Positions 1 to 59,795 of a stretch of 59,795 nucleotides of DNA are shown here, piece after piece. The position numbers and the translations under genes were made by a program. The stretch spans positions 1-59,795 of the IMG/VR virus record IMGVR_UViG_3300045135_002103; one strand, given 5' to 3'. This DNA comes from a virus. Its lineage: Duplodnaviria > Caudoviricetes. Under the pieces are notes generated by a model. The model was not told the DNA's origin. It made no database searches and saw only the letters and a list, made by a program, of their open reading frames with translations. How positions within the stretch are numbered: position 1 is the first letter of the stretch; each line of letters starts with the position of its first letter.

Positions 1-1
1 C

Positions 2-316
2 GGTAGGAAATACTTCTGGTCATTTAGAAAACCTCCCGGTAAAAAACGTCGAGTAAAAAAAGAATCTGATTGGAAAAAGTATTATGGGTCTTGTCCGGAA
101 CTTAAAGAAGACATTGAACAATTTGGCAGACAAAATTTTAGTAGAACTATCCTGTCACTACATAAAACACCTGGCAAAACAAACTACGAAGAGACAAGAC
201 AACTCTTCACCAACAACGTCCTCACCGAATCACTTGACAAGGGAGTCCCCAGATACTACAATAGTAACATCCTCAGCAGATACTTCCGAAAAGATTATTA
301 TGAAGATGGAGACTGA
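2..316 (+). CDS. 5'-truncated conserved T4-like protein, possibly GIY-YIG-like endonuclease
   Basis: Open frame not in the ORF track: GRKYFWSFRKPPGKKRRVKKESDWKKYYGSCPELKEDI...YYNSNILSRYFRKDYYEDGD*; GRKY and YYGS resemble the GIY-YIG-like family of large myoviruses. Confidence 0.6.
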   Translation, partial: GRKYFWSFRKPPGKKRRVKKESDWKKYYGSCPELKEDIEQFGRQNFSRTILSLHKTPGKTNYEETRQLFTNNVLTESLDKGVPRYYNSNILSRYFRKDYYEDGD

Positions 317-506
317 AGATATCATTGCCCATATTCGTAACTGGTCAATTGATACTATTCAAACAAAGAAGAATAGTGTTGAAGATCAGATTGCTATCAT
401 GGAAGAATTCTATGAATGGCTCAGTCCAGACGATGATGATTTAGAAATTGTTTCTTTGGAAGAAATAACTGAAGAAGAATACGAAGACTTTATTGAACGG
501 GGTTGA
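300..506 (+). CDS. hypothetical acidic protein
   Basis: 3' part of track ORF 84..506; ATG at 300 overlaps the end of the preceding gene. Confidence 0.6.
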   Translation: MKMETEDIIAHIRNWSIDTIQTKKNSVEDQIAIMEEFYEWLSPDDDDLEIVSLEEITEEEYEDFIERG

Positions 507-516
507 CACCCCCTTT

Positions 517-589
517 GGGTCAGTAGCATAATGGATAATGCCCCCGCCTTCTAAGCGGTAGATTGTAGGTTCGAGTCCTACCTGACCTG
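517..589 (+). tRNA. tRNA-Arg(UCU)
   Basis: Acceptor GGGTCAG/CTGACCT, anticodon loop CTTCTAA, T-loop GTTCGAGTC. Confidence 0.93.
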
Positions 590-606
590 TTACCTAAATA
601 TGTGGT

Positions 607-1107
607 ATGAAAATAGGATTTAACTGTAGTTCATTTGATTTATTTCATGCTGGGCATGTCACTATGCTTAAAATGGAAAAGGAAAAATGTGACTATTTAA
701 AAGTTGCTCTTCAGGTTGACCCAACTATTGATAGACCTGGAGTTAAAAATAAACCAACTCAAACTGTTTATGAAAGATTTGTTCAACTTCAAGGTTGTAA
801 GTATGTTGATGAAATTTTAGTATATGAGACTGAAGCAGATCTGCTAAATCTTATTAAGACTCAGACTATTCACATTAGGTTTTTGAGTGAAGAATATAAA
901 GATAAAGATTTCACTGGTAAGCAGTATTGCATTGATAATGGAATTGAATTATTCTTTCACTTGAGAAGGCATCAATACTCTTCAACTGAACTTCGCAATA
1001 GGGTTCATGATCTTGAAGAGATGAAAAGAAATGAGAAAGAACAGTCAAACGATGAGCAGTATTCTCCAAAACTTTTAGAAAAGTACAAACTTGACAATAA
1101 ACAATAA
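607..1107 (+). CDS. cytidylyltransferase (TagD/glycerol-3-phosphate cytidylyltransferase-like)
   Basis: FDLFHAGH (HxGH) and YSSTELR motifs; late-type CTAAATA upstream. Confidence 0.85.
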   Translation: MKIGFNCSSFDLFHAGHVTMLKMEKEKCDYLKVALQVDPTIDRPGVKNKPTQTVYERFVQLQGCKYVDEILVYETEADLLNLIKTQTIHIRFLSEEYKDKDFTGKQYCIDNGIELFFHLRRHQYSSTELRNRVHDLEEMKRNEKEQSNDEQYSPKLLEKYKLDNKQ

Positions 1108-1119
1108 ATCTATTATATT
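1091..1119 (+). promoter_or_regulatory. sigma70-type promoter
   Basis: TTGACA followed by TATTAT/TATATT upstream of a hairpin RNA and tRNA-Gly. Confidence 0.6.
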
Positions 1120-1126
1120 ATGATTT

Positions 1127-1172
1127 GGGCGTCGAGAGAGACCACCACCACCTCCTCTCTTGTGTAAGTCCC
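1127..1172 (+). ncRNA. putative small hairpin RNA with C-rich loop
   Basis: GGGC/GTCC and CGAGAGAG/CTCTCTTG stems enclosing ACCACCACCACCTC. Confidence 0.45.
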
Positions 1173-1177
1173 GCACT

Positions 1178-1249
1178 GCGGAGTTAGTTCAGCGGTAGAA
1201 CGCTATCCTTCCAAGTTAGATGTCGTCGGTTCGATTCCGATACTCCGCT
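1178..1249 (+). tRNA. tRNA-Gly(UCC)
   Basis: Acceptor GCGGAGT/ACTCCGC, anticodon loop CTTCCAA, GGTTCGATTCC. Confidence 0.93.
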
Positions 1250-1275
1250 TGTCCTTCGGGACACACAATAATTCA

Positions 1276-1347
1276 GGGTGAATGGCGCAGCGGTAGCGCA
1301 GTAGATTTACATTCTATTGGTCGGGGGTTCGAATCCCTCTTCACCCA
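1276..1347 (+). tRNA. tRNA-Val(UAC)
   Basis: Acceptor GGGTGAA/TTCACCC, anticodon loop TTTACAT, GGTTCGAATCC. Confidence 0.92.
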
Positions 1348-1370
1348 TTCCTTAAGGAGACCTATGACCC

Positions 1371-1619
1371 ATGATTATCGTCAGATGCAAAGACTGCAAC
1401 ACAGAGTTAAAAAGCAATAATAAAACACAAGTATGTGGTTGTCCAAACATGATGACAGTTACTGGAGACAAAGTAACAGCACTTGATTTAAATAGAGTTG
1501 TAATGATAAACTCTATGAAGAAAGAACAAAAAGAAAACGTTCTATCTAATAGTGACCTTGCATATCAAGAAGCAAGGAGACGGCGTAAAGTTCGTAAGTT
1601 GGACTTTGATGTCCGATAA
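1371..1619 (+). CDS. hypothetical zinc-ribbon protein
   Basis: CKDC...CGCPN; AAGGAG RBS upstream. Confidence 0.7.
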   Translation: MIIVRCKDCNTELKSNNKTQVCGCPNMMTVTGDKVTALDLNRVVMINSMKKEQKENVLSNSDLAYQEARRRRKVRKLDFDVR

Positions 1620-1624
1620 CACCT

Positions 1625-1711
1625 GGAGAGGTGGCAGAGCGGTTTAATGCATCAGTCTTGAAAACTGACGTGTCTTCACGGGCACCGTGGGTTCAAATCC
1701 CACCCTCTCCG
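1625..1711 (+). tRNA. tRNA-Ser(UGA)
   Basis: GGAGAGG/CCTCTCC acceptor, TCAGT-CTTGAAA-ACTGA anticodon arm, long variable arm. Confidence 0.94.
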
Positions 1712-1771
1712 TTTTATAAAGAAATACTTAAGAAGTATTGTGTCATCTATATACAAATATATGTAAAACTA

Positions 1772-1990
1772 ATGGTATTGTTTTATCTTATTATCCTGAC
1801 ATTTATTGCTTTAGTAGCATATGTCGGTTATGATGTAACCATGCGGTTAATAGCATATATTGATATTGTCATTAGACATAAAATAGTGCTACTTAAGTTG
1901 TGGTTTATGAGAATAAAATTAGAAGCACGTCTTGAGAAAGAATCTGCATACTACAAAAAACTCATAGAGGAAACCAAAAATGACCGATGA
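1772..1990 (+). CDS. hypothetical membrane protein
   Basis: Track ORF trimmed to the ATG after tRNA-Ser; N-terminal hydrophobic helix. Confidence 0.6.
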   Translation: MVLFYLIILTFIALVAYVGYDVTMRLIAYIDIVIRHKIVLLKLWFMRIKLEARLEKESAYYKKLIEETKNDR

Positions 1991-2267
1991 CAGAGAACTG
2001 TCTGATCTAAAACTAGATAGAAAAGAATGTGAAAAATGTGGTGCAATTTGGATCAACGGACAGCATATTTGGGGAGGAACTGGTAACACAAGTGAGAATA
2101 GTGAACTAGATCTTGCGGGTTTGGTTTGTAATAAACTTGGAAACCATCAATGCATAAACCCCAAAAAAGGACAAGATGGTGGACAGACTTGGGAATATAG
2201 ATCGGGATATATTGAAGGCAAGATTGATGAGCGTAAAAAAATATTAAAAGAAATGAACGACCTCTGA
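1980..2267 (+). CDS. hypothetical Cys-rich protein
   Basis: CEKC...LVCN...CINP; overlaps the previous stop. Confidence 0.7.
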   Translation: MTDDRELSDLKLDRKECEKCGAIWINGQHIWGGTGNTSENSELDLAGLVCNKLGNHQCINPKKGQDGGQTWEYRSGYIEGKIDERKKILKEMNDL

Positions 2268-2282
2268 TAGGGACAAGAACCT

Positions 2283-2399
2283 ATGGACAAAGACGAAAAG
2301 AGGGAGTTTTATAAACAACTCCGAGAACGAATAAAGCAACTTAGAATGCAACATTTGTTTGAAGAACCCTGTCCATTATATGAAGAAGATGAAGAATGA
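2283..2399 (+). CDS. hypothetical 38-aa protein
   Basis: MDKDEKREFYKQLRERIKQLRMQHLFEEPCPLYEEDEE*, ATGA-coupled to the next ORF. Confidence 0.5.
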   Translation: MDKDEKREFYKQLRERIKQLRMQHLFEEPCPLYEEDEE

Positions 2400-2605
2400 A
2401 ATCTTTAATTCTTATTGCTTGTTTATCACCAATTGCAATCATATGGATTGTAATGAAGTTAAGTGTATTGCTGTTCTCAGCAAACGATGAACGAAAGTAT
2501 GTCAGAGCAGAATCCAAAAAACCACACGGACCTTATGTGGCAGACGCATATGCAGATGTTGACGAAGAGGAAGAGGAGTATGGAGATCGCACAGATTATC
2601 GATGA
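2396..2605 (+). CDS. hypothetical membrane protein
   Basis: Track ORF; N-terminal TM segment and acidic tail. Confidence 0.6.
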   Translation: MKSLILIACLSPIAIIWIVMKLSVLLFSANDERKYVRAESKKPHGPYVADAYADVDEEEEEYGDRTDYR

Positions 2606-2726
2606 ATCATTATTCAGATATTATTCTGACTTGGAAAAACCTGTTCCTCAATGGAGAAAAAACAAAGATCCAGATTGGTGGATTGAATATCTAGAAGATC
2701 TTGGAATTGATAGGAGAAACCCATGA
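2580..2726 (+). CDS. hypothetical protein
   Basis: 3' part of track ORF 2463..2726, starting after GAGGAG. Confidence 0.5.
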   Translation: MEIAQIIDESLFRYYSDLEKPVPQWRKNKDPDWWIEYLEDLGIDRRNP

Positions 2727-2805
2727 CTTTATTGTTTTTATTTGCTTTTATTTCGTTGCTTATTGCTGGAATGCAACTAACATGGCCAGGTCGATATAGA
2801 GGATA

Positions 2806-2964
2806 ATGCATCATATTCAACTGTTCGTTAGGTCTGTAATGCAAACCCCTTGGTGCCTTGGACTCATGGGTTTTTTTCTTGTGTTTGTTCCTATCATTGG
2901 TATGCATTTAATTCATAAGTATGGATGGGAACACTGGGAACCATTTGACAAGAAACACAAGTAG
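2806..2964 (+). CDS. small membrane protein
   Basis: MHHIQLFVRSVMQTPWCLGLMGFFLVFVPIIGMHLIHKYGWEHWEPFDKKHK*, coupled by TAATG to a 27-aa hydrophobic ORF at 2723..2806. Confidence 0.5.
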   Translation: MHHIQLFVRSVMQTPWCLGLMGFFLVFVPIIGMHLIHKYGWEHWEPFDKKHK

Positions 2965-2977
2965 TGTTATATTATAT

Positions 2978-3050
2978 GGGTGGTTGAGAGACCACTGCGG
3001 TAGTTCCCTTCGGTAGGTTCAGAACTAGCGGCGATAGGAACCTATCACCA
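2978..3050 (+). ncRNA. putative pseudoknotted small RNA
   Basis: Follows a TTGACA-N17-TATATT promoter; GTGGT/ACCAC hairpin, then TAGTTC/GAACTA crossed by GGTAGGTTC/GAACCTATC; ends in ACCA. Confidence 0.55.
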
Positions 3051-3056
3051 TTTTAA

Positions 3057-3087
3057 AGGTTCAAACCTCATAAATAGGTTTGAACCT
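3057..3087 (+). promoter_or_regulatory. late promoter inside a 12-bp hairpin upstream of the HNH gene
   Basis: AGGTTCAAACCT-CATAAAT-AGGTTTGAACCT perfect inverted repeat with the ATAAATA late motif in the loop. Confidence 0.7.
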
Positions 3088-3097
3088 ATTTGATATT

Positions 3098-3418
3098 ATG
3101 CCAGCAAAAAACCCAAAAGAATACGCATCCAAGCACTACCAAGAAAATAAATCTAAGTATGCTGCTGCTGGTAAGGCAGCACGACAGCGTGTTAAGGAAT
3201 GGTATAATGGAATTATGGAAGACCACTCTTGTGAAAAGTGTGGTGAATCCGATACTGTGGTGCTAGAATGGCATCATATCGACCCCTCAAAAAAAGACAT
3301 GTCAATTGCTGATATGCTCTCTCGCAGGGGTCGCAAAACTATCTTGGAAGAGATAGATAAATGTATGTGTTTGTGTGCTAATTGCCATAGACGTTTACAC
3401 CACGAACTCCGGATTTAG
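3098..3418 (+). CDS. HNH endonuclease (free-standing, probable homing endonuclease)
   Basis: CEKC...LEWHHID...LCANCHRRLH; stop lies inside the 5' end of tRNA-Pro. Confidence 0.85.
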   Translation: MPAKNPKEYASKHYQENKSKYAAAGKAARQRVKEWYNGIMEDHSCEKCGESDTVVLEWHHIDPSKKDMSIADMLSRRGRKTILEEIDKCMCLCANCHRRLHHELRI

Positions 3419-3482
3419 CGCAGTTTGGTAGCGCACTTCACTTGGGCTGAAGGGGTCGGGGGTTCAAATCCCTCAATCCGGA
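3409..3482 (+). tRNA. tRNA-Pro(UGG)
   Basis: CCGGATT/AATCCGG acceptor, CTTCA-CTTGGGC-TGAAG anticodon arm. Confidence 0.92.
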
Positions 3483-3502
3483 CTTACTAAATATCCGTAA
3501 CG

Positions 3503-3670
3503 ATGAAGATTTATTCTGTGGAACACTGGCAAGAGAACTGGGAAGAACTGATGGAAAGAGTTGAGAAGGGAGAACATATTGGGGTGACAAACGGAGAAAA
3601 TACTGCTATAATGATGCCTGCGGATGATGAACTCATACGCATGTATACAGACCACGAAGAAGGTTCTTAA
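3503..3670 (+). CDS. 55-aa protein, Phd/YefM antitoxin-like
   Basis: MKIYSVEHWQENWEELMERVEKGEHIGVTNGENTAIMMP pattern; CTAAATA late promoter upstream; below the ORF-track cutoff. Confidence 0.55.
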   Translation: MKIYSVEHWQENWEELMERVEKGEHIGVTNGENTAIMMPADDELIRMYTDHEEGS

Positions 3671-3745
3671 GGGACTGTCGCCTAATGGTTAAGGCCCACT
3701 GCTTATAACGGTGTGATCTGGGTTCAATCCCCAGCAGTCCTACCA
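3671..3745 (+). tRNA. tRNA-Ile(UAU) with encoded CCA
   Basis: GGGACTG/CAGTCCT acceptor, CACTG-CTTATAA-CGGTG anticodon arm, ACCA end. Confidence 0.9.
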
Positions 3746-3818
3746 GCAGGTTTAGCAATCTGGCGAATGCAGCAAACTCATAATTTGCCTAAGGTGAGTT
3801 CGATCCTCACAACCTGCA
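3746..3818 (+). tRNA. tRNA with CAU anticodon (elongator Met or Ile2)
   Basis: GCAGGTT/AACCTGC acceptor, GCAAA-CTCATAA-TTTGC; lacks the initiator GGG/CCC anticodon stem. Confidence 0.88.
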
Positions 3819-3870
3819 CTTGACGGTTCTCCGTCAAACCCTTATAATACTAAGGTCAACAAACAAGACA

Positions 3871-4086
3871 ATGACACTTACAGAAAAATTCAAGAAAGAC
3901 ATTCAAACCCTTCGTGGTGCAGCAAATGGTGAACTGTTCCTTGATGTAAAGAACCCGAAACTTTTCAAAAAGGTTCGACGCTATTATGAAAATGCTGGTG
4001 TTGTATTCTCTGGTGATCCTCTTGATGATTATGAAATCTTGATGGAGTATCTGTATAATGATCTTGAAACTGTTGAGGTTAGTTGA
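3871..4086 (+). CDS. conserved cyanophage hypothetical protein
   Basis: Track ORF trimmed to ATG; TTGACG-N17-TATAAT promoter at 3820-3848. Confidence 0.7.
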   Translation: MTLTEKFKKDIQTLRGAANGELFLDVKNPKLFKKVRRYYENAGVVFSGDPLDDYEILMEYLYNDLETVEVS

Positions 4087-4325
4087 TGAAAGTTCTTCTT
4101 GAACGTTTCCCCTATCGTTATGTTGAGTCTGGCACACTAGAAAATGGTATGCCAGACTATCGCATTCAGAAAGCAAATAGTTGGACTAAACGATACAGTG
4201 ACATGTATTTGCTTGACAACAAAATGCAACTTATGACTGCGATTGATGACTTTGAGTACACTAAATGGTTAGATCCTGAAGGTGTACCTTGTTACATCAA
4301 AGACTCGGTATCGTCTCAAAACTAG
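4083..4325 (+). CDS. conserved cyanophage hypothetical protein
   Basis: Track ORF coupled to the upstream stop. Confidence 0.7.
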   Translation: MMKVLLERFPYRYVESGTLENGMPDYRIQKANSWTKRYSDMYLLDNKMQLMTAIDDFEYTKWLDPEGVPCYIKDSVSSQN

Positions 4326-4345
4326 CCCTGGTCGGGATACCCCCT
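4301..4345 (+). ncRNA. manA-like RNA module A
   Basis: AGAC-TCGGTATC-GTCT hairpin + AAAAC + CCCTGGTCGGGA; parallels module B. Confidence 0.5.
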
Positions 4346-4358
4346 TATTTTAGATAGT

Positions 4359-4571
4359 ATGATTGAATTTGATGACATTGAACTCCTACAACTTAAGTTT
4401 TGTATGAGTGAAACTAAAAAAATGATGGCTCACCCCAGTGAGCATGAACGTCATGCATCTATTAGTAAAAAAGTAGATGATGAGATGGAACGACGTAAAC
4501 AAGCAACTGGAGCATATACACGCGAAGGTTTGTTGCGTCAACTTGAGGAAGACATCAAACGTCTTTCATAG
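4359..4571 (+). CDS. hypothetical protein
   Basis: Track ORF between RNA modules. Confidence 0.6.
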   Translation: MIEFDDIELLQLKFCMSETKKMMAHPSEHERHASISKKVDDEMERRKQATGAYTREGLLRQLEEDIKRLS

Positions 4572-4615
4572 TCACGGAAGGACTAAAACAGTACTGGTGG
4601 AGTCATAAAGACCCT
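4570..4615 (+). ncRNA. manA-like RNA module B
   Basis: AGTC-ACGGAAG-GACT hairpin + AAAAC + CTGGTGGAGTC...GAC. Confidence 0.5.
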
Positions 4616-4652
4616 CTTAAAACTAAATAAAAAAAGAGTTCAATTTTTAAAT

Positions 4653-4853
4653 ATGGCAACCAAAGGAACCGCAGCAAAATCAACAACTGGCGCTGCAATG
4701 TCAAAATATGATGTTGAAGTGGAAGGAAGACTTCAAAAACTCGAAGCAATTGCTCATGAAAAATGTGATGCTGGTGGTGGTGTAAGTCCAGAACTTGAAG
4801 CAAAAATTGAAGAGTTATACCAATGGTATCTTTCAGTAAAGGCAAGAGTTTGA
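4653..4853 (+). CDS. hypothetical protein
   Basis: Track ORF; CTAAATA late promoter at about 4623. Confidence 0.65.
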   Translation: MATKGTAAKSTTGAAMSKYDVEVEGRLQKLEAIAHEKCDAGGGVSPELEAKIEELYQWYLSVKARV

Positions 4854-4855
4854 AA

Positions 4856-4940
4856 AAAGTTTCTTGCTTCTTTCAAGAGCAAGTGGTGCGGATGGAGGAA
4901 ACTCCCGCCCTGTTTCTTACTTCAGGTTAAAGAGTAAGTA
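4856..4940 (+). ncRNA. manA/wcaG-like RNA module C (two pseudoknots)
   Basis: AAAG/CTTT with CTTGCT/AGCAAG, then UGGUG; GGAG-GAAA-CTCC; CCTG/CAGG with CTTACT/AGTAAG. Confidence 0.6.
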
Positions 4941-4957
4941 CTTAGATTATACTTTCT

Positions 4958-5503
4958 ATGTTCCAAGTTCCTTTTTATCGAACAAATATTTCTAGATGGA
5001 GTGATCACAAAAAAGAAGTGATGTCTAAACTCTATAAAAATCTTGATGGATACATTGAGAAGCATGAGTGTATGACCACTTTTTTTAGTGAAACGAAAGA
5101 TTTAGATCTTCATCTTGAATTATTCAAACCGTTTTTAGATTTTATTAAATCAGATCTTGATGAGTTGAGGAAAATTGAGAGTATGTCTGGGGGATGTCCT
5201 ATGCCAGATATTACTGATATATGGTATCAATCATATACAAAACATCAGTATCATCAACTTCATAATCATGGATCTATTGGATGGTCCGCTATTTTCTATG
5301 CTACTTTTGATAAAAAAGAACATAAAGCAACTAGATTCTACTGTCCTTTTCCTGATGTATCAGGACGAACGATTAGTCATGAACCAGATGTGGATGAAGG
5401 TACATTGATTGTCTTTCCCTCATATTTGCAACATGAGGTAAGATATTCATTGAGTGATAAAAAACGTGTTATCATTTCTTTTAATATGTCCCCATGGAAG
5501 TAG
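4958..5503 (+). CDS. putative 2OG-Fe(II) oxygenase
   Basis: HNH...FPSYLQHEV...RVIISFN, typical of cyanophage 2OG-Fe(II) oxygenases. Confidence 0.75.
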   Translation: MFQVPFYRTNISRWSDHKKEVMSKLYKNLDGYIEKHECMTTFFSETKDLDLHLELFKPFLDFIKSDLDELRKIESMSGGCPMPDITDIWYQSYTKHQYHQLHNHGSIGWSAIFYATFDKKEHKATRFYCPFPDVSGRTISHEPDVDEGTLIVFPSYLQHEVRYSLSDKKRVIISFNMSPWK

Positions 5504-5550
5504 TTTGTTTTCCTGTTTTCCAACTAAACTAAAACAGGTGGCGTGCATGA
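5501..5550 (+). ncRNA. wcaG-like RNA module D (pseudoknot + UGGCG)
   Basis: CCTGTTTT/AAAACAGG pairing followed by TGGCGTGCATG, upstream of an NDP-sugar epimerase. Confidence 0.55.
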
Positions 5551-5563
5551 AAAGACCTTATAG

Positions 5564-5598
5564 AGACCCTTGACACCAAGGGTCTTTTTTTGTATGAT
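5564..5598 (+). terminator. intrinsic terminator overlapping the sigma70 promoter of the sugar island
   Basis: AGACCCTT/AAGGGTCT + T-run; TTGACA(5570)-N17-TATGAT(5593). Confidence 0.7.
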
Positions 5599-5621
5599 AT
5601 ATAAGAAGAAAAAAATAAACT

Positions 5622-6665
5622 ATGTCTGAATATAGTAAGACAGCACTAGTTCTTGGTGCTGGTGGTTTCATTGGAAGCCATATGGTAAAACGTCTTCGTT
5701 CTGAGGGGTATTGGGTTCGTGGTGTTGATTTGAAGCACACTGAATTTGAAGTGTCTGAAGCAAATGAATTCATTACAGGAGATCTTCGTGATACAGATTT
5801 TGTTCGTCGATGCATTCGTTTTACTGGACATCTTGGCAATTTCTATCAGGATATTGTAGATAAGTTTGCAAAACCTTTTGATGAGATTTATCAGTTTGCT
5901 GCTGATATGGGCGGTGCAGGTTTTGTTTTCACTGGTGAGAACGATGCGGACATCATGCACAACTCTGTTCAAATTAATTTAAACGTTCTTGAAGAGCAAC
6001 GTAAGTTTAATGAAACTGTAGGAAATAAGACTAAGATTTTTTATTCTGGTTCTGCTTGCATGTATCCAGAGCATAATCAACTTGATCCTGATAACCCAGA
6101 TTGCCGTGAAGATTCAGCATATCCAGCAAACCCCGACTCTGAGTATGGATGGGAGAAACTTTTCAGTGAGCGACTCTACCTTGCATACAATCGGAACTAT
6201 GACATTTCTATTAGGATTGCTCGCTACCATAACATTTTTGGTCCTGAAGGAACCTGGAACGGTGGAAGAGAGAAAGCACCAGCTGCAATCTGCCGTAAAG
6301 TCGCCTATCTTCCTGAGACGGGTGGAGCAGTCGAGGTGTGGGGAGATGGCTTACAGACTCGTTCCTTCCTGTTCATTGACGAATGCATTGAAGCGACTCG
6401 ACGATTGATGGACTCTGAGTTCATTGGACCAGTAAACATTGGTTCGGAAGAAATGGTTACTATCAACGAACTTGTTGATACTGTATCAAAAGTGTCTGGA
6501 AAGACCGTACATAAAATTCATATTGATGGACCACTTGGTGTTCGTGGTCGCAATTCTAACAATGATCTTATCCGCGAAAAACTTGGATGGGATTACACTA
6601 TGACTCTCGAAGAGGGTATTCGTAAAACTTACAATTGGATTAATGATCAAATTAGTAATTCTTGA
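5622..6665 (+). CDS. NAD-dependent epimerase (GDP-mannose 3,5-epimerase-like)
   Basis: GAGGFIG, AADMGGAGF, YGWEK, GREKAPAAICRK, GVRGRNS. Confidence 0.9.
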   Translation: MSEYSKTALVLGAGGFIGSHMVKRLRSEGYWVRGVDLKHTEFEVSEANEFITGDLRDTDFVRRCIRFTGHLGNFYQDIVDKFAKPFDEIYQFAADMGGAGFVFTGENDADIMHNSVQINLNVLEEQRKFNETVGNKTKIFYSGSACMYPEHNQLDPDNPDCREDSAYPANPDSEYGWEKLFSERLYLAYNRNYDISIRIARYHNIFGPEGTWNGGREKAPAAICRKVAYLPETGGAVEVWGDGLQTRSFLFIDECIEATRRLMDSEFIGPVNIGSEEMVTINELVDTVSKVSGKTVHKIHIDGPLGVRGRNSNNDLIREKLGWDYTMTLEEGIRKTYNWINDQISNS

Positions 6666-7179
6666 TGTTGATGGCGTCATGACTGACGGTAAGAAGTATT
6701 ATGATCGTGACGGTAACGTTGTGATGAAAAACTTCTGCGATAAAGACTGGACTGCTATTAAACGTTTTCGTGCCATTGGTATTCCTGTTGTATTTTTGAC
6801 TGGAGATCCTTTCAATGCAACTATCCTAAAGAACAGGAATCTTCCATATGTTGTCAATAGAGGTGAGGGTTTTCACCGCGATAAAGTGAACTTCCTTGAT
6901 GATATTCTGAAAGAATATCAATGTGATGCTAAAGAAACTGTTTATGTTGGTGATGACCTTTTTGATATGGGAGTCATGAAAAAGATTAAGCATGTATATT
7001 GTCCCAGAGATACTCCTAGGTCAGTTCGGGAAATATCAAAAGTATTATCTGCAGAAGCTGGAAAGAACGTTATAATGCATTTGTTCGATACTCTTGAACT
7101 GCATGGTCTAATTCCTTTTGTGCCATATGAAGAAGTAATGGAAAAGATTTATGAACTTGACTTGAAGGAGAAGTTTTAA
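6643..7179 (+). CDS. HAD phosphatase, KdsC (KDO8P phosphatase)-like
   Basis: LDVDGVMTDG and YVGDDLFD motifs. Confidence 0.8.
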   Translation: MIKLVILDVDGVMTDGKKYYDRDGNVVMKNFCDKDWTAIKRFRAIGIPVVFLTGDPFNATILKNRNLPYVVNRGEGFHRDKVNFLDDILKEYQCDAKETVYVGDDLFDMGVMKKIKHVYCPRDTPRSVREISKVLSAEAGKNVIMHLFDTLELHGLIPFVPYEEVMEKIYELDLKEKF

Positions 7180-7850
7180 TGAAAGACATTTCACTCTATG
7201 GGCATTTGACAATTGATACTATTCTTGATGGTGATAGAGAACGTAAAACTCTAGGTTCAATTGCAAATGTTTGGAAAGCATTACTTGAAGTTGACCCTAC
7301 ATTAGATATTGGGTTGTCTCCTATTGATGTTGGTCAAGCACTTATATATGTTGATAAACCTGCTGCTCAGAGGTATTCAAAGGTAAACCTAAGTCTTGTT
7401 CAACATCAAGCAAAAATCATTGACTCAACTATTCACCATCTTGTATATCTAAATGAGATGACTCGTCATGATTTTATTCCTGCACTGGATGGCATTATCA
7501 CCGCTGATATTTGTCCTGGTAAGTCTGTCAACAAAGACCTTTTGAGTTATGTTGACTATCTTTTCATTTCAGATGAGGACATTGATGAAGACTTGTCAGA
7601 ATATACAAATGCCACAAAGGGATGGGTTATTCTTCACAGTTCTTCTGGCAGTATTGTTTCCAATGGAGACCAAGAGTTTTTCTATAAGTTGCCAGAGGAA
7701 TTGATGCTCAAGAATGTAAATGTTCTTGGTGCTGGAGATATATTCGCCTCTTGTTTCTTATATAAATTATTGAAGAATGAAGGAGATATCCATAATTGGA
7801 TTGAATTTGCTCATTTGAATACGACTGAAATTATTAGGAATTCTATATGA
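7179..7850 (+). CDS. PfkB/ribokinase-family sugar kinase
   Basis: C-terminal NVLGAGDIF signature. Confidence 0.7.
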   Translation: MKDISLYGHLTIDTILDGDRERKTLGSIANVWKALLEVDPTLDIGLSPIDVGQALIYVDKPAAQRYSKVNLSLVQHQAKIIDSTIHHLVYLNEMTRHDFIPALDGIITADICPGKSVNKDLLSYVDYLFISDEDIDEDLSEYTNATKGWVILHSSSGSIVSNGDQEFFYKLPEELMLKNVNVLGAGDIFASCFLYKLLKNEGDIHNWIEFAHLNTTEIIRNSI

Positions 7851-9004
7851 AACCAAATATCCTTGTCCCTATGGCAGGACTTGGGAGCCGCTTTATCAAA
7901 GAAGGTTTTAAAGTTCCCAAGCAATTAATTAATATCAAAGATAAGCATCTAATTGATATCTCTCTAGACTGTTTGGACTATGAAGGATGTAATCTTATTT
8001 TTGTAGTTCGTGATGAGACTGTCTATAATTACCACATGGATGATCTCTTGCGAAAGAAATTTGGAGATGATATCAAAGTAGTTGTTCTTGATAAACTAAC
8101 CGATGGATCTGTCTGCAGTTGCCTCTACGCTGAAGAGTATATTGATAATGACGCTCCTCTTATTATTCATACTCTGGATATTGAGTTTAGACCCGTTTTT
8201 AATCCTCACATTATGAATGACTTGGATGGTGATGGACTTCTCCTCACATTCAAGTCAAACTCTGCAAACTACAGTTATGCAAAGGTAAATGAAAATGGTT
8301 TTGTGACTGAGACTGCTGAAAAGAAAGCAATTAGTAATGATGCTTGTGTAGGCATCTATGGTTTTAAGAAAGGTTCTGACTTCTGCAAGTATGCCAGAGA
8401 GATGATTGAACGTGACTTGAGAACTAAAAATGAGTTCTACATTTCACCTTTGTATAATCTTCTCATTGAAGATGGTAAAAAGATCCGCACTGAACCTGTG
8501 GATAAGATGCACGTCTTTGGAACACCTGATGAGTTCCACTTCTACAAAGACAATGTGACTCGTCGCTTGGGTGATAAACCCATTGCTGTCTGCTCTGACC
8601 ACTCTGGGTTTGAAGCAAAAGAAACCTTTAAGAAAGTGTTGGAAGACAATGGGTATGAGTATATTGACTTTGGAACTATTCTGAATAAAGACTGTGACTA
8701 CAGAGACTATATTTCTCAGGCAGTTAAGTCTATCAATGAAAGAGACTGTGACTATGGGTTTGGGTTCTGCCGCACAGGTCAAGGAGTGAATATTTGTGCT
8801 AACAAGTATAAAGGCATTCGCTCTGCATTGATCTATGATACATTCTCAATGCAGATGGCAATACGTCACAACTGTGCAAACTTCTTTGCTATTCCCTCCA
8901 GGGGAGTGGACTATGAAACACTAGATAGGTATCTTTATCTCTGTGCAAATCATACATTTGATGGTGGTCGCCATCAGATTCGTATTCAGGAGTTGGAGAA
9001 GTGA
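7847..9004 (+). CDS. sugar nucleotidyltransferase fused to ribose-5-phosphate isomerase B (RpiB)
   Basis: N-term PMAGLGSRF...PK; C-term SDHSG, DFG, CRTGQG, ANKYKGIR, HNCAN, FDGGRH. Confidence 0.85.
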   Translation: MKPNILVPMAGLGSRFIKEGFKVPKQLINIKDKHLIDISLDCLDYEGCNLIFVVRDETVYNYHMDDLLRKKFGDDIKVVVLDKLTDGSVCSCLYAEEYIDNDAPLIIHTLDIEFRPVFNPHIMNDLDGDGLLLTFKSNSANYSYAKVNENGFVTETAEKKAISNDACVGIYGFKKGSDFCKYAREMIERDLRTKNEFYISPLYNLLIEDGKKIRTEPVDKMHVFGTPDEFHFYKDNVTRRLGDKPIAVCSDHSGFEAKETFKKVLEDNGYEYIDFGTILNKDCDYRDYISQAVKSINERDCDYGFGFCRTGQGVNICANKYKGIRSALIYDTFSMQMAIRHNCANFFAIPSRGVDYETLDRYLYLCANHTFDGGRHQIRIQELEK

Positions 9005-9321
9005 AACAAGCAAATATTGCTGACTTCAAAGCGGGATGGTTTGTAGGAGACTTTGAACCATCTATTTTTAAAAACCCATTCTTTGAAGTAGCACATCACA
9101 AACACAAGAAAGGTTGTGAAACTTATCCACACACTCATAAAGTTACTAATGAGTTAAACTATATTGTGTCTGGAGAACTCATGGTTTCTGGCAAACATCT
9201 AGAGGCAGGAGATATGTGGATTTATGAACCTAATGAAGTTTCTGACGTTGAGTTTCTTGCAGACTCTGAGTTGATTATAGTAAGATGGCCATCTATTCCC
9301 TCTGACAAGTATTTGGTATGA
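9001..9321 (+). CDS. cupin-fold protein
   Basis: GWFVGDF, PHTHK...E..YIVSG. Confidence 0.7.
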   Translation: MKQANIADFKAGWFVGDFEPSIFKNPFFEVAHHKHKKGCETYPHTHKVTNELNYIVSGELMVSGKHLEAGDMWIYEPNEVSDVEFLADSELIIVRWPSIPSDKYLV

Positions 9322-9791
9322 AATTCATTGCACATCGCGGTAACATTGATGGACCTAACTTTGAGCAGGAAAATCAATTAAAGTATGTTGAGAAGGCAAT
9401 AGAAAAAGGTTTTGATGTTGAAATTGATGTTTGGTATTTGCCTCAAACAGATCAACTTTATCTTGGACACGATAAACCACAATACTTAGTATCTTGGTTT
9501 TGGTTGGCAAAGTATATTGATAAGTTGTGGATTCATTGTAAGAACATCGATGCTCTACATAAATTTACTAATACTGGTGGTTACAATTACTTCTGGCATG
9601 ATACAGATAAATATACATTGACAAGTAAGAATTATATCTGGACATATCCTGGACAACCATATACACCAAAGTCTGTAATGGTTATGCCAGAAAATATGAA
9701 AGTATTTCCTCAGTTTAAGACTGAGTTTTCTGATATGAAAGCATATAATTGTTATGGTATTTGTAGTGATTATGTTGGAGAAATGAAATGA
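9318..9791 (+). CDS. glycerophosphodiester phosphodiesterase-like protein
   Basis: IAHRGN...EN...VEIDVW...LGHD, WIHCK. Confidence 0.7.
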   Translation: MKFIAHRGNIDGPNFEQENQLKYVEKAIEKGFDVEIDVWYLPQTDQLYLGHDKPQYLVSWFWLAKYIDKLWIHCKNIDALHKFTNTGGYNYFWHDTDKYTLTSKNYIWTYPGQPYTPKSVMVMPENMKVFPQFKTEFSDMKAYNCYGICSDYVGEMK

Positions 9792-10411
9792 CATCAACCA
9801 TTGCTTCATCATTTGAGGATCTTAAGAAGTATGATAAAATTAATGTCATTGATGTTGGTGCCGCAAGAGCATCTTTTCTTGTAGAACTGGGAAGATATTT
9901 TGATCTTGAAAACGTATATTCAATTGGAATTGATCCTTTTGATCATGGCGAAAAAGATCGTTATAATAAATTTTATCAGGCATGTATTGATGATGTAAAA
10001 GAACCTGTAGAGATGGACTTTTACAAGAACTCTAAGGATGATCAGGCTAGTTCTCTTTGTTCTCCTGTTAAGGACAAAGAATCATTCAGTGAATCAATGA
10101 AAGTTCAAGTTTTAAATTTAAATGATATTATTGAGGAAAATATACCAGAGGCAACAATTCACTTTTTGAAGATTGATGCTGAGGGAAAAGATCTCCACAT
10201 TGTTAAATCTCTAAAGAAAGAAGTTCTTAGTAGAATTAAATATATTGCAGTTGAATGTCCAATGACAAAACCAAGATTTGAGGAGGAATTTGTTAAGGGA
10301 CAATGTATTGAATATTTTAAGTCTATCAACTTTGAGGTATTTTATACTTATGATAGCAGTAATGGTAGTGATGTAAGTGATATTGTATTTGTTAATGGTA
10401 TTGAATTATGA
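9788..10411 (+). CDS. FkbM-family methyltransferase
   Basis: IDVGA and LKIDAEG motifs. Confidence 0.8.
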   Translation: MTSTIASSFEDLKKYDKINVIDVGAARASFLVELGRYFDLENVYSIGIDPFDHGEKDRYNKFYQACIDDVKEPVEMDFYKNSKDDQASSLCSPVKDKESFSESMKVQVLNLNDIIEENIPEATIHFLKIDAEGKDLHIVKSLKKEVLSRIKYIAVECPMTKPRFEEEFVKGQCIEYFKSINFEVFYTYDSSNGSDVSDIVFVNGIEL

Positions 10412-11148
10412 AAGTAGCACTATGTTTATCGGGACAACCCAGAGTCGTTGATGTTGGATTTAATAAAATAAACCAAGCAATACTACAAAACAATGATGTT
10501 GATGTGTTTATTCATACTTGGTTTGATCCAGACAATCTAAGCACTAACTCAGTCATTCCTGGAAGAGAGGGTCATACTTTAGACTCATTAGCAATTGATA
10601 AGTTAAAAAAATATTACAACCCTAAAAAAATACTAGTAGAAAAACCAAAGAAATGGAAACGCGACTATGGGTTCCCTGATAAGTGTTTTACTAATGCTTG
10701 GACTTGGGCTTTAGAAGTTCAAGGAGGACTAGATGTAGCAAAAGAATATATTAGTGACACTACGCATAGTATGTTCTATAGTATGATGATGGCAAATCAA
10801 CTTAAGGAGCAATACTCTGCTGAAACTGGTATAGAGTATGATATTGTTATTAGAAATAGAATTGACTATTCTCCTCATGTTGTATTAGACTTGAAAGATG
10901 TTAAACTGGATGATGATGTATTGGTGTACCAAGATTTGAACCAACCTGATGGTATGATCAGTGATTGGTTTGGTATGGGAACTACCAATACTATGAATGT
11001 ATTTTGTGGAGTTTATAACCATATTGGTCAACTCATTAGACAGTCAAGTGAAGTTGATGGGTATTGGTGTAATGAACTCTTATTGAAGCACCATATTGCC
11101 AATAACAAAATTAGGAGAAGTCCAGTAGATTTTCAGGTTCATTTTTAG
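10408..11148 (+). CDS. putative glycosyltransferase-like protein
   Basis: ALCLSGQPR, DVFIHTW, YDIVIRNRID; in a sugar cluster. Confidence 0.55.
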   Translation: MKVALCLSGQPRVVDVGFNKINQAILQNNDVDVFIHTWFDPDNLSTNSVIPGREGHTLDSLAIDKLKKYYNPKKILVEKPKKWKRDYGFPDKCFTNAWTWALEVQGGLDVAKEYISDTTHSMFYSMMMANQLKEQYSAETGIEYDIVIRNRIDYSPHVVLDLKDVKLDDDVLVYQDLNQPDGMISDWFGMGTTNTMNVFCGVYNHIGQLIRQSSEVDGYWCNELLLKHHIANNKIRRSPVDFQVHF

Positions 11149-11149
11149 T

Positions 11150-12166
11150 ATGAAAACGGTATTCGCAAAAGCACCTCTCAGACTTGCCCTTGCGGGGGGA
11201 GGAACTGATTTATTTCCATATTGGAAACACTATGGAGGTATTGTTCTGAATGGGACTATTGACCAGTATGCTTATTGCAAAATTGAACCTAGTGATAAAT
11301 GGATATTTAAAAGTGTAGATCTTGAAAGAGAAGAGACGTTTGATAATGTAGAAGATATAATGTCCAAAACAACACTCAAGTTGTTGGTGTCAACATATCA
11401 ATATCTTACTAATGACTGTGAGAAAACTCCTGTTAAAATAACGACTTTTGTTGAAGCTCCACCGGGAAGTGGATTGGGTAGTTCTAGTGCTCTAGTTGTT
11501 TCTCTTATTGCTGCTATATCGGAATATTATAGTATACCTCTTGGTGAATATGATATAGCAGATATGGCAGTTGATATTGAAAGAAATATTTGTGACTTAC
11601 CTGGAGGAAAGCAAGATCAATTTGCTGCTGCTTTTGGTGGTTTCAACTTTATTGAATTTTTGCCTGATGGTAGAACAATAGTAAACCCTTTACGGTTAAA
11701 CTTTAAGACTCAAAATATGCTTGAGTTGAGTACAGTTTTGTACTATGTTGGTAAACCAAGGATGGATGAAAGAGTTATTGAGAATACATCACAAAACCTT
11801 CTCAACAACGATAAAGGAACTCTGCAGGCAACACATAGAATTAAATCTGCTGCCATAGAATATAAAAGAAGTCTTCTTTTAGGTGATGTGGATAAAATTT
11901 GTGAAACTATGAATACCTACTGGAAAAACAAAATTCAGACTAACGAAAAGGTCGTATCTCCAGAGTTGCTAGATAGTTACGAATTTGCTATGAAAAATGG
12001 AGCAAAGGCTGCTAAGATATCTGGTGCTGGTGGTGGCGGACATATGATTCTTTTTACTGATTTTGAAAAAAGGCATCAACTTATTAGTGCCCTTAAAAAA
12101 AGAAAAGTAGGAAGAGTTGTTCCTTTTAAATTTGTTAAGCATGGAGTTGATGTGTGGCGGGTATAG
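11150..12166 (+). CDS. hddA: GHMP kinase, D-glycero-D-manno-heptose 7-phosphate kinase (HddA-like)
   Basis: APLRLALAGGGTD, PPGSGLGSSS, GKQDQ, ISGAGGGG. Confidence 0.85.
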   Translation: MKTVFAKAPLRLALAGGGTDLFPYWKHYGGIVLNGTIDQYAYCKIEPSDKWIFKSVDLEREETFDNVEDIMSKTTLKLLVSTYQYLTNDCEKTPVKITTFVEAPPGSGLGSSSALVVSLIAAISEYYSIPLGEYDIADMAVDIERNICDLPGGKQDQFAAAFGGFNFIEFLPDGRTIVNPLRLNFKTQNMLELSTVLYYVGKPRMDERVIENTSQNLLNNDKGTLQATHRIKSAAIEYKRSLLLGDVDKICETMNTYWKNKIQTNEKVVSPELLDSYEFAMKNGAKAAKISGAGGGGHMILFTDFEKRHQLISALKKRKVGRVVPFKFVKHGVDVWRV

Positions 12167-12504
12167 AAATTCATCCTAAAGGATGGGGATACGAAAAGTG
12201 GATCGTAAATGTAGAAGAGTATTGCGGAAAACTTCTTTTCTTTGAAGAGGGGAAGAAATGCTCTTGGCATTACCATAAAATTAAAGACGAAACATTTTAT
12301 TTACAATCAGGAAAAATTCTTTTGTACTATGGGGATACTGATAACCTTGAAGATGCAAAGAGTATTACCTTAGTTCCTGGTGACAAGTTTCATATCTATC
12401 GTGGATTGAGACATCAGATGGTTGCAATTGAACCATCAGAACTTTTTGAGTTTTCTACACAACATTTTGAAGATGATAGTTACAGAGTTATCAAAGGGGA
12501 CTAA
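12154..12504 (+). CDS. cupin sugar isomerase (mannose-6-P isomerase-like)
   Basis: KGWGYE...YCGK...SWHYHKIKDETFY. Confidence 0.75.
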   Translation: MAGIEIHPKGWGYEKWIVNVEEYCGKLLFFEEGKKCSWHYHKIKDETFYLQSGKILLYYGDTDNLEDAKSITLVPGDKFHIYRGLRHQMVAIEPSELFEFSTQHFEDDSYRVIKGD

Positions 12505-13114
12505 GTTATATCTGCTAGTAGGTGGTCGTGGAACTAGACTTCTCTCTGTTACTAATGGAAAACCAAAACCCATGGTTGATATAAAAGGAAAACCTTTTGT
12601 ACAATGGATATTGGACAACCTATCTGGTTTTGATGTTACTCTAGTTTGTTCTGATTTAAACTATGAATACTTCAAGAACTTAGGTGTTGATGTTTTCAAC
12701 GAAGGAGAACCATCAGGAACTGCGGGGTTTTTGCGTAAAGTAAATCTACCAGAAACTTTTTATGTTATGAACGGTGATACTTTTTTTTCTGATAACATAA
12801 ATCTTGATAGTGAAAAGTCAACTATTTTTGTTGCAGAAGAAGAAGTAACAAATGATGTTGGATATATTGAAGGCAAAGATGGTATGGTTCAATACTTTGT
12901 AGAAAAAGATCCTGGTGCCTGGGGCAAAAAACTTGTGAGTCTAGGTATTTACAAATTGTATAGAGATGAAATAGAAATACCAAATACATTGCCTATCAGT
13001 ATGGAGTATGATATACTGCCAAAGATGGAACTATCTTATAAGGTAGTTAACACAGATAAATTTGATATCGGAACACCTGAAAGACTTAAAAAATTTAGAG
13101 ACTGGGTATGTTAA
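12473..13114 (+). CDS. sugar-1-phosphate nucleotidyltransferase (HddC-like)
   Basis: GGRGTRL...PKPM, NGDT, DIGTPE. Confidence 0.8.
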   Translation: MIVTELSKGTKLYLLVGGRGTRLLSVTNGKPKPMVDIKGKPFVQWILDNLSGFDVTLVCSDLNYEYFKNLGVDVFNEGEPSGTAGFLRKVNLPETFYVMNGDTFFSDNINLDSEKSTIFVAEEEVTNDVGYIEGKDGMVQYFVEKDPGAWGKKLVSLGIYKLYRDEIEIPNTLPISMEYDILPKMELSYKVVNTDKFDIGTPERLKKFRDWVC

Positions 13115-13926
13115 AAATTATTGGGGCAACTGGAAACGTTGGTAGGAGACTTTTAGAGAAGTCTTTGAGTGTTTGGCATAATGATGTTGAAGCAATTGCA
13201 ACGAGATTGGATAATGATGAACTTGAATATGATTTCAGTTCTCTTTCATATAAAGATACCATTGCATTTTGTGCTGCTATTTCGGAGCCAACAGTATGTG
13301 CCAATAACCCTGAGTTAGCAAGGAAGGTAAATGTAGAGAAGACTATTGAGTTTATTGAGAAATCAACTCAATATGGGGCAAAAGTTGTCTTCATGTCAAG
13401 TGATGCTGTGTATGGTCATGTAGACAAACCTTTTGACGAACAATGGGCAACAAAACCTATTGGCATTTATGGTCAAATGAAAGAGGAAGTAGAAAAGTAT
13501 TTCATCGGAAATCCAAATGTAAAAATACTTAGATCATCATATAATTTTTTCCGAACTGATAGATTTACTTCGTATCTAGAAAAGTGTGCATTGAATGGAG
13601 ATGTTGCAGAAATATTTTCTCCATTTAAAAGATCAGTTATTCACCTTGATGATACTGTAGATGCTATCTTGAGTCTCTCTAAAAATTGGGATGGTCCACA
13701 AATTATCAACTGTGGTGGACCTGATAGTCTTTGTAGGTCAGAGTTTGCTCAGATACTAAAAGAAGAAGTTTTCCCCAACTTAGAACTAAAGATCGTTAGA
13801 CCTCCAGAAAAGTTCTACAAGGATAGACCTAGTGAAGTTTCAATGATGTCTATTTCTCTTAAGAATATTCTAGGAAAGTCACAAAAGTCTTTGAGAGAAG
13901 CAGTTCGTGTGGAGTTTGACGTATGA
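13108..13926 (+). CDS. NAD(P)-dependent sugar reductase (RmlD-like)
   Basis: GATGNVG, SSDAVY, YGQMK. Confidence 0.75.
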   Translation: MLKIIGATGNVGRRLLEKSLSVWHNDVEAIATRLDNDELEYDFSSLSYKDTIAFCAAISEPTVCANNPELARKVNVEKTIEFIEKSTQYGAKVVFMSSDAVYGHVDKPFDEQWATKPIGIYGQMKEEVEKYFIGNPNVKILRSSYNFFRTDRFTSYLEKCALNGDVAEIFSPFKRSVIHLDDTVDAILSLSKNWDGPQIINCGGPDSLCRSEFAQILKEEVFPNLELKIVRPPEKFYKDRPSEVSMMSISLKNILGKSQKSLREAVRVEFDV

Positions 13927-14942
13927 AAAAAGTATTAATAACAGGAATCACAGGTCAAGTTGGTTCTCAATTGGCAGATTATATTCTTGATAATACTGAC
14001 TATGAGGTAGTTGGTATGATGCGCTGGCAAGAACCACTTGATAACATCTATCATCTGACTGATCGTATCAATAAGAAAGACCGAATCAGTATCTACTATG
14101 CTGATTTGAATGATGGAATGTCTGTAAGGAGAATGATTGAAGAGGTTAAACCCGAATACATTTCTCACCTTGCAGCACAATCTTATCCAAAAACTTCTTT
14201 TGATATTCCTATTGAAACTTTACAGACAAATATTATTGGCACTGCAAATTTGCTTGAGGCTATTCGTCAAACAAAAGAATATGATCCTGTAGTTCATGTT
14301 TGTTCTTCAAGTGAGGTTTACGGCAAAACACCTACAGGAGTTGTTCTGGATGAAGATACTCCTATGCATGGAGCAAGTCCTTATAGTATAAGTAAAATAG
14401 GTACGGACCACTTAGGAAAATTCTACGGTGAAGCATATGGTATAAAAACATTTATGACTCGTATGGGGACACATACTGGACCCAGGAGAAGTGATGTTTT
14501 CTTTGAAAGCACTGTAGCAAAACAAATTGCATTAATCGAAGCAGGATATCAAGAACCTTTTGTTTATGTTGGCAACTTGTCTAGCACTAGAACATTTCAA
14601 GATGCAAGAGATGCGGTAAGGGCATACTTTATGTTATTAGAAGCAAGTGCTGAAGGTAAAATTAAACCAGGAGAGCATTTTAATATTGCTGGTGATGAAG
14701 CATATAACCTAGAAGAAGTTGTTGATTTATTACTCAGTTTTAGTACACGTCTAGATATAAAGGTCAAAACCGATGTAAATCGATTACGACCCATCGATGC
14801 AGATTATCAGATGTTTGATAATACAAAAATTAAAAACACCATTGATTGGAAACCTGAAATTTCAACTATACAGACGTTCAGCGATCTTCTAGATCATTGG
14901 AGAGAGCAAATTAAAATGGGAAAAATTCCATTGAATCGTTGA
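13923..14942 (+). CDS. GDP-sugar 4,6-dehydratase (Gmd/DmhA-like)
   Basis: GITGQVG, HLAAQS, SSSEVYG, SPYSISK, RLRPID. Confidence 0.85.
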   Translation: MKKVLITGITGQVGSQLADYILDNTDYEVVGMMRWQEPLDNIYHLTDRINKKDRISIYYADLNDGMSVRRMIEEVKPEYISHLAAQSYPKTSFDIPIETLQTNIIGTANLLEAIRQTKEYDPVVHVCSSSEVYGKTPTGVVLDEDTPMHGASPYSISKIGTDHLGKFYGEAYGIKTFMTRMGTHTGPRRSDVFFESTVAKQIALIEAGYQEPFVYVGNLSSTRTFQDARDAVRAYFMLLEASAEGKIKPGEHFNIAGDEAYNLEEVVDLLLSFSTRLDIKVKTDVNRLRPIDADYQMFDNTKIKNTIDWKPEISTIQTFSDLLDHWREQIKMGKIPLNR

Positions 14943-14986
14943 CTGTTTAACCACTACATTCTATAATATAAAAAATATCATCAATT

Positions 14987-15940
14987 ATGGACAAGAGTAA
15001 AAAGATCATTCTGTGGGGACATAAGCATTATACCGACACAGCTTCATATTTTCTAGTTTGTATCTATAGGACATTTGAAAAACTTGGTTATGATGTTCAT
15101 TGGTTTGACGACAGAGACTATCCAAATACCACAGAATTTGACTATAACGATTCTGTTTTCTTTATTGATAATCAGTCGGGTACTGATATCAACTGTCCAG
15201 TAATTTCTAGTGGAATTTATATTTCTTGGGATAGATTCCGTAATCTCAATAAGTATCTTGGCAATGTAAAACGTCTCATTAATATGAGAGTTCCTGAATT
15301 TAAACGACCCAACCCAGATGGTGTGCGTTTTATTGAGGCAGATAAAGGAGTTATCTATGATAAAACTCCAGAAGTTCCATATGAAGTGATGTATTTCTCA
15401 CTGGCAACAAACATTTGGCCAGAGGAAATGGAAATTGAAGATATTGATATTACCAGAAACAATGAATATAATTTCATTGGGACCATTCATATGCCAAGAC
15501 CTAATGCGGAACCTCTGCATCAACAGTTTATTGAGATCGTGAAACAGAACGGTATTGCGTTCAATCATTATGATGCAGAGACTGCACATGTCCCCTCAGG
15601 CGATCGTGCTGTAGATGAAGAGACTAATATTAAGTTGATGCAGAAGTCTTTCTTTGTTCCTGACTTTAGACCACAAGAGCAGAAAGACACTCTTTATGTT
15701 TCCTGTCGTGTAATGAAAGCGATTAGTTATGGTTGTCCTGTTGTATGTGATGCTCCTTATGTAAAAGACTTTATTGATAAGGAAGTTTTATGTGCTGAGA
15801 CTGCACAAGAAATCTTTGATCTTGGTGTAGAGCATCAATACGATAAAGAGAGGATGCGTCACTTGTTTGAAGTTGTTAAGAGAGATCATACATATATGAA
15901 TCGCTGTAACGGAATTATTAAAATTATTGATGGTCTTTGA
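14987..15940 (+). CDS. putative glycosyltransferase
   Basis: RVMKAISYG...HTYMNR C-terminus; own TTGACT...TATAAT promoter. Confidence 0.55.
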   Translation: MDKSKKIILWGHKHYTDTASYFLVCIYRTFEKLGYDVHWFDDRDYPNTTEFDYNDSVFFIDNQSGTDINCPVISSGIYISWDRFRNLNKYLGNVKRLINMRVPEFKRPNPDGVRFIEADKGVIYDKTPEVPYEVMYFSLATNIWPEEMEIEDIDITRNNEYNFIGTIHMPRPNAEPLHQQFIEIVKQNGIAFNHYDAETAHVPSGDRAVDEETNIKLMQKSFFVPDFRPQEQKDTLYVSCRVMKAISYGCPVVCDAPYVKDFIDKEVLCAETAQEIFDLGVEHQYDKERMRHLFEVVKRDHTYMNRCNGIIKIIDGL

Positions 15941-16911
15941 TAATGATATTTGTAACAGGTGGTGCAGGTTTTATTGGCAGCAATTTTGTTCACTTCATTA
16001 AAGACAAAATTGATGAAGAGATAGTTATCATTGATAAAATGACTTATGCGGCGGATATCATTAATTTGTATCCGCTTCGTTTTAATAGAAGTAAAACTGG
16101 TAGAGAGAAAGGTAATATTACTCATGAGATGGTTGACCTTTCTGATTACGAAGAAGTCAAAAGACTTTTTAAACAATACAAACCATCCGCAGTATTTCAT
16201 TTTGCTGCAGAGAGTCATGTGGATAATTCTATCAAAGATGTTACGCCATTTTTAGCAACCAATATCATTGGTACAACTAATTTGCTAAGATGTTCTGTTG
16301 ATTATCCAGTAGATATTTTTCATCATATTTCTACAGATGAAGTTTATGGTGCTCTTGGGGAGTGTGATACTCCTTTCACTGAGAGAACTGCATACGATCC
16401 TCAGAACCCATATTCAGCATCAAAGGCATCAAGCGATCATTTTGTGATGGCGTACAAAAATACTTTTGACTTGCCAGTTAAAATTACTAACTGCTCTAAC
16501 AATTATGGTCCAAGGCAAAATAAAGAAAAGTTGATTCCTAAAACAATAGATAACATCATTAATAATAAAAAAATTCCAGTGTACGGATGTGGAGAAAACA
16601 TTCGTGACTGGATTTATGTTGAAGATCATTGTGAAGCCATCTATGAAGTTTACAAGCGTGGTAAGGTTGGTGAGAAGTACAACATTGGTGGCGAATGTGA
16701 AATCAAGAATATTGATTTAGTATACAAATTAATTGATATGCTTGGTGGTTCTAAAGACCTTATTGAATATGTTGATGATCGTCCAGGACATGACTTGCGA
16801 TATGCTATCAACAATGCTAAAATTGCTTCGGAACTAAACTGGAAACCAAAGCACACACTGGAGCGGGGTTTAGAAAAAACTATTAAATGGTATAAGAATG
16901 ATTGGACTTAA
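15937..16911 (+). CDS. rmlB: dTDP-glucose 4,6-dehydratase
   Basis: GGAGFIG, HFAAESHVD, STDEVYG, PYSASKA, DRPGHD. Confidence 0.92.
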   Translation: MIMIFVTGGAGFIGSNFVHFIKDKIDEEIVIIDKMTYAADIINLYPLRFNRSKTGREKGNITHEMVDLSDYEEVKRLFKQYKPSAVFHFAAESHVDNSIKDVTPFLATNIIGTTNLLRCSVDYPVDIFHHISTDEVYGALGECDTPFTERTAYDPQNPYSASKASSDHFVMAYKNTFDLPVKITNCSNNYGPRQNKEKLIPKTIDNIINNKKIPVYGCGENIRDWIYVEDHCEAIYEVYKRGKVGEKYNIGGECEIKNIDLVYKLIDMLGGSKDLIEYVDDRPGHDLRYAINNAKIASELNWKPKHTLERGLEKTIKWYKNDWT

Positions 16912-17719
16912 TTATCTTGGCAAAATGGGACAACTGGGAAACCAGATGTTTCAGTATGCTGCTCTCCGTGGTATTGCAAAAAACCGTGGTTTCAACTTCT
17001 GCATTCCTTACAATAAAGAAGTTGTAGTTGATAGTCTTGGAAATAAACTTAGGATCGAACTATTCGATCCTTTTGTTATGTCTAGCATTACTCAGTTGAA
17101 CATTCAATATATTGATAAGGATCGTCCAGTTGTACAAGAGGATGGTTTTTCTTTTAATGAAGAACTTTTTAATAACTGTTCAGATTGGGTAAGTCTTCAG
17201 GGATATTTTCAAACAGAAAAATATTTTAAACATATTGAAGATGAAATTAAAGAAGACTTCACTTTTAAAAATGAAATCTCATTGCTTTGCAAGCATAACA
17301 TGAGTGAGATGGATAGACCTATTGCTCTTCATATTCGTCGTGGCGACTTCTTGAAAAATTCTGGCAATCATACAAACCTTGGTCTTGACTATTATGAAAA
17401 GGCTTTGGATGTATTTGAGAAAGATAGAACTGTTATTATTTTCTCTGATGATCCTGGATGGTGTAAAGAACAGGATTTGTTTGAAGGTGACAGATTCCTT
17501 GTGGCGGAGGGTAACGATAGTTACACTGATCTGTGTTTGATGAGTCTCTGTTCTGATTTTATCATTGCAAATTCTACATTCTCTTGGTGGGGTGCTTGGT
17601 TGTCTAAGAGTCTGAGTAAAACTGTTTGCTCTCCTGATCCTAACATTTGGTTCGGTCCTAATAACTCACATCTTGATACATCTGATATAATTCCAGAAGA
17701 CTGGACTATTATTAAATGA
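16898..17719 (+). CDS. GT11 alpha-1,2-fucosyltransferase-like
   Basis: GQLGNQMFQYA, HIRRGDF, NSTFSWWGAWL. Confidence 0.9.
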   Translation: MIGLNYLGKMGQLGNQMFQYAALRGIAKNRGFNFCIPYNKEVVVDSLGNKLRIELFDPFVMSSITQLNIQYIDKDRPVVQEDGFSFNEELFNNCSDWVSLQGYFQTEKYFKHIEDEIKEDFTFKNEISLLCKHNMSEMDRPIALHIRRGDFLKNSGNHTNLGLDYYEKALDVFEKDRTVIIFSDDPGWCKEQDLFEGDRFLVAEGNDSYTDLCLMSLCSDFIIANSTFSWWGAWLSKSLSKTVCSPDPNIWFGPNNSHLDTSDIIPEDWTIIK

Positions 17720-18477
17720 TATATCTTACTGGTGCTAATGGGCTTGTAGGGAGTAGGTTATCTGTATGTCTTGGTGATATGAAAGTCACCAAGATATCTT
17801 ATAGGGATGAAGTTCCAGATGTATTTGAATCGCACAATGAATCATATCTTATTCATCTTGGATGGTCTTCTACAACTAGAGCAAAGGATAAGTCTATTGA
17901 GAAGGATGTAGTTAATAGTAAAAAACTATTTGAACTTTACCAAAAAAAGAATCCCAACGGTCACATTATATTTCTATCAACAGCAGGTGACTTGCATAGA
18001 GATATTGAAGATGATATTCCTACTCCACATTCACTCTATGGAAAATGTAAACTCCATGTTGAGAATATTCTGAATGAACTTGAATGCAATACAACTATCT
18101 TCAGGGTGACCAACATTTGGGGTGGTGTTGTTGATAAGAAGAGAGTTAATGGTCTTGTAGATAAACTTCTCACACTTCTTGACACTGATGAATTTGTAGA
18201 AATATATGCAAATCTAAAGACCGTTGTGGATATTATTCATGTTGATGATATTATAAGTCTGATACAAAAAACAATACAGTGTCCACCACTCACAAAACAT
18301 AGAACGTTCTTAGTTGGTTCTCAAAACATCACCATCTATGATATAATAGATAGAGTGTCAATGCGTGGTACTCTGAACCTAAAACTAAATCAAAAAGCAG
18401 AAAAGTCATATCTGAATATTGATAATAGTAAGGTGAAAGAAACCTTTGATTGGGAACCCAAACATTATCTAAAATGA
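17716..18477 (+). CDS. NAD-dependent epimerase/dehydratase
   Basis: GANGLVG, YGKCK. Confidence 0.75.
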   Translation: MIYLTGANGLVGSRLSVCLGDMKVTKISYRDEVPDVFESHNESYLIHLGWSSTTRAKDKSIEKDVVNSKKLFELYQKKNPNGHIIFLSTAGDLHRDIEDDIPTPHSLYGKCKLHVENILNELECNTTIFRVTNIWGGVVDKKRVNGLVDKLLTLLDTDEFVEIYANLKTVVDIIHVDDIISLIQKTIQCPPLTKHRTFLVGSQNITIYDIIDRVSMRGTLNLKLNQKAEKSYLNIDNSKVKETFDWEPKHYLK

Positions 18478-19205
18478 AACTTGCTATTACATTTTGGGGA
18501 ACTCAAAAGTATATTGAGTTCCTTCCAGAATGGTATGAAAGACTTGAAAAGTATTTTGTGCCTAATGTAGAAAAACAATACTTTGTTTTTACTGATGGAG
18601 ACCTTGAGGGGTGTCCAGATAATATTACAAAAATGGAAATACCTCATTATGGTTTTCCTACGACATATCACAAAACCTTTGAGGAGATGCTGAAACTTCA
18701 AGATAAAGTTTCAGACTTTGATTGGTTGGTGACAGTTGATGCCGATCTCTATGTTCAACAAAATGTTGAGTATGGAGAGTTTTTTGATGAAAGTAAAAAA
18801 TATTTTGGCGTCCAACATCCCTGCCAATATCTAGACTTTCCTCCTCATAATGAATATCCAGGATCTTTTGATGTAAATCCAGCATCAAATGCTTTTATTG
18901 ATAATAGTATTATGGATATGTCAGTTTATTATCAAGGGTGTTTATGGGGTGGCAAAGTTCCATACATCTTTGATATGATGAAACAAATAGATGAATGGAC
19001 AAAAGATGACTTAAGTAGAAATGTTTCAGCAAGATACTTTGAGGAGAGTTACATGAATAAGTGGTATGCAACTCATAAAGCAGAAACTCACACTGTTCCT
19101 CCCAGTTACGCATATCCAGAAATGTTTGCAAGTTATTGTACTTTTGAAAATAAGATGATGCACCTTGCAAAAGATAATAAAGCACTAGACAATAATCAGT
19201 GGTAA
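18474..19205 (+). CDS. GT6-family glycosyltransferase
   Basis: YFVFTD, DAD, YYQGCLWGG, EESYMNK, PSYAYPE, LAKD. Confidence 0.8.
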   Translation: MKLAITFWGTQKYIEFLPEWYERLEKYFVPNVEKQYFVFTDGDLEGCPDNITKMEIPHYGFPTTYHKTFEEMLKLQDKVSDFDWLVTVDADLYVQQNVEYGEFFDESKKYFGVQHPCQYLDFPPHNEYPGSFDVNPASNAFIDNSIMDMSVYYQGCLWGGKVPYIFDMMKQIDEWTKDDLSRNVSARYFEESYMNKWYATHKAETHTVPPSYAYPEMFASYCTFENKMMHLAKDNKALDNNQW

Positions 19206-19209
19206 AATT

Positions 19210-19974
19210 ATGAAAACAAATGTTTATTATCATATCTGGTCTCCCGCAGATACAGATCTGTGGAAGATCATGGTTGATGAGCAGATCAAACGACTGTATC
19301 GTTCTGGACTTCCAGAAGTTGCAACAGTAAAATGTGCTATCAATGGACCGCAAGCGTCTAGAATCAAACAGTTTGTGTCTCTATACGACTGGATCAATAT
19401 TGTTGATTGTAGGGATAGTGATGAAGAATATGAAGGATTTACTCTTAAGCATCTTTACGAAGACTGTTTGAATGAACGTGCTACAAAGGTGATGTATTTC
19501 CACACAAAAGGAATTAGTCATATGTGTGGTGTACGAGACCAGTATTCTGACCGTAAGGTACGTGCAATAAATAGTTGGAGACACCTCATGGAATGGGGTT
19601 GTATTGATAAATGGAAAGAGAACCTTGAACGACTTGATACGTATCAAGTCACCGGAGTCAACTATTGCTTGGACCCATGGCCACATATGAGTGGTAACTT
19701 TTGGTGGGCGAGAGCAGACTATATTGCAAATCTTCAACATCCTACTAAAGATGCTTTCGTCAGAGAGAAGGAAGACTTTGGTCCTATTGAAAGGATGAAC
19801 TTTGAGAAGTGGGTGGGTATGAAAGACCCATCTGTCTTCAGTTTTTATAACCCTCCATTTAGCTACGATTTTAAGGACTTAGTTCCTGACGTTCAACCTA
19901 CTCCTCCAGGAGAACCTCATTGGTTCTGGTTGTACCGTGACGACATTCATCCACACTATTTGAAAGAAGCATGA
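19210..19974 (+). CDS. hypothetical protein, putative glycan-modifying enzyme
   Basis: YFHTKG and SGNFWWA motifs; in the glycan cluster. Confidence 0.6.
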   Translation: MKTNVYYHIWSPADTDLWKIMVDEQIKRLYRSGLPEVATVKCAINGPQASRIKQFVSLYDWINIVDCRDSDEEYEGFTLKHLYEDCLNERATKVMYFHTKGISHMCGVRDQYSDRKVRAINSWRHLMEWGCIDKWKENLERLDTYQVTGVNYCLDPWPHMSGNFWWARADYIANLQHPTKDAFVREKEDFGPIERMNFEKWVGMKDPSVFSFYNPPFSYDFKDLVPDVQPTPPGEPHWFWLYRDDIHPHYLKEA

Positions 19975-20699
19975 CCGCAAAATTCGGATGTTTTCATACA
20001 GTTTATGAAAACAAAAAGGCAACTGAGTTTATTCTCCAAGAGTTTAGAAAGTTTCATCCAGATGCACCATACACTATTTGTTGTGATGGTGGTGTTGATT
20101 ATTCTGACCTTTGTGAAAAGTATAATGTAAACTACGTCCATTCATATATGAGGATTGGTCGCAGGAACTCTGGTCATGAGTCTGGCATCTATGGATTCAC
20201 TAAAGATGAAAGTCTTCATTGGATTCATATGTTCCGTGAAGCAGCACGTTTTGTGAAAAAGAATGGTGGAACACATATGATCATGATGGAGGATGATGTT
20301 CTGACACAACATCCTATTAAGATTGATCCTAACTGGCAGTGTGCTGGGTTTGATGTTCCTGGCAATAAAATTACTCCACAACTTCTTCAATATTTGAAGA
20401 CAAAATATGGGTCAACTCCTAATGTTGATTGGTATGGTGCTGGTGGTGGAAGTGTCTATAATATTGATACTTTCCTTGACAACTATCACAAAATCTACGA
20501 CTTCATTGATTTTGACTTTGATTATATTTTGAAGTTTCTTGACTATCGCTTTGGGTGGTTGGATCTTTATATGCAGATTGCATATTTTGTTCTTGGAAAA
20601 GATTATTCTATCAATACCAACCTAACCGAAGTTTGGAAAACTCCTAACTTTCGCGAAACTGACTTCGCACTTGTACACGCATATAAGGAACTTTACTGA
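19971..20699 (+). CDS. putative GT-A-fold glycosyltransferase
   Basis: CCDGG, MEDDV. Confidence 0.6.
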   Translation: MTAKFGCFHTVYENKKATEFILQEFRKFHPDAPYTICCDGGVDYSDLCEKYNVNYVHSYMRIGRRNSGHESGIYGFTKDESLHWIHMFREAARFVKKNGGTHMIMMEDDVLTQHPIKIDPNWQCAGFDVPGNKITPQLLQYLKTKYGSTPNVDWYGAGGGSVYNIDTFLDNYHKIYDFIDFDFDYILKFLDYRFGWLDLYMQIAYFVLGKDYSINTNLTEVWKTPNFRETDFALVHAYKELY

Positions 20700-21676
20700 T
20701 GAAACTTGCAATGATTGGACCAGGCATTATGCCTATTCCCCCTGATGGTTGGGGTGCTGTTGAAAGTCTTATTTGGGACTATGCCCTAGAACTTGACGAA
20801 TTGGGACATGAAGGAACTATCACAAACACTCAAGACTGGGATGAAATTATCCGATTGTTGAATGAAGATGAGTTTGAGTTTGCTCATCTTCATTATGATG
20901 TGTTCCATCCTCTTATGGATAGAGTTGCTGCCGAAACCAATATTCCTAAATTGGCAATGAGTAGCCATTATCCATATATTGATCAACCTCATATGCATCG
21001 TCGTGATGGATATGATCGAACTTTTGACTGGATCATCAACAACAAACGTTACTATATCTTCTGCATCTCTAAGAAGGACTATCATACCTTCAAGAATGCA
21101 GGTGCTGATGAGAGTAGACTGCTCTTGTCAGAGAATGGTGCAAACCATAAACGTTTCACCTATCGTAGTGAAGCAGTTCTGCCAGACCGTTCTCTGTATC
21201 TTGGACAGATTTATCATCGCAAGAAGCAGTGGCTCTATCAGGATATTGAGTCTATTGACTATGTTGGACAGGATACTGGTGCAACTCCATTTGACCAATC
21301 TAAGAACTATCTTGGTGAATGGACTGATGCCTATAAGCGTGAGCACTTCACTGACTATGGTAGTCTGGTGCTTCTGTCAGATGGTGAGAATGGAACGCCT
21401 CTGGTGGTCAAGGAGGCACTAGTAAATGGTCTTGGAGTAGTTATCTCTAAGTATGCTGCACATGACCTTCCAGAGGGTCTTCCGTTCGTTACAGTCATTC
21501 CTGACGACAAACTGACTGATATTGAATACGTTGAGGAGAAAATCAAAGAGAACCGTGAGGTGTCTGTTGGTATGCGTGACGAAATTCGTGAGTACGCTAT
21601 TGATAACTTCTCTTGGGAAAGTCTTGTGAAACTCTATGCACAAAACATTGAAAAGTTGGAAGCAAATGCGAATTAG
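20699..21676 (+). CDS. GT4-like glycosyltransferase
   Basis: PIPPDGWGAVE, LVVKEALVNG, FSW; paralog of the next gene. Confidence 0.75.
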   Translation: MKLAMIGPGIMPIPPDGWGAVESLIWDYALELDELGHEGTITNTQDWDEIIRLLNEDEFEFAHLHYDVFHPLMDRVAAETNIPKLAMSSHYPYIDQPHMHRRDGYDRTFDWIINNKRYYIFCISKKDYHTFKNAGADESRLLLSENGANHKRFTYRSEAVLPDRSLYLGQIYHRKKQWLYQDIESIDYVGQDTGATPFDQSKNYLGEWTDAYKREHFTDYGSLVLLSDGENGTPLVVKEALVNGLGVVISKYAAHDLPEGLPFVTVIPDDKLTDIEYVEEKIKENREVSVGMRDEIREYAIDNFSWESLVKLYAQNIEKLEANAN

Positions 21677-22616
21677 TATTGTTGGACCAGCACTTCCCAT
21701 TCCACCAAATGGTTGGGGTGCTGTTGAGTCTCTGATATGGGACATGAAGTTGTCTTTAGACAAGTTGGGTCATGAGGTACAAATAGTAAATGTGCCTGAC
21801 CCACTTCAAATCATTCGGATGATAAATGAGTTCCGTCCAGACTTTGTGCATATTAACTATGACGACTGGGTGCCTTTATGTGAATACATTCAATATCCTT
21901 GTGCAACCACTACACACTTTGCATATATTGAACGTCCAGAACTAATGGGTGGATATAAACAAAGAGTGTTTGATCATTTCACACGTATTAAACCAAATGT
22001 ATTCGGACTTTCTGATGGTATCAATAATATCTACAATGATATTGCAGATATTCCTAGAGAAAAACTTTATTTGAATCCTAACGGAGTGATGATAGAGAAC
22101 TTTAGAACTACCATGGAACCCGAGTTTCCAGATAGATCAATTTACTTAGCAAAAGTTGATCATAGGAAGAGGCAATACTTATTTCAGAATATTGACTCTC
22201 TTTGGTATGCTGGTAACATCGCAGAACAAAGGTTTGACCAGTCCAAGAACTATCTTGGCGAATGGCAGAAAGAAGTTCTATATCAGAACCTAACTGATTA
22301 TGGCAATCTTGTTCTTCTTTCTGATGGTGAAGCGCATCCATTAGTATGCATGGAAGCATTTGCCGCTGGACTTGGTGTGGTTGTTAGTGAGTGGGCAACT
22401 GCTAATCTTGACCTAGATAAGAAGTTCATCACTGTTATTCCAGAAGAAAAGGTGGACGATGTTGCATACGTTGAAGAGAAGATCGTTGAGAACAGAAAAT
22501 ATTCTGTAGATCATCGTGAAGAAATACTTGACTATGCAAAAGAATTTGAATGGTGTAAAATACTAAAAGAATATTACTTACCAAATATACAAAAAGTTAT
22601 CAATGGTTACTCTTAA
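21666..22616 (+). CDS. GT4-like glycosyltransferase
   Basis: PIPPNGWGAVE, PLVCMEAFAAG. Confidence 0.75.
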   Translation: MRISIVGPALPIPPNGWGAVESLIWDMKLSLDKLGHEVQIVNVPDPLQIIRMINEFRPDFVHINYDDWVPLCEYIQYPCATTTHFAYIERPELMGGYKQRVFDHFTRIKPNVFGLSDGINNIYNDIADIPREKLYLNPNGVMIENFRTTMEPEFPDRSIYLAKVDHRKRQYLFQNIDSLWYAGNIAEQRFDQSKNYLGEWQKEVLYQNLTDYGNLVLLSDGEAHPLVCMEAFAAGLGVVVSEWATANLDLDKKFITVIPEEKVDDVAYVEEKIVENRKYSVDHREEILDYAKEFEWCKILKEYYLPNIQKVINGYS

Positions 22617-23436
22617 GCAAACTCTAGATAAAAATAAGTCGTCTTATAAACTGAAGAATTTTGGTCCCATCTACTGTATTAATCTTGATGGACAACCAGA
22701 ACGTTGGAAGTATATGGAAGAACAGTTTGAATACTGGGATATTGATAACTATCAACGTATTTCTGCATACGATGGTCGTGAAGATGACTTGGGAGATATC
22801 TTAAAAGGAAGATATCCTGATAATATGACTTCTGGTGAAGTCGGTTGTGTCACTTCTCACCTTAAAGCAATTAAGCATTGGTATGAAACTTCAGATAGTC
22901 CATATGCAATCATCATGGAAGATGATTGCAATCTTGACCTAGTACGGTATTGGAACTTCACTTGGAATGATGCTATTTCCAGAGTTCCATATGATTGGGA
23001 TCTACTTCAACTTGCCATTATTTGTACAGGAGATATTCATATTAAAATTCATAAACGTTTTGTAAATGAGTTTTCTACTGCTTGCTATGCAATTACAAGG
23101 CATCATGCCGAAAAAATGATTCGTCTTCACTGTCGAGGAGACAAATATAAACTGGATAATGGTGTTCGTCCACGCCCTGTTGCGGATGACTTGTTGTACA
23201 ACTCAGGAAATTCATATTCAATTCCATTCCTTCTTTATAAGATTGAGATGGGTTCTAGTATTCATCCAGAACATGTTGAAATCTTTCACAAAGGCAACCA
23301 CAAAGCAATTATGAACTTTTGGCAAACCCAGGGTGCGGGCTTTACAATTGATGACCTGATGGACTATAATCCTTATCTAGGCAGGACGGTTGAAAGTTCT
23401 GCCCAGAACCAAGGTGAGGAAAACCCACCTACTTGA
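22603..23436 (+). CDS. GT25-family glycosyltransferase
   Basis: YCINL..R, GEVGCVTSH, IMEDD, STACY. Confidence 0.85.
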   Translation: MVTLKQTLDKNKSSYKLKNFGPIYCINLDGQPERWKYMEEQFEYWDIDNYQRISAYDGREDDLGDILKGRYPDNMTSGEVGCVTSHLKAIKHWYETSDSPYAIIMEDDCNLDLVRYWNFTWNDAISRVPYDWDLLQLAIICTGDIHIKIHKRFVNEFSTACYAITRHHAEKMIRLHCRGDKYKLDNGVRPRPVADDLLYNSGNSYSIPFLLYKIEMGSSIHPEHVEIFHKGNHKAIMNFWQTQGAGFTIDDLMDYNPYLGRTVESSAQNQGEENPPT

Positions 23437-23466
23437 CAGTTCCAAAAGAAACTGTTAGTATAAATA
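23433..23466 (+). promoter_or_regulatory. overlapping early (sigma70) and late promoter
   Basis: TTGACA-N17-TAGTAT with TATAAATA at 23459. Confidence 0.7.
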
Positions 23467-23471
23467 CTTAA

Positions 23472-23560
23472 CCTTTTGTCTTTCAGTAATTAAAGTAACA
23501 AAAGGATACAAACGGGGAGTTGTCGATTCCCCTTTCATCTGCGGGTAACCATTCCGCAAG
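23472..23560 (+). ncRNA. structured 5' leader of the beta-barrel gene
   Basis: Hairpins CCTTTTGT/ACAAAAGG, GGGGAGT/ATTCCCC, TGCGG/CCGCA. Confidence 0.45.
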
Positions 23561-23581
23561 TAAACAAACGAGGTAAAACAA

Positions 23582-23947
23582 ATGATTAAATCTGTATTCG
23601 CAGCAACTGCTGCTCTGTCTATGTCCGCAGGCGCTGCCCTTGCAGGTCCTTATGTTAATGTGGAAGCAAATGCAGGATGGACGGGAGACGATTACTCCGG
23701 AGCAACTACAGATGTCCATGTAGGCTACGAGGGTGCTCTGGGTGATGCTTCCTACTATGTCCAGGCAGGTCCAGCAATCGTTGCTGTTGATGGAGAAGAC
23801 ACCGAGACCCGTTTCTCTGGTAAAGCAGGCGTTGGAGTCCCTGTTACAGATGCTATCGGAGTCTATGGTGAGCTCTCCTTCCAAACTGCTGACGACGCTG
23901 ATGATCTTGGCGTCGGTGGTAAACTGGGTGTGAAGTACAACTTCTGA
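23582..23947 (+). CDS. small outer-membrane beta-barrel protein
   Basis: Signal peptide ending ALA-GPY, amphipathic strands, C-terminal KYNF. Confidence 0.75.
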   Translation: MIKSVFAATAALSMSAGAALAGPYVNVEANAGWTGDDYSGATTDVHVGYEGALGDASYYVQAGPAIVAVDGEDTETRFSGKAGVGVPVTDAIGVYGELSFQTADDADDLGVGGKLGVKYNF

Positions 23948-23967
23948 TTCTAATATCATAATATCCT

Positions 23968-23995
23968 AACCCCCTCTTTAGGAGGGGGTTTTTTT
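23968..23995 (+). terminator. intrinsic terminator
   Basis: AACCCCCTC/GAGGGGGTT + T-run. Confidence 0.8.
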
Positions 23996-23996
23996 A

Positions 23997-24097
23997 TGGT
24001 AAAATTTTGGTTAAACTGCTCTATATACCAAGGTTTGTATAAGATTAAATCAACTTAACTTGATCTTAAATACAGATTCCGAAGACACTGTTATAAT
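23997..24097 (+). promoter_or_regulatory. Pho-box promoter of the beta-barrel/pstS operon
   Basis: CTTAACTT-gat-CTTAAATA (24054-24072) before an extended -10 TGtTATAAT; TTTAACCA-aaa-TTTTACCA on the minus strand at 23997-24015. Confidence 0.65.
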
Positions 24098-24145
24098 AAC
24101 AAGGTCTTCAAATGACAAACCCGCAAACATTACCAAAGTATTCAA

Positions 24146-24517
24146 ATGAAAACACAAGCACTTGCCGCACTGGCACTTTGCGCCCTGGCGACACCTGCTA
24201 TGGCTGGTCCCTATGTTTCTACTAAGTCGGAATTCAAGGGAGACGAAGAAGGATATAGCAAAACTGTACACCAAGCCCGATTTGGTTATGCAACCAAACT
24301 GAGCAATGGTATTAAACCCTATGCTGAAATCGGTGCAGGTCTTTCTGCTGCTGATGGTGTAGAAATTCTGGATGGTGATAACTTCACTGTTGCAGAAGTC
24401 GGAGCATCAATCCCCATCACTGAGTCTTTCTCTGCAAAGGCAAAGTTTGAGCACAAGTGGGGTGATAATGATGCCCGTGATTGGAAGTTTGAAGTCGGTA
24501 CAAAGTATAAGTTCTGA
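24146..24517 (+). CDS. small outer-membrane beta-barrel protein (pstS-linked)
   Basis: Signal peptide ending AMA-GPY, C-terminal KYKF; paralog of 23582..23947. Confidence 0.75.
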   Translation: MKTQALAALALCALATPAMAGPYVSTKSEFKGDEEGYSKTVHQARFGYATKLSNGIKPYAEIGAGLSAADGVEILDGDNFTVAEVGASIPITESFSAKAKFEHKWGDNDARDWKFEVGTKYKF

Positions 24518-24528
24518 GGAATTGAAAA

Positions 24529-25524
24529 ATGAAACGTTCACTTCTCCTTGCGGCAGGTATCACTGCTGCTATCAGTATTCCCGCAGCTGCACAGGCTTTC
24601 TGGTGGGGTGGGGACAAGAAGGCAGACGCCCCTGCTGTCTTCAAACTCAACGGGGCAGGTGCGACATTCCCTGCTCCCCTGTATAACTCTTGGTTCCAAT
24701 CTTTCAATAAAGAAACTGGAAATCAAGTGAACTATCAAGCAGTTGGTAGTGGTGCTGGTGTCCGTCAGTTTACTGCTAAGACTGTTGACTTCGGTGCTTC
24801 TGATGGTGCTGTGTCAGATGCTAAGCAGAAACTACCTATGATTCATGTCCCCATGACTGGTGGTGCCATTGTTCCTGCTTATAACCTGCCTGGTTGTGAT
24901 GCCAAGATGACTCAGACTGAACTTGCTGATGTCTTCCTTGGTAAGATTACAAACTGGAGCACTTTCGGTTGTGCTGACAAGCAGATCGTTACGGTCCATC
25001 GTTCTGATGGTTCTGGTACTACCAAAGGTTTCACTAACTCTCTGGCAGCATTCTCTCCCGAGTGGAAGAAAACTGTAGGAACTGGTAAGTCTGTCCAGTG
25101 GCCTGTTGGTGTTGGTGGTAAGGGTAACTCTGGTGTTGCTGGTGTTATCAAGAACACTCAAGGTGCTATTGGTTATCTGAACTATGGTTATGTGAACGGT
25201 GGTAAGTTCCAACAGGTTGCTCTGCAAAACAAGGCAGGTAACTTTGTAAAAGCAAACAGTGAAACTTCTGCTGCAGGACTTGCCAAGATTGTCTTAGATG
25301 ATAAACTTCGTGGGGCAGATCCTAACCCTGCAGGTGCGAATGCTTACCCAATCGTATCTCTGACCTGGATCCTTGCTTATCCTGAATCCAAAACTGGAGT
25401 GAAGGAAACTCTTCGTTATATGTTGAGTGAAAAAGCACAATCCGTTTCAGATTCTTTGGGTTATGTTCCTCTCCCAGAGTCTCTTCGACAGAAATCTCTT
25501 GCTGCTGTTGACTCTATTAAGTGA
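24529..25524 (+). CDS. pstS: phosphate ABC transporter substrate-binding protein
   Basis: GAGATFPAP, GSGAG, DFGASD, RSDGSGTT, YPIV. Confidence 0.97.
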   Translation: MKRSLLLAAGITAAISIPAAAQAFWWGGDKKADAPAVFKLNGAGATFPAPLYNSWFQSFNKETGNQVNYQAVGSGAGVRQFTAKTVDFGASDGAVSDAKQKLPMIHVPMTGGAIVPAYNLPGCDAKMTQTELADVFLGKITNWSTFGCADKQIVTVHRSDGSGTTKGFTNSLAAFSPEWKKTVGTGKSVQWPVGVGGKGNSGVAGVIKNTQGAIGYLNYGYVNGGKFQQVALQNKAGNFVKANSETSAAGLAKIVLDDKLRGADPNPAGANAYPIVSLTWILAYPESKTGVKETLRYMLSEKAQSVSDSLGYVPLPESLRQKSLAAVDSIK

Positions 25525-25543
25525 TATAAGTATAAATCACTAC

Positions 25544-25599
25544 AAAGCACCTCTTGACAGAGGTGCTTTTTTACTATATACTATGTAAAGAAATATAAC
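25544..25599 (+). terminator. pstS terminator whose loop is the -35 of the hli promoter; HLR1-like site downstream
   Basis: AAAGCACCTC-TTGACA-GAGGTGCTTT; TATACT at 25577; GTTATATT-tc-TTTACATA on the minus strand at 25582-25599. Confidence 0.75.
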
Positions 25600-25609
25600 A
25601 GGAGGTAAC

Positions 25610-25828
25610 GTGACTGTTACAACTAATGAGCATGGACAGCAAAATCTTTTTGCAAAAGAACCACAGATGTACATCTCTAAGACAGATGCAGAACGTTATG
25701 GTTATGAAACCTATGCCGAAAAAGCAGAGAAGTTGAATGGACGCACTGCTATGCTTGGATTTGTTGCTGCTATTGTTTCTTATACTTTCAGTGGTAGCGT
25801 ATTTTTCTTTGGAGCATTTGGATTCTGA
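25610..25828 (+). CDS. hli: high-light-inducible protein
   Basis: AEKLNGRTAMLGF motif. Confidence 0.93.
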   Translation: MTVTTNEHGQQNLFAKEPQMYISKTDAERYGYETYAEKAEKLNGRTAMLGFVAAIVSYTFSGSVFFFGAFGF

Positions 25829-25914
25829 TGACTGAAGTAATTTTCACTTTAACTTCTGTTGCATTTTTTGTGCTTCTGGGTTATTCTGTACAACAACTCG
25901 CTGAAACTTATTGA
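25828..25914 (+). CDS. 28-aa single-TM protein
   Basis: MTEVIFTLTSVAFFVLLGYSVQQLAETY*, TGATG-coupled at both ends. Confidence 0.55.
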   Translation: MTEVIFTLTSVAFFVLLGYSVQQLAETY

Positions 25915-26204
25915 TGAATAAGTTCTACCTCTTTTCTAAAAAGTCTTGTGGACCTTGTGCTCTTGTAGATAAATACATGGCAGCAATCAAGGATGAACGC
26001 ACTTCTCTTTTAGAAAAAGTAGACCTTGAAGACTTTAGTGATACCCCCATTCCACAGGAGAACCTTGACCTTGCATCTAAGTACGGTGTAACGGCAACTC
26101 CTGTTCTTATCGTCACATCACCCAACGGTACGTTGCTTGATGAAAAGATTGGGGGTATGCAGATTACACAAAACATTAGAAAGTTATTTGACCAATATGC
26201 CTGA
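25914..26204 (+). CDS. thioredoxin-like protein
   Basis: CGPC active site, cis-Pro motif ATP. Confidence 0.8.
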   Translation: MNKFYLFSKKSCGPCALVDKYMAAIKDERTSLLEKVDLEDFSDTPIPQENLDLASKYGVTATPVLIVTSPNGTLLDEKIGGMQITQNIRKLFDQYA

Positions 26205-26346
26205 TCCAGACGCACTATGGAAAGATGTCCAGAAACTCGACGATTTGTATGAAGAGCTACTGTGGCATCCTGACGATGAGTTACAATTCACCCATGATGG
26301 CAAAAGGGTCATCATTACAAACAAAACATTAGAGGAAAAACAATGA
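26197..26346 (+). CDS. hypothetical protein
   Basis: Trimmed track ORF MPDPDALWKD... Confidence 0.55.
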   Translation: MPDPDALWKDVQKLDDLYEELLWHPDDELQFTHDGKRVIITNKTLEEKQ

Positions 26347-26450
26347 ACGAAAAAGCAGAACGTATTAATGGTTGGGCAGCAATGATTGGAGTCATGGCTG
26401 CAATGGGTTCATATGCAACTACTGGGCAAATCATCCCAGGAGTATGGTGA
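26343..26450 (+). CDS. hli: high-light-inducible protein (35 aa)
   Basis: MNEKAERINGWAAMIGVMAAMGSYATTGQIIPGVW*: AExxNG and TGQIIPG motifs; missing from the ORF track. Confidence 0.92.
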   Translation: MNEKAERINGWAAMIGVMAAMGSYATTGQIIPGVW

Positions 26451-26587
26451 GCGACGTGTTAGTCATAGCAGCGGCCATGATAGGGGGATTTATATTTGCT
26501 GCCCTATTAACCGATGGAAACGTTGATGATGATGACAATGGACCAGGTGGTGGGATGCTACAACCTGCATACGTTCCCACCCCTTGA
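26444..26587 (+). CDS. small membrane protein with DDDD-GGGM motif
   Basis: TM helix followed by DDDDNGPGGGMLQP. Confidence 0.55.
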   Translation: MVSDVLVIAAAMIGGFIFAALLTDGNVDDDDNGPGGGMLQPAYVPTP

Positions 26588-26641
26588 CAAACACAATTAA
26601 ATACTTTATAATTGGGGAGCAAATTCTTGTTCCCTATTTTT

Positions 26642-27028
26642 ATGCTCGCACTTATTCTGGCACTCAGTGCCGTTGATTACGATCATCTTGCTAGGACTGT
26701 TCAGGTTGAGGCTGCAAAGGGGACCATGGATGAATACTGTGTTGCAGTCTCTGTCTTAAATCGTGTCAGGAGTCCCTATTTTCCAAACACGGTTGCTGAT
26801 GTAGTCTATGCTCCTGGTCAATATCAGGGGTTTGATTATCATAGACCTGTAGCAGATTCTAGAGTTGTTGCTCGACTAAAGGATAATAGCAAGATGCTCA
26901 CAGCATATAGTATCATCGGAGATCGTACAGACTTCAAAGGTCAAAGTCAGCTACCATATCGGGTTGCATCCGAAGATCCTATGTGTCATAATAAAGGAAA
27001 TTTCTACCACCACTTCTGGCAAAAATGA
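26642..27028 (+). CDS. SleB-like cell wall hydrolase
   Basis: LARTVQVEA...VLNRV...FPNTVADVVYAPGQY; TTGACA-N17-TATAAT promoter at 26584. Confidence 0.8.
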   Translation: MLALILALSAVDYDHLARTVQVEAAKGTMDEYCVAVSVLNRVRSPYFPNTVADVVYAPGQYQGFDYHRPVADSRVVARLKDNSKMLTAYSIIGDRTDFKGQSQLPYRVASEDPMCHNKGNFYHHFWQK

Positions 27029-27447
27029 TTATTAAAGCAATCAAAGAAACTCTGAGTGTTTTTACTAGAGAACCTGCTACAAGTGTAAACTGGACTAAGA
27101 CCACGGAAGAAAAAATTGAATGTGCTATCGATGATAACATCGTAGATTGTGCAGAAATGAATACTCCTCAATATGTTGGTATTCCTGCACCCGCATATCT
27201 AGAAGATGATGAATGGTTTGGTCCTGCTCCAATTCTCACAGAAAAACAAGAAGAATATATTCGACAACAAGAAGCAACTGAAAGACTGCATGAAGATATG
27301 CGTAGAGAGTCTGGGAATGTTGAGTCGAAAGATATTCATCAGGTGATGTATGATATGGCAACTAAGAACTCTGCCACTACTCTTCAACTTGATCCTATCG
27401 GTGGATCTGAAAACTTCCAAGGAGGTTCAGAGAATGTCCATCGATGA
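27025..27447 (+). CDS. hypothetical protein
   Basis: Track ORF, coupled. Confidence 0.6.
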   Translation: MIIKAIKETLSVFTREPATSVNWTKTTEEKIECAIDDNIVDCAEMNTPQYVGIPAPAYLEDDEWFGPAPILTEKQEEYIRQQEATERLHEDMRRESGNVESKDIHQVMYDMATKNSATTLQLDPIGGSENFQGGSENVHR

Positions 27448-27655
27448 TTGGCGATATAGTGACCATAAAATGAAAGTCAGAGAACAATCACTCAAAGTGT
27501 TGCTTTCAAAATTTGGTGGACAACTGAAAGATTCTATCCCTAAATATAGCAACCAATCAATCTATGAGTGTGTTCATGATTGGGTATCCCAAGGAAACAT
27601 GCACACTGCAGGGATTGTAAAATACTATGAGGCATATTATGCAAAAGGTAATTAA
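27434..27655 (+). CDS. hypothetical protein
   Basis: Trimmed track ORF after GGAGG. Confidence 0.6.
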   Translation: MSIDDWRYSDHKMKVREQSLKVLLSKFGGQLKDSIPKYSNQSIYECVHDWVSQGNMHTAGIVKYYEAYYAKGN

Positions 27656-27863
27656 TGTTTTAGCAGTTCTATCATTTGTAGGAACTGCAGGTATCATCGG
27701 TGGAGGAACATATATTTTCCTTCAGAAAGATGCTATCATTGATGGTATTAAGAAGCAGGTGACGGAAGCAGCAGTTGAGGGAGTATCGGGAGCACTTCCT
27801 GGTCTCATTGATGCTGCTATGCCTGAACTTCCCAATACTACTGGTCCCTCTGTTCCTTTTTGA
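27627..27863 (+). CDS. hypothetical membrane protein
   Basis: N-terminal TM segment. Confidence 0.6.
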   Translation: MRHIMQKVINVLAVLSFVGTAGIIGGGTYIFLQKDAIIDGIKKQVTEAAVEGVSGALPGLIDAAMPELPNTTGPSVPF

Positions 27864-27864
27864 T

Positions 27865-28542
27865 ATGAAAAAAATTATTATGAGTTTGTTGGCTGCAGCA
27901 GCAATGTCTGTTCCAGCACTTGCTGATCCAATTAACGAAGATGAGTACTTCACTCCCCATGCTCAGGGATGTATGTTACTCCTAGAGTGTACCGATCATG
28001 TCCAAGAACTCAAAACAGTTTCCGACCTTAACAAGCATAAGGAACTGTCTGATATTAATTACAGTATTGTTGCTAATGAGTTTAACTCTCTCGTCCGATC
28101 ACTTAATAAGGTCGGAGCTAGGGTTTTTCTAGCAGACATGCGATACTTCCCAGTTGGTCATCGTGGTGTCTATCATACTGTAGGCAACAACTTTTTTCTG
28201 AATGTTGCTCATATGCATCGTCCTGGCACTATGATGTCAGTGATGCGTCATGAGGGATGGCACGCTGCACAAGACTGTATGGCAGGAACAATTGAGAATA
28301 ACTTCATTGCCATTATTCACAATCAAGAGGATGTTCCAGAGATGTATCAGGCAATCGCAAAGAGTGCTTATCAGTCTCAACCAAAGGCAATCCCCTGGGA
28401 AAAGGAAGCATATTGGGCAGGACATACTGAAGGTATGACTGCAGCAGCACTTGAGTCTTGTGCTGCAGGAACTATGTGGACTGACTATGAACCCACACCT
28501 ATGACTCGTGAATGGTTGGTAGAAAATAACTACATTAAGTAA
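27865..28542 (+). CDS. secreted putative zinc metallopeptidase
   Basis: Signal peptide MKKIIMSLLAAAAMSVPALA; HEGWH (HExxH) and downstream E. Confidence 0.7.
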   Translation: MKKIIMSLLAAAAMSVPALADPINEDEYFTPHAQGCMLLLECTDHVQELKTVSDLNKHKELSDINYSIVANEFNSLVRSLNKVGARVFLADMRYFPVGHRGVYHTVGNNFFLNVAHMHRPGTMMSVMRHEGWHAAQDCMAGTIENNFIAIIHNQEDVPEMYQAIAKSAYQSQPKAIPWEKEAYWAGHTEGMTAAALESCAAGTMWTDYEPTPMTREWLVENNYIK

Positions 28543-28748
28543 TGCCAAGGAAAAAGAAGGAAGAATTTAAGTATACTAATTCTAAAGACAGTAAACTATT
28601 TCCACATAAAATATTTCCATGGAGACTTGAGGATAAAAAAGAAAATAAACTTTGTTGGTTTGAGTGTCAAGAACATGTCATAAAATATGTTGAAAGATAC
28701 AAACTAACTAAAACAGAGTATAAATGCCAGTTCAATACATCTAAATAA
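28542..28748 (+). CDS. hypothetical basic protein
   Basis: Track ORF, TAATG-coupled. Confidence 0.6.
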   Translation: MPRKKKEEFKYTNSKDSKLFPHKIFPWRLEDKKENKLCWFECQEHVIKYVERYKLTKTEYKCQFNTSK

Positions 28749-28768
28749 CTGAGACTTGCTACTCTACT

Positions 28769-29074
28769 ATGGCAGATACAAAACCCAAAGTAGAGAAGGA
28801 AGACCATGATGAAGATAAAAGTGAAGTTCTTGGTAATCTGGTGAAAGTCGTAGTACTTATTTGGTCTGCATCCCTTCTCACATTTAGTTACGTTAGACTT
28901 CCTAACGGTCAAAAGATTTTAGATTTTGATCCAACCTTCATTGCATCGGTCTTTTCTGGTTCATTAGCTGCATTTGGTTTGAGTCCTGCTAAAGCAGGTG
29001 GAAATAGTAATGGCAAAACAGTCAAAAAGAAAGAAGAAGAACCACCTGTAAGATCTGCGATAGAACCAAAATGA
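28769..29074 (+). CDS. two-TM hypothetical protein
   Basis: Two hydrophobic segments, DPTFIAS; CTAAATA late promoter. Confidence 0.65.
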   Translation: MADTKPKVEKEDHDEDKSEVLGNLVKVVVLIWSASLLTFSYVRLPNGQKILDFDPTFIASVFSGSLAAFGLSPAKAGGNSNGKTVKKKEEEPPVRSAIEPK

Positions 29075-29088
29075 TAGTTTAACTTAAT

Positions 29089-29292
29089 ATGAAGTTTGAT
29101 TTAGATATGGAAGATTTTACAATCATCCAAAATGCATTACATTATTATAAACATGTTGAGAAAAGAGGGCATTTTTCAACATTTGATGAAGAGCGTGTAA
29201 ATAGGTTGAGAGACAAATTGTCTTATCAATTGATACCCAGTAAAGATAGTAAAGATGGAACTGTTCCTTCGCCCTCTAGAAAATCCAAATGA
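29089..29292 (+). CDS. hypothetical protein
   Basis: Track ORF. Confidence 0.5.
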   Translation: MKFDLDMEDFTIIQNALHYYKHVEKRGHFSTFDEERVNRLRDKLSYQLIPSKDSKDGTVPSPSRKSK

Positions 29293-29461
29293 CCCAGTAT
29301 GGAGTGTGATTATTTCGATAATCATACTCCTTTTTGGTGTTGGTTATTATATTCGCTATATAATGCGTATGGCTTTTGATGAGTTGAACGATGCCAGAAC
29401 AGATCAACCAAAAGGACGCGGATCAGGATCAAATGATAGCACTCCTGACACACAGGATTGA
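29255..29461 (+). CDS. hypothetical membrane protein
   Basis: Track ORF with TM segment. Confidence 0.55.
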   Translation: MELFLRPLENPNDPVWSVIISIIILLFGVGYYIRYIMRMAFDELNDARTDQPKGRGSGSNDSTPDTQD

Positions 29462-29657
29462 AGATACTGAAAAAATGGCACAAGAACTTCGTGACCGTGT
29501 TCGTAAACTTGAAAGATGGGTGTGGGGTGCAGGTGCCATCATTACTGCTCTTATAACTATAGTTGGACTAGTCGAAGCAGTAGATTCAAAGGAGATCGAT
29601 TATGGGCGCAATGACACCACCAAGCAGGAAGTCGTGTTACAACTTCCGCGTAGTTGA
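29391..29657 (+). CDS. coiled-coil + TM hypothetical protein
   Basis: Heptad segment followed by hydrophobic helix. Confidence 0.6.
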   Translation: MPEQINQKDADQDQMIALLTHRIEDTEKMAQELRDRVRKLERWVWGAGAIITALITIVGLVEAVDSKEIDYGRNDTTKQEVVLQLPRS

Positions 29658-30060
29658 GATCAATAGAGTTCTTGATGGAGACACAATTGATGTCACCATT
29701 GATCTTGGATTTGATCTTTATAAGAAAGAAAGAGTTAGAGTTGCTGGTGTAGATACTCCAGAGAAAAGAACTAAAGACCTGGAAGAAAAAGAGTTAGGTT
29801 ATGATGCTACTAACTGGCTCAAGGAGAAACTAGAAGGTGCTATTTCTGGCGACGATGAACTCGCAGTTAGAACTGAACTGGTTGGTGGTGTGGGTAAGTA
29901 TGGTCGCCTTCTTGGTTGGTTATATATTGGAGATGCAGAAGTATCGTTAAATGAGCAGATGATCACCGAAGGATATGCCTGGGCATATGATGGTGGAACC
30001 AAGCAAAAGAATTTTGAAGAACTACGTGAAATTCGTAGAGCACACGGAACCTTAATATAA
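29602..30060 (+). CDS. staphylococcal nuclease (SNase)-like protein
   Basis: VLDGDT, RVAGVDTPE, KYGRLLG. Confidence 0.88.
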   Translation: MGAMTPPSRKSCYNFRVVEINRVLDGDTIDVTIDLGFDLYKKERVRVAGVDTPEKRTKDLEEKELGYDATNWLKEKLEGAISGDDELAVRTELVGGVGKYGRLLGWLYIGDAEVSLNEQMITEGYAWAYDGGTKQKNFEELREIRRAHGTLI

Positions 30061-30235
30061 GTTAGTTAAAAATTAATGAGAACTGTTAAATAGTTGATAT
30101 ATTTAGTATTATTATGGCACAATCTACAAGAAGAAAAAAAACTGTTTACGTTAACAACAGTGCATCAAACGAGTTCTTTCTCTTTGTTGCTTTTCACTCA
30201 GCAATGAATGCAATAGCGAATTTTTTCAAAGATGA

Positions 30236-31024
30236 TTGATGCCAATACCTGATATTCGTTTTAATGATATACAAATAAAGGATGTTTCAATCCCAGAAAT
30301 GCCAAGATGGATGTCATCAAATCCACCTCAGGCAATTCCAATTTACCCACCTGTGACAACGCAGGTGGGTGTTCCTATTGTCAATATGCCTGGATGTGTA
30401 GAGGCGCATATTGATAGTAGTGAGAATCAATCTCTTAAGGATGAAGATCCTAAAAATGTTAGAACCTTTTGTGATGCAGGAACTCCATCATTCAATCCAA
30501 TTGAATATGATGCAAATAAATTGGAGTATGAACATGAAGCACCAGAAGCACCTCCAATCAAACCTCCTGCTAAACCAGAGGCACCTCAAGCACCATCACC
30601 ACAGGTTCCTAAACAAACAACTCCAGAAAGACCTGAGTGCCCTACAAGAGCACAGCAGTTAAAAGATCCTGTAGGAAAAATCCTAGAGGGAAATAAAAAG
30701 ATCGTTGCATATGAAACAGTCGGGAAAGAATGTCTCCCAGTATTTGAGACACTTTCTATCCCCGACCAGATTATTCAGAACATACCATCAGCAGGTATGG
30801 TAACTACTACCGCCTCCATTGCGGTGGTAGCGACGAGTTCCGCACTCCTTGCAAAACCTCTTGCTGATCTTTTGTTAAAAGTGGTGAAACCGACTGTGAA
30901 GAAGGTAATGAAGAAGATTGCGACCTTACGGGGTAAGAAGATCCCGGTACAATCGAAGTCTGAGAGGATTTCTGAACAGAGGATTCGGAACCACGCGATC
31001 CGGAAACTGAAGGGGAAGGAATAG
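30236..31024 (+). CDS. Pro-rich membrane-anchored hypothetical protein
   Basis: Track ORF; Pro-rich linker, C-terminal hydrophobic and basic region. Confidence 0.7.
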   Translation: MMPIPDIRFNDIQIKDVSIPEMPRWMSSNPPQAIPIYPPVTTQVGVPIVNMPGCVEAHIDSSENQSLKDEDPKNVRTFCDAGTPSFNPIEYDANKLEYEHEAPEAPPIKPPAKPEAPQAPSPQVPKQTTPERPECPTRAQQLKDPVGKILEGNKKIVAYETVGKECLPVFETLSIPDQIIQNIPSAGMVTTTASIAVVATSSALLAKPLADLLLKVVKPTVKKVMKKIATLRGKKIPVQSKSERISEQRIRNHAIRKLKGKE

Positions 31025-31820
31025 TATGTAAATGTGGTTTGATATAGTTCACATTTTGAACTATAACATCAGCACATATCGCAGCATATCTACTCTTGGG
31101 GTGAAAAGTGATTCCTGCCTTCATTAACTCACCACAATTTTTAAGTCTGGCAATCTCAAAGTCTAATCTTTTATTAGCAGTCAACTGTTGTTGTAATGCA
31201 ATTTGAGTATCTGCTGCTTGCTTACATCTTTCTTGTAGTCCACCATCAAGTGGAAGGGAGAGTGTTGCGGAAAGACCAAGACTTGTACTGTAGTTTCTAG
31301 TCATACCAGTTCTTACTGGTTTTTGCCAAAGTTCATCTCCTGGGTTATCTGGAACACCATCTGGTTGCATCTCCATAACAGTGATGGTCATGTCAGCACC
31401 ATCTTCAAATGCTCTTACTTCATCACCATCTGCATTGATATATGTTCTATCATCATACCAAGTTTCCCAAGGGTAGTTTTTAACACTCTTTTGAACTTCG
31501 ACCATACGACCTTCAAAATCTCTTGCATCATATTGAGGTTCCATGTAAAAAGTTTCAAATGGATCCTTATCATTACGAGCATGAGTAATGTATGGTGTGA
31601 AATTCATAGTTGGTCCTTGACAACTAATACCCCCACCATATGTGTTAGTAATGTAAGGACCTTGTAAAACCTGAATGGCTTGATTGGTTACTGAACCTGA
31701 ACTGTTTGCGATTGGATTAGCAGTCGCAGAAACACCTCCCACATCAGCAGCACTGACGGGGGAGGATACTAATAACGCAATTACTGGGTAAAGATACTTG
31801 TGGTATCTGTTACCGAAGTA
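30807..31820 (-). CDS. exported hypothetical protein, start codon unclear
   Basis: Signal-like RYHKYLYPVIALLVSSPVSA then a structured Cys-containing domain; no ATG/GTG/TTG near the signal. Confidence 0.65.
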   Translation of the reverse strand, partial: YFGNRYHKYLYPVIALLVSSPVSAADVGGVSATANPIANSSGSVTNQAIQVLQGPYITNTYGGGISCQGPTMNFTPYITHARNDKDPFETFYMEPQYDARDFEGRMVEVQKSVKNYPWETWYDDRTYINADGDEVRAFEDGADMTITVMEMQPDGVPDNPGDELWQKPVRTGMTRNYSTSLGLSATLSLPLDGGLQERCKQAADTQIALQQQLTANKRLDFEIARLKNCGELMKAGITFHPKSRYAAICADVIVQNVNYIKPHLHTIPSPSVSGSRGSESSVQKSSQTSIVPGSSYPVRSQSSSLPSSQSVSPLLTKDQQEVLQGVRNSSLPPQWRR

Positions 31821-32251
31821 ACTTCTGTTACTCTTTGAATCACAGTTTGGTTTGTGACCCCAGGACCTTTGTAGGTTTGAGTAAACTGGAATGCTTCTCC
31901 AGGATTTGAGATTGTAAAATTCTGACCATTTAAATTTAGAGAGGAGTTTGGACTTGTTACTTGCCCCTCTGTTCCTCCCAGTGGATTTATCACCACTGAT
32001 GAGTTGTTCGTGCTTGGATTCAATGGTTGTCCGTTGTTGGAAACATTGTTTCCCGATACTGAATATTGCCATCCTGTTGAATAATCTATAGAGTTAATCG
32101 TTTCGGTCACTTTTGATGTTGTTTCTGTATGGCTAGTCATGGAGCCTTGAGTGAAATTTGGCACAACTGGAACTGAATATGAAGGTTGTGCCAATCCATG
32201 TATTACGCCAAGAACCAATCCAAGACCGATTGCTTCTTGTAATCTATCCAT
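31781..32251 (-). CDS. exported beta-rich hypothetical protein
   Basis: Signal peptide, VPVVPNFTQG, Thr/Ser/Asn-rich. Confidence 0.75.
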   Translation of the reverse strand: MDRLQEAIGLGLVLGVIHGLAQPSYSVPVVPNFTQGSMTSHTETTSKVTETINSIDYSTGWQYSVSGNNVSNNGQPLNPSTNNSSVVINPLGGTEGQVTSPNSSLNLNGQNFTISNPGEAFQFTQTYKGPGVTNQTVIQRVTEVTSVTDTTSIFTQ

Positions 32252-32748
32252 CAGTCTATTACAGTGATCTCAGATACAAATTGTCCTACAGCAGATGTAC
32301 CAGCTCCACCAGCTGTCAAAGTAATACCACCATCAGTTACAATAGTACCAGCTAAGGTATCCTTGGTTCCTGATGCATAAGAAGTTTGACTTGAGAAGTT
32401 ACCCACAGCACCTACAGAAGGAGCTGAAGTTGGAACTGCATCACCTTGTAAGAACGATGAACTAAATGAGAATGCTTCTCCAGAAGTTGCTTGTGTTGCA
32501 GTGATAGTGCCAGGATCGTAAATGCCACTAGAAATAGAACCAGTAGTTACGGCACCCGCATTTGTACCATCTGAAGTAGTTACATTAGATCCAGATATAC
32601 TGTATTGAGAACCCAGTCTAGTCGCAGTGGTTCTTGCAGTATCTACAGTTAATTGTACACTTGAACTCATTTTATGAACTAATCCTCCAGCATTAGCTGC
32701 AGATGTAGTCATTAGTAACATACCAAAAGCTAGTAACGCTTTTTTCAT
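32251..32748 (-). CDS. exported beta-rich hypothetical protein
   Basis: Signal peptide ending ANA; minus-strand CTAAATA late promoter at 32775-32781. Confidence 0.75.
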   Translation of the reverse strand: MKKALLAFGMLLMTTSAANAGGLVHKMSSSVQLTVDTARTTATRLGSQYSISGSNVTTSDGTNAGAVTTGSISSGIYDPGTITATQATSGEAFSFSSSFLQGDAVPTSAPSVGAVGNFSSQTSYASGTKDTLAGTIVTDGGITLTAGGAGTSAVGQFVSEITVID

Positions 32749-32949
32749 TAACTTATTACTATTAACGATAAAAGTATTTAGAACATAGTAGAATTACTTA
32801 AGCTATTAATGTATCCTGAAGAACAACAAACCTATTCTAGACACTTTTTTAAGTGGCGTCAAGTCTTGACTTAGTATTAAATATCACCTACATTACATAG
32901 GTCTTCGGGTTTTACCACTGTCCCCAAATGGGAACTACCAAATGGGGAC

Positions 32950-32983
32950 TTGACAAGTGGCGAAAACCGTAGTACTATAAATA
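32950..32983 (+). promoter_or_regulatory. psbA dual early/late promoter
   Basis: TTGACA-N17-TACTAT overlapping TATAAATA. Confidence 0.75.
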
Positions 32984-33024
32984 AGTCAACGGCTCAAGAA
33001 CGTTAAGTTCTGTAAAGTTGTAAC

Positions 33025-33131
33025 ACACCCCTTAAACCGAGACCTCTAGGGTGTCTAAAGCACGTCTCTCATATCCTGTCTAAGGGTGACAGGAAATAGT
33101 AACTCCACCATTTCCCTGATGGTCTTACTTT
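33025..33131 (+). ncRNA. PhotoRC-II-like RNA in the psbA 5' UTR
   Basis: GAGAC/GTCTC, TCCTGTC/GACAGGA, AGTAA..ACCAT/ATGGT..TTACT stems directly upstream of a phage psbA. Confidence 0.75.
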
Positions 33132-33144
33132 TTCGTACAAAACA

Positions 33145-34221
33145 ATGGCTACAACTCTTTCAAGGCAACAATCATCCACTTGGGAAAACTTCTGCGAGTG
33201 GGTAACATCTACCAATAACCGTCTCTATGTCGGTTGGTTCGGCGTTCTGATGATTCCAACTCTGTTGGCAGCAACTATCTGTTTCATCGTCGCCTTCATC
33301 GCTGCTCCTCCTGTGGACATCGATGGCATCCGTGAACCCGTCGCTGGTTCACTCATGTATGGTAACAACATCATCTCTGGTGCAGTTGTTCCCTCTTCCA
33401 ACGCAATTGGACTCCACTTCTATCCCATCTGGGAAGCCGCATCTCTCGATGAGTGGCTGTATAACGGTGGACCTTTCCAACTCGTAGTTTTCCACTTCCT
33501 GATCGGTATCTATGCCTACATGGGACGTGAGTGGGAACTTTCTTATCGTTTGGGTATGCGTCCTTGGATTTGCGTTGCATACTCTGCACCTGTTGCAGCA
33601 GCATCCGCAGTCTTCCTGGTCTATCCTTTCGGTCAAGGTTCTTTCTCTGACGCAATGCCCTTGGGTATCAGTGGCACCTTCAACTACATGCTTGTTTTCC
33701 AAGCAGAGCACAACATCCTGATGCACCCCTTCCACATGCTTGGAGTTGCTGGTGTCTTTGGTGGTTCACTGTTCTCCGCAATGCATGGTTCTCTGGTTAC
33801 CTCTTCTCTGGTTCGTGAAACCACCGAAACTGAGTCCCAGAACTATGGTTACAAGTTTGGTCAAGAAGAAGAGACCTATAACATTGTCGCCGCTCATGGT
33901 TACTTCGGTCGTCTGATCTTCCAGTATGCATCCTTTAACAACTCACGCTCTCTGCACTTCTTCCTCGCTGCGTGGCCTGTTGTCGGCATCTGGTTCACTG
34001 CTCTTGGTGTTAGCACCATGGCATTCAACCTTAACGGGTTCAACTTCAACCAGTCGATTGTTGAGTCTCAAGGCAAAGTGATCAACACTTGGGCAGACGT
34101 TCTGAACCGTGCTGGTCTTGGTATGGAAGTCATGCACGAGCGTAATGCTCACAACTTCCCACTTGACCTGGCTGCTGCTGAGTCCACTCCTGTGGCACTT
34201 CAAGCACCTGCTATCGGTTGA
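33145..34221 (+). CDS. psbA: photosystem II D1 protein (Glu130, high-light type)
   Basis: Full-length D1: [31 protein letters not shown]; no intron. Confidence 0.99.
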
Positions 34222-34246
34222 TACTAGACAAAAACTGAATATTACA

Positions 34247-34272
34247 AAGGCACCTTCGGGTGCCTTTTGTTT
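34247..34272 (+). terminator. intrinsic terminator
   Basis: AAGGCACC-TTCG-GGTGCCTT + T-rich tail. Confidence 0.88.
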
Positions 34273-34363
34273 TCTATGATAGACGATAACATTCCATATA
34301 AACTCAAAGAGATTATAATGGACACATGGCCTCAACTATACTGGTTAAACAAAGAGGAAAAAA

Positions 34364-34723
34364 ATGAGACTGGAACCATTGGAACCGGAAGAACGTATTA
34401 TGAGCGAACCAACGATTTTTGAACAAATTAATACACTAGTAGAAAAACTGAATTGGGAAACTGGTGATGATATTGCAGTTGAAGTTGGCGGAACTTCTGT
34501 TTATGAGATTGAAGGTGCTGGTACTAAGTGGGCACCTGTAAAAGGAACTCGTAAGTATAATAAAGATGCATTCATTATTATCAAAAACAGGTCTCGCAAT
34601 CCCACAGTTTCCTCTATTCCAAATCCTAATCTAAAAGGTCAACACCTTAAAACTGAGAAAGAACTCGCTGCCGAATTGAAGGAGCGTGATGACAAACTTA
34701 ATTACGACACTTATAGCAAATGA
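34364..34723 (+). CDS. conserved cyanophage hypothetical protein
   Basis: Track ORF with GAGG RBS. Confidence 0.7.
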
Positions 34724-35010
34724 CTTACACAATTACTTTAAAAGATGCTGACGGCACTGAAAATGTTGTTCAATGTTCCGAAGAAGAATATATTCTTGAT
34801 GCTGCTGAAGAAGCAGGTATTGATGTTTCGTATTCCTGTCGTGCCGGTGCTTGTTCATCTTGTGCAGGAAAACTTATCGAAGGTGAAGTTGATAACGAAG
34901 AACAGTCTTTTCTTGATGATGAACAGATGGAAGAAGGATTTATTCTTACTTGTGTTGCATATCCTAAATCCGATTGTACTATTCTTATAAATCAAGAAGA
35001 GAACCTTTGA
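34720..35010 (+). CDS. petF: plant-type [2Fe-2S] ferredoxin
   Basis: [11 protein letters not shown]...LTCVAYP. Confidence 0.95.
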
Positions 35011-35019
35011 TTTCCTTGG

Positions 35020-35223
35020 GTGTACCGAGAACCTCATCTTCAAAAGAAGTCTGACGAATGTGCTGTCATTTGGTATGAATGGCAGCATTTTCAGTATGAA
35101 GTAAAAGATGAAGAAAAAGCAAAAAAAATAAGAAAAAAATGGTGCGACTGTGTTACAGAATTTGGTGAAATGGTAAGTGAGGAAGTCAAAACAAATCCCA
35201 GATATCATGGTATACAGAAGTAA
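35020..35223 (+). CDS. hypothetical protein
   Basis: Track ORF. Confidence 0.55.
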   Translation: MYREPHLQKKSDECAVIWYEWQHFQYEVKDEEKAKKIRKKWCDCVTEFGEMVSEEVKTNPRYHGIQK

Positions 35224-35249
35224 TATATACTGCAGTTGAGTAAACTTAA

Positions 35250-35573
35250 ATGAAGTTTTTTCTCGCATTTCTTGCCACACTCTTTCTTGCTGCACCTGCT
35301 TGGGCTGTAGATGTCATGATGGGTGCCGATGGCAACCTAGTTTTTGAACCAGCAGAGATTACTATTTCTGCTGGCGAGTCAATTCATTTTGTAAATAATA
35401 TGCTCCCACCTCACAACGTTATTGTTGAGGATCATCCTGAATTGGGTCACGAAGCCCTGGCAATGTTACCAGGAGAAGAGTTCGATGTTGCATTTCCAGA
35501 AGCAGGAGACTATACTTACTGGTGTGGTCCTCACAAGGGAGCAGGTATGATTGGTACAGTACACGTAGAATGA
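35250..35573 (+). CDS. petE: plastocyanin
   Basis: Signal peptide, PHNV, YWCGPHKGAGM Cu ligands. Confidence 0.96.
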   Translation: MKFFLAFLATLFLAAPAWAVDVMMGADGNLVFEPAEITISAGESIHFVNNMLPPHNVIVEDHPELGHEALAMLPGEEFDVAFPEAGDYTYWCGPHKGAGMIGTVHVE

Positions 35574-35590
35574 AATACACACATAATTAC

Positions 35591-36244
35591 ATGAAAATTT
35601 TTCTTGACACCGCAGACACTGAAGTTATTAATGAATACTTTAAAACTGGATTGGTAGATGGTGTTACTACTAATCCCACTCTTATTATGAAAGCAGGCAA
35701 AAATCCTGATGATGTTTACCAAGAGATCAAAGATATTGGTGTGAAGGATATTAGCATGGAAGTTGTTGGTGATGAAGGTGAAATGTATCGTGAAGGCAAA
35801 CGTCTTTATGAAAAGTTTGGTAATGTATGTACAGTTAAAGTCCCATGTACGCGAGAAGGACTTGCAGTTTGTAAATCTCTCTCTGATCAGAACATTAAAG
35901 TTAATGTCACATTGATCTTTTGTGCTGCTCAGGCAGTCCTGGCAGCAAAGGCAGGGGCAACATACGTTTCCCCCTTTGTAGGGCGCTTAGACGACCAGTC
36001 AGTGGCAGGTCTGGAGGTTGTAAGATCTATCTCCGAACTGTATCGTATTCATGGAGTCAAGACTCAGGTTCTGTCTGCATCTATTCGTAGTGTCCAACGT
36101 GCTATTAGGTCGTGGTATAATGGTGCTCAAATTTGTACAATGCCACCAAAGGTATTTGATCAAATGTATGATCACATTTTGACAGATAAGGGACTTGAGA
36201 TTTTCGACAAAGATTGGGAGTCTGTAAATGCAAAAGTTCAATGA
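35591..36244 (+). CDS. talC: transaldolase (TalC family)
   Basis: IFLDTA, GVTTNPTL, VKVP, YVSPFVGR. Confidence 0.95.
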   Translation: MKIFLDTADTEVINEYFKTGLVDGVTTNPTLIMKAGKNPDDVYQEIKDIGVKDISMEVVGDEGEMYREGKRLYEKFGNVCTVKVPCTREGLAVCKSLSDQNIKVNVTLIFCAAQAVLAAKAGATYVSPFVGRLDDQSVAGLEVVRSISELYRIHGVKTQVLSASIRSVQRAIRSWYNGAQICTMPPKVFDQMYDHILTDKGLEIFDKDWESVNAKVQ

Positions 36245-36728
36245 GGTTACATTAAATATTACTGTATCAATCATTGATTTTCTTTATCAAGGTAGAGACT
36301 TTCAGCGTTTCTGGGTGCTTGAGGAAATTGCCCGAGCGCCCTATTTTGCATTCTTAAGTGTATTGCATTTGAGAGAATCTATGGGATTACGTGGACCAGA
36401 ACACATTTATCTGATGGAGGAACATTTTGCTCAAACACTTAACGAAACAGAACATCTGGAATATATGGAAAGTCGGGGCGGTAATGCTTATTGGGTGGAT
36501 CGCTTTTTCGCCAGACACCTTGTACTTATCTACTATTGGATCAACGTGGTTTATTATTGGATATCTCCTCGCTCTGCTTACCATCTCTCCTACGAAGTAG
36601 AGATTCATGCAGCAGAAACATATGGAAAGTATCTTGCGTTGAATGGGCATGATGATAAGATCCTTGAAATCTTAAACGATGAATTAGAACACTCAAAAGA
36701 ACTGCACAATGCTATGGAGATGATCTGA
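36228..36728 (+). CDS. ptox: plastoquinol terminal oxidase
   Basis: LEEIARAPY, NETEH, DELEH di-iron motifs. Confidence 0.92.
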   Translation: MQKFNEVTLNITVSIIDFLYQGRDFQRFWVLEEIARAPYFAFLSVLHLRESMGLRGPEHIYLMEEHFAQTLNETEHLEYMESRGGNAYWVDRFFARHLVLIYYWINVVYYWISPRSAYHLSYEVEIHAAETYGKYLALNGHDDKILEILNDELEHSKELHNAMEMI

Positions 36729-36946
36729 TGTTCAAAAACTGGGGTGATAATATTGAACCACCTGATTTTGCAACTAAAGAAGAAGTGCAGGAGATGATTG
36801 ATGATGCAATACGCAGACACAATCGTAATGCTGGAATTATTTCTATGTGTGTTGGGTGGGTTGTTCTTGCACTTTTTGCTGAGGGTCTTCTTCGACTTAT
36901 TGGAATAGTGCCCCCATTATTGCCATGGTTAAAAATAACACTTTAA
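36728..36946 (+). CDS. hypothetical membrane protein
   Basis: Track ORF with TM segment. Confidence 0.6.
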   Translation: MFKNWGDNIEPPDFATKEEVQEMIDDAIRRHNRNAGIISMCVGWVVLALFAEGLLRLIGIVPPLLPWLKITL

Positions 36947-36958
36947 ATAGGAGAAACA

Positions 36959-37126
36959 ATGAGTAGATTTGAAGATTTTACCGACAAAGAAAAACGTATG
37001 TTTGCTGAAGCACTTTGGAGACGCCAAAGATGTTTTGTTGCTGGTGACAGGATGTTCAGAGATTATGAAAAAGTTTTGAATGAAGTTTTAGAAGAAATTG
37101 ATTATATTCCAGGAAGAGTATTATGA
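36959..37126 (+). CDS. hypothetical 55-aa protein
   Basis: AGGAG RBS; ATGA-coupled to gnd. Confidence 0.55.
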   Translation: MSRFEDFTDKEKRMFAEALWRRQRCFVAGDRMFRDYEKVLNEVLEEIDYIPGRVL

Positions 37127-38160
37127 AAGTAGGAATCATTGGTTTAGGGAGAATGGGCGAGGGTATGTCTCGTCGTATGCTAAAAGCAGGTATCGAGGTT
37201 CATGGGTATCGTAACAACTATAAAAAAGCTTGTGAGCAATATGAAAAGGGTTATATCAGTGGATGTACCACTTCTTTGGAAAACCTTGTTCAAGTAGTTC
37301 ATAACCAGGATGGGTTAGTTGGAAAAGCACCTGGTATCTTTATGATGGTTGTACCAGCAGAAACCGTAGAGGACACACTTAATGAGTTACTACAATTTTG
37401 TGTGGAAGGTGATATTATTATTGATCATGGCAATTCCAATTTTAAGGACTCTAGACGCAGGGCAGAAAGGTTGTCTAAGATGGGCATCCAATATATTGAC
37501 TGTGGTACTAGTGGTGGTGTTTACGGTCTGGAGCGTGGATACTGTCTTATGGTTGGTGGTACAAATACTGCAGTATCCGTCTGCTCTCCTATCTTTAGGG
37601 CACTCGCACCAGGTATCGGATCTGCCCCTCGCACAAATCCAACCAGTCGTGCAACATCTGCAGAGTATGGTTGGTTGCATTGTGGACCACCAGGTGCAGG
37701 TCACTTTGTGAAGATGGTTCACAACGGAGTCGAGTATGGAATCATGCAAGCATACGCAGAAGGATTTAATATCCTGCATGAGGCTAATGCTGGCAGCAAG
37801 TACGTCAAGGCAGGTGATGCTGAGGTGGCTCCGATGGAGAATCCGGAAGATTACTGCTATGACATTGACTGTGCTGAAGTGGCTGAGTTGTGGCGTCGTG
37901 GTAGCGTGGTTGGTAGTTGGTTATTGGATCTTACTGCGGATGTACTTCGAGGCAATACAGAGCTTGATAAGTTCGATGGAGGAGTTTCCGATAGCGGTGA
38001 GGGCCGCTGGACTGTTCATGCCGCTGTCGATTTGGGTGTTCCCACTCCTGTCATTTCTACGGCACTGTTTGAACGTTTTGAATCGCGTCGTCTGGGCGCT
38101 TTCGCTAATAAGGTTTTAAACGGAATGCGTTACATGTTCGGAGGACATCATGTCAGATAG
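37123..38160 (+). CDS. gnd: 6-phosphogluconate dehydrogenase (short form)
   Basis: GLGRMG, GTSGG, GHFVKMVHNGVEY, SGEGRW. Confidence 0.96.
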   Translation: MKVGIIGLGRMGEGMSRRMLKAGIEVHGYRNNYKKACEQYEKGYISGCTTSLENLVQVVHNQDGLVGKAPGIFMMVVPAETVEDTLNELLQFCVEGDIIIDHGNSNFKDSRRRAERLSKMGIQYIDCGTSGGVYGLERGYCLMVGGTNTAVSVCSPIFRALAPGIGSAPRTNPTSRATSAEYGWLHCGPPGAGHFVKMVHNGVEYGIMQAYAEGFNILHEANAGSKYVKAGDAEVAPMENPEDYCYDIDCAEVAELWRRGSVVGSWLLDLTADVLRGNTELDKFDGGVSDSGEGRWTVHAAVDLGVPTPVISTALFERFESRRLGAFANKVLNGMRYMFGGHHVR

Positions 38161-38230
38161 CACTCATTGGATTTGTGGTAAATGTGGTGGCAAAGGATGC
38201 AAACACTGTAATAAAGGATGGGAGAAATGA
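38150..38230 (+). CDS. 26-aa zinc-finger-like micropeptide
   Basis: MSDSTHWICGKCGGKGCKHCNKGWEK*; GGAGG RBS; coupled to the next ORF. Confidence 0.45.
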   Translation: MSDSTHWICGKCGGKGCKHCNKGWEK

Positions 38231-38358
38231 TATTTGCCGATATTCTTAAATGGATCGCAATACCCTTTGTATTATCCACAATATATTTCGGGGTACGAAA
38301 AGGTGAAAATAACTACTACGAAACAGATAAGTACGATGGAAACGGAACCGCTCACTAA
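38227..38358 (+). CDS. ndhP: NDH-1 subunit NdhP
   Basis: MIFADILKWIAIPFVLSTIYFGVRKGENNYYETDKYDGNGTAH*: TM helix plus the Y-x-T-D-x-Y-x-GNG-x-AH C-terminus of NdhP. Confidence 0.85.
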   Translation: MIFADILKWIAIPFVLSTIYFGVRKGENNYYETDKYDGNGTAH

Positions 38359-39673
38359 AGGTATAGTAATCTTCGGAGCAACTGGAGATCTATGCAAAAA
38401 AAAACTTATTCCAGCATTATATAAACTCTGGGATAAGTATCTTCTTCCGAAGAATTTTACTATTACTGGTGCTGCCAGAAGAGATCCTGGTAGAGAAACA
38501 TGGGTAAAATCTTTAGGAGAATATCCCGAAGAATTTAAACATATGCTTGATTATGTTTGTTGTGATTTAGATAATCCAGAAAGTTTGAATAAACTTCCCG
38601 AGACTGACGACACAACTTACTTTTTATCTGTTCCACCTGAAAGATACGAGTCGGCAATCATCAACCTCAAGCAAGGAGGATTTTTAGATGACCCAGAAAC
38701 ATCGCGTGTTGTTATTGAAAAACCCTTTGGGTACGATCTTAAATCTGCTGATCATCTACAGTCAGTGGTGGGCAGGCATCTACGCGAGAAACAAGTTTAT
38801 CGCATTGACCATTATCTTGGTAAAGATACTGTCAATAATATTCTTGCTACTCGGTTTGGGAATATTCTTCTTGAACCACTTTGGAACAGGGAGTATATAG
38901 AGGAAGTTCAAATCTTTGCAACTGAGACTATTGGTTGTGAAGGACGTTCACAATACTATGAAGGTGCAGGTGTAGTTAGAGATATGTTGCAGAACCATAT
39001 GCTTCAGGTTCTGTCACTGATTGCTATGGAAGCACCATGCAGAATGGATGCTAGAGAAATTAGACGTGAGAAGACAAAAGTTCTTTCGGCAACTAGACTA
39101 GGACATAAAGTAATTTTTGGTCAGTATGAATCTTACAAATCTGAAGAGGGTGTCGATTCTAATAGTAATACTCCTACCTATATCGCTGGTGATTTATACG
39201 TCGATAACTGGCGTTGGAAGGGAGTTCCTTTTTACTTCATGACTGGTAAGAAAATGCCATACCAGTGTGTTGAGGTTGTTGTCAAACTCAAAGCACCTCC
39301 TGTTGGATTGTTTGAGGGTGAAACACCTGGACGTATTGTTATGCGATTACAACCACATGCTCACCTTGATATTCAAATTGATGTGAAGTCTCCTGGACTT
39401 AGTGAACAAGTTGAGTTGGCAACACTTACTCACAGGTATCCTGATTGGTTGGGTGTTGATGGGTATGAAAAACTTCTTTATGATGCAATCGATGGAGATC
39501 AATCACACTTTGTTCATTCTGAAGAAGTGATTGAGTCTTGGAGAATTGTTGATGACCTTCTTTGTACTGGTGATAAGTGTCCTATAAGAACAAAACCTTT
39601 TATCTATATGGGGGGTAACTGGGGTCCTACACATAAAACTAATTTTATTACCAATTGGGACTACCCTGGATAA
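38336..39673 (+). CDS. zwf: glucose-6-phosphate dehydrogenase
   Basis: GATGDL, EKPFG, RIDHYLGK, RDMLQNH. Confidence 0.97.
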   Translation: METEPLTKGIVIFGATGDLCKKKLIPALYKLWDKYLLPKNFTITGAARRDPGRETWVKSLGEYPEEFKHMLDYVCCDLDNPESLNKLPETDDTTYFLSVPPERYESAIINLKQGGFLDDPETSRVVIEKPFGYDLKSADHLQSVVGRHLREKQVYRIDHYLGKDTVNNILATRFGNILLEPLWNREYIEEVQIFATETIGCEGRSQYYEGAGVVRDMLQNHMLQVLSLIAMEAPCRMDAREIRREKTKVLSATRLGHKVIFGQYESYKSEEGVDSNSNTPTYIAGDLYVDNWRWKGVPFYFMTGKKMPYQCVEVVVKLKAPPVGLFEGETPGRIVMRLQPHAHLDIQIDVKSPGLSEQVELATLTHRYPDWLGVDGYEKLLYDAIDGDQSHFVHSEEVIESWRIVDDLLCTGDKCPIRTKPFIYMGGNWGPTHKTNFITNWDYPG

Positions 39674-39690
39674 ATGAGCATTATCACTCA

Positions 39691-39724
39691 TTGATCTTTT
39701 AAGTAAAGTTATGTAAACTAAATA
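39691..39724 (+). promoter_or_regulatory. psbD promoter with HLR1-like site and late motif
   Basis: TTGATC-N17-TAAACT; TTTACATA-ac-TTTACTTA on the minus strand at 39700-39717; CTAAATA. Confidence 0.55.
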
Positions 39725-39745
39725 TGAAAAGATATATTGGAGGTT

Positions 39746-40801
39746 ATGACAACTTCAACTTTAAACATTCCACAACGGGGGTGGTTCGATGTCCTGGATG
39801 ACTGGCTTAAACGAGATCGCTTTGTCTTTGTGGGTTGGTCTGGACTACTTCTTTTTCCCACTGCTTATCTTGCAATTGGTGGCTGGCTTACTGGCACAAC
39901 GTTTGTTACGAGCTGGTATACCCACGGGTTGGCGTCTTCTTACCTTGAGGGTGCTAATTTTCTCACGGCAGCAGTGTCAACTCCTGCTGACGCTATGGGT
40001 CATTCTCTTCTTCTACTTTGGGGTCCTGAGTCTCAGGGAGATTTCATCCGCTGGTGCCAACTTGGGGGACTCTGGAATTTTGTGGCGCTCCACGGAGCCT
40101 TTGCTCTCATAGGATTCATGCTTCGACAATTTGAACTTGCACGTCTTATCGGTATCCGTCCGTACAATGCGATCGCTTTTTCTGGCCCTATTGCTGTATT
40201 TGTCTCTGTATTCCTCATCTATCCTCTCGGACAATCGTCTTGGTTCTTTGCGCCGAGTTTTGGTGTATCAGCGATTTTCCGCTTCCTTCTCTTCCTCCAG
40301 GGCTTTCATAACTGGACGCTCAATCCCTTCCATATGATGGGAGTTGCTGGTATACTGGGAGGAGCACTCCTGTCAGCAATTCACGGAGTCACTGTAGAGA
40401 ATACTCTGTATCAGGATGGTGAACAAGCAAATACATTCAAAGCATTCGACTCTACCCAAGAGGAAGAGACTTATTCGATGGTCACTGCCAACCGTTTCTG
40501 GTCTCAAATCTTTGGTATTGCGTTCAGCAATAAGCGTTGGCTCCACTTCTTTATGTTGTTTGTTCCTGTTATGGGTCTTTGGACAAGTTCCATCGGTATT
40601 ATTGGTCTTGCTCTCAACCTTCGTGCTTATGACTTTGTATCCCAAGAGATCAGAGCAGCAGAAGATCCAGAGTTCGAGACGTTCTACACAAAGAACATCC
40701 TATTGAATGAAGGTCTTCGTACTTGGTTAGCGCCTGTTGACCAACCACATGAGCAGTTTGTATTCCCTGAAGAAGTATTGCCTAGAGGTAATGCTCTGTG
40801 A
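39746..40801 (+). CDS. psbD: photosystem II D2 protein
   Basis: [21 protein letters not shown] ... [10 protein letters not shown]. Confidence 0.99.
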
Positions 40802-40834
40802 TATAATTAGGGGGTGTAACAACCCTCTTTTTTT

Positions 40835-41071
40835 ATGACTTTTACTATATACTCTAAAGACGGATGCCCATATTGCATTAAAGTTCAACAGGTGCTAAAG
40901 TTGGCAGAGTTGAAACATGTTGTCTACAAACTTGATACTGATTATTCTCGTGAGGAATTTTATGAAAAATTTGGAATGGGTTCAACCTTCCCTCAAGTGG
41001 TTTTAGATGATTTAAATATCGGCGGATGTCAAGAAACTGTAAAGTATCTACGGGAAAACAAACTAGTTTAA
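40835..41071 (+). CDS. glutaredoxin
   Basis: CPYC, TFPQV, IGG. Confidence 0.9.
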   Translation: MTFTIYSKDGCPYCIKVQQVLKLAELKHVVYKLDTDYSREEFYEKFGMGSTFPQVVLDDLNIGGCQETVKYLRENKLV

Positions 41072-41430
41072 TGGAAAACAATCTTCACGAAATTTACACA
41101 GATGTTGAAAAAGCAATTGATTATGCCTTTGATGGAAAATTTGTATTAAAGTTTTATGATTATCTGAAAATTCGTAAAACTAAACGTCATGAAATAGAAG
41201 AGTTTATTGAAAGTAGCACTGCAGCTGAACTCAGTGATATGACTTTGGAACTCGAAGAATACATCAAAGGTGGTAGTGATGATGAGCATAAACAACTTCG
41301 TGAAGGATATGGTCACATTTCAAAACCACAAGCAAGAAAAATAAAGCAGTATTTGTACGGCATTCTAGAAGATGCATGGAGGTATAGTCGTGACAGAAGA
41401 CCTGGGAGGAGAAAAAAGCAAACTAAATAA
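41071..41430 (+). CDS. conserved cyanophage hypothetical protein
   Basis: Trimmed track ORF, TAATG-coupled. Confidence 0.7.
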   Translation: MENNLHEIYTDVEKAIDYAFDGKFVLKFYDYLKIRKTKRHEIEEFIESSTAAELSDMTLELEEYIKGGSDDEHKQLREGYGHISKPQARKIKQYLYGILEDAWRYSRDRRPGRRKKQTK

Positions 41431-41616
41431 GTCAGACCCCCATATTAATCGTGGGGTTGAGTTGCTGTTACGCAACAGGAGGAGAAAACCGGAACCACCA
41501 AAAACTTTTCAGATAAGGTTTGGTAAGATGGTTTCTCTCTTCCGTAGAGAAATTGTTTTTAACCTAAACTTCTATCTGGATATTAGGAAAAAATAATTCT
41601 CTGGAGATAAAGGAAA

Positions 41617-41838
41617 ATGTTAGCAGTAACCCTCACCATTGGAACTTTAGTTTCCATTATGATGTTTTTTGTAGGAGGTGTGGTAGGATGGTTGGCAAAA
41701 GAACATGTATATCAAACACAACCAGTATTCACACACCCAGAGATGTTTGATGAAAATGGGAACATTCTTCCCGATGAAATTTTAGCAGTACGATTTGAAA
41801 ACAATTATGACGACTACGAAGAAGAAGACGACGACTAG
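41617..41838 (+). CDS. membrane protein
   Basis: TM segment + HPEMFDENG. Confidence 0.7.
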   Translation: MLAVTLTIGTLVSIMMFFVGGVVGWLAKEHVYQTQPVFTHPEMFDENGNILPDEILAVRFENNYDDYEEEDDD

Positions 41839-42406
41839 ATCTAAGGCATCTACTTCTACAAGAAAAAGTGCAACACCAATTCCAGATCTTCCAACCAATC
41901 CATTTGTGTTTGAAGTTCTGGAACTTGCATCTAAGCAACGTTCTAATGCAAAAAAGGTAGAGGTTCTGAAAAAGTATGAGCATGACTCATTGAAAAGTAT
42001 TTTTATTTGGAACTTTGATGAATCTGTGATTAGTCTTCTTCCAGAGGGGGATGTTCCTTATGGTGATGCAGAAGATCAATCTGTTTATAGTGGAAGTTTG
42101 TCACAAAATATTCAACGTGAAGCTGCGGGTGGAGAATCTGCAACTGGACAAGACTTAGATGGTCGAGGAAAAACTTCTCTTCGACGTGAGTGGCAAAATC
42201 TTTACCACTATGTTCGTGGTGGTAACTCAAGTTTGAGTAATATTCGTCGAGAGATGATGTTTATCAATCTTCTTCGAGGACTTCATCCCAAAGAAGCAGA
42301 GGTCGTGGTCCTTATTAAAGATGGAAGATTGAGTTCTAAATATAAAGTATCTTTTGAGAATGTGAAAGAAGCATATCCCGACATTCAATGGGGTGGGCGT
42401 TCATGA
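41807..42406 (+). CDS. conserved T4-like hypothetical protein
   Basis: LPEGDVPY, RREMMFINLLRGLHPKEA. Confidence 0.75.
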   Translation: MTTTKKKTTTRSKASTSTRKSATPIPDLPTNPFVFEVLELASKQRSNAKKVEVLKKYEHDSLKSIFIWNFDESVISLLPEGDVPYGDAEDQSVYSGSLSQNIQREAAGGESATGQDLDGRGKTSLRREWQNLYHYVRGGNSSLSNIRREMMFINLLRGLHPKEAEVVVLIKDGRLSSKYKVSFENVKEAYPDIQWGGRS

Positions 42407-42735
42407 CAGTTACGATAGAAAAGGAAGAGTCTATGGGAAGTAAACCAGTCAATCCAGAAGATCCTTCCACATATGGATGTCAGATTCTTTTGGAAAAAAC
42501 TACAATTGAAATCGCAAATGATAAATCATATCCAACTGACGCAAAACTTATTTGGTATGTTGAAGATGGAAAAGAATATCTAGATCTTACTAGATGCAAA
42601 AAGTCTGTTGACTTATTTGATATGTACTATGATAAGTATGGTCCGGGTTCTGTTAGAAAAATTGATTTTGGATTTGGATCCGTTAAACCAAAACTGTGGG
42701 GATACAAAGCACCTGAGAGTAAAAAAAGAAAATGA
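42403..42735 (+). CDS. hypothetical protein
   Basis: Trimmed track ORF, ATGA-coupled. Confidence 0.65.
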   Translation: MTVTIEKEESMGSKPVNPEDPSTYGCQILLEKTTIEIANDKSYPTDAKLIWYVEDGKEYLDLTRCKKSVDLFDMYYDKYGPGSVRKIDFGFGSVKPKLWGYKAPESKKRK

Positions 42736-42923
42736 GTAAAGGTTTTAGTGACTTTGATGTTGAGTTTGATGTAAAAAAGGAAGACATTGATCGTCTTCTT
42801 AAAAAATATAAAAAATTAAAAAAGTATCAAAAGTCTTCTTTGTTTGCACTAAAGACGATGGATGGTACTGAAGAGATTATTAGTAAACTTATTCAAGAAG
42901 CAGAAGATGATCCTATCACTTGA
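42732..42923 (+). CDS. hypothetical protein
   Basis: Track ORF, coupled. Confidence 0.6.
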   Translation: MSKGFSDFDVEFDVKKEDIDRLLKKYKKLKKYQKSSLFALKTMDGTEEIISKLIQEAEDDPIT

Positions 42924-42971
42924 CAATAGTGGTAAATAGAAATATGATCTTTAGTATGTATTATTCTCATC

Positions 42972-43163
42972 ATGTATAAACCATACTCACTAGAATGGCA
43001 CAGGTATAGATACCTCAAAGAAGCCATTGACAAATACTTGGATGATTATGTTGAGAACGATGTAATCATGAATGATATCCTAAGTATTGTTTGTGACCGG
43101 CAAGACCGAGCACATGCTGAGTATCATAAGTTAGAAGACTTAGAACTAAAACTGCGAGACTAG
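42972..43163 (+). CDS. hypothetical protein
   Basis: TTGACA-N17-TATGAT promoter at 42920. Confidence 0.6.
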   Translation: MYKPYSLEWHRYRYLKEAIDKYLDDYVENDVIMNDILSIVCDRQDRAHAEYHKLEDLELKLRD

Positions 43164-43164
43164 T

Positions 43165-43479
43165 ATGCTATCAACTCAATACAGACTCCGACTAGAGTTT
43201 ATCTGTAAGAAGATTGCTAATAAAGAAGAAGTCAAACTAGAAGATATGATCTGGGCAGAGAAACTTGCTAAGAGACATACAACTGCTAGGGACTGGTTGA
43301 ATAAAGCACGTCGTCAAGCTGCTCAGGATATTGAGGAGGGAAGTATGGATGATTTTATGAATAAGATGGGACTAGGAGACCCCGACCCATCTAATTATAA
43401 AACGGGGTTTGATGGTGCAGATGATATTAATGAATGGTTCGGAAGAGACAAACCAGATGACTGGAGGCAACGTGACTGA
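43165..43479 (+). CDS. conserved cyanophage hypothetical protein
   Basis: MLSTQYRLRL...DWRQRD. Confidence 0.7.
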   Translation: MLSTQYRLRLEFICKKIANKEEVKLEDMIWAEKLAKRHTTARDWLNKARRQAAQDIEEGSMDDFMNKMGLGDPDPSNYKTGFDGADDINEWFGRDKPDDWRQRD

Positions 43480-43723
43480 AAAAATCACACCCGAAACATA
43501 TGAAAAAATGAATGAAGAGTTTGAGGAAGAAGGTCTTGCCTTCCGAATTATTGTACCTACACAAGAAGAAATTGATGAGTGGCAGCAAAGAAACGAAACT
43601 GAATATCACTAAGAACTTGGTAGAGAAGATTGCTGAACTGCTGAATGCAGAAGTTCATCATTCCCTTTTAGTTGACCACAAAGGTCAAGAACAAAGAAAA
43701 ATCTCAATTATCTACAAAGACTA

Positions 43724-43960
43724 ATGGCAGCAGTAATTTACAGTAACGGAAGTCAAGAGTGTGAGCGTATGGCTCAACTCTTAAAGTCACTTGGTGGAGA
43801 GTTTTTGGAATATAAACTAAACCACCACTTCACCCAAAAAGGATTTGAGGCAGAGTTTGGTAAAGATGCTGAGTATCCTCAGATTAATATTGGATTCAAA
43901 CATGTTGGTAATATGAATGAGACACTTAAGTATATGAAACGCAACGAACTCATTTCTTAA
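43724..43960 (+). CDS. glutaredoxin-like protein (SxxC)
   Basis: YSNGSQEC, YPQI, HVG. Confidence 0.7.
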   Translation: MAAVIYSNGSQECERMAQLLKSLGGEFLEYKLNHHFTQKGFEAEFGKDAEYPQINIGFKHVGNMNETLKYMKRNELIS

Positions 43961-43973
43961 GATATTATAAAAC

Positions 43974-44025
43974 TGTATCACAAGTTACAAAACTACTTGA
44001 CTATATAATGTGTTCGGTCTATAAT
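43974..44025 (+). promoter_or_regulatory. NtcA box + sigma70 promoter
   Basis: TGTA-TCACAAGT-TACA (GTA-N8-TAC) at 43974-43989; TTGACT-N17-TATAAT at 43997-44025. Confidence 0.8.
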
Positions 44026-44032
44026 GACCATA

Positions 44033-44267
44033 CGTTCATCCAACATGTTAGCACTACTGTTGGCACTGAACCTTGCCCATCATGCAGACGGCAATCCTTA
44101 CGGATGGCACATGTCGTGTGAAAGGTTCCTCCAGAAACGAGTTGAAATCCTTATGGACGACAACTTGGATCGTCGCACAAAATATAACCTTATAGGTTAT
44201 TTTAAAACGAAGGTTGATGGAAAGTGTAATAGTGTGCTAATATAGGACGCAAGTAAGTCGCGGAACG
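44033..44267 (+). ncRNA. glutamine-riboswitch (glnA-type)-like aptamer 1 with an ORF in P2
   Basis: P1 CGTTC/GAACG, ATCC...GGACGCAAGTAA junction. Confidence 0.75.
44045..44245 (+). CDS. 66-aa exported-looking protein nested in aptamer 1
   Basis: MLALLLALNLAHHADG...two Cys; ATG and stop lie in the P2 stem. Confidence 0.65.
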   Translation: MLALLLALNLAHHADGNPYGWHMSCERFLQKRVEILMDDNLDRRTKYNLIGYFKTKVDGKCNSVLI

Positions 44268-44270
44268 GAG

Positions 44271-44451
44271 CGTTCATCCCATGTTTGATTTATTACTTTA
44301 TTCTGGTATTCATTGCACTGATGCTTCTGATATAATCAGTCGTATTGATGCTAATCAGAATATGAATAATCAAGTAAAGGTAGAACTTATTGAAGTAATT
44401 CAAGAGGCAACACCCGAATGTGCATGGGACGCAAACGACTGAAGGAACGGG
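44271..44451 (+). ncRNA. glutamine-riboswitch (glnA-type)-like aptamer 2 with an ORF in P2
   Basis: P1 CGTTC/GAACG, P2 TCCCATG/CATGGGA, CGCAAACGACTGAAG junction. Confidence 0.78.
44281..44442 (+). CDS. 53-aa protein nested in aptamer 2
   Basis: MFDLLLYSGIHCTDASDIISRIDANQNMNNQVKVELIEVIQEATPECAWDAND*. Confidence 0.6.
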   Translation: MFDLLLYSGIHCTDASDIISRIDANQNMNNQVKVELIEVIQEATPECAWDAND

Positions 44452-44487
44452 AGATTAAATTCACCCTAGTATTTCAGGAGTAAACAA

Positions 44488-44652
44488 ATGAACACCTTAA
44501 CACTCATCAAAAAACAAATCGACAAGGCAGCAGCACTGCATAATGCTCAAATCAACATCACCAAATATCGTGGTGTAGATTGCAAAGTGCATCAGGCAAC
44601 TGAGGAAACTCATGGCACCTACTGCTATCGTGGTCGCACTTACGTCAAGTAA
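44488..44652 (+). CDS. DUF4278-like small protein (two YRG motifs)
   Basis: AGGAG RBS; ...TKYRGVD...YCYRGRTYVK*; typical gene downstream of glutamine riboswitches. Confidence 0.8.
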   Translation: MNTLTLIKKQIDKAAALHNAQINITKYRGVDCKVHQATEETHGTYCYRGRTYVK

Positions 44653-44656
44653 AACT

Positions 44657-44752
44657 ATGGAAGCACTACAAGTAACTGGGATCGTATCTCTTTTTTCTGT
44701 AGTATTTCTTGGTTTCATCTATGGAGAGTTACTAATTCTGCGTAGAACTTGA
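44657..44752 (+). CDS. 31-aa single-TM protein
   Basis: MEALQVTGIVSLFSVVFLGFIYGELLILRRT*. Confidence 0.55.
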   Translation: MEALQVTGIVSLFSVVFLGFIYGELLILRRT

Positions 44753-44781
44753 GTTGCACTAAAACTGAATAGGTGTTAAAC

Positions 44782-44805
44782 TGGGAGGGTAACCTCCCAT
44801 TTTTT
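44782..44805 (+). terminator. intrinsic terminator
   Basis: TGGGAGG-GTAA-CCTCCCA + T-run. Confidence 0.8.
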
Positions 44806-44991
44806 ATGGAAAGAGACAAACTTAAACTGATAGTAAGGAACTTAAAACTGTTGGTTGAGGCTCTTGAATCTGAAGTGTATTCTGATCCTGGTGCTTATAC
44901 TGACAAACGGGAGAACTTTGATGATCCCATTCCTTACTCCTCTACAGATTACGACGAAGTATTTTATGACGACGATGGATACCCCGACTAA
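44806..44991 (+). CDS. conserved cyanophage hypothetical protein
   Basis: MERDKLKLIVRNLKLLVEALESEVYSD. Confidence 0.7.
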   Translation: MERDKLKLIVRNLKLLVEALESEVYSDPGAYTDKRENFDDPIPYSSTDYDEVFYDDDGYPD

Positions 44992-45622
44992 ACTGATTAG
45001 CGTCACTCCTGATGCAGAGAAACACATGGCTTATTGTGCTCGTGTGTCTAATCCAAACAACCAGGATAATGATAAGTTTTCTGGACTACTCAAGTATTGT
45101 GTAAAGCATCAGCACTGGAGTATCTTTGAACAAGCATTTATGACTCTGGAGATCAACACCACCAGGGCTATCGCGGCTCAAGTGCTGCGTCACCGTTCGT
45201 TCACATATCAAGAATTTTCACAACGCTATGCAGATTCATCTCTGCTGGGTTTTGATAAGATTCCACTGCCAAAACTGAGACGACAGGATGATAAGAATCG
45301 CCAGAACTCTATTGACGACCTAGATCCATTCGATGTTCAAAACCTGGAACTTCAGATGCAAACTCTGTTTGATTCTTCCATGGCTTTGTACAAACAAATG
45401 CTGGGAAGAGGCGTGGCAAAGGAGTGTGCAAGAAATGTGCTTCCCCTCTGTGTGCCCACAAAAATGTACATGACGGGATCAGTTCGCTCATGGATTCATT
45501 ATATCGATTTGAGGTCTGCTAATGGTACTCAAAAAGAGCATATGGATATTGCACTGGGTGCAAAAAAGATCTTTATCGAACAGTTTCCTGCTGTTGCTGA
45601 AGCAATGGAATGGACGAACTAA
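44975..45622 (+). CDS. thyX: flavin-dependent thymidylate synthase
   Basis: RHRSFTYQEFSQRY ThyX motif, HWSIFE, KECAR. Confidence 0.95.
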   Translation: MDTPTKLISVTPDAEKHMAYCARVSNPNNQDNDKFSGLLKYCVKHQHWSIFEQAFMTLEINTTRAIAAQVLRHRSFTYQEFSQRYADSSLLGFDKIPLPKLRRQDDKNRQNSIDDLDPFDVQNLELQMQTLFDSSMALYKQMLGRGVAKECARNVLPLCVPTKMYMTGSVRSWIHYIDLRSANGTQKEHMDIALGAKKIFIEQFPAVAEAMEWTN

Positions 45623-45646
45623 ATATCGTATGAGTTAATGTAAATT

Positions 45647-45895
45647 ATGGCAACATATCCTGTAGTTAATAAAGAAACTGGCGAACAAAAGGAGGTTAAA
45701 CTCAGTGTTCATGAGTGGAATAAATGGTTAGAAGATAACCCTGAATGGCAAAGAGACTGGTCCGATCCATCCACTGCACCTGCAAGTGGTGAGATTGGAG
45801 AAGTTTATGATAAACTGAGAAAGTCTCATCCTGGTTGGAATGATGTTTTGCGTAAAGCATCTAAAGCTCCCGGATCAAGAGTAAAACCTGTTTGA
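45647..45895 (+). CDS. conserved T4-like hypothetical protein
   Basis: MATYP...GWNDVL...PGS; CTAAATA upstream. Confidence 0.7.
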   Translation: MATYPVVNKETGEQKEVKLSVHEWNKWLEDNPEWQRDWSDPSTAPASGEIGEVYDKLRKSHPGWNDVLRKASKAPGSRVKPV

Positions 45896-45904
45896 ATTTG
45901 TTAA

Positions 45905-46654
45905 ATGGCTAGAAAAAAGACTGTAAACCCCGTTCCATTTGGGATGAGTAATAAACAAATGAAACGTAAAAAACCAATCAATCTTGATCTGATGAGGACA
46001 GTTGATCCTCTTACAGATAACCAAGAAACTCTGTTCAACGCCTACAAAAAAGACCAGAATATTGTTGCTTACGGTGCCGCTGGTACTGGTAAAACTTTCA
46101 TTACTCTTTATAATGCTCTTCAAGATGTTCTTGATGAGCGTTCTCCATATGAAAAAATTTATATTGTTAGGTCTTTGGTCGCTACACGCGAAATTGGTTT
46201 TCTTCCTGGAGACCACGAAGATAAGTCCTCTCTTTACCAAATTCCCTATAAGAATATGGTAAAGTATATGTTTGAAATGCCTGATGACTCAGCATTTGAA
46301 ATGTTGTATGGTAACTTGAAAACTCAAGGAACTATTGGTTTTTGGTCTACATCATTCATTCGTGGAACTACACTTGATAATGCTATCATTGTTGTAGATG
46401 AGTTTCAAAACCTTAACTTCCATGAACTTGATAGTATTATTACTCGTGTTGGTGAGAACTCTAAGATCATGTTCTGTGGTGATGCAACTCAGACTGACCT
46501 TGTAAAAACTAATGAGAAGAATGGTATTGTTGACTTCATGCGTATCTTGAACGTCATGCCTTCTATGGAAGTTATTGAATTTGGCGTAGAAGATATTGTA
46601 CGTTCTGGACTGTGTAAAGAATATCTTGTTGCAAAAGCAGAACTAAATCTATGA
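45905..46654 (+). CDS. phoH: PhoH-family ATPase
   Basis: GAAGTGKT, GFLPG, RGTTLD, DEFQN, GDATQ. Confidence 0.95.
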   Translation: MARKKTVNPVPFGMSNKQMKRKKPINLDLMRTVDPLTDNQETLFNAYKKDQNIVAYGAAGTGKTFITLYNALQDVLDERSPYEKIYIVRSLVATREIGFLPGDHEDKSSLYQIPYKNMVKYMFEMPDDSAFEMLYGNLKTQGTIGFWSTSFIRGTTLDNAIIVVDEFQNLNFHELDSIITRVGENSKIMFCGDATQTDLVKTNEKNGIVDFMRILNVMPSMEVIEFGVEDIVRSGLCKEYLVAKAELNL

Positions 46655-47334
46655 CATTTACCCATCATAATTTTTTAGGTGAACTTGAACTGAATAAGAA
46701 AGAAACAAATGGCATCCGCTTGTACAATCTTCCAGATGGGCAGTGGGTGCCTTCTATTACTTCTGTAACTTCTTTCTATAATAGACAGATTTTTATTGAC
46801 TGGCGTAAGCGAGTTGGTATTGAAGAAGCAAATCGAATTACAAAAAAAGCAACTGCCCGTGGAACAGACTTCCACGAAGCAGCACAAGCATACCTTGAGA
46901 ATAAAGAACTAAACTGGGAAAACTTTCTTCCTGCTACTCAGTTTATGTTTCATCATGCCAAACCATATCTAGACAAGATAAATAACATACATGCTATCGA
47001 AAGAACCTTATATTCTGAGTTTCTTGGGTTGGCGGGTAGAGTTGACTGTATTGCGGAGTACGAAGGAGAACTTGCAGTCATTGACTTTAAGACATCTGAA
47101 AAAATTAAACCAGAAAAGTGGTTAGAAAACTACTTTGTTCAAGAGATGTTTTATGCTTCTGCCTATTATGAACTAACTGGTATTCCTGTCAAAAAATTAA
47201 TTACTCTGATGGTTACTCCTGGTGGCGAAGTCAAAGTATTTGACAAACGTAACAAAGGGGACTATATTAAATTACTAGTTAGGTATATTAAAGAATTTGT
47301 ACATCACAATACTAGGTCAGAGAATGGAGAATGA
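46651..47334 (+). CDS. PD-(D/E)xK exonuclease
   Basis: PSITSV, RGTDFH, AGRVDC...IDFKT, Q...Y. Confidence 0.85.
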   Translation: MTFTHHNFLGELELNKKETNGIRLYNLPDGQWVPSITSVTSFYNRQIFIDWRKRVGIEEANRITKKATARGTDFHEAAQAYLENKELNWENFLPATQFMFHHAKPYLDKINNIHAIERTLYSEFLGLAGRVDCIAEYEGELAVIDFKTSEKIKPEKWLENYFVQEMFYASAYYELTGIPVKKLITLMVTPGGEVKVFDKRNKGDYIKLLVRYIKEFVHHNTRSENGE

Positions 47335-47581
47335 ACTAGAAAAGGAACTAGAGAAAAAGTTTTTCTGCCCCTCTAAGTTTGCTCAAGAGATTGAGCAACT
47401 TGTTCATCTTAATACTGAGATGAATTATATTGATGCTATTATTCACTTTTGTGAGCAAAATAGTATTGAATTGGAGTCGGTTCCTAAACTAATATCAAAA
47501 CCATTGAAAGAAAAAATTAAGTATGAAGCGACTGAACTAAACTTTCTGAAGAGAAGTTCTAGAGCGAAACTACCACTTTGA
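47324..47581 (+). CDS. g33: late transcription coactivator gp33
   Basis: YIDAI...E...ISKPLKEKIKYEA..LNFL; position before g59. Confidence 0.85.
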   Translation: MENELEKELEKKFFCPSKFAQEIEQLVHLNTEMNYIDAIIHFCEQNSIELESVPKLISKPLKEKIKYEATELNFLKRSSRAKLPL

Positions 47582-47584
47582 GGA

Positions 47585-48181
47585 ATGATGCCTTTTGATG
47601 CATATAAATGCTACTTGTCATTGAAAAATCATTTTACAAAAGACAAGTATGATTATCACAAATATTGTGGTAAAAGTCGTGCGACTGTCCAGTCTTTCTA
47701 TAAAAGGAAAGATCGTTTCTGGTTTGAAAAACTAGCAAGAAATAAAAATAACAAAGAGGTTGAAGAGTTTTTTATTTCCAACTTCATCACATGCACTGAT
47801 CCAAGTAAACTATGGATTGGTGAAATGATTCGAGAAGGTGAAGTTAGATATACTGAATGGAAAAAGAAAACACAATCTCTTTCTTATGTCTTCAAAGAAG
47901 AAGTGGAAAATATTTTTGGGGAAAGGAAAGTTGATGAAGTTTTTTCGTGCAAAAAAGGGCACCCGCAGATCTTAAAAAGTTATCTAAGTGGTAAAACTTC
48001 TATTGAAACTCTAGTTATTCTTGATAAAATTCTTGGATATAGACAAGAATTTGATAAGAATCTCCAAGACCCTGTGTGGGAAACCGTAAGTATGAGAATG
48101 AAAAAATATTCTCCCTTCCTACATATAGATGTATTTCGTTATAAAAAAGTTCTAAAAAATGTTGTTTTGGGGGAAAAATGA
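47585..48181 (+). CDS. g59: helicase loader gp59
   Basis: YLSLKNHF...YDY..Y, KRKDR.WFEKL. Confidence 0.88.
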   Translation: MMPFDAYKCYLSLKNHFTKDKYDYHKYCGKSRATVQSFYKRKDRFWFEKLARNKNNKEVEEFFISNFITCTDPSKLWIGEMIREGEVRYTEWKKKTQSLSYVFKEEVENIFGERKVDEVFSCKKGHPQILKSYLSGKTSIETLVILDKILGYRQEFDKNLQDPVWETVSMRMKKYSPFLHIDVFRYKKVLKNVVLGEK

Positions 48182-48522
48182 GTTTTTTCAATTCTGATGT
48201 TGTCCGTGCAGAGATGACTGAAATAAGTGAGTTGCAAGAAGATGTTTACAGAAATGTCTTTAAGTTTCCTACTATGACAAAGGAAGAAAAACTTTTTCAT
48301 GTTTCTCTTCTTGAAAGACTTTTGGATAAACAAAAAGTTCTTTATACTCGATTGAGTCTTTCTGATGACCCTGAAGCGCAGGAGATGAAAAAAAGAATTT
48401 CTGACTCTGCTCAAATGATGGGTCTTCCCCCAGACGTAGACATCAGTGTTGTTTTCAAAAACATGACTGATGTCCTTGAAGCAATGCGTAAAAACATTGA
48501 CGAAACAGGTTCTGACCTGTAG
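48178..48522 (+). CDS. conserved cyanophage protein (DUF1825-like)
   Basis: MSFFNSDVVR...RLSLSDDPEA. Confidence 0.7.
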   Translation: MSFFNSDVVRAEMTEISELQEDVYRNVFKFPTMTKEEKLFHVSLLERLLDKQKVLYTRLSLSDDPEAQEMKKRISDSAQMMGLPPDVDISVVFKNMTDVLEAMRKNIDETGSDL

Positions 48523-48571
48523 AATAACGAAGTACACACAAGCCAAATACAAACAAACCGAGGTAATCCAA

Positions 48572-49507
48572 ATGTCCTTTTCTGATCTCAAAAAGCAATC
48601 TTCTATTGGTTCTCTGACTCAAAAGTTGGTCAAGGAAGTTGAAAAGATGAATAACACTGGAGGCGGTGCTGATGAGCGTCTCTGGAAACCTGAAATGGAT
48701 AAGACTGGCAATGGTTATGCAGTCATTCGTTTCCTCCCTGCCCCTGATGGAGAAGAACTCCCTTGGGCAAAGATGTACTCCCATGCCTTCCAAGGTCCTG
48801 GTGGTTGGTACATTGAAAACTCCCTGACCACTATTGGCGGCAAAGACCCTGTGTCTGAATATAACCGCGAACTGTGGAACAGTGGCATTGATGCTGACAA
48901 AGAAACTGTCCGCAAGCAAAAGCGTAAACTGTCTTACTATGCCAACATCTATGTTGTGCAAGATAAGGCAAACCCCCAGAATGAAGGTAAAGTCTTTCTC
49001 TATAAGTTTGGTAAGAAGATCTTCGACAAGATCATGGAAGCAATGCAACCTGAGTTTGAAGATGAGACTCCTATCAACCCCTTCGACTTCTGGCAAGGTG
49101 CTAACTTCAAACTGAAACTGAAGAAGGTTGCAGGTTACTGGAACTATGACTCTTCTGAGTTTGATCGTCCTGGTCCTCTGCTGGATGACGATGATGCACT
49201 GGAAGCACTGTGGAAGAAGCAGTATTCTCTTTCTGCTCTGACTGCTGCAGATCAGTTCAAGTCTTACGAGCAACTTGAAACTCGTCTGAAGATGGTTCTG
49301 GGTAAGAAGTCTGCACCTCCTCGCCTTGATGAAGAGGTGAATGATGAGGACAATGATCGTGGTAACTTCCAACCTGACTGGGCAGCATCACGTCCTGCAC
49401 CTGAACCCACTTCTGACTTCAATGCACCTGACATCACCCCCAAATCCACTGCAAGTGAAGATGAGGATGATGCTCTGAGTTACTTCCAGCGTCTTGCTGA
49501 AGAGTGA
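48572..49507 (+). CDS. g32: single-stranded DNA-binding protein gp32
   Basis: GNGYAVIRFLP, WYIENS, GKKIFDK, NYDSS, acidic tail. Confidence 0.95.
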   Translation: MSFSDLKKQSSIGSLTQKLVKEVEKMNNTGGGADERLWKPEMDKTGNGYAVIRFLPAPDGEELPWAKMYSHAFQGPGGWYIENSLTTIGGKDPVSEYNRELWNSGIDADKETVRKQKRKLSYYANIYVVQDKANPQNEGKVFLYKFGKKIFDKIMEAMQPEFEDETPINPFDFWQGANFKLKLKKVAGYWNYDSSEFDRPGPLLDDDDALEALWKKQYSLSALTAADQFKSYEQLETRLKMVLGKKSAPPRLDEEVNDEDNDRGNFQPDWAASRPAPEPTSDFNAPDITPKSTASEDEDDALSYFQRLAEE

Positions 49508-50176
49508 TTATTGAAATAGTCTAATATTATCTGCACGTTTAAGGGTGGGGCTCACATACTGAGTTCCACCTTTTTTGTATTTCATCATACTCTTTATATC
49601 GTTAAGAACGACATTAATATAATCTGGTTTTAACAAAAAGATATTTCTCTTCGCATCTTGAATTCTATCTTCGTAGACTTTATTGGTGATGGCAGTAGTA
49701 ATATTTGTGGCAGATATTAAAGTGTTTGATGAATAATCATAATGTTCAACTGAATAATTTTGTGTGACAGTTAAACCTTCAGGAACAATGGTAGCACCAC
49801 TACTATTTTCGACTTTAATAGTTTCATAATGATGAACGTTACTCAATGCTTCTTCACTGCCATACTTATCAAGTAAAAACTCATGATAAGAATGCTGTGT
49901 CATTGGCCATTCAGTTTGAATATTAACAATATTATTTGCAATCAGAACTAACCAGTCTAATGTTTCGTCATCGTATCTTTTATATGCAACATTATCTGGT
50001 CTTTCATCTCCCACAATTTGATACTTAGTGAAGAATGTTAGGTTACCAAATATATCTTCACGAAGTTTCCCTCTTTTAAAAAGGTTTTTTACTTCTGAAT
50101 AATCTGATATATTCTTACCATCCTTTGTGGCATTTGGATATTCAAAGTTTGGGACTTGTTGAAAATAACTTGACAT
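49508..50176 (-). CDS. g53: baseplate wedge gp53
   Basis: ERPDNVA..Y....LDWLVL..N...WP, HHYE. Confidence 0.88.
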   Translation of the reverse strand: MSSYFQQVPNFEYPNATKDGKNISDYSEVKNLFKRGKLREDIFGNLTFFTKYQIVGDERPDNVAYKRYDDETLDWLVLIANNIVNIQTEWPMTQHSYHEFLLDKYGSEEALSNVHHYETIKVENSSGATIVPEGLTVTQNYSVEHYDYSSNTLISATNITTAITNKVYEDRIQDAKRNIFLLKPDYINVVLNDIKSMMKYKKGGTQYVSPTLKRADNIRLFQ

Positions 50177-50177
50177 T

Positions 50178-51599
50178 TTAGTAACCTATATGCGACATGG
50201 GAACTTCATCTGTATTATAGTCTTTATTATAAATGGGTTCGATTTCTTGAAACTGTAATGATATTGAGTATGATGTCATTGTTCTCTCTTCATCATTAAA
50301 TGTCATATAACTTCCATCAGGAGTATAGTTCACACTGCAATCTAATAAAGCACACTCTTTAATTTTGTTAATTGATGGGTGTGGATTATTTTCATCAGTT
50401 TGATACTGTATTCTAAAAACATAAGGTTCTTTTAGAAATACATTGGTTTTTGTAGTTCTCACTGACATATTTTGTTTGAAGAATCTTATTATATTTCTAA
50501 CTGCTATTGCTTCACCTTGCTCTCTTGGAGACATTTTAAATGAGAATGAAAATGGTCTCAGTTGAGGACCTTTAAAAAGAAGTTCCATATTTGGATTCAA
50601 TACCGCACCAGAAGTTCTGGAGAGTAAACCTTGAACCCCTGCTGCTTCTTGAGCAAGATAAGTTCTTAGACCTTCTCGTATCTCGTTGTTAGCGGAATTT
50701 GTTAAAAGTTTAAATCCCTCCGTTATAGTACTTCCCGCCATGTTCAACATTTCCTGAACACTGCCTGATTGAGCCAGTCCATAAGATGTTCCTGCAATTT
50801 GAGCTTCAATGGCATTTAATGTCATTCCTGCCCAGTCAACTCTATTGTTGTCTTGTATTACTGGTTGAATTGGAAGCGTGACAGATCCTAGAGAATTTGA
50901 AAATTGTGGTGAACCAATACCTCCAATTTGATTTGCTGTAATTTGTTTTATAGGTCTTGCTATCTTTTCAATTACTGAAAATTTTATTCTATCTTGTTTA
51001 GTACTTTGAATATCTAGTGGATAAAAATACTCTCCGCTATATGCCATTCCAACACCTTCAATCTGAGCGGGATTTATGTCTACAGATTCTCCAACCTCGC
51101 CAGATGCAGCTAGATCTTTAACCCTTGCTTCATCTAATGTCTGTTGGGGTATCTGTGTTCCATTTAATATCGCTGTAGTTCTAGCATTAAGTTCATTTGT
51201 TCCTGGTGTAGTTAAATTGTTATTTTTTGCGCTACGCGTTAATGCATTTTCTACAACTGTTCTTGCGTGTCCATATGTATCTTTTCTTGCCGCCGGATCA
51301 CTAAAATATCTCTCTTCATCAGCATCCGCTCCAGAACCACGATTGAATTTTCCAGATGGCGAGTCATACCATCCAACTATTTTATTTGTGTCTTTTCTGT
51401 ATACCCATACACGACCATCATCGTTGCCTATACCATCGGGTTCGTTAATGAGCAGATAGTAATTTCTTTTTTCATCATAAAGTGTCTTGCCAGATATTAC
51501 TCCGCCTACAATAGTTTTATTTCCTAATTTTGCATTGGGACGAAATACTTCGTTATTGCCATCTTTATCAGGAGCTCCACCACTTCCATATGTAGCCAT
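50178..51599 (-). CDS. g48: baseplate tail-tube cap gp48
   Basis: LNPNMELLFKGPQLRPFSFSF, VNYTPDG, LQFQE. Confidence 0.85.
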   Translation of the reverse strand: MATYGSGGAPDKDGNNEVFRPNAKLGNKTIVGGVISGKTLYDEKRNYYLLINEPDGIGNDDGRVWVYRKDTNKIVGWYDSPSGKFNRGSGADADEERYFSDPAARKDTYGHARTVVENALTRSAKNNNLTTPGTNELNARTTAILNGTQIPQQTLDEARVKDLAASGEVGESVDINPAQIEGVGMAYSGEYFYPLDIQSTKQDRIKFSVIEKIARPIKQITANQIGGIGSPQFSNSLGSVTLPIQPVIQDNNRVDWAGMTLNAIEAQIAGTSYGLAQSGSVQEMLNMAGSTITEGFKLLTNSANNEIREGLRTYLAQEAAGVQGLLSRTSGAVLNPNMELLFKGPQLRPFSFSFKMSPREQGEAIAVRNIIRFFKQNMSVRTTKTNVFLKEPYVFRIQYQTDENNPHPSINKIKECALLDCSVNYTPDGSYMTFNDEERTMTSYSISLQFQEIEPIYNKDYNTDEVPMSHIGY

Positions 51600-51677
51600 C
51601 AGAAATGTCCTCCTACTTTATAGGAGTTGTCCATTTTAACTTTAAGTAGAATAGAGAACATTTATAGACTTTTTTCT

Positions 51678-52058
51678 TTATTTATCAATAAAATTGGCAT
51701 AGTTTAATGAACGAAGATAATCTATTTCATTATTTTCAATGACGTGTAGAAAACCTTCCACCTCTTGCCAAGTATAGTTTTTTACAGAACCCCAATGAAA
51801 GTTTAAACCTTTGAACCCCCAACGTTGAACATCTACACAAGCAATTAATGGAAACTGATCAAATTTAATATCATTTGTCTTTGCAGTGTAAATGAAGGTG
51901 TAATACTTTCCAACATCAGGAATGATTTCAGTTTCACGAAAGACACTGAGGATCTCAAACATTATGTCATCAGAGGCAACTAAACCCTTTACCTTTCTTT
52001 TGAGTTCATTTACTCTAGGTGATGATACTTGAATGTCTTCCCCAAAACCTTTTGCCAT
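51678..52058 (-). CDS. DNA end protector gp2-like
   Basis: YTFIY.AKT...D.FPL...GLNFH; adjacent to g4. Confidence 0.7.
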   Translation of the reverse strand: MAKGFGEDIQVSSPRVNELKRKVKGLVASDDIMFEILSVFRETEIIPDVGKYYTFIYTAKTNDIKFDQFPLIACVDVQRWGFKGLNFHWGSVKNYTWQEVEGFLHVIENNEIDYLRSLNYANFIDK

Positions 52059-52501
52059 TACTTGATACCTAAGTGGTCTTCTGTGATGATCTTAAACTCA
52101 ATAAGTCTATCCTTACACCATTCATCTGCTGCTTTCCACTTTGCTGTATTTACAGCATATGTTTTCACTTCGCTAATATATCTTTTTGTTGCTCTTGCTG
52201 GTTTCTTTGGTTCTTTGGTTTGCTTCTTTGGTTTGACTTCTATAACGTATGTTTTAATATCACCAGTCTGTTCTTTTACCTTAATGATAAAGTCTGGAAA
52301 GTATCTATGTACTCTACCATCAACAGGTGAACGATAAGGAATACAAAACTCTTCTGAACCCCAAAGAATAATATTTTCGTTCATGTCACACCAATGACAA
52401 AACTTGCGTTCCCAACTACTACGGCATATAATATTATTTGGATCGCCTTTATATTTTTTGGGAAATGAGGGTTTGTATTTGCTCTTAATACTTTGTCCCA
52501 T
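52058..52501 (-). CDS. g4: head completion nuclease gp4
   Basis: RSSWE, WGSEE, HRYFPDF, EVKP, N.AKW. Confidence 0.92.
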   Translation of the reverse strand: MGQSIKSKYKPSFPKKYKGDPNNIICRSSWERKFCHWCDMNENIILWGSEEFCIPYRSPVDGRVHRYFPDFIIKVKEQTGDIKTYVIEVKPKKQTKEPKKPARATKRYISEVKTYAVNTAKWKAADEWCKDRLIEFKIITEDHLGIK

Positions 52502-52543
52502 ATCCTGCCTACATAATATATAACGGTCAAAAAGTATTTATAG

Positions 52544-53377
52544 ATGGCAGGACCAACACCTAGAAAAATAGGAGTATCAGAACTTAAAAGTAAGTTGATG
52601 CGTCCAGCAACAACATCTCATTTTTTATGTGAGTTTGCTCCACCAGCAAATGCAGGGTTACAGTCTTTTATAAAAGACAGAAAAATTCTTGCTGGTTTTT
52701 TGGGAGCAGATTATAACGATGCAGAAAACCGAGAACTGATAAGACTATCTTGTTCTAATGCATCATTACCTGGTTCGTCTTTAGCAACTCATGAAATTAA
52801 TAATGATTATACTGGAGTTACTGAAAGACATGTATACAGAAGACAGTATGATCAACGTTCGGAGTTTACTTTTTACGTTGACAATAATTATAGAATAATT
52901 GATTTTTTTGAAAACTGGATGTCATATATTGTTGGTGAAAATGAAATTACTGATCAATCACTGACTCAACAGAATAGAAATTATTCTTATCGCGTCAACT
53001 TCCCTAGAGATTATAAAACCGATAACCTTTATATTACAAAGTTTGAAAAAGATCTTAATGATAATAGTTTGAGTGGTAGAGACCCTAATAGAACATTGAC
53101 ATATCAGTTTATCAATGCATATCCTATTAGTATAAACTCGATGCCTGTTTCATATGATACATCTGAAGTTTTAAAATGTACGGTATCATTTACTTATAGT
53201 CGCTATATTATTATGAAAGAGAATACTGGAACTAGAAAAGTACTCTTACAAAGACCAAATGGACAATCTCCCATTTCCACATATGTTCAAGATGGAAGAC
53301 CTACTTTAGCACAGTTAGCTGAACAACTTGAGGCAGCGGGTGGAAGAAGTTTTGGTCCTAATATTCTTGGACCTTAA
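52544..53377 (+). CDS. tail tube / tube initiator (gp54/gp19-like)
   Basis: ASLPGSSL, TFYVD, FENW, AYPISI, VSFTY. Confidence 0.75.
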   Translation: MAGPTPRKIGVSELKSKLMRPATTSHFLCEFAPPANAGLQSFIKDRKILAGFLGADYNDAENRELIRLSCSNASLPGSSLATHEINNDYTGVTERHVYRRQYDQRSEFTFYVDNNYRIIDFFENWMSYIVGENEITDQSLTQQNRNYSYRVNFPRDYKTDNLYITKFEKDLNDNSLSGRDPNRTLTYQFINAYPISINSMPVSYDTSEVLKCTVSFTYSRYIIMKENTGTRKVLLQRPNGQSPISTYVQDGRPTLAQLAEQLEAAGGRSFGPNILGP

Positions 53378-53419
53378 TAGACTCAATAAATAACCATACT
53401 GAAACTTCTATAGGATATT

Positions 53420-54139
53420 ATGCCTTTACCAAAAATTGCCACACCAACATATGAGTTGGTATTGCCATCTACAGGAAAAAATTTAAAGTATAGACCATTT
53501 CTAGTAAAAGAAGAGAAACTATTAGTTCTTGCGTTAGAAAGTGAAAACACGAAAGAGATTACAACTGCTATCAAGAATGTAATCAAAGCATGTGTTCTTA
53601 CTAGAGGCGTGAAGATTGAAACGCTTCCCACTTTTGATATTGAGTATTTGTTTTTGAATATCAGAGGCAAGTCTGTTGGTGAAGAGATTGAAGTTAATAT
53701 CATTTGTCCCGACGATGGGGAAACATATGTTCCTGTGAAAATTAATATTGATGAAATTGAAGTTCAAAAAAATGACAAACATACAAACAAGATCAAGTTA
53801 GATGCTAAACTTGTGATGGAAATGAAGTATCCATCATTGGAACAGTTCATTAAGTCTAACTTTGATTTCTCTGAAGAAGTTGGAATGGATCAGTCCTTTG
53901 ATATGATTTCAAGTTGTATTGATAAAATTTATAATGAAGAAGAGGTATGGACCGCATCCGATTGTTCTAAGAAAGAACTCATTGATTTCCTAGAGCAAAT
54001 GAATTCTTCACAGTTTAAGGAAATTGAAAAGTTCTTTGAATCAATGCCTAAACTTTCTCATGAAGTAAAAGTTAAAAATCCAAATACCGAAGTGGAAAGC
54101 ACAGTAGTTCTGGAGGGTCTGTCAAGTTTTTTCGCATAG
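53420..54139 (+). CDS. g26: baseplate hub assembly protein gp26
   Basis: MPLPK, YRPFLVKEEK, FDIEYLFLNIRGKSVGE, LEGLSSFF. Confidence 0.9.
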   Translation: MPLPKIATPTYELVLPSTGKNLKYRPFLVKEEKLLVLALESENTKEITTAIKNVIKACVLTRGVKIETLPTFDIEYLFLNIRGKSVGEEIEVNIICPDDGETYVPVKINIDEIEVQKNDKHTNKIKLDAKLVMEMKYPSLEQFIKSNFDFSEEVGMDQSFDMISSCIDKIYNEEEVWTASDCSKKELIDFLEQMNSSQFKEIEKFFESMPKLSHEVKVKNPNTEVESTVVLEGLSSFFA

Positions 54140-54150
54140 GTCTTTCCCAT

Positions 54151-54318
54151 ATGGATCTTGAGTCCTACTACAAGTTAAATTTCTCTTTGATACAGTATCA
54201 TAAATATTCATTAACAGAGATTGAGAACTTAATACCTTGGGAAAGGGACATTTACGTTGAATTGTTAAAGGCACATCTAGAAGAAGAAAAACAGAAGCAA
54301 CAACAAAATGGGACCTGA
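54151..54318 (+). CDS. gp51-like hub assembly protein (possibly a -1 frameshift extension of gp26)
   Basis: YYKLNFSLIQYHKYSLTEIENLIPWERDIY; missing from the ORF track. Confidence 0.8.
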   Translation: MDLESYYKLNFSLIQYHKYSLTEIENLIPWERDIYVELLKAHLEEEKQKQQQNGT

Positions 54319-56338
54319 AGAACTCGACGATCTACTAGCAAGCATTAGAGCAGAATCTAAGGAGGAATCTAAGGAGGAATCTAAGGAGGAACCCAAGGGT
54401 GGTGCTCTTGCTTTGTATGAAGGTGCGAGGGAAACAGATTTAGTTTCTGAAGTCATAGATGAAAGGATATTAAGACTTCTTGGATTAGAGCAAGTCTTTG
54501 ATATTGACTATTCAACTTACATGACTCTCCTGAAGGAGAAGGTGCTTGCTGCCAGAATGGTTAACAGTAAGCTTTCTACTGATGAATCTGAATTAGTCAC
54601 TAATGAATATAGGAGAGTAAAGGGAAAGGTTGGTCGCTTTAAAATAAGTAGAAAGAAAATAACATCCGAAAGTCTGGGAGTATCTGGAAAAGTACCGATA
54701 TCACCAGAAAGATTTTTTTTAACAAGTAAAGCTGTCATTCCTCCACAAAGTAAAGAGGAAGGGGGGGAAGAATCTACTTCTCCAGAAATACTGAACAAGT
54801 TAGATGAACTTATTGCAGCAATAAGAAAGGATAATGATATAGAAAAAAAGAAGCAGGAGACTGAAAGAAGACAGAAGCAAAATAAGAGAAGAGAGGAAAG
54901 AGAAAATAGATTAGAAAAAATATCAAAACCAGTTCAAAGATTGATGAATAAGGTTGTAAAACCTTTTCAAAGTATTCTTGATCGCATTTTAAAATTCTTT
55001 ATTTTTACTTTTCTTGGATTTGCATTTAACAGATTTATGGACTGGTTTGGTGATCCAAAAAACCAGAAAAAAATAGAAAGTATTGGTAGGTTCTTAAAAG
55101 ACTGGTGGCCATCTTTGCTTGGTGCTGCTGCATTATTTTTTACTCCATTTGGTATTTTTGTCAAAGGAACTATTTCTTTACTTAAATTTTTATTACCAAA
55201 TCTCATAAAACTTACTAAGTTGATGTTGGGGACTAAGGGTGGACTGATTGCGACAGCAGTACTTGCTACTGGTGCTGGCGTGATGACCGCTCTGAACCAA
55301 GGAGAAAATGTTGACGAGCAGAGAGATATTCTTCAAAAGATAATGGAATCAACGGATTTGAGTTTACCAGATCCACAAAATCCAGTATCAGCACAAGCAC
55401 AGGGAGGAATGGTTCCAAATCTTGCCAGATCTTCTAAAAAAATTGCTTCTGGTTTTTCTAGAAGTATTTCAGGATTACGTGATAGTGACGGAAAAATTAC
55501 AAAATCTAGAAGTATTTCAGGATTACGTGATAGTGACGGAAAAATTACAAAATCCAGTGGACTGGATATTACTGGCGCTGGTCCAGACACTCAGTTAGTT
55601 GCAGCGAAACCAGGAGAAATTGTAATACCAACAGAAACCGTAAGCATGTACGGTTCTGATTACTTCATGAATCTTATTAGGTCTTCTGGAAATACAGGTA
55701 TTCCTCAAATTATAAATGGCATTCAACTTGCCAATGATGGTGGAATGGTTGGTGGGTTAAGGATTCCTAAGTCTAAACCTAGTTTTAAACCTCCCATGAT
55801 CCCTTCTATGGGTAGAATGAATACTTCAGGTTCTAATTTTATTCCCCCATCTTCAGGAGCAAGTGAGAACATTTCTTCTGGTTCTAATTTTATTCCTCCA
55901 TCTTCAGGAGCAAGTGAGAACATTTCTTTTGGTTCTAAGTTTATCCCCTCATCATCTCCACAGGAAAGTGGAAATGTTTCTCCTATAGGAAGTTTAATTA
56001 ATTCAGCATTAGGATCACAATCCAGTGTATCGGATATTTCTACTGGAGGAGAAACAAACTATTCTTCCCCATCCACTATTCCTTCATCAAGTTATTCTAA
56101 TGTAAAAAATTATAATGTATCTTTAGGGCCAAGAAAAATGTCCGTGCAGATGCCAGGAACTCCTGTTGTTAGAACTAATATGCAAGTAATAAACTTGCCA
56201 CCAGAAACACTACCTCCAAAAACTATGGCAACTCCCGTAAGAACGGGGACAGATATACCTAAGTTTAATGTTGTTTCAAATAATTCTCATAGATCAGTTG
56301 TTTCAACTGTTCTTGGTATTTCAGATCTGGTAGGATAA
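54308..56338 (+). CDS. large tail/baseplate hub protein (tape-measure-like)
   Basis: Coiled-coil, hydrophobic helices, repeats; follows g26/g51. Confidence 0.65.
   Translation: MGPEELDDLLASIRAESKEESKEESKEEPKGGALALYEGARETDLVSEVIDERILRLLGLEQVFDIDYSTYMTLLKEKVLAARMVNSKLSTDESELVTNEYRRVKGKVGRFKISRKKITSESLGVSGKVPISPERFFLTSKAVIPPQSKEEGGEESTSPEILNKLDELIAAIRKDNDIEKKKQETERRQKQNKRREERENRLEKISKPVQRLMNKVVKPFQSILDRILKFFIFTFLGFAFNRFMDWFGDPKNQKKIESIGRFLKDWWPSLLGAAALFFTPFGIFVKGTISLLKFLLPNLIKLTKLMLGTKGGLIATAVLATGAGVMTALNQGENVDEQRDILQKIMESTDLSLPDPQNPVSAQAQGGMVPNLARSSKKIASGFSRSISGLRDSDGKITKSRSISGLRDSDGKITKSSGLDITGAGPDTQLVAAKPGEIVIPTETVSMYGSDYFMNLIRSSGNTGIPQIINGIQLANDGGMVGGLRIPKSKPSFKPPMIPSMGRMNTSGSNFIPPSSGASENISSGSNFIPPSSGASENISFGSKFIPSSSPQESGNVSPIGSLINSALGSQSSVSDISTGGETNYSSPSTIPSSSYSNVKNYNVSLGPRKMSVQMPGTPVVRTNMQVINLPPETLPPKTMATPVRTGTDIPKFNVVSNNSHRSVVSTVLGISDLVG
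55457..55554 (+). repeat. perfect 48-bp in-frame tandem duplication
   Basis: SRSISGLRDSDGKITK twice. Confidence 0.9.
55829..55955 (+). repeat. 51-bp in-frame tandem repeat (about 2.5 copies)
   Basis: GSNFIPPSSGASENIS repeated at 55829, 55880 and partially 55931. Confidence 0.85.
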
Positions 56339-56339
56339 T

Positions 56340-59117
56340 ATGGCAACTATTAGTTCTAAAAAATTATTACCATCTGCGGAGGGAAAGAAACAAGTATTTC
56401 TTGTTCCCTTAGCAAATGTAGTACCTTCAACACCTAAACTTGAAGGAATAACTCCGGTTGAAAAGAAAGCAGGAAGTAAGACTACGGTAATTGGCGAAAA
56501 GATTACTGAAGTTACTAGACTTTTTAGATATGGTTTATTATTAAAAGAGAGGGATAGAAGAAGAAAGATAAGATTAAATGAAAGAAAAAGAAGAGAGCAG
56601 AGAGAAACTAAACTAGAAGAAAAAAAACTAGGAAAGAAAGGAGAGCAAGAAAAACTTGCAGTAAAGATACCTGGATCTAGTATTTTTGATAGACTTGAAA
56701 GATTTCTTGGTTTTACTTTATTTGGTTTTATATTTAACAACTATAGTAAGTATCTACCTAGACTCCTTGTACTTGGTAAAGTGATAAAACCTGCAGTGGA
56801 AGGATTTTTAAATTTTTCTGAAACAATCCTTTCTGCAACAGTTACATTTATAAATGAAGGATATAAGGCGTATGATGCCGTTGGACAATGGGTAGAAGAT
56901 ATTGGTGGTGAAAATGCGAAAGCACTTTTTGATAAGTTTTCTAAAGAACTAAATGTATATTTAAATACGGCAATACTTATTGGTCTTGCCGGAATGCGTG
57001 GGGGTGCTTTTACTCCAAGAAGAGGACCACAAAAACCAAAACCAAAACCACCAGGTCGTCCTCCTGGTACTGGTGCTGGTGCTGGTTTTGCTTCTGGTTT
57101 TGCTACTGGGTTTGCTTTTTGTGAACTAAAAGGAAAAGTACCTGCACGACAAATTAATGCTGCAGCAAGAAGTTTAGCAAATGATGCAGCAAAAGGAGTA
57201 TCTGAAGAGGTTATAGAAAACAAGACCAAGAGAATAATAACAAAAAGACTTGCTGAAACTGCAGCTCCAGTAGGGGCTGGATCGGTTGGAGCATATTCTA
57301 CACCTAGAGGAATAGATCCTAGAGGGGGAGGTCGTAATATAAACAGAGGTGGAGGTTTTGCTAGAAGACCTGGTTCCATAGGATCTCAGGGACCAGTTCG
57401 TATTGGGTCGAAGTCAATACCTGATAACGTACTAGTTAATAAAATTTTAAATAATAAAACATTTAACGAATCTTTTGTCGATTTTTTAAGAAATAGTAAA
57501 GAACTTAAAAATAGAGGATTTGATTTAGGTTCAATTTCTAGCATCAATGAATTTGCTCAATTGCAAGGAATTACTCTTGATCAAGCAGTTAAGTCTCAAT
57601 TACAAAATTACAGAGATTATCAAAATCTAAGATCAAGTGGTGCAGTTGTTAGGCAACTGAAAAGAACTTTTCCTGATACTCCAAAAACTACTGATATAAA
57701 ACCAAGTGTTATTGGTCCAGAAGATACAATCCCACAACCAAAACCAACAATTCCGCAACCAAAACCAACAGGTGGAATGTTTTCTAAATTTAAAGGATTT
57801 TTTAGAGCTGGGGCTGTTCCACTTATTGGTGGAGTTATTGATTTTGTACTTAATATAGTATCAGGAGAAAAACCAGCTAAGGCAGGTGTTAGAGCTCTTG
57901 GTTCTACTATTGGTGGTTGGGCAGGGGGTGCATTAGGTACAGCAATAACTGGTGCTACTGCATTCTTTAGTGGAGGACTTGGTTTAATTTTAGCACCAGT
58001 TATTGTTGGTGGTTTGGGTGTTGGTGGTGCAATATTGGGAGACATTTTGTTTGGTATGATATATGATGGACTTGCTGGAGTACTTGGAGGAACCCGTGGA
58101 TATTCACAAGGTGGTATTATAGAATCAAGACAAATTAAGTTAGAAGAGTCTCCCAAAAAGAAAAAAAATATAGTACAACCATCTCCTATAGGTTTCAAGG
58201 CAGAAGAAAAATATAGGGATTATTATAACAAAGGTAACCAGAAGACTCCTTATAGTCTACTAAGAGATGCACATAGTGAACTGTCGGGAATGGGAGGATT
58301 TTTTGGAAGTCTTTTAGCAGGAACAATTGCTTTGTTAAATGGTCAGTTCTTTGAACCTGTGCTATTAAGTTATGTTGGTTCTGCATTTGGACGGACCACA
58401 AAGGCAGAATTGGAATCAACTGGAAGGATCGTTGTAAATATGGTTCGTAATCGGGTTGGTATTGCTACCACTACTACCACTACTACCACCACTACCACCA
58501 CTACACCACCTCAAACACCTCCAAGACGTAGACCTTCAAACTACTTGCCACCAAGTGGTACTAATGGAAGATTGAGTCCAAACCAATTGACTAAGGTTGG
58601 TCAATTAGTAGGTTCCATAACTGGTGGTCCTTATTGGTATGGAAATGGTGCTTATCTGGAAAATACTGCAGCAAAATGGTTTCTAAAAGCAAAACAAGCT
58701 GCTCAGAAAGAAGGTATATCCTTTGTAATTACTAGTGCATATAGATCTTATGAGCATCAGGATGCATTGGTAAAAGCAAAAGAAGATAATCCTAGTGATC
58801 CAAACATTATGACTCCTGCTCCAGCTGGAACATCGAGACATGGTTGGGGAACGGCAATTGATATTTCATATAATACTCCTGGTTATACGTGGTTGGTGAA
58901 TAATGGATCGAAATATGGGTGGGATTATATGAGCTTCCCTGGTGACCCAGTTCACTTTGAATTTGTGGGAGCTCCACAACTAATTTCAAAAACACGTTCA
59001 GCAACCAACTTAAATAACATAGCAAGTGCTAAAGTACTTTCAACTAATACTTCATATGAAGTGGAGTCGAATAATATTCTTATGAGACAAACATTCATTC
59101 AACCAGTAGTTGGTTAA
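56340..59117 (+). CDS. large tail protein with C-terminal M15B (VanY-like) peptidoglycan peptidase
   Basis: ITSAYRS...SRHGWGTAID...DPVHF; Gly-rich hydrophobic region; poly-Thr linker. Confidence 0.75.
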   Translation: MATISSKKLLPSAEGKKQVFLVPLANVVPSTPKLEGITPVEKKAGSKTTVIGEKITEVTRLFRYGLLLKERDRRRKIRLNERKRREQRETKLEEKKLGKKGEQEKLAVKIPGSSIFDRLERFLGFTLFGFIFNNYSKYLPRLLVLGKVIKPAVEGFLNFSETILSATVTFINEGYKAYDAVGQWVEDIGGENAKALFDKFSKELNVYLNTAILIGLAGMRGGAFTPRRGPQKPKPKPPGRPPGTGAGAGFASGFATGFAFCELKGKVPARQINAAARSLANDAAKGVSEEVIENKTKRIITKRLAETAAPVGAGSVGAYSTPRGIDPRGGGRNINRGGGFARRPGSIGSQGPVRIGSKSIPDNVLVNKILNNKTFNESFVDFLRNSKELKNRGFDLGSISSINEFAQLQGITLDQAVKSQLQNYRDYQNLRSSGAVVRQLKRTFPDTPKTTDIKPSVIGPEDTIPQPKPTIPQPKPTGGMFSKFKGFFRAGAVPLIGGVIDFVLNIVSGEKPAKAGVRALGSTIGGWAGGALGTAITGATAFFSGGLGLILAPVIVGGLGVGGAILGDILFGMIYDGLAGVLGGTRGYSQGGIIESRQIKLEESPKKKKNIVQPSPIGFKAEEKYRDYYNKGNQKTPYSLLRDAHSELSGMGGFFGSLLAGTIALLNGQFFEPVLLSYVGSAFGRTTKAELESTGRIVVNMVRNRVGIATTTTTTTTTTTTTPPQTPPRRRPSNYLPPSGTNGRLSPNQLTKVGQLVGSITGGPYWYGNGAYLENTAAKWFLKAKQAAQKEGISFVITSAYRSYEHQDALVKAKEDNPSDPNIMTPAPAGTSRHGWGTAIDISYNTPGYTWLVNNGSKYGWDYMSFPGDPVHFEFVGAPQLISKTRSATNLNNIASAKVLSTNTSYEVESNNILMRQTFIQPVVG
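58466..58506 (+). repeat. ACC/ACT repeat encoding a poly-Thr linker
   Basis: Run of Thr codons before the peptidase domain. Confidence 0.85.
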
Positions 59118-59133
59118 ATAGTTAATAAAAGAT

Positions 59134-59795
59134 ATGGGCAGCAAAGAGTCTCTACAATATAATAGGTTTGAGATATATCCCAATGAGGGTAATGAGTCTG
59201 TAGATATTCGTGCGGGTGCTCCTAGAATCGAATATCGTGAAAGTGTATTCACACCTTTTGTTCAGATTACTGTATTTGTAATTGAAACAGGTAATGCTGT
59301 TGATGAACTAACAGTACTCGAAGGACTCAAACTTCAAGGGACAGAGAAGGTTTTATTTGAAATAGAGGATGCACTTGGTAATAAAGTATCTCTTGAAGAG
59401 GATAATGATCTGAGAATAGGTAGTGTTGCAAATGTATCTCAGTCATTTAAAAATATTTCATATAGTCTGAATGTAGTATCAAAAGAAATGTTTGATAACA
59501 CATTGTTAGACTCAAGAGTAAGAAGAAGATTGGAAGGAAAGATATCTGATATTGTTCCATCAATAGTGCAAAATGAATTAGGTTCTAGCAAACCTGTATA
59601 TATTGATGTTACTCATAACTCATACTTTGATTTTGGAAAAGATGTTTCTCCTTTCAATAAAATATTAGAACTACAGAGACTATCAATACCAGATGGATTA
59701 TCTGGAAAGAGTGCTGGATATCTTTTCTGGGAAACATCAGATGGATATCATTTCAAGTCACTTGATAAACTATTCAGTACAAAGGGAAAGGTTAT
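59134..59795 (+). CDS. 3'-truncated baseplate hub/tail protein (gp27-like)
   Basis: Open from ATG 59134 to the window end; AGYLFWETSDGYHFKSLDKLF. Confidence 0.7.
   Translation, partial: MGSKESLQYNRFEIYPNEGNESVDIRAGAPRIEYRESVFTPFVQITVFVIETGNAVDELTVLEGLKLQGTEKVLFEIEDALGNKVSLEEDNDLRIGSVANVSQSFKNISYSLNVVSKEMFDNTLLDSRVRRRLEGKISDIVPSIVQNELGSSKPVYIDVTHNSYFDFGKDVSPFNKILELQRLSIPDGLSGKSAGYLFWETSDGYHFKSLDKLFSTKGKV

Follow-up and report, generated by a model that had tools for sequence, protein, structure and literature searches.

A wcaG RNA locus in a cyanophage-related DNA as a probable chain of self-folding RNA units with gene cassettes in its linkers

The locus at 4301-5549 of a 59,795-nt viral DNA (the window, meaning the whole stretch analysed) is probably a modular, cis-transcribed non-coding RNA, an extended form of the wcaG RNA, which is built of self-folding units and whose linkers accept gene cassettes by recombination. 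The units are homologous, lie contiguously in relatives, covary locally, form chimeras and are restricted to one locus, and the insertions between them are polymorphic. In the window, four structured blocks (modules A, B, C and D) each begin at the stop codon of the ORF before (Table 1); the ORF ends given for them in a first-pass annotation of the same DNA (4325, 4571, 4853 and 5503) are as it had stated.

Table 1. Features of the array locus and its flanks, in window coordinates.
Feature	Position	Strand	Description
Sigma-70-like promoter (predicted)	3820..3848	+	directly 3' of tRNA-Met; TTGACG, 17 nt, TATAAT; 11/12
ORF, 80 aa, conserved cyanophage protein	4083..4325	+	phrog_481, E 8e-45
Module A (type-I unit)	4301..4344	+	hairpin 4301-4316 (8-nt loop), A-rich linker, CUGGUC 4328-4333, short GC hairpin to 4344
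Insertion 1, A|B linker	4345..4568	+	224 nt; ORF 4359-4571 (70 aa)
Module B (type-I unit)	4569..4616	+	hairpin 4569-4585, linker, CUGGUG 4594-4599, bulged hairpin to 4616
Insertion 2, B|wcaG linker	4617..4854	+	ORF 4653-4853, 66 aa, phrog_35121
Module C, Rfam wcaG RNA (RF01761)	4855..4952	+	78.9 bits, gathering score 42, model positions 1-98
Insertion 3, junction ambiguous by 2 nt	4940..5539	+	600 nt; leader, ORF 4958-5503, D hairpin
Module D, pseudoknotted hairpin	5504..5549	+	stem 5512-5519 with 5531-5538, then UGGCGUGCAUG 5539-5549
Intrinsic terminator overlapping promoter, PeSL-like	5562..5598	+	hairpin 5562-5587 and T run; -35 5570-5575 within hairpin, -10 5593-5598
NAD-dependent sugar epimerase/dehydratase, the gene giving wcaG RNA its name	5622..6665	+	Pfam PF01370, E 6e-37

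The upstream promoter, recognized by its sequence, is likely the start of the transcription unit carrying the array, and the whole stretch would be read as one transcript. The 80-aa ORF that follows, a homolog of which is annotated as T4-GC 250 in S-SM2 and S-T4, encodes hairpin 1 of module A in its final codons. At the distal end the terminator hairpin has a folding z-score of -4.77, and its stem covaries in relatives. The relatives of the window are cyanomyoviruses, in which the array sits inside or beside phage tRNA clusters. The locus thus has the setting of wcaG RNAs (marine or cyanophage, near exopolysaccharide or high-light genes), with cyanomyovirus relatives and the epimerase gene at 5622-6665.

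A type-I unit is defined here as a 4-6-bp hairpin with a 7-8-nt loop, an A-rich linker and then CUGGUS, and both A and B have this form. The 59.8-kb window contains two matches to the pattern AAAC-N2-6-CTGGTSGR (4319 and 4586) against 0.12 expected, and none of 100 shuffles reached two. R1, a covariance model of the type-I unit, scored 47.0 bits at 4564-4602 (B) and 38.1 bits at 4295-4336 (A), with the runner-up elsewhere in the window at only 8.5 bits. These results bear out the motif that the first-pass annotation had seen in common between A and B. The type-I unit matched no Rfam family at E<=0.1 in seven loci and none at E<=10 in the window. A and B represent one hitherto undescribed unit in two copies; conservation of the flanks is perhaps recorded in the supplements of Weinberg et al. 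2010 or of the RNAcop paper (PMC4787817), which already notes conserved pairs of wcaG with its 3' flank. Hairpins were found at 82 of 146 sites near a wcaG core versus 104 of 1222 control sites in an unfiltered count. Outside the array, no strong R1 match was found in the window or in five complete cyanophage genomes; this rules out a genome-wide punctuation element and runs counter to the earlier suggestion of a general array of repeated 3'-end units. The GUGGYG-like matches at 12033, 12154 and 13712 fall in coding sequence.

Module C contains three helices. P1 (4863-4883), with a pseudoknot pairing 4856-4859 and 4870-4873, is followed by the conserved UGGUGCGGA strand, with UGGUG at 4884-4888; P2 has two non-standard pairs; P3 (4916-4938) carries a second pseudoknot (4909-4912/4923-4926). 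The UGGCG tail that usually comes after P3 is missing from C, where UACUU stands in place of a GUGGCG tail, and the conserved tail of the window is found at 5539-5549, 3' of hairpin D. In the related contig L027 the tail is in place and the wcaG score is 95.4 bits versus 78.9 in the window. Module D gave a sub-threshold wcaG match (5470-5552, 24.5 bits, E 0.055) that aligns as the 3' hairpin plus conserved tail; elsewhere, the D-type hairpin is the last unit of four-unit arrays of another type (32 of 32 IMG/VR loci). C is a complete Rfam match by itself, and therefore the third insertion alone truly cuts the described family model. The three stems that the first-pass annotation had listed in C and D are present, with UGGUG after the first, UGGCG after the third and UACUU after the second (P3). 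Its label "manA/wcaG-like" holds for wcaG and fails for manA (RF01745), which gave nothing at E<=10 in 4200-5700 and nothing at gathering score window-wide.

Folded as single sequences, A, B, C and D have energies no better than those of shuffles (z = +0.26, -0.25, -0.99 and -0.70) and the type-I stems have just 4 bp; the case for structure is therefore made by covariation alone. In the type-I hairpin, 41 cells were changed on both sides and the covariation score was 0.323 versus 0.072 for shuffled alignments, with 0 of 500 shuffles as high, for a set from which 25 of 135 candidate units without a hairpin had been removed beforehand. In a 19-sequence alignment of relatives, pairing reaches 77% in the P1 pseudoknot and 100% in the P3 pseudoknot, where three pairs have changes on both sides; for the D-type pseudoknot (13 sequences) the figures are 94.2% and two such pairs. 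P1, P3, both pseudoknots of C and the terminator stem have covariation support in relatives, and these paired and covarying columns support the H-type pseudoknots read earlier from the single sequence. Chance resemblance among ordinary intergenic hairpins would agree with the unremarkable folding energies, but the Rfam score and the conservation seen across over 100 contigs refute it, as do the pattern, covariation and R1 results, and we regard it as virtually impossible. Comparison of units by eye found no consistent covariation for kissing of type-I loops with GC hairpin loops. One run on record as RNA holds a 167-nt contig over 4875-4939 at a depth of 101.6, whose flanks differ from the window and which shows neither that this phage is transcribed nor where any RNA ends; in contigs of RNA-labelled Logan runs, 0.04-0.11 of words were present.

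In relatives the blocks stand head to tail, span about 250 nt in all and are closed by a terminator overlapping a promoter. The B unit is present in at least 120 IMG/VR contigs, and 120 loci fished with the B motif formed a first sample. Among them the A|B linker was contiguous in 68 and split in 4, the B|wcaG core linker was contiguous in 36 and split in 32, and the core was contiguous with its tail in 67 of 67. A second sample came from a scan with the core motif (at least 106 sites), of which 55 were chance matches in unrelated viruses and 51 were true; among the matches listed, the true sites had an adjacent tail (39), an E-type tail (8), a contig end (2) or none (2). Array-type frequencies in these samples are descriptive only and not unbiased. 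The prevalent order is A, B, wcaG core and terminal UGGCG unit, and B-A arrays exist too. Among isolates, Bellamy and S-SM2 have the layout A-B-ORF-core-tail, S-RIM32 and S-RSM4 have A-core-E-D, and S-T4 has a single unit. Chimeric units combine an A-type hairpin and linker with a B tail (S-T4 and several IMG/VR loci) or a type-I hairpin with a wcaG tail (L146, L153 and L165). The order A-B-core-tail hardly varies, which suggests that the units function jointly as well.

Contiguity and fixed order in most relatives could also be expected if the four blocks were parts of a single large RNA refolding over the inserted genes, with long-range pairing rebuilding a single aptamer-like fold, and RNAalifold does propose an A-to-B helix (GGUC with GACC). 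However, this sole inter-module helix shows no covariation and its columns were fixed by selection, whereas every covarying helix stays inside a single module. In 46 of the 120 loci B has no A within 1200 nt, arrays differ in how many units they have and in what order, and the ORFs lying between modules are probably translated. We therefore consider a single refolding RNA quite unlikely, and the folding across inserted genes envisaged in the first-pass annotation is not needed. What has stood from that annotation is the separation of modules by intervening ORFs: relatives hold the same modules head to tail, C belongs to a known family (RF01761) and the cargo differs between relatives.

The ORFs occupy linkers only, in the window as in relatives. 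The first insertion separates A and B, which are spaced by 42-57 nt in relatives, and its 70-aa ORF ends on a stop codon supplied by the 5' arm of the B hairpin. This ORF family is present in 14 IMG/VR loci in three kinds of context and had no match in the phages collection. The cargo of the A|B linker differs, being either the 70-aa ORF (the window, L027 and three others) or a cupin of ~113 aa (L047 and L086). Presence and absence of the 66-aa ORF in the B|wcaG linker are roughly even (32 versus 36 loci); the 32 split loci held 66-aa homologs in 31 cases and a 153-aa ORF in one. The third insertion carries a 2OG-Fe(II) oxygenase of 181 aa (Pfam PF13759, E 4e-13; phrog_81, E 1.8e-34). On either side of this 600-nt cassette L027 shares 97-98% identity with the window, and the cassette is all that it lacks. 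Metagenome contigs span both junctions, and other contigs show the uninserted form. The split between core and tail is absent from about 120 other arrays, and the window, with its three cargo ORFs, is the most fragmented array seen. The oxygenase cassette appears to have brought hairpin D along. A close relative of the oxygenase ORF that could serve as donor was not found in viral_contigs; its matches in the phages collection reach at most 37% identity, and those located lie elsewhere in the genome, such as that of S-RSM4 at ~151.5 kb versus the array at ~30 kb. The direction of these events, gain or loss, is judged by parsimony rather than on a rooted tree, and recombination between units would be the mechanism of insertion.

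T4-like phages have mobile regulatory cassettes known as PeSLs (Arbiol et al. 2010, PMC2839356; Comeau et al. 2014, PMC4122927), and the blocks could be DNA-level recombination cassettes of that kind with no RNA function of their own. Indels and chimeras do map to the blocks, a PeSL-like element closes the array, and PeSL-mediated shuffling is documented in T4-like phages in these papers. As in their descriptions, the element at 5562-5598 combines a terminator hairpin, a -35 box inside it and, 17 nt on, a -10 box; close relatives differ by indels of small ORFs next to repeated conserved elements, again within a hyperplastic region. In contrast to those descriptions, the cargo here is flanked by structured RNA units, not by promoter-terminator cassettes, and 3800-6000 contains a single PeSL-like element rather than pairs flanking the exchanged ORFs. 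Against this reading stand compensatory changes that preserve helices and pseudoknots, tolerance of G-U pairs on the + strand but not on the other, the occurrence of the units at a single locus rather than throughout hyperplastic regions, and conservation of the Rfam wcaG family in many cyanophages. DNA cassettes alone are, on this evidence, a very improbable account.

The wcaG RNA was rated a probable cis-regulator and riboswitch candidate by Weinberg et al. (2010, PMC2864571), and the terminal unit (pseudoknot plus UGGCGWGCMUG) may be a riboswitch-like or put/EAR-like cis-regulator of terminator read-through into sugar-modification genes, the likeness to put/EAR being by analogy, with the upstream units accessory. 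Such elements act on the polymerase during transcription, which would let ORFs lie between units. The terminal unit is always 8-30 nt upstream of the terminator hairpin and adjoins it in the window despite the insertion. Among 104 distinct contexts, 67 have a strict terminator within 75 nt of the tail, and 51 have the layout of a terminator overlapping a promoter under strict criteria. S-T4 and Sf-CH8 keep a single terminal-type unit immediately before the terminator and the epimerase gene. However, an alignment of 19 arrays revealed no conserved alternative pairing of the domain with the terminator or a ribosome-binding site, and the tail is invariant while the terminator stems covary freely. 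The promoter within the terminator can express the downstream gene regardless, and in other phages the array precedes tRNA-Gly or directly an ORF. Terminator control is thus a possible but distinctly less favoured explanation.

In the preferred reading of an extended, modular wcaG RNA, the platform would be located in the hyperplastic tRNA region of a T4-like cyanomyovirus and its + strand transcript would form the untranslated portion of an early-type operon, ending at the terminator that overlaps the next promoter. Each unit would be a small hairpin or H-type pseudoknot with a variable stem, after which come a G-rich strand that does not vary (CUGGUS or UGGYG) and, in many units, a short GC hairpin; this invariance is partly by construction, as loci and rows were selected by those motifs. 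The few-nucleotide linkers would tolerate foreign DNA because each unit folds on its own, and short homology patches would be offered to phage recombination because the units resemble one another; small expressed ORF cassettes could therefore be gained, lost and exchanged exactly at the linkers. The oxygenase cassette, the last of the three, probably entered recently and carried a terminal hairpin that originated in another type of array. Rather than building one compact ligand pocket, the units would be repeated sites for binding or recognition, each independent of the others and additive in effect, with the last one working beside the terminator.

The match of C to the full model, the T4-like cyanophage and the position upstream of an NDP-sugar epimerase gene all agree with the wcaG RNA as Weinberg et al. 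describe it. Unlike in that description, the 98-nt motif is just the central part of a longer chain, with two undescribed units upstream and further downstream units in some phages, and in the window an inserted gene puts 600 nt between the motif and its conserved 3' tail. Another orphan cyanophage RNA, manA, is sometimes near wcaG (S-CREM1 Table 4, PMC9964418), and a 2026 preprint describes self-assembly of manA RNAs into cages in vitro. Many type-I loops read A-N-G-G-A, and GGG, GGU and CGA loops occur too. To our knowledge, nothing like the manA cages exists for wcaG. CsrB and RsmZ are multi-repeat decoy RNAs, and the array resembles them in its variable count of similar small hairpins with G-rich motifs closed by a terminator; however, the five cyanophage genomes contain no CsrA gene, and with the GGG, GGU and CGA loops this sets a CsrA-type decoy aside. 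The UGGN of a T-box pairs with the NCCA 3' end of tRNA. By analogy, the UGGYG of the array is the complement of CRCCA, and tRNA clusters contain or adjoin the array, whereas neither a specifier element nor antiterminator architecture was found at the array. Integron attC gene cassettes are small promoterless ORFs between repeated structured sites in one expressed array, a layout that the locus would share in form. Unlike integrons, the repeats here are RNA-type units on one strand, at one locus and with at most three cargo genes, and no integrase was identified among the ORFs in 3080-7179.

As a more specific and rather doubtful proposal, the arrays may be multivalent RNA platforms in phage tRNA operons and not metabolite riboswitches; their single-stranded UGGYG/CUGGU strands could pair with CRCCA tRNA 3' ends or bind a host or phage protein with a dose set by unit number, and the units could also serve as joints for recombination, at which small gene cassettes are captured and expressed. 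If true, the locus would be an RNA-delimited, integron-like hot spot in cyanophage genomes. Since 2010 the wcaG RNA has counted as an orphan riboswitch candidate; the described motif now becomes part of a longer chain whose units vary in number and order and recombine. The genes between units, and once between the third helix and the tail, are natural dissection experiments; these natural insertions argue against one compact ligand pocket, favour autonomous repeated units and indicate junctions that may be cut in constructs. The near-isogenic pair with and without the 2OG-Fe(II) oxygenase cassette captures a clean, datable acquisition of an auxiliary gene by a cyanophage, in which structured RNA units take the role that PeSLs have in coliphages.

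The window is a portion of a T4-like cyanomyovirus genome whose closest named relatives across 4080-5700 are the Synechococcus phages Bellamy, SynMITS9220M01, S-SM2 and S-T4; none of the 377 phage records matched to this stretch reaches 80% coverage of it. The first-pass annotation placed four structured blocks (A to D) at the stop codons of the four ORFs of this region, and the blocks do start there. Block C (4855-4952) is a full-length wcaG RNA by the Rfam model: it scores 78.9 bits, and the gathering score is 42. Scanning 4200-5700 permissively returned block D as a second, sub-threshold wcaG match (24.5 bits, E 0.055) aligned to the third hairpin and the conserved tail of the model, and no match at E ≤ 10 to manA, the other family that had been suggested. 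The third helix (P3) of block C lacks the usual GUGGCG after it; this tail strand is placed 600 nt downstream, behind hairpin D. Block C is a wcaG member with one defining feature displaced. Among the 11 phage records examined, 8 contain wcaG matches of 86-94 bits.

Features of the window around the wcaG array
Feature	Position	Strand	Description
tRNA genes	516-3819		seven genes
Promoter-like site	3820-3848		
ORF	4083-4325	+	conserved cyanophage protein, phrog_481
ORF	4359-4571	+	70 aa
ORF	4653-4853	+	66 aa, phrog_35121
ORF	4958-5503	+	2OG-Fe(II) oxygenase, PF13759 and phrog_81
Terminator hairpin	5562-5587		with built-in promoter; upstream of epimerase gene
Epimerase gene	start 5622		

Blocks A and B have in common a hairpin, an A-rich linker and CUGGU, a pattern that occurs twice in the window versus 0.12 times expected; no Rfam family covers either unit. 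A covariance model of this type-I unit scored B at 47.0 bits and A at 38.1 bits, the next best site in the window reaching 8.5 bits. Strong matches (two each in the window, Bellamy and S-SM2, one each in S-T4, S-RSM4 and S-RIM32) all lie at the wcaG-array locus, and everything elsewhere in these sequences scored 15.7 bits or less. The array is a single-locus RNA rather than a general intergenic signal. The last eight codons and stop of the phrog_481 ORF (4301-4325) encode the first hairpin and linker of A, and in relatives the C-terminus of this ORF varies together with the hairpin variant.

The structure of the units is supported by covariation and not by single-sequence folding energy, which gave z = +0.26 to -0.99 for modules A-D and supported the terminator alone (z = -4.77). 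Across 109 distinct units, from rows preselected for the hairpin (110 of 135 kept, one further chance match removed), pairing in the type-I hairpin stands at 97.2%, and 41 cells carry changes on both sides. Its covariation score is 0.323; shuffled alignments gave 0.072, none of the 500 reaching the observed value, and slid versions gave 0.092 at most. Without the preselection, 82 of the 146 CUGGUS sites close to a wcaG core have the hairpin, versus 104 of 1222 elsewhere. In an alignment of contiguous arrays (19 of 23 distinct ones), covariation is seen in the first helix (P1), in P3 and in the terminator. Pairing in the P3 pseudoknot is 100%, and three of its pairs have changed on both sides; in the P1 pseudoknot it is 77%. 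The D-type pseudoknot is 94.2% paired in 13 sequences, and the window's D retains three of the four pairs. The G-rich strands are invariant in these alignments partly as a result of selection, as those motifs were used to choose the loci; the Rfam wcaG consensus independently shows these strands conserved. G-U pairs are found on the + strand, consistent with an RNA of the same sense as the genes. A role of the units purely at the DNA level is unlikely.

Unit order and contiguity differ among relatives. In Bellamy, S-SM2 and SynMITS9220M01, A adjoins B, followed by a homolog of the 66-aa ORF and then wcaG; in S-RS29 a B-like unit abuts wcaG; in S-RSM4, S-H9-1, S-H9-2 and S-RIM32 an A-like unit abuts wcaG and two more units follow, the final one almost identical to the window's D. 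Some arrays have B before A. A B-motif scan of IMG/VR found at least 120 loci. Among the 120 listed, the A-B junction is contiguous in 68, split in 4, without A within 1200 nt in 46 and cut by a contig end in 2, and the junction of B with the wcaG core is contiguous in 36, split in 32, without the core motif in 43 and cut in 9; the core-tail junction is contiguous in 67 of 67 listed loci. A core-motif scan added at least 103 loci, comprising 51 true sites and chance matches in unrelated viruses; at these 51, among the matches listed, the tail adjoins in 39 and an E-type tail in 8, with 2 cut and 2 without tail. The adjacency counts of both scans therefore leave the window's third split without a second example among about 120 arrays listed. 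In one IMG/VR contig the 14-nt core motif occurs four times without mismatch, at spacings of 75, 402 and 468 nt; none of the copies passed the wcaG context filter, so this may be a repeat belonging to an unrelated virus. S-T4 and Sf-CH8 (L004 2520-2620 and L005 1770-1860) retain just one unit, a pseudoknot plus UGGCGAGCCUG, ahead of the terminator and epimerase gene, and this single unit gave no Rfam wcaG detection at E ≤ 1 in S-T4 or Sf-CH8.

Cargo ORFs vary between arrays while the insertion sites stay constant. The 70-aa ORF sits in the A-B linker of the window, of L027 (a near-isogenic contig) and of three other contigs. In two more (L047, L086) that linker has a cupin of ~113 aa with its stop codon inside B's hairpin; the PWGW start of this cupin suggests a mannose-6-phosphate-isomerase-like protein. 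The 70-aa family occurs at 14 IMG/VR loci, 3 upstream of A, 7 far from any unit and the rest between A and B. Of the 32 listed loci that are split between B and the core, 31 carry the 66-aa family in that linker; the remaining locus has a 153-aa ORF instead. In L019 and L253, oxygenase homologs (36-37% identity) come immediately after the final unit. 2OG-Fe(II) oxygenase genes beginning MF.VP or MF.IP adjoin wcaG arrays in these two contigs and in L195, where the gene comes after the third unit and the contig end is next.

L027 is 97-98% identical to the window over 4196-4939 and 5530-9000 and has the first two insertions without the third: its third helix joins the tail directly, and its wcaG score is 95.4 bits. 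The window's additional 600 nt consist of a short leader, the oxygenase ORF and hairpin D, which occupies the third helix's place beside the tail; the third helix itself differs between the two by a compensatory pair of changes. The oxygenase cassette appears to have brought D from another array type, because the D type is the last unit of S-RIM32-kind arrays in 32 of the 32 IMG/VR loci carrying it, with the same spacer upstream in 31. Metagenome contigs of at least 85% likeness bridge both cassette junctions and the A-ORF-B-ORF stretch, and others carry the uninserted join; these contigs, from relatives and possibly from the source sample, show only that both forms exist. In run X2, the sole run on record as RNA, a wcaG-core contig over window 4875-4939 has a depth of 101.6 versus 2-25 for the remaining listed contigs; its flanks are unlike the window, so it derives from a relative.

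The units also recombine with each other. An A-type hairpin with its linker, joined at CUGGU to a B tail, is present in S-T4 and also in several IMG/VR contigs, and in three contigs (L146, L153, L165) a type-I hairpin is joined to the wcaG strand. The crossovers of chimeric units are located at CTGGT. The B strand at 4594-4600, and in all B units, reads CTGGTGG, which agrees with the eight-letter E. coli Chi site in seven letters; the likeness is probably coincidental, as the host is a cyanobacterium.

We propose that the locus is one modular RNA composed of self-folding units, which would be transcribed along with the surrounding small early genes and end at the terminator. Autonomous folding would allow insertions in the linkers and explain why they are found only there, and mutual similarity of the units would explain the chimeras and cargo exchange. 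Judged from the comparisons, repeated independent sites fit better than a single ligand pocket, because unit number and order vary and 200-600 nt between units are tolerated; long-range refolding, in which the RNA would pair across the inserted genes, is unlikely. The main rival is that the terminal unit controls read-through at the terminator. The constant placement of this unit beside the terminator speaks for that reading, and two findings count against it: no conserved alternative pairing was seen, and the promoter sits inside the terminator.

The array end was surveyed in 19 aligned contiguous arrays and 104 distinct downstream contexts. It takes the form of a terminator hairpin containing a -35-like box and followed by a -10-like box, of a hairpin followed by tRNA-Gly, or of an ORF directly after the tail. 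By strict criteria 67 of the 104 contexts have the terminator and 51 both promoter boxes, several of the others failing by mismatch alone. At the other side, a tRNA abuts unit A in L024. The terminator with its two boxes matches the design of the promoter-early stem-loops (PeSLs) of T4-like coliphages and vibriophages, where repeated cassettes recombine and thereby reshuffle small ORFs (PMC2839356; PMC4122927). Upstream units, extra downstream units or inserted genes are not described in the accessible text of published wcaG accounts (Weinberg 2010, PMC2864571; S-CREM1, PMC9964418; S-SCSM1; RNAcop, PMC4787817), whose supplements may hold more on the flanks; the RNAcop text does give conserved pairs between wcaG and its 3' flank (PMC4787817).

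Elsewhere in the window, ORF 3080-3418, which terminates within the start of tRNA-Pro (3409-3483), matches HNH endonucleases weakly (20.5 bits, slightly below the cut-off of 21.4), and a full-length PhotoRC-II RNA lies at 33013-33107 (RF01717, 74.3 bits).
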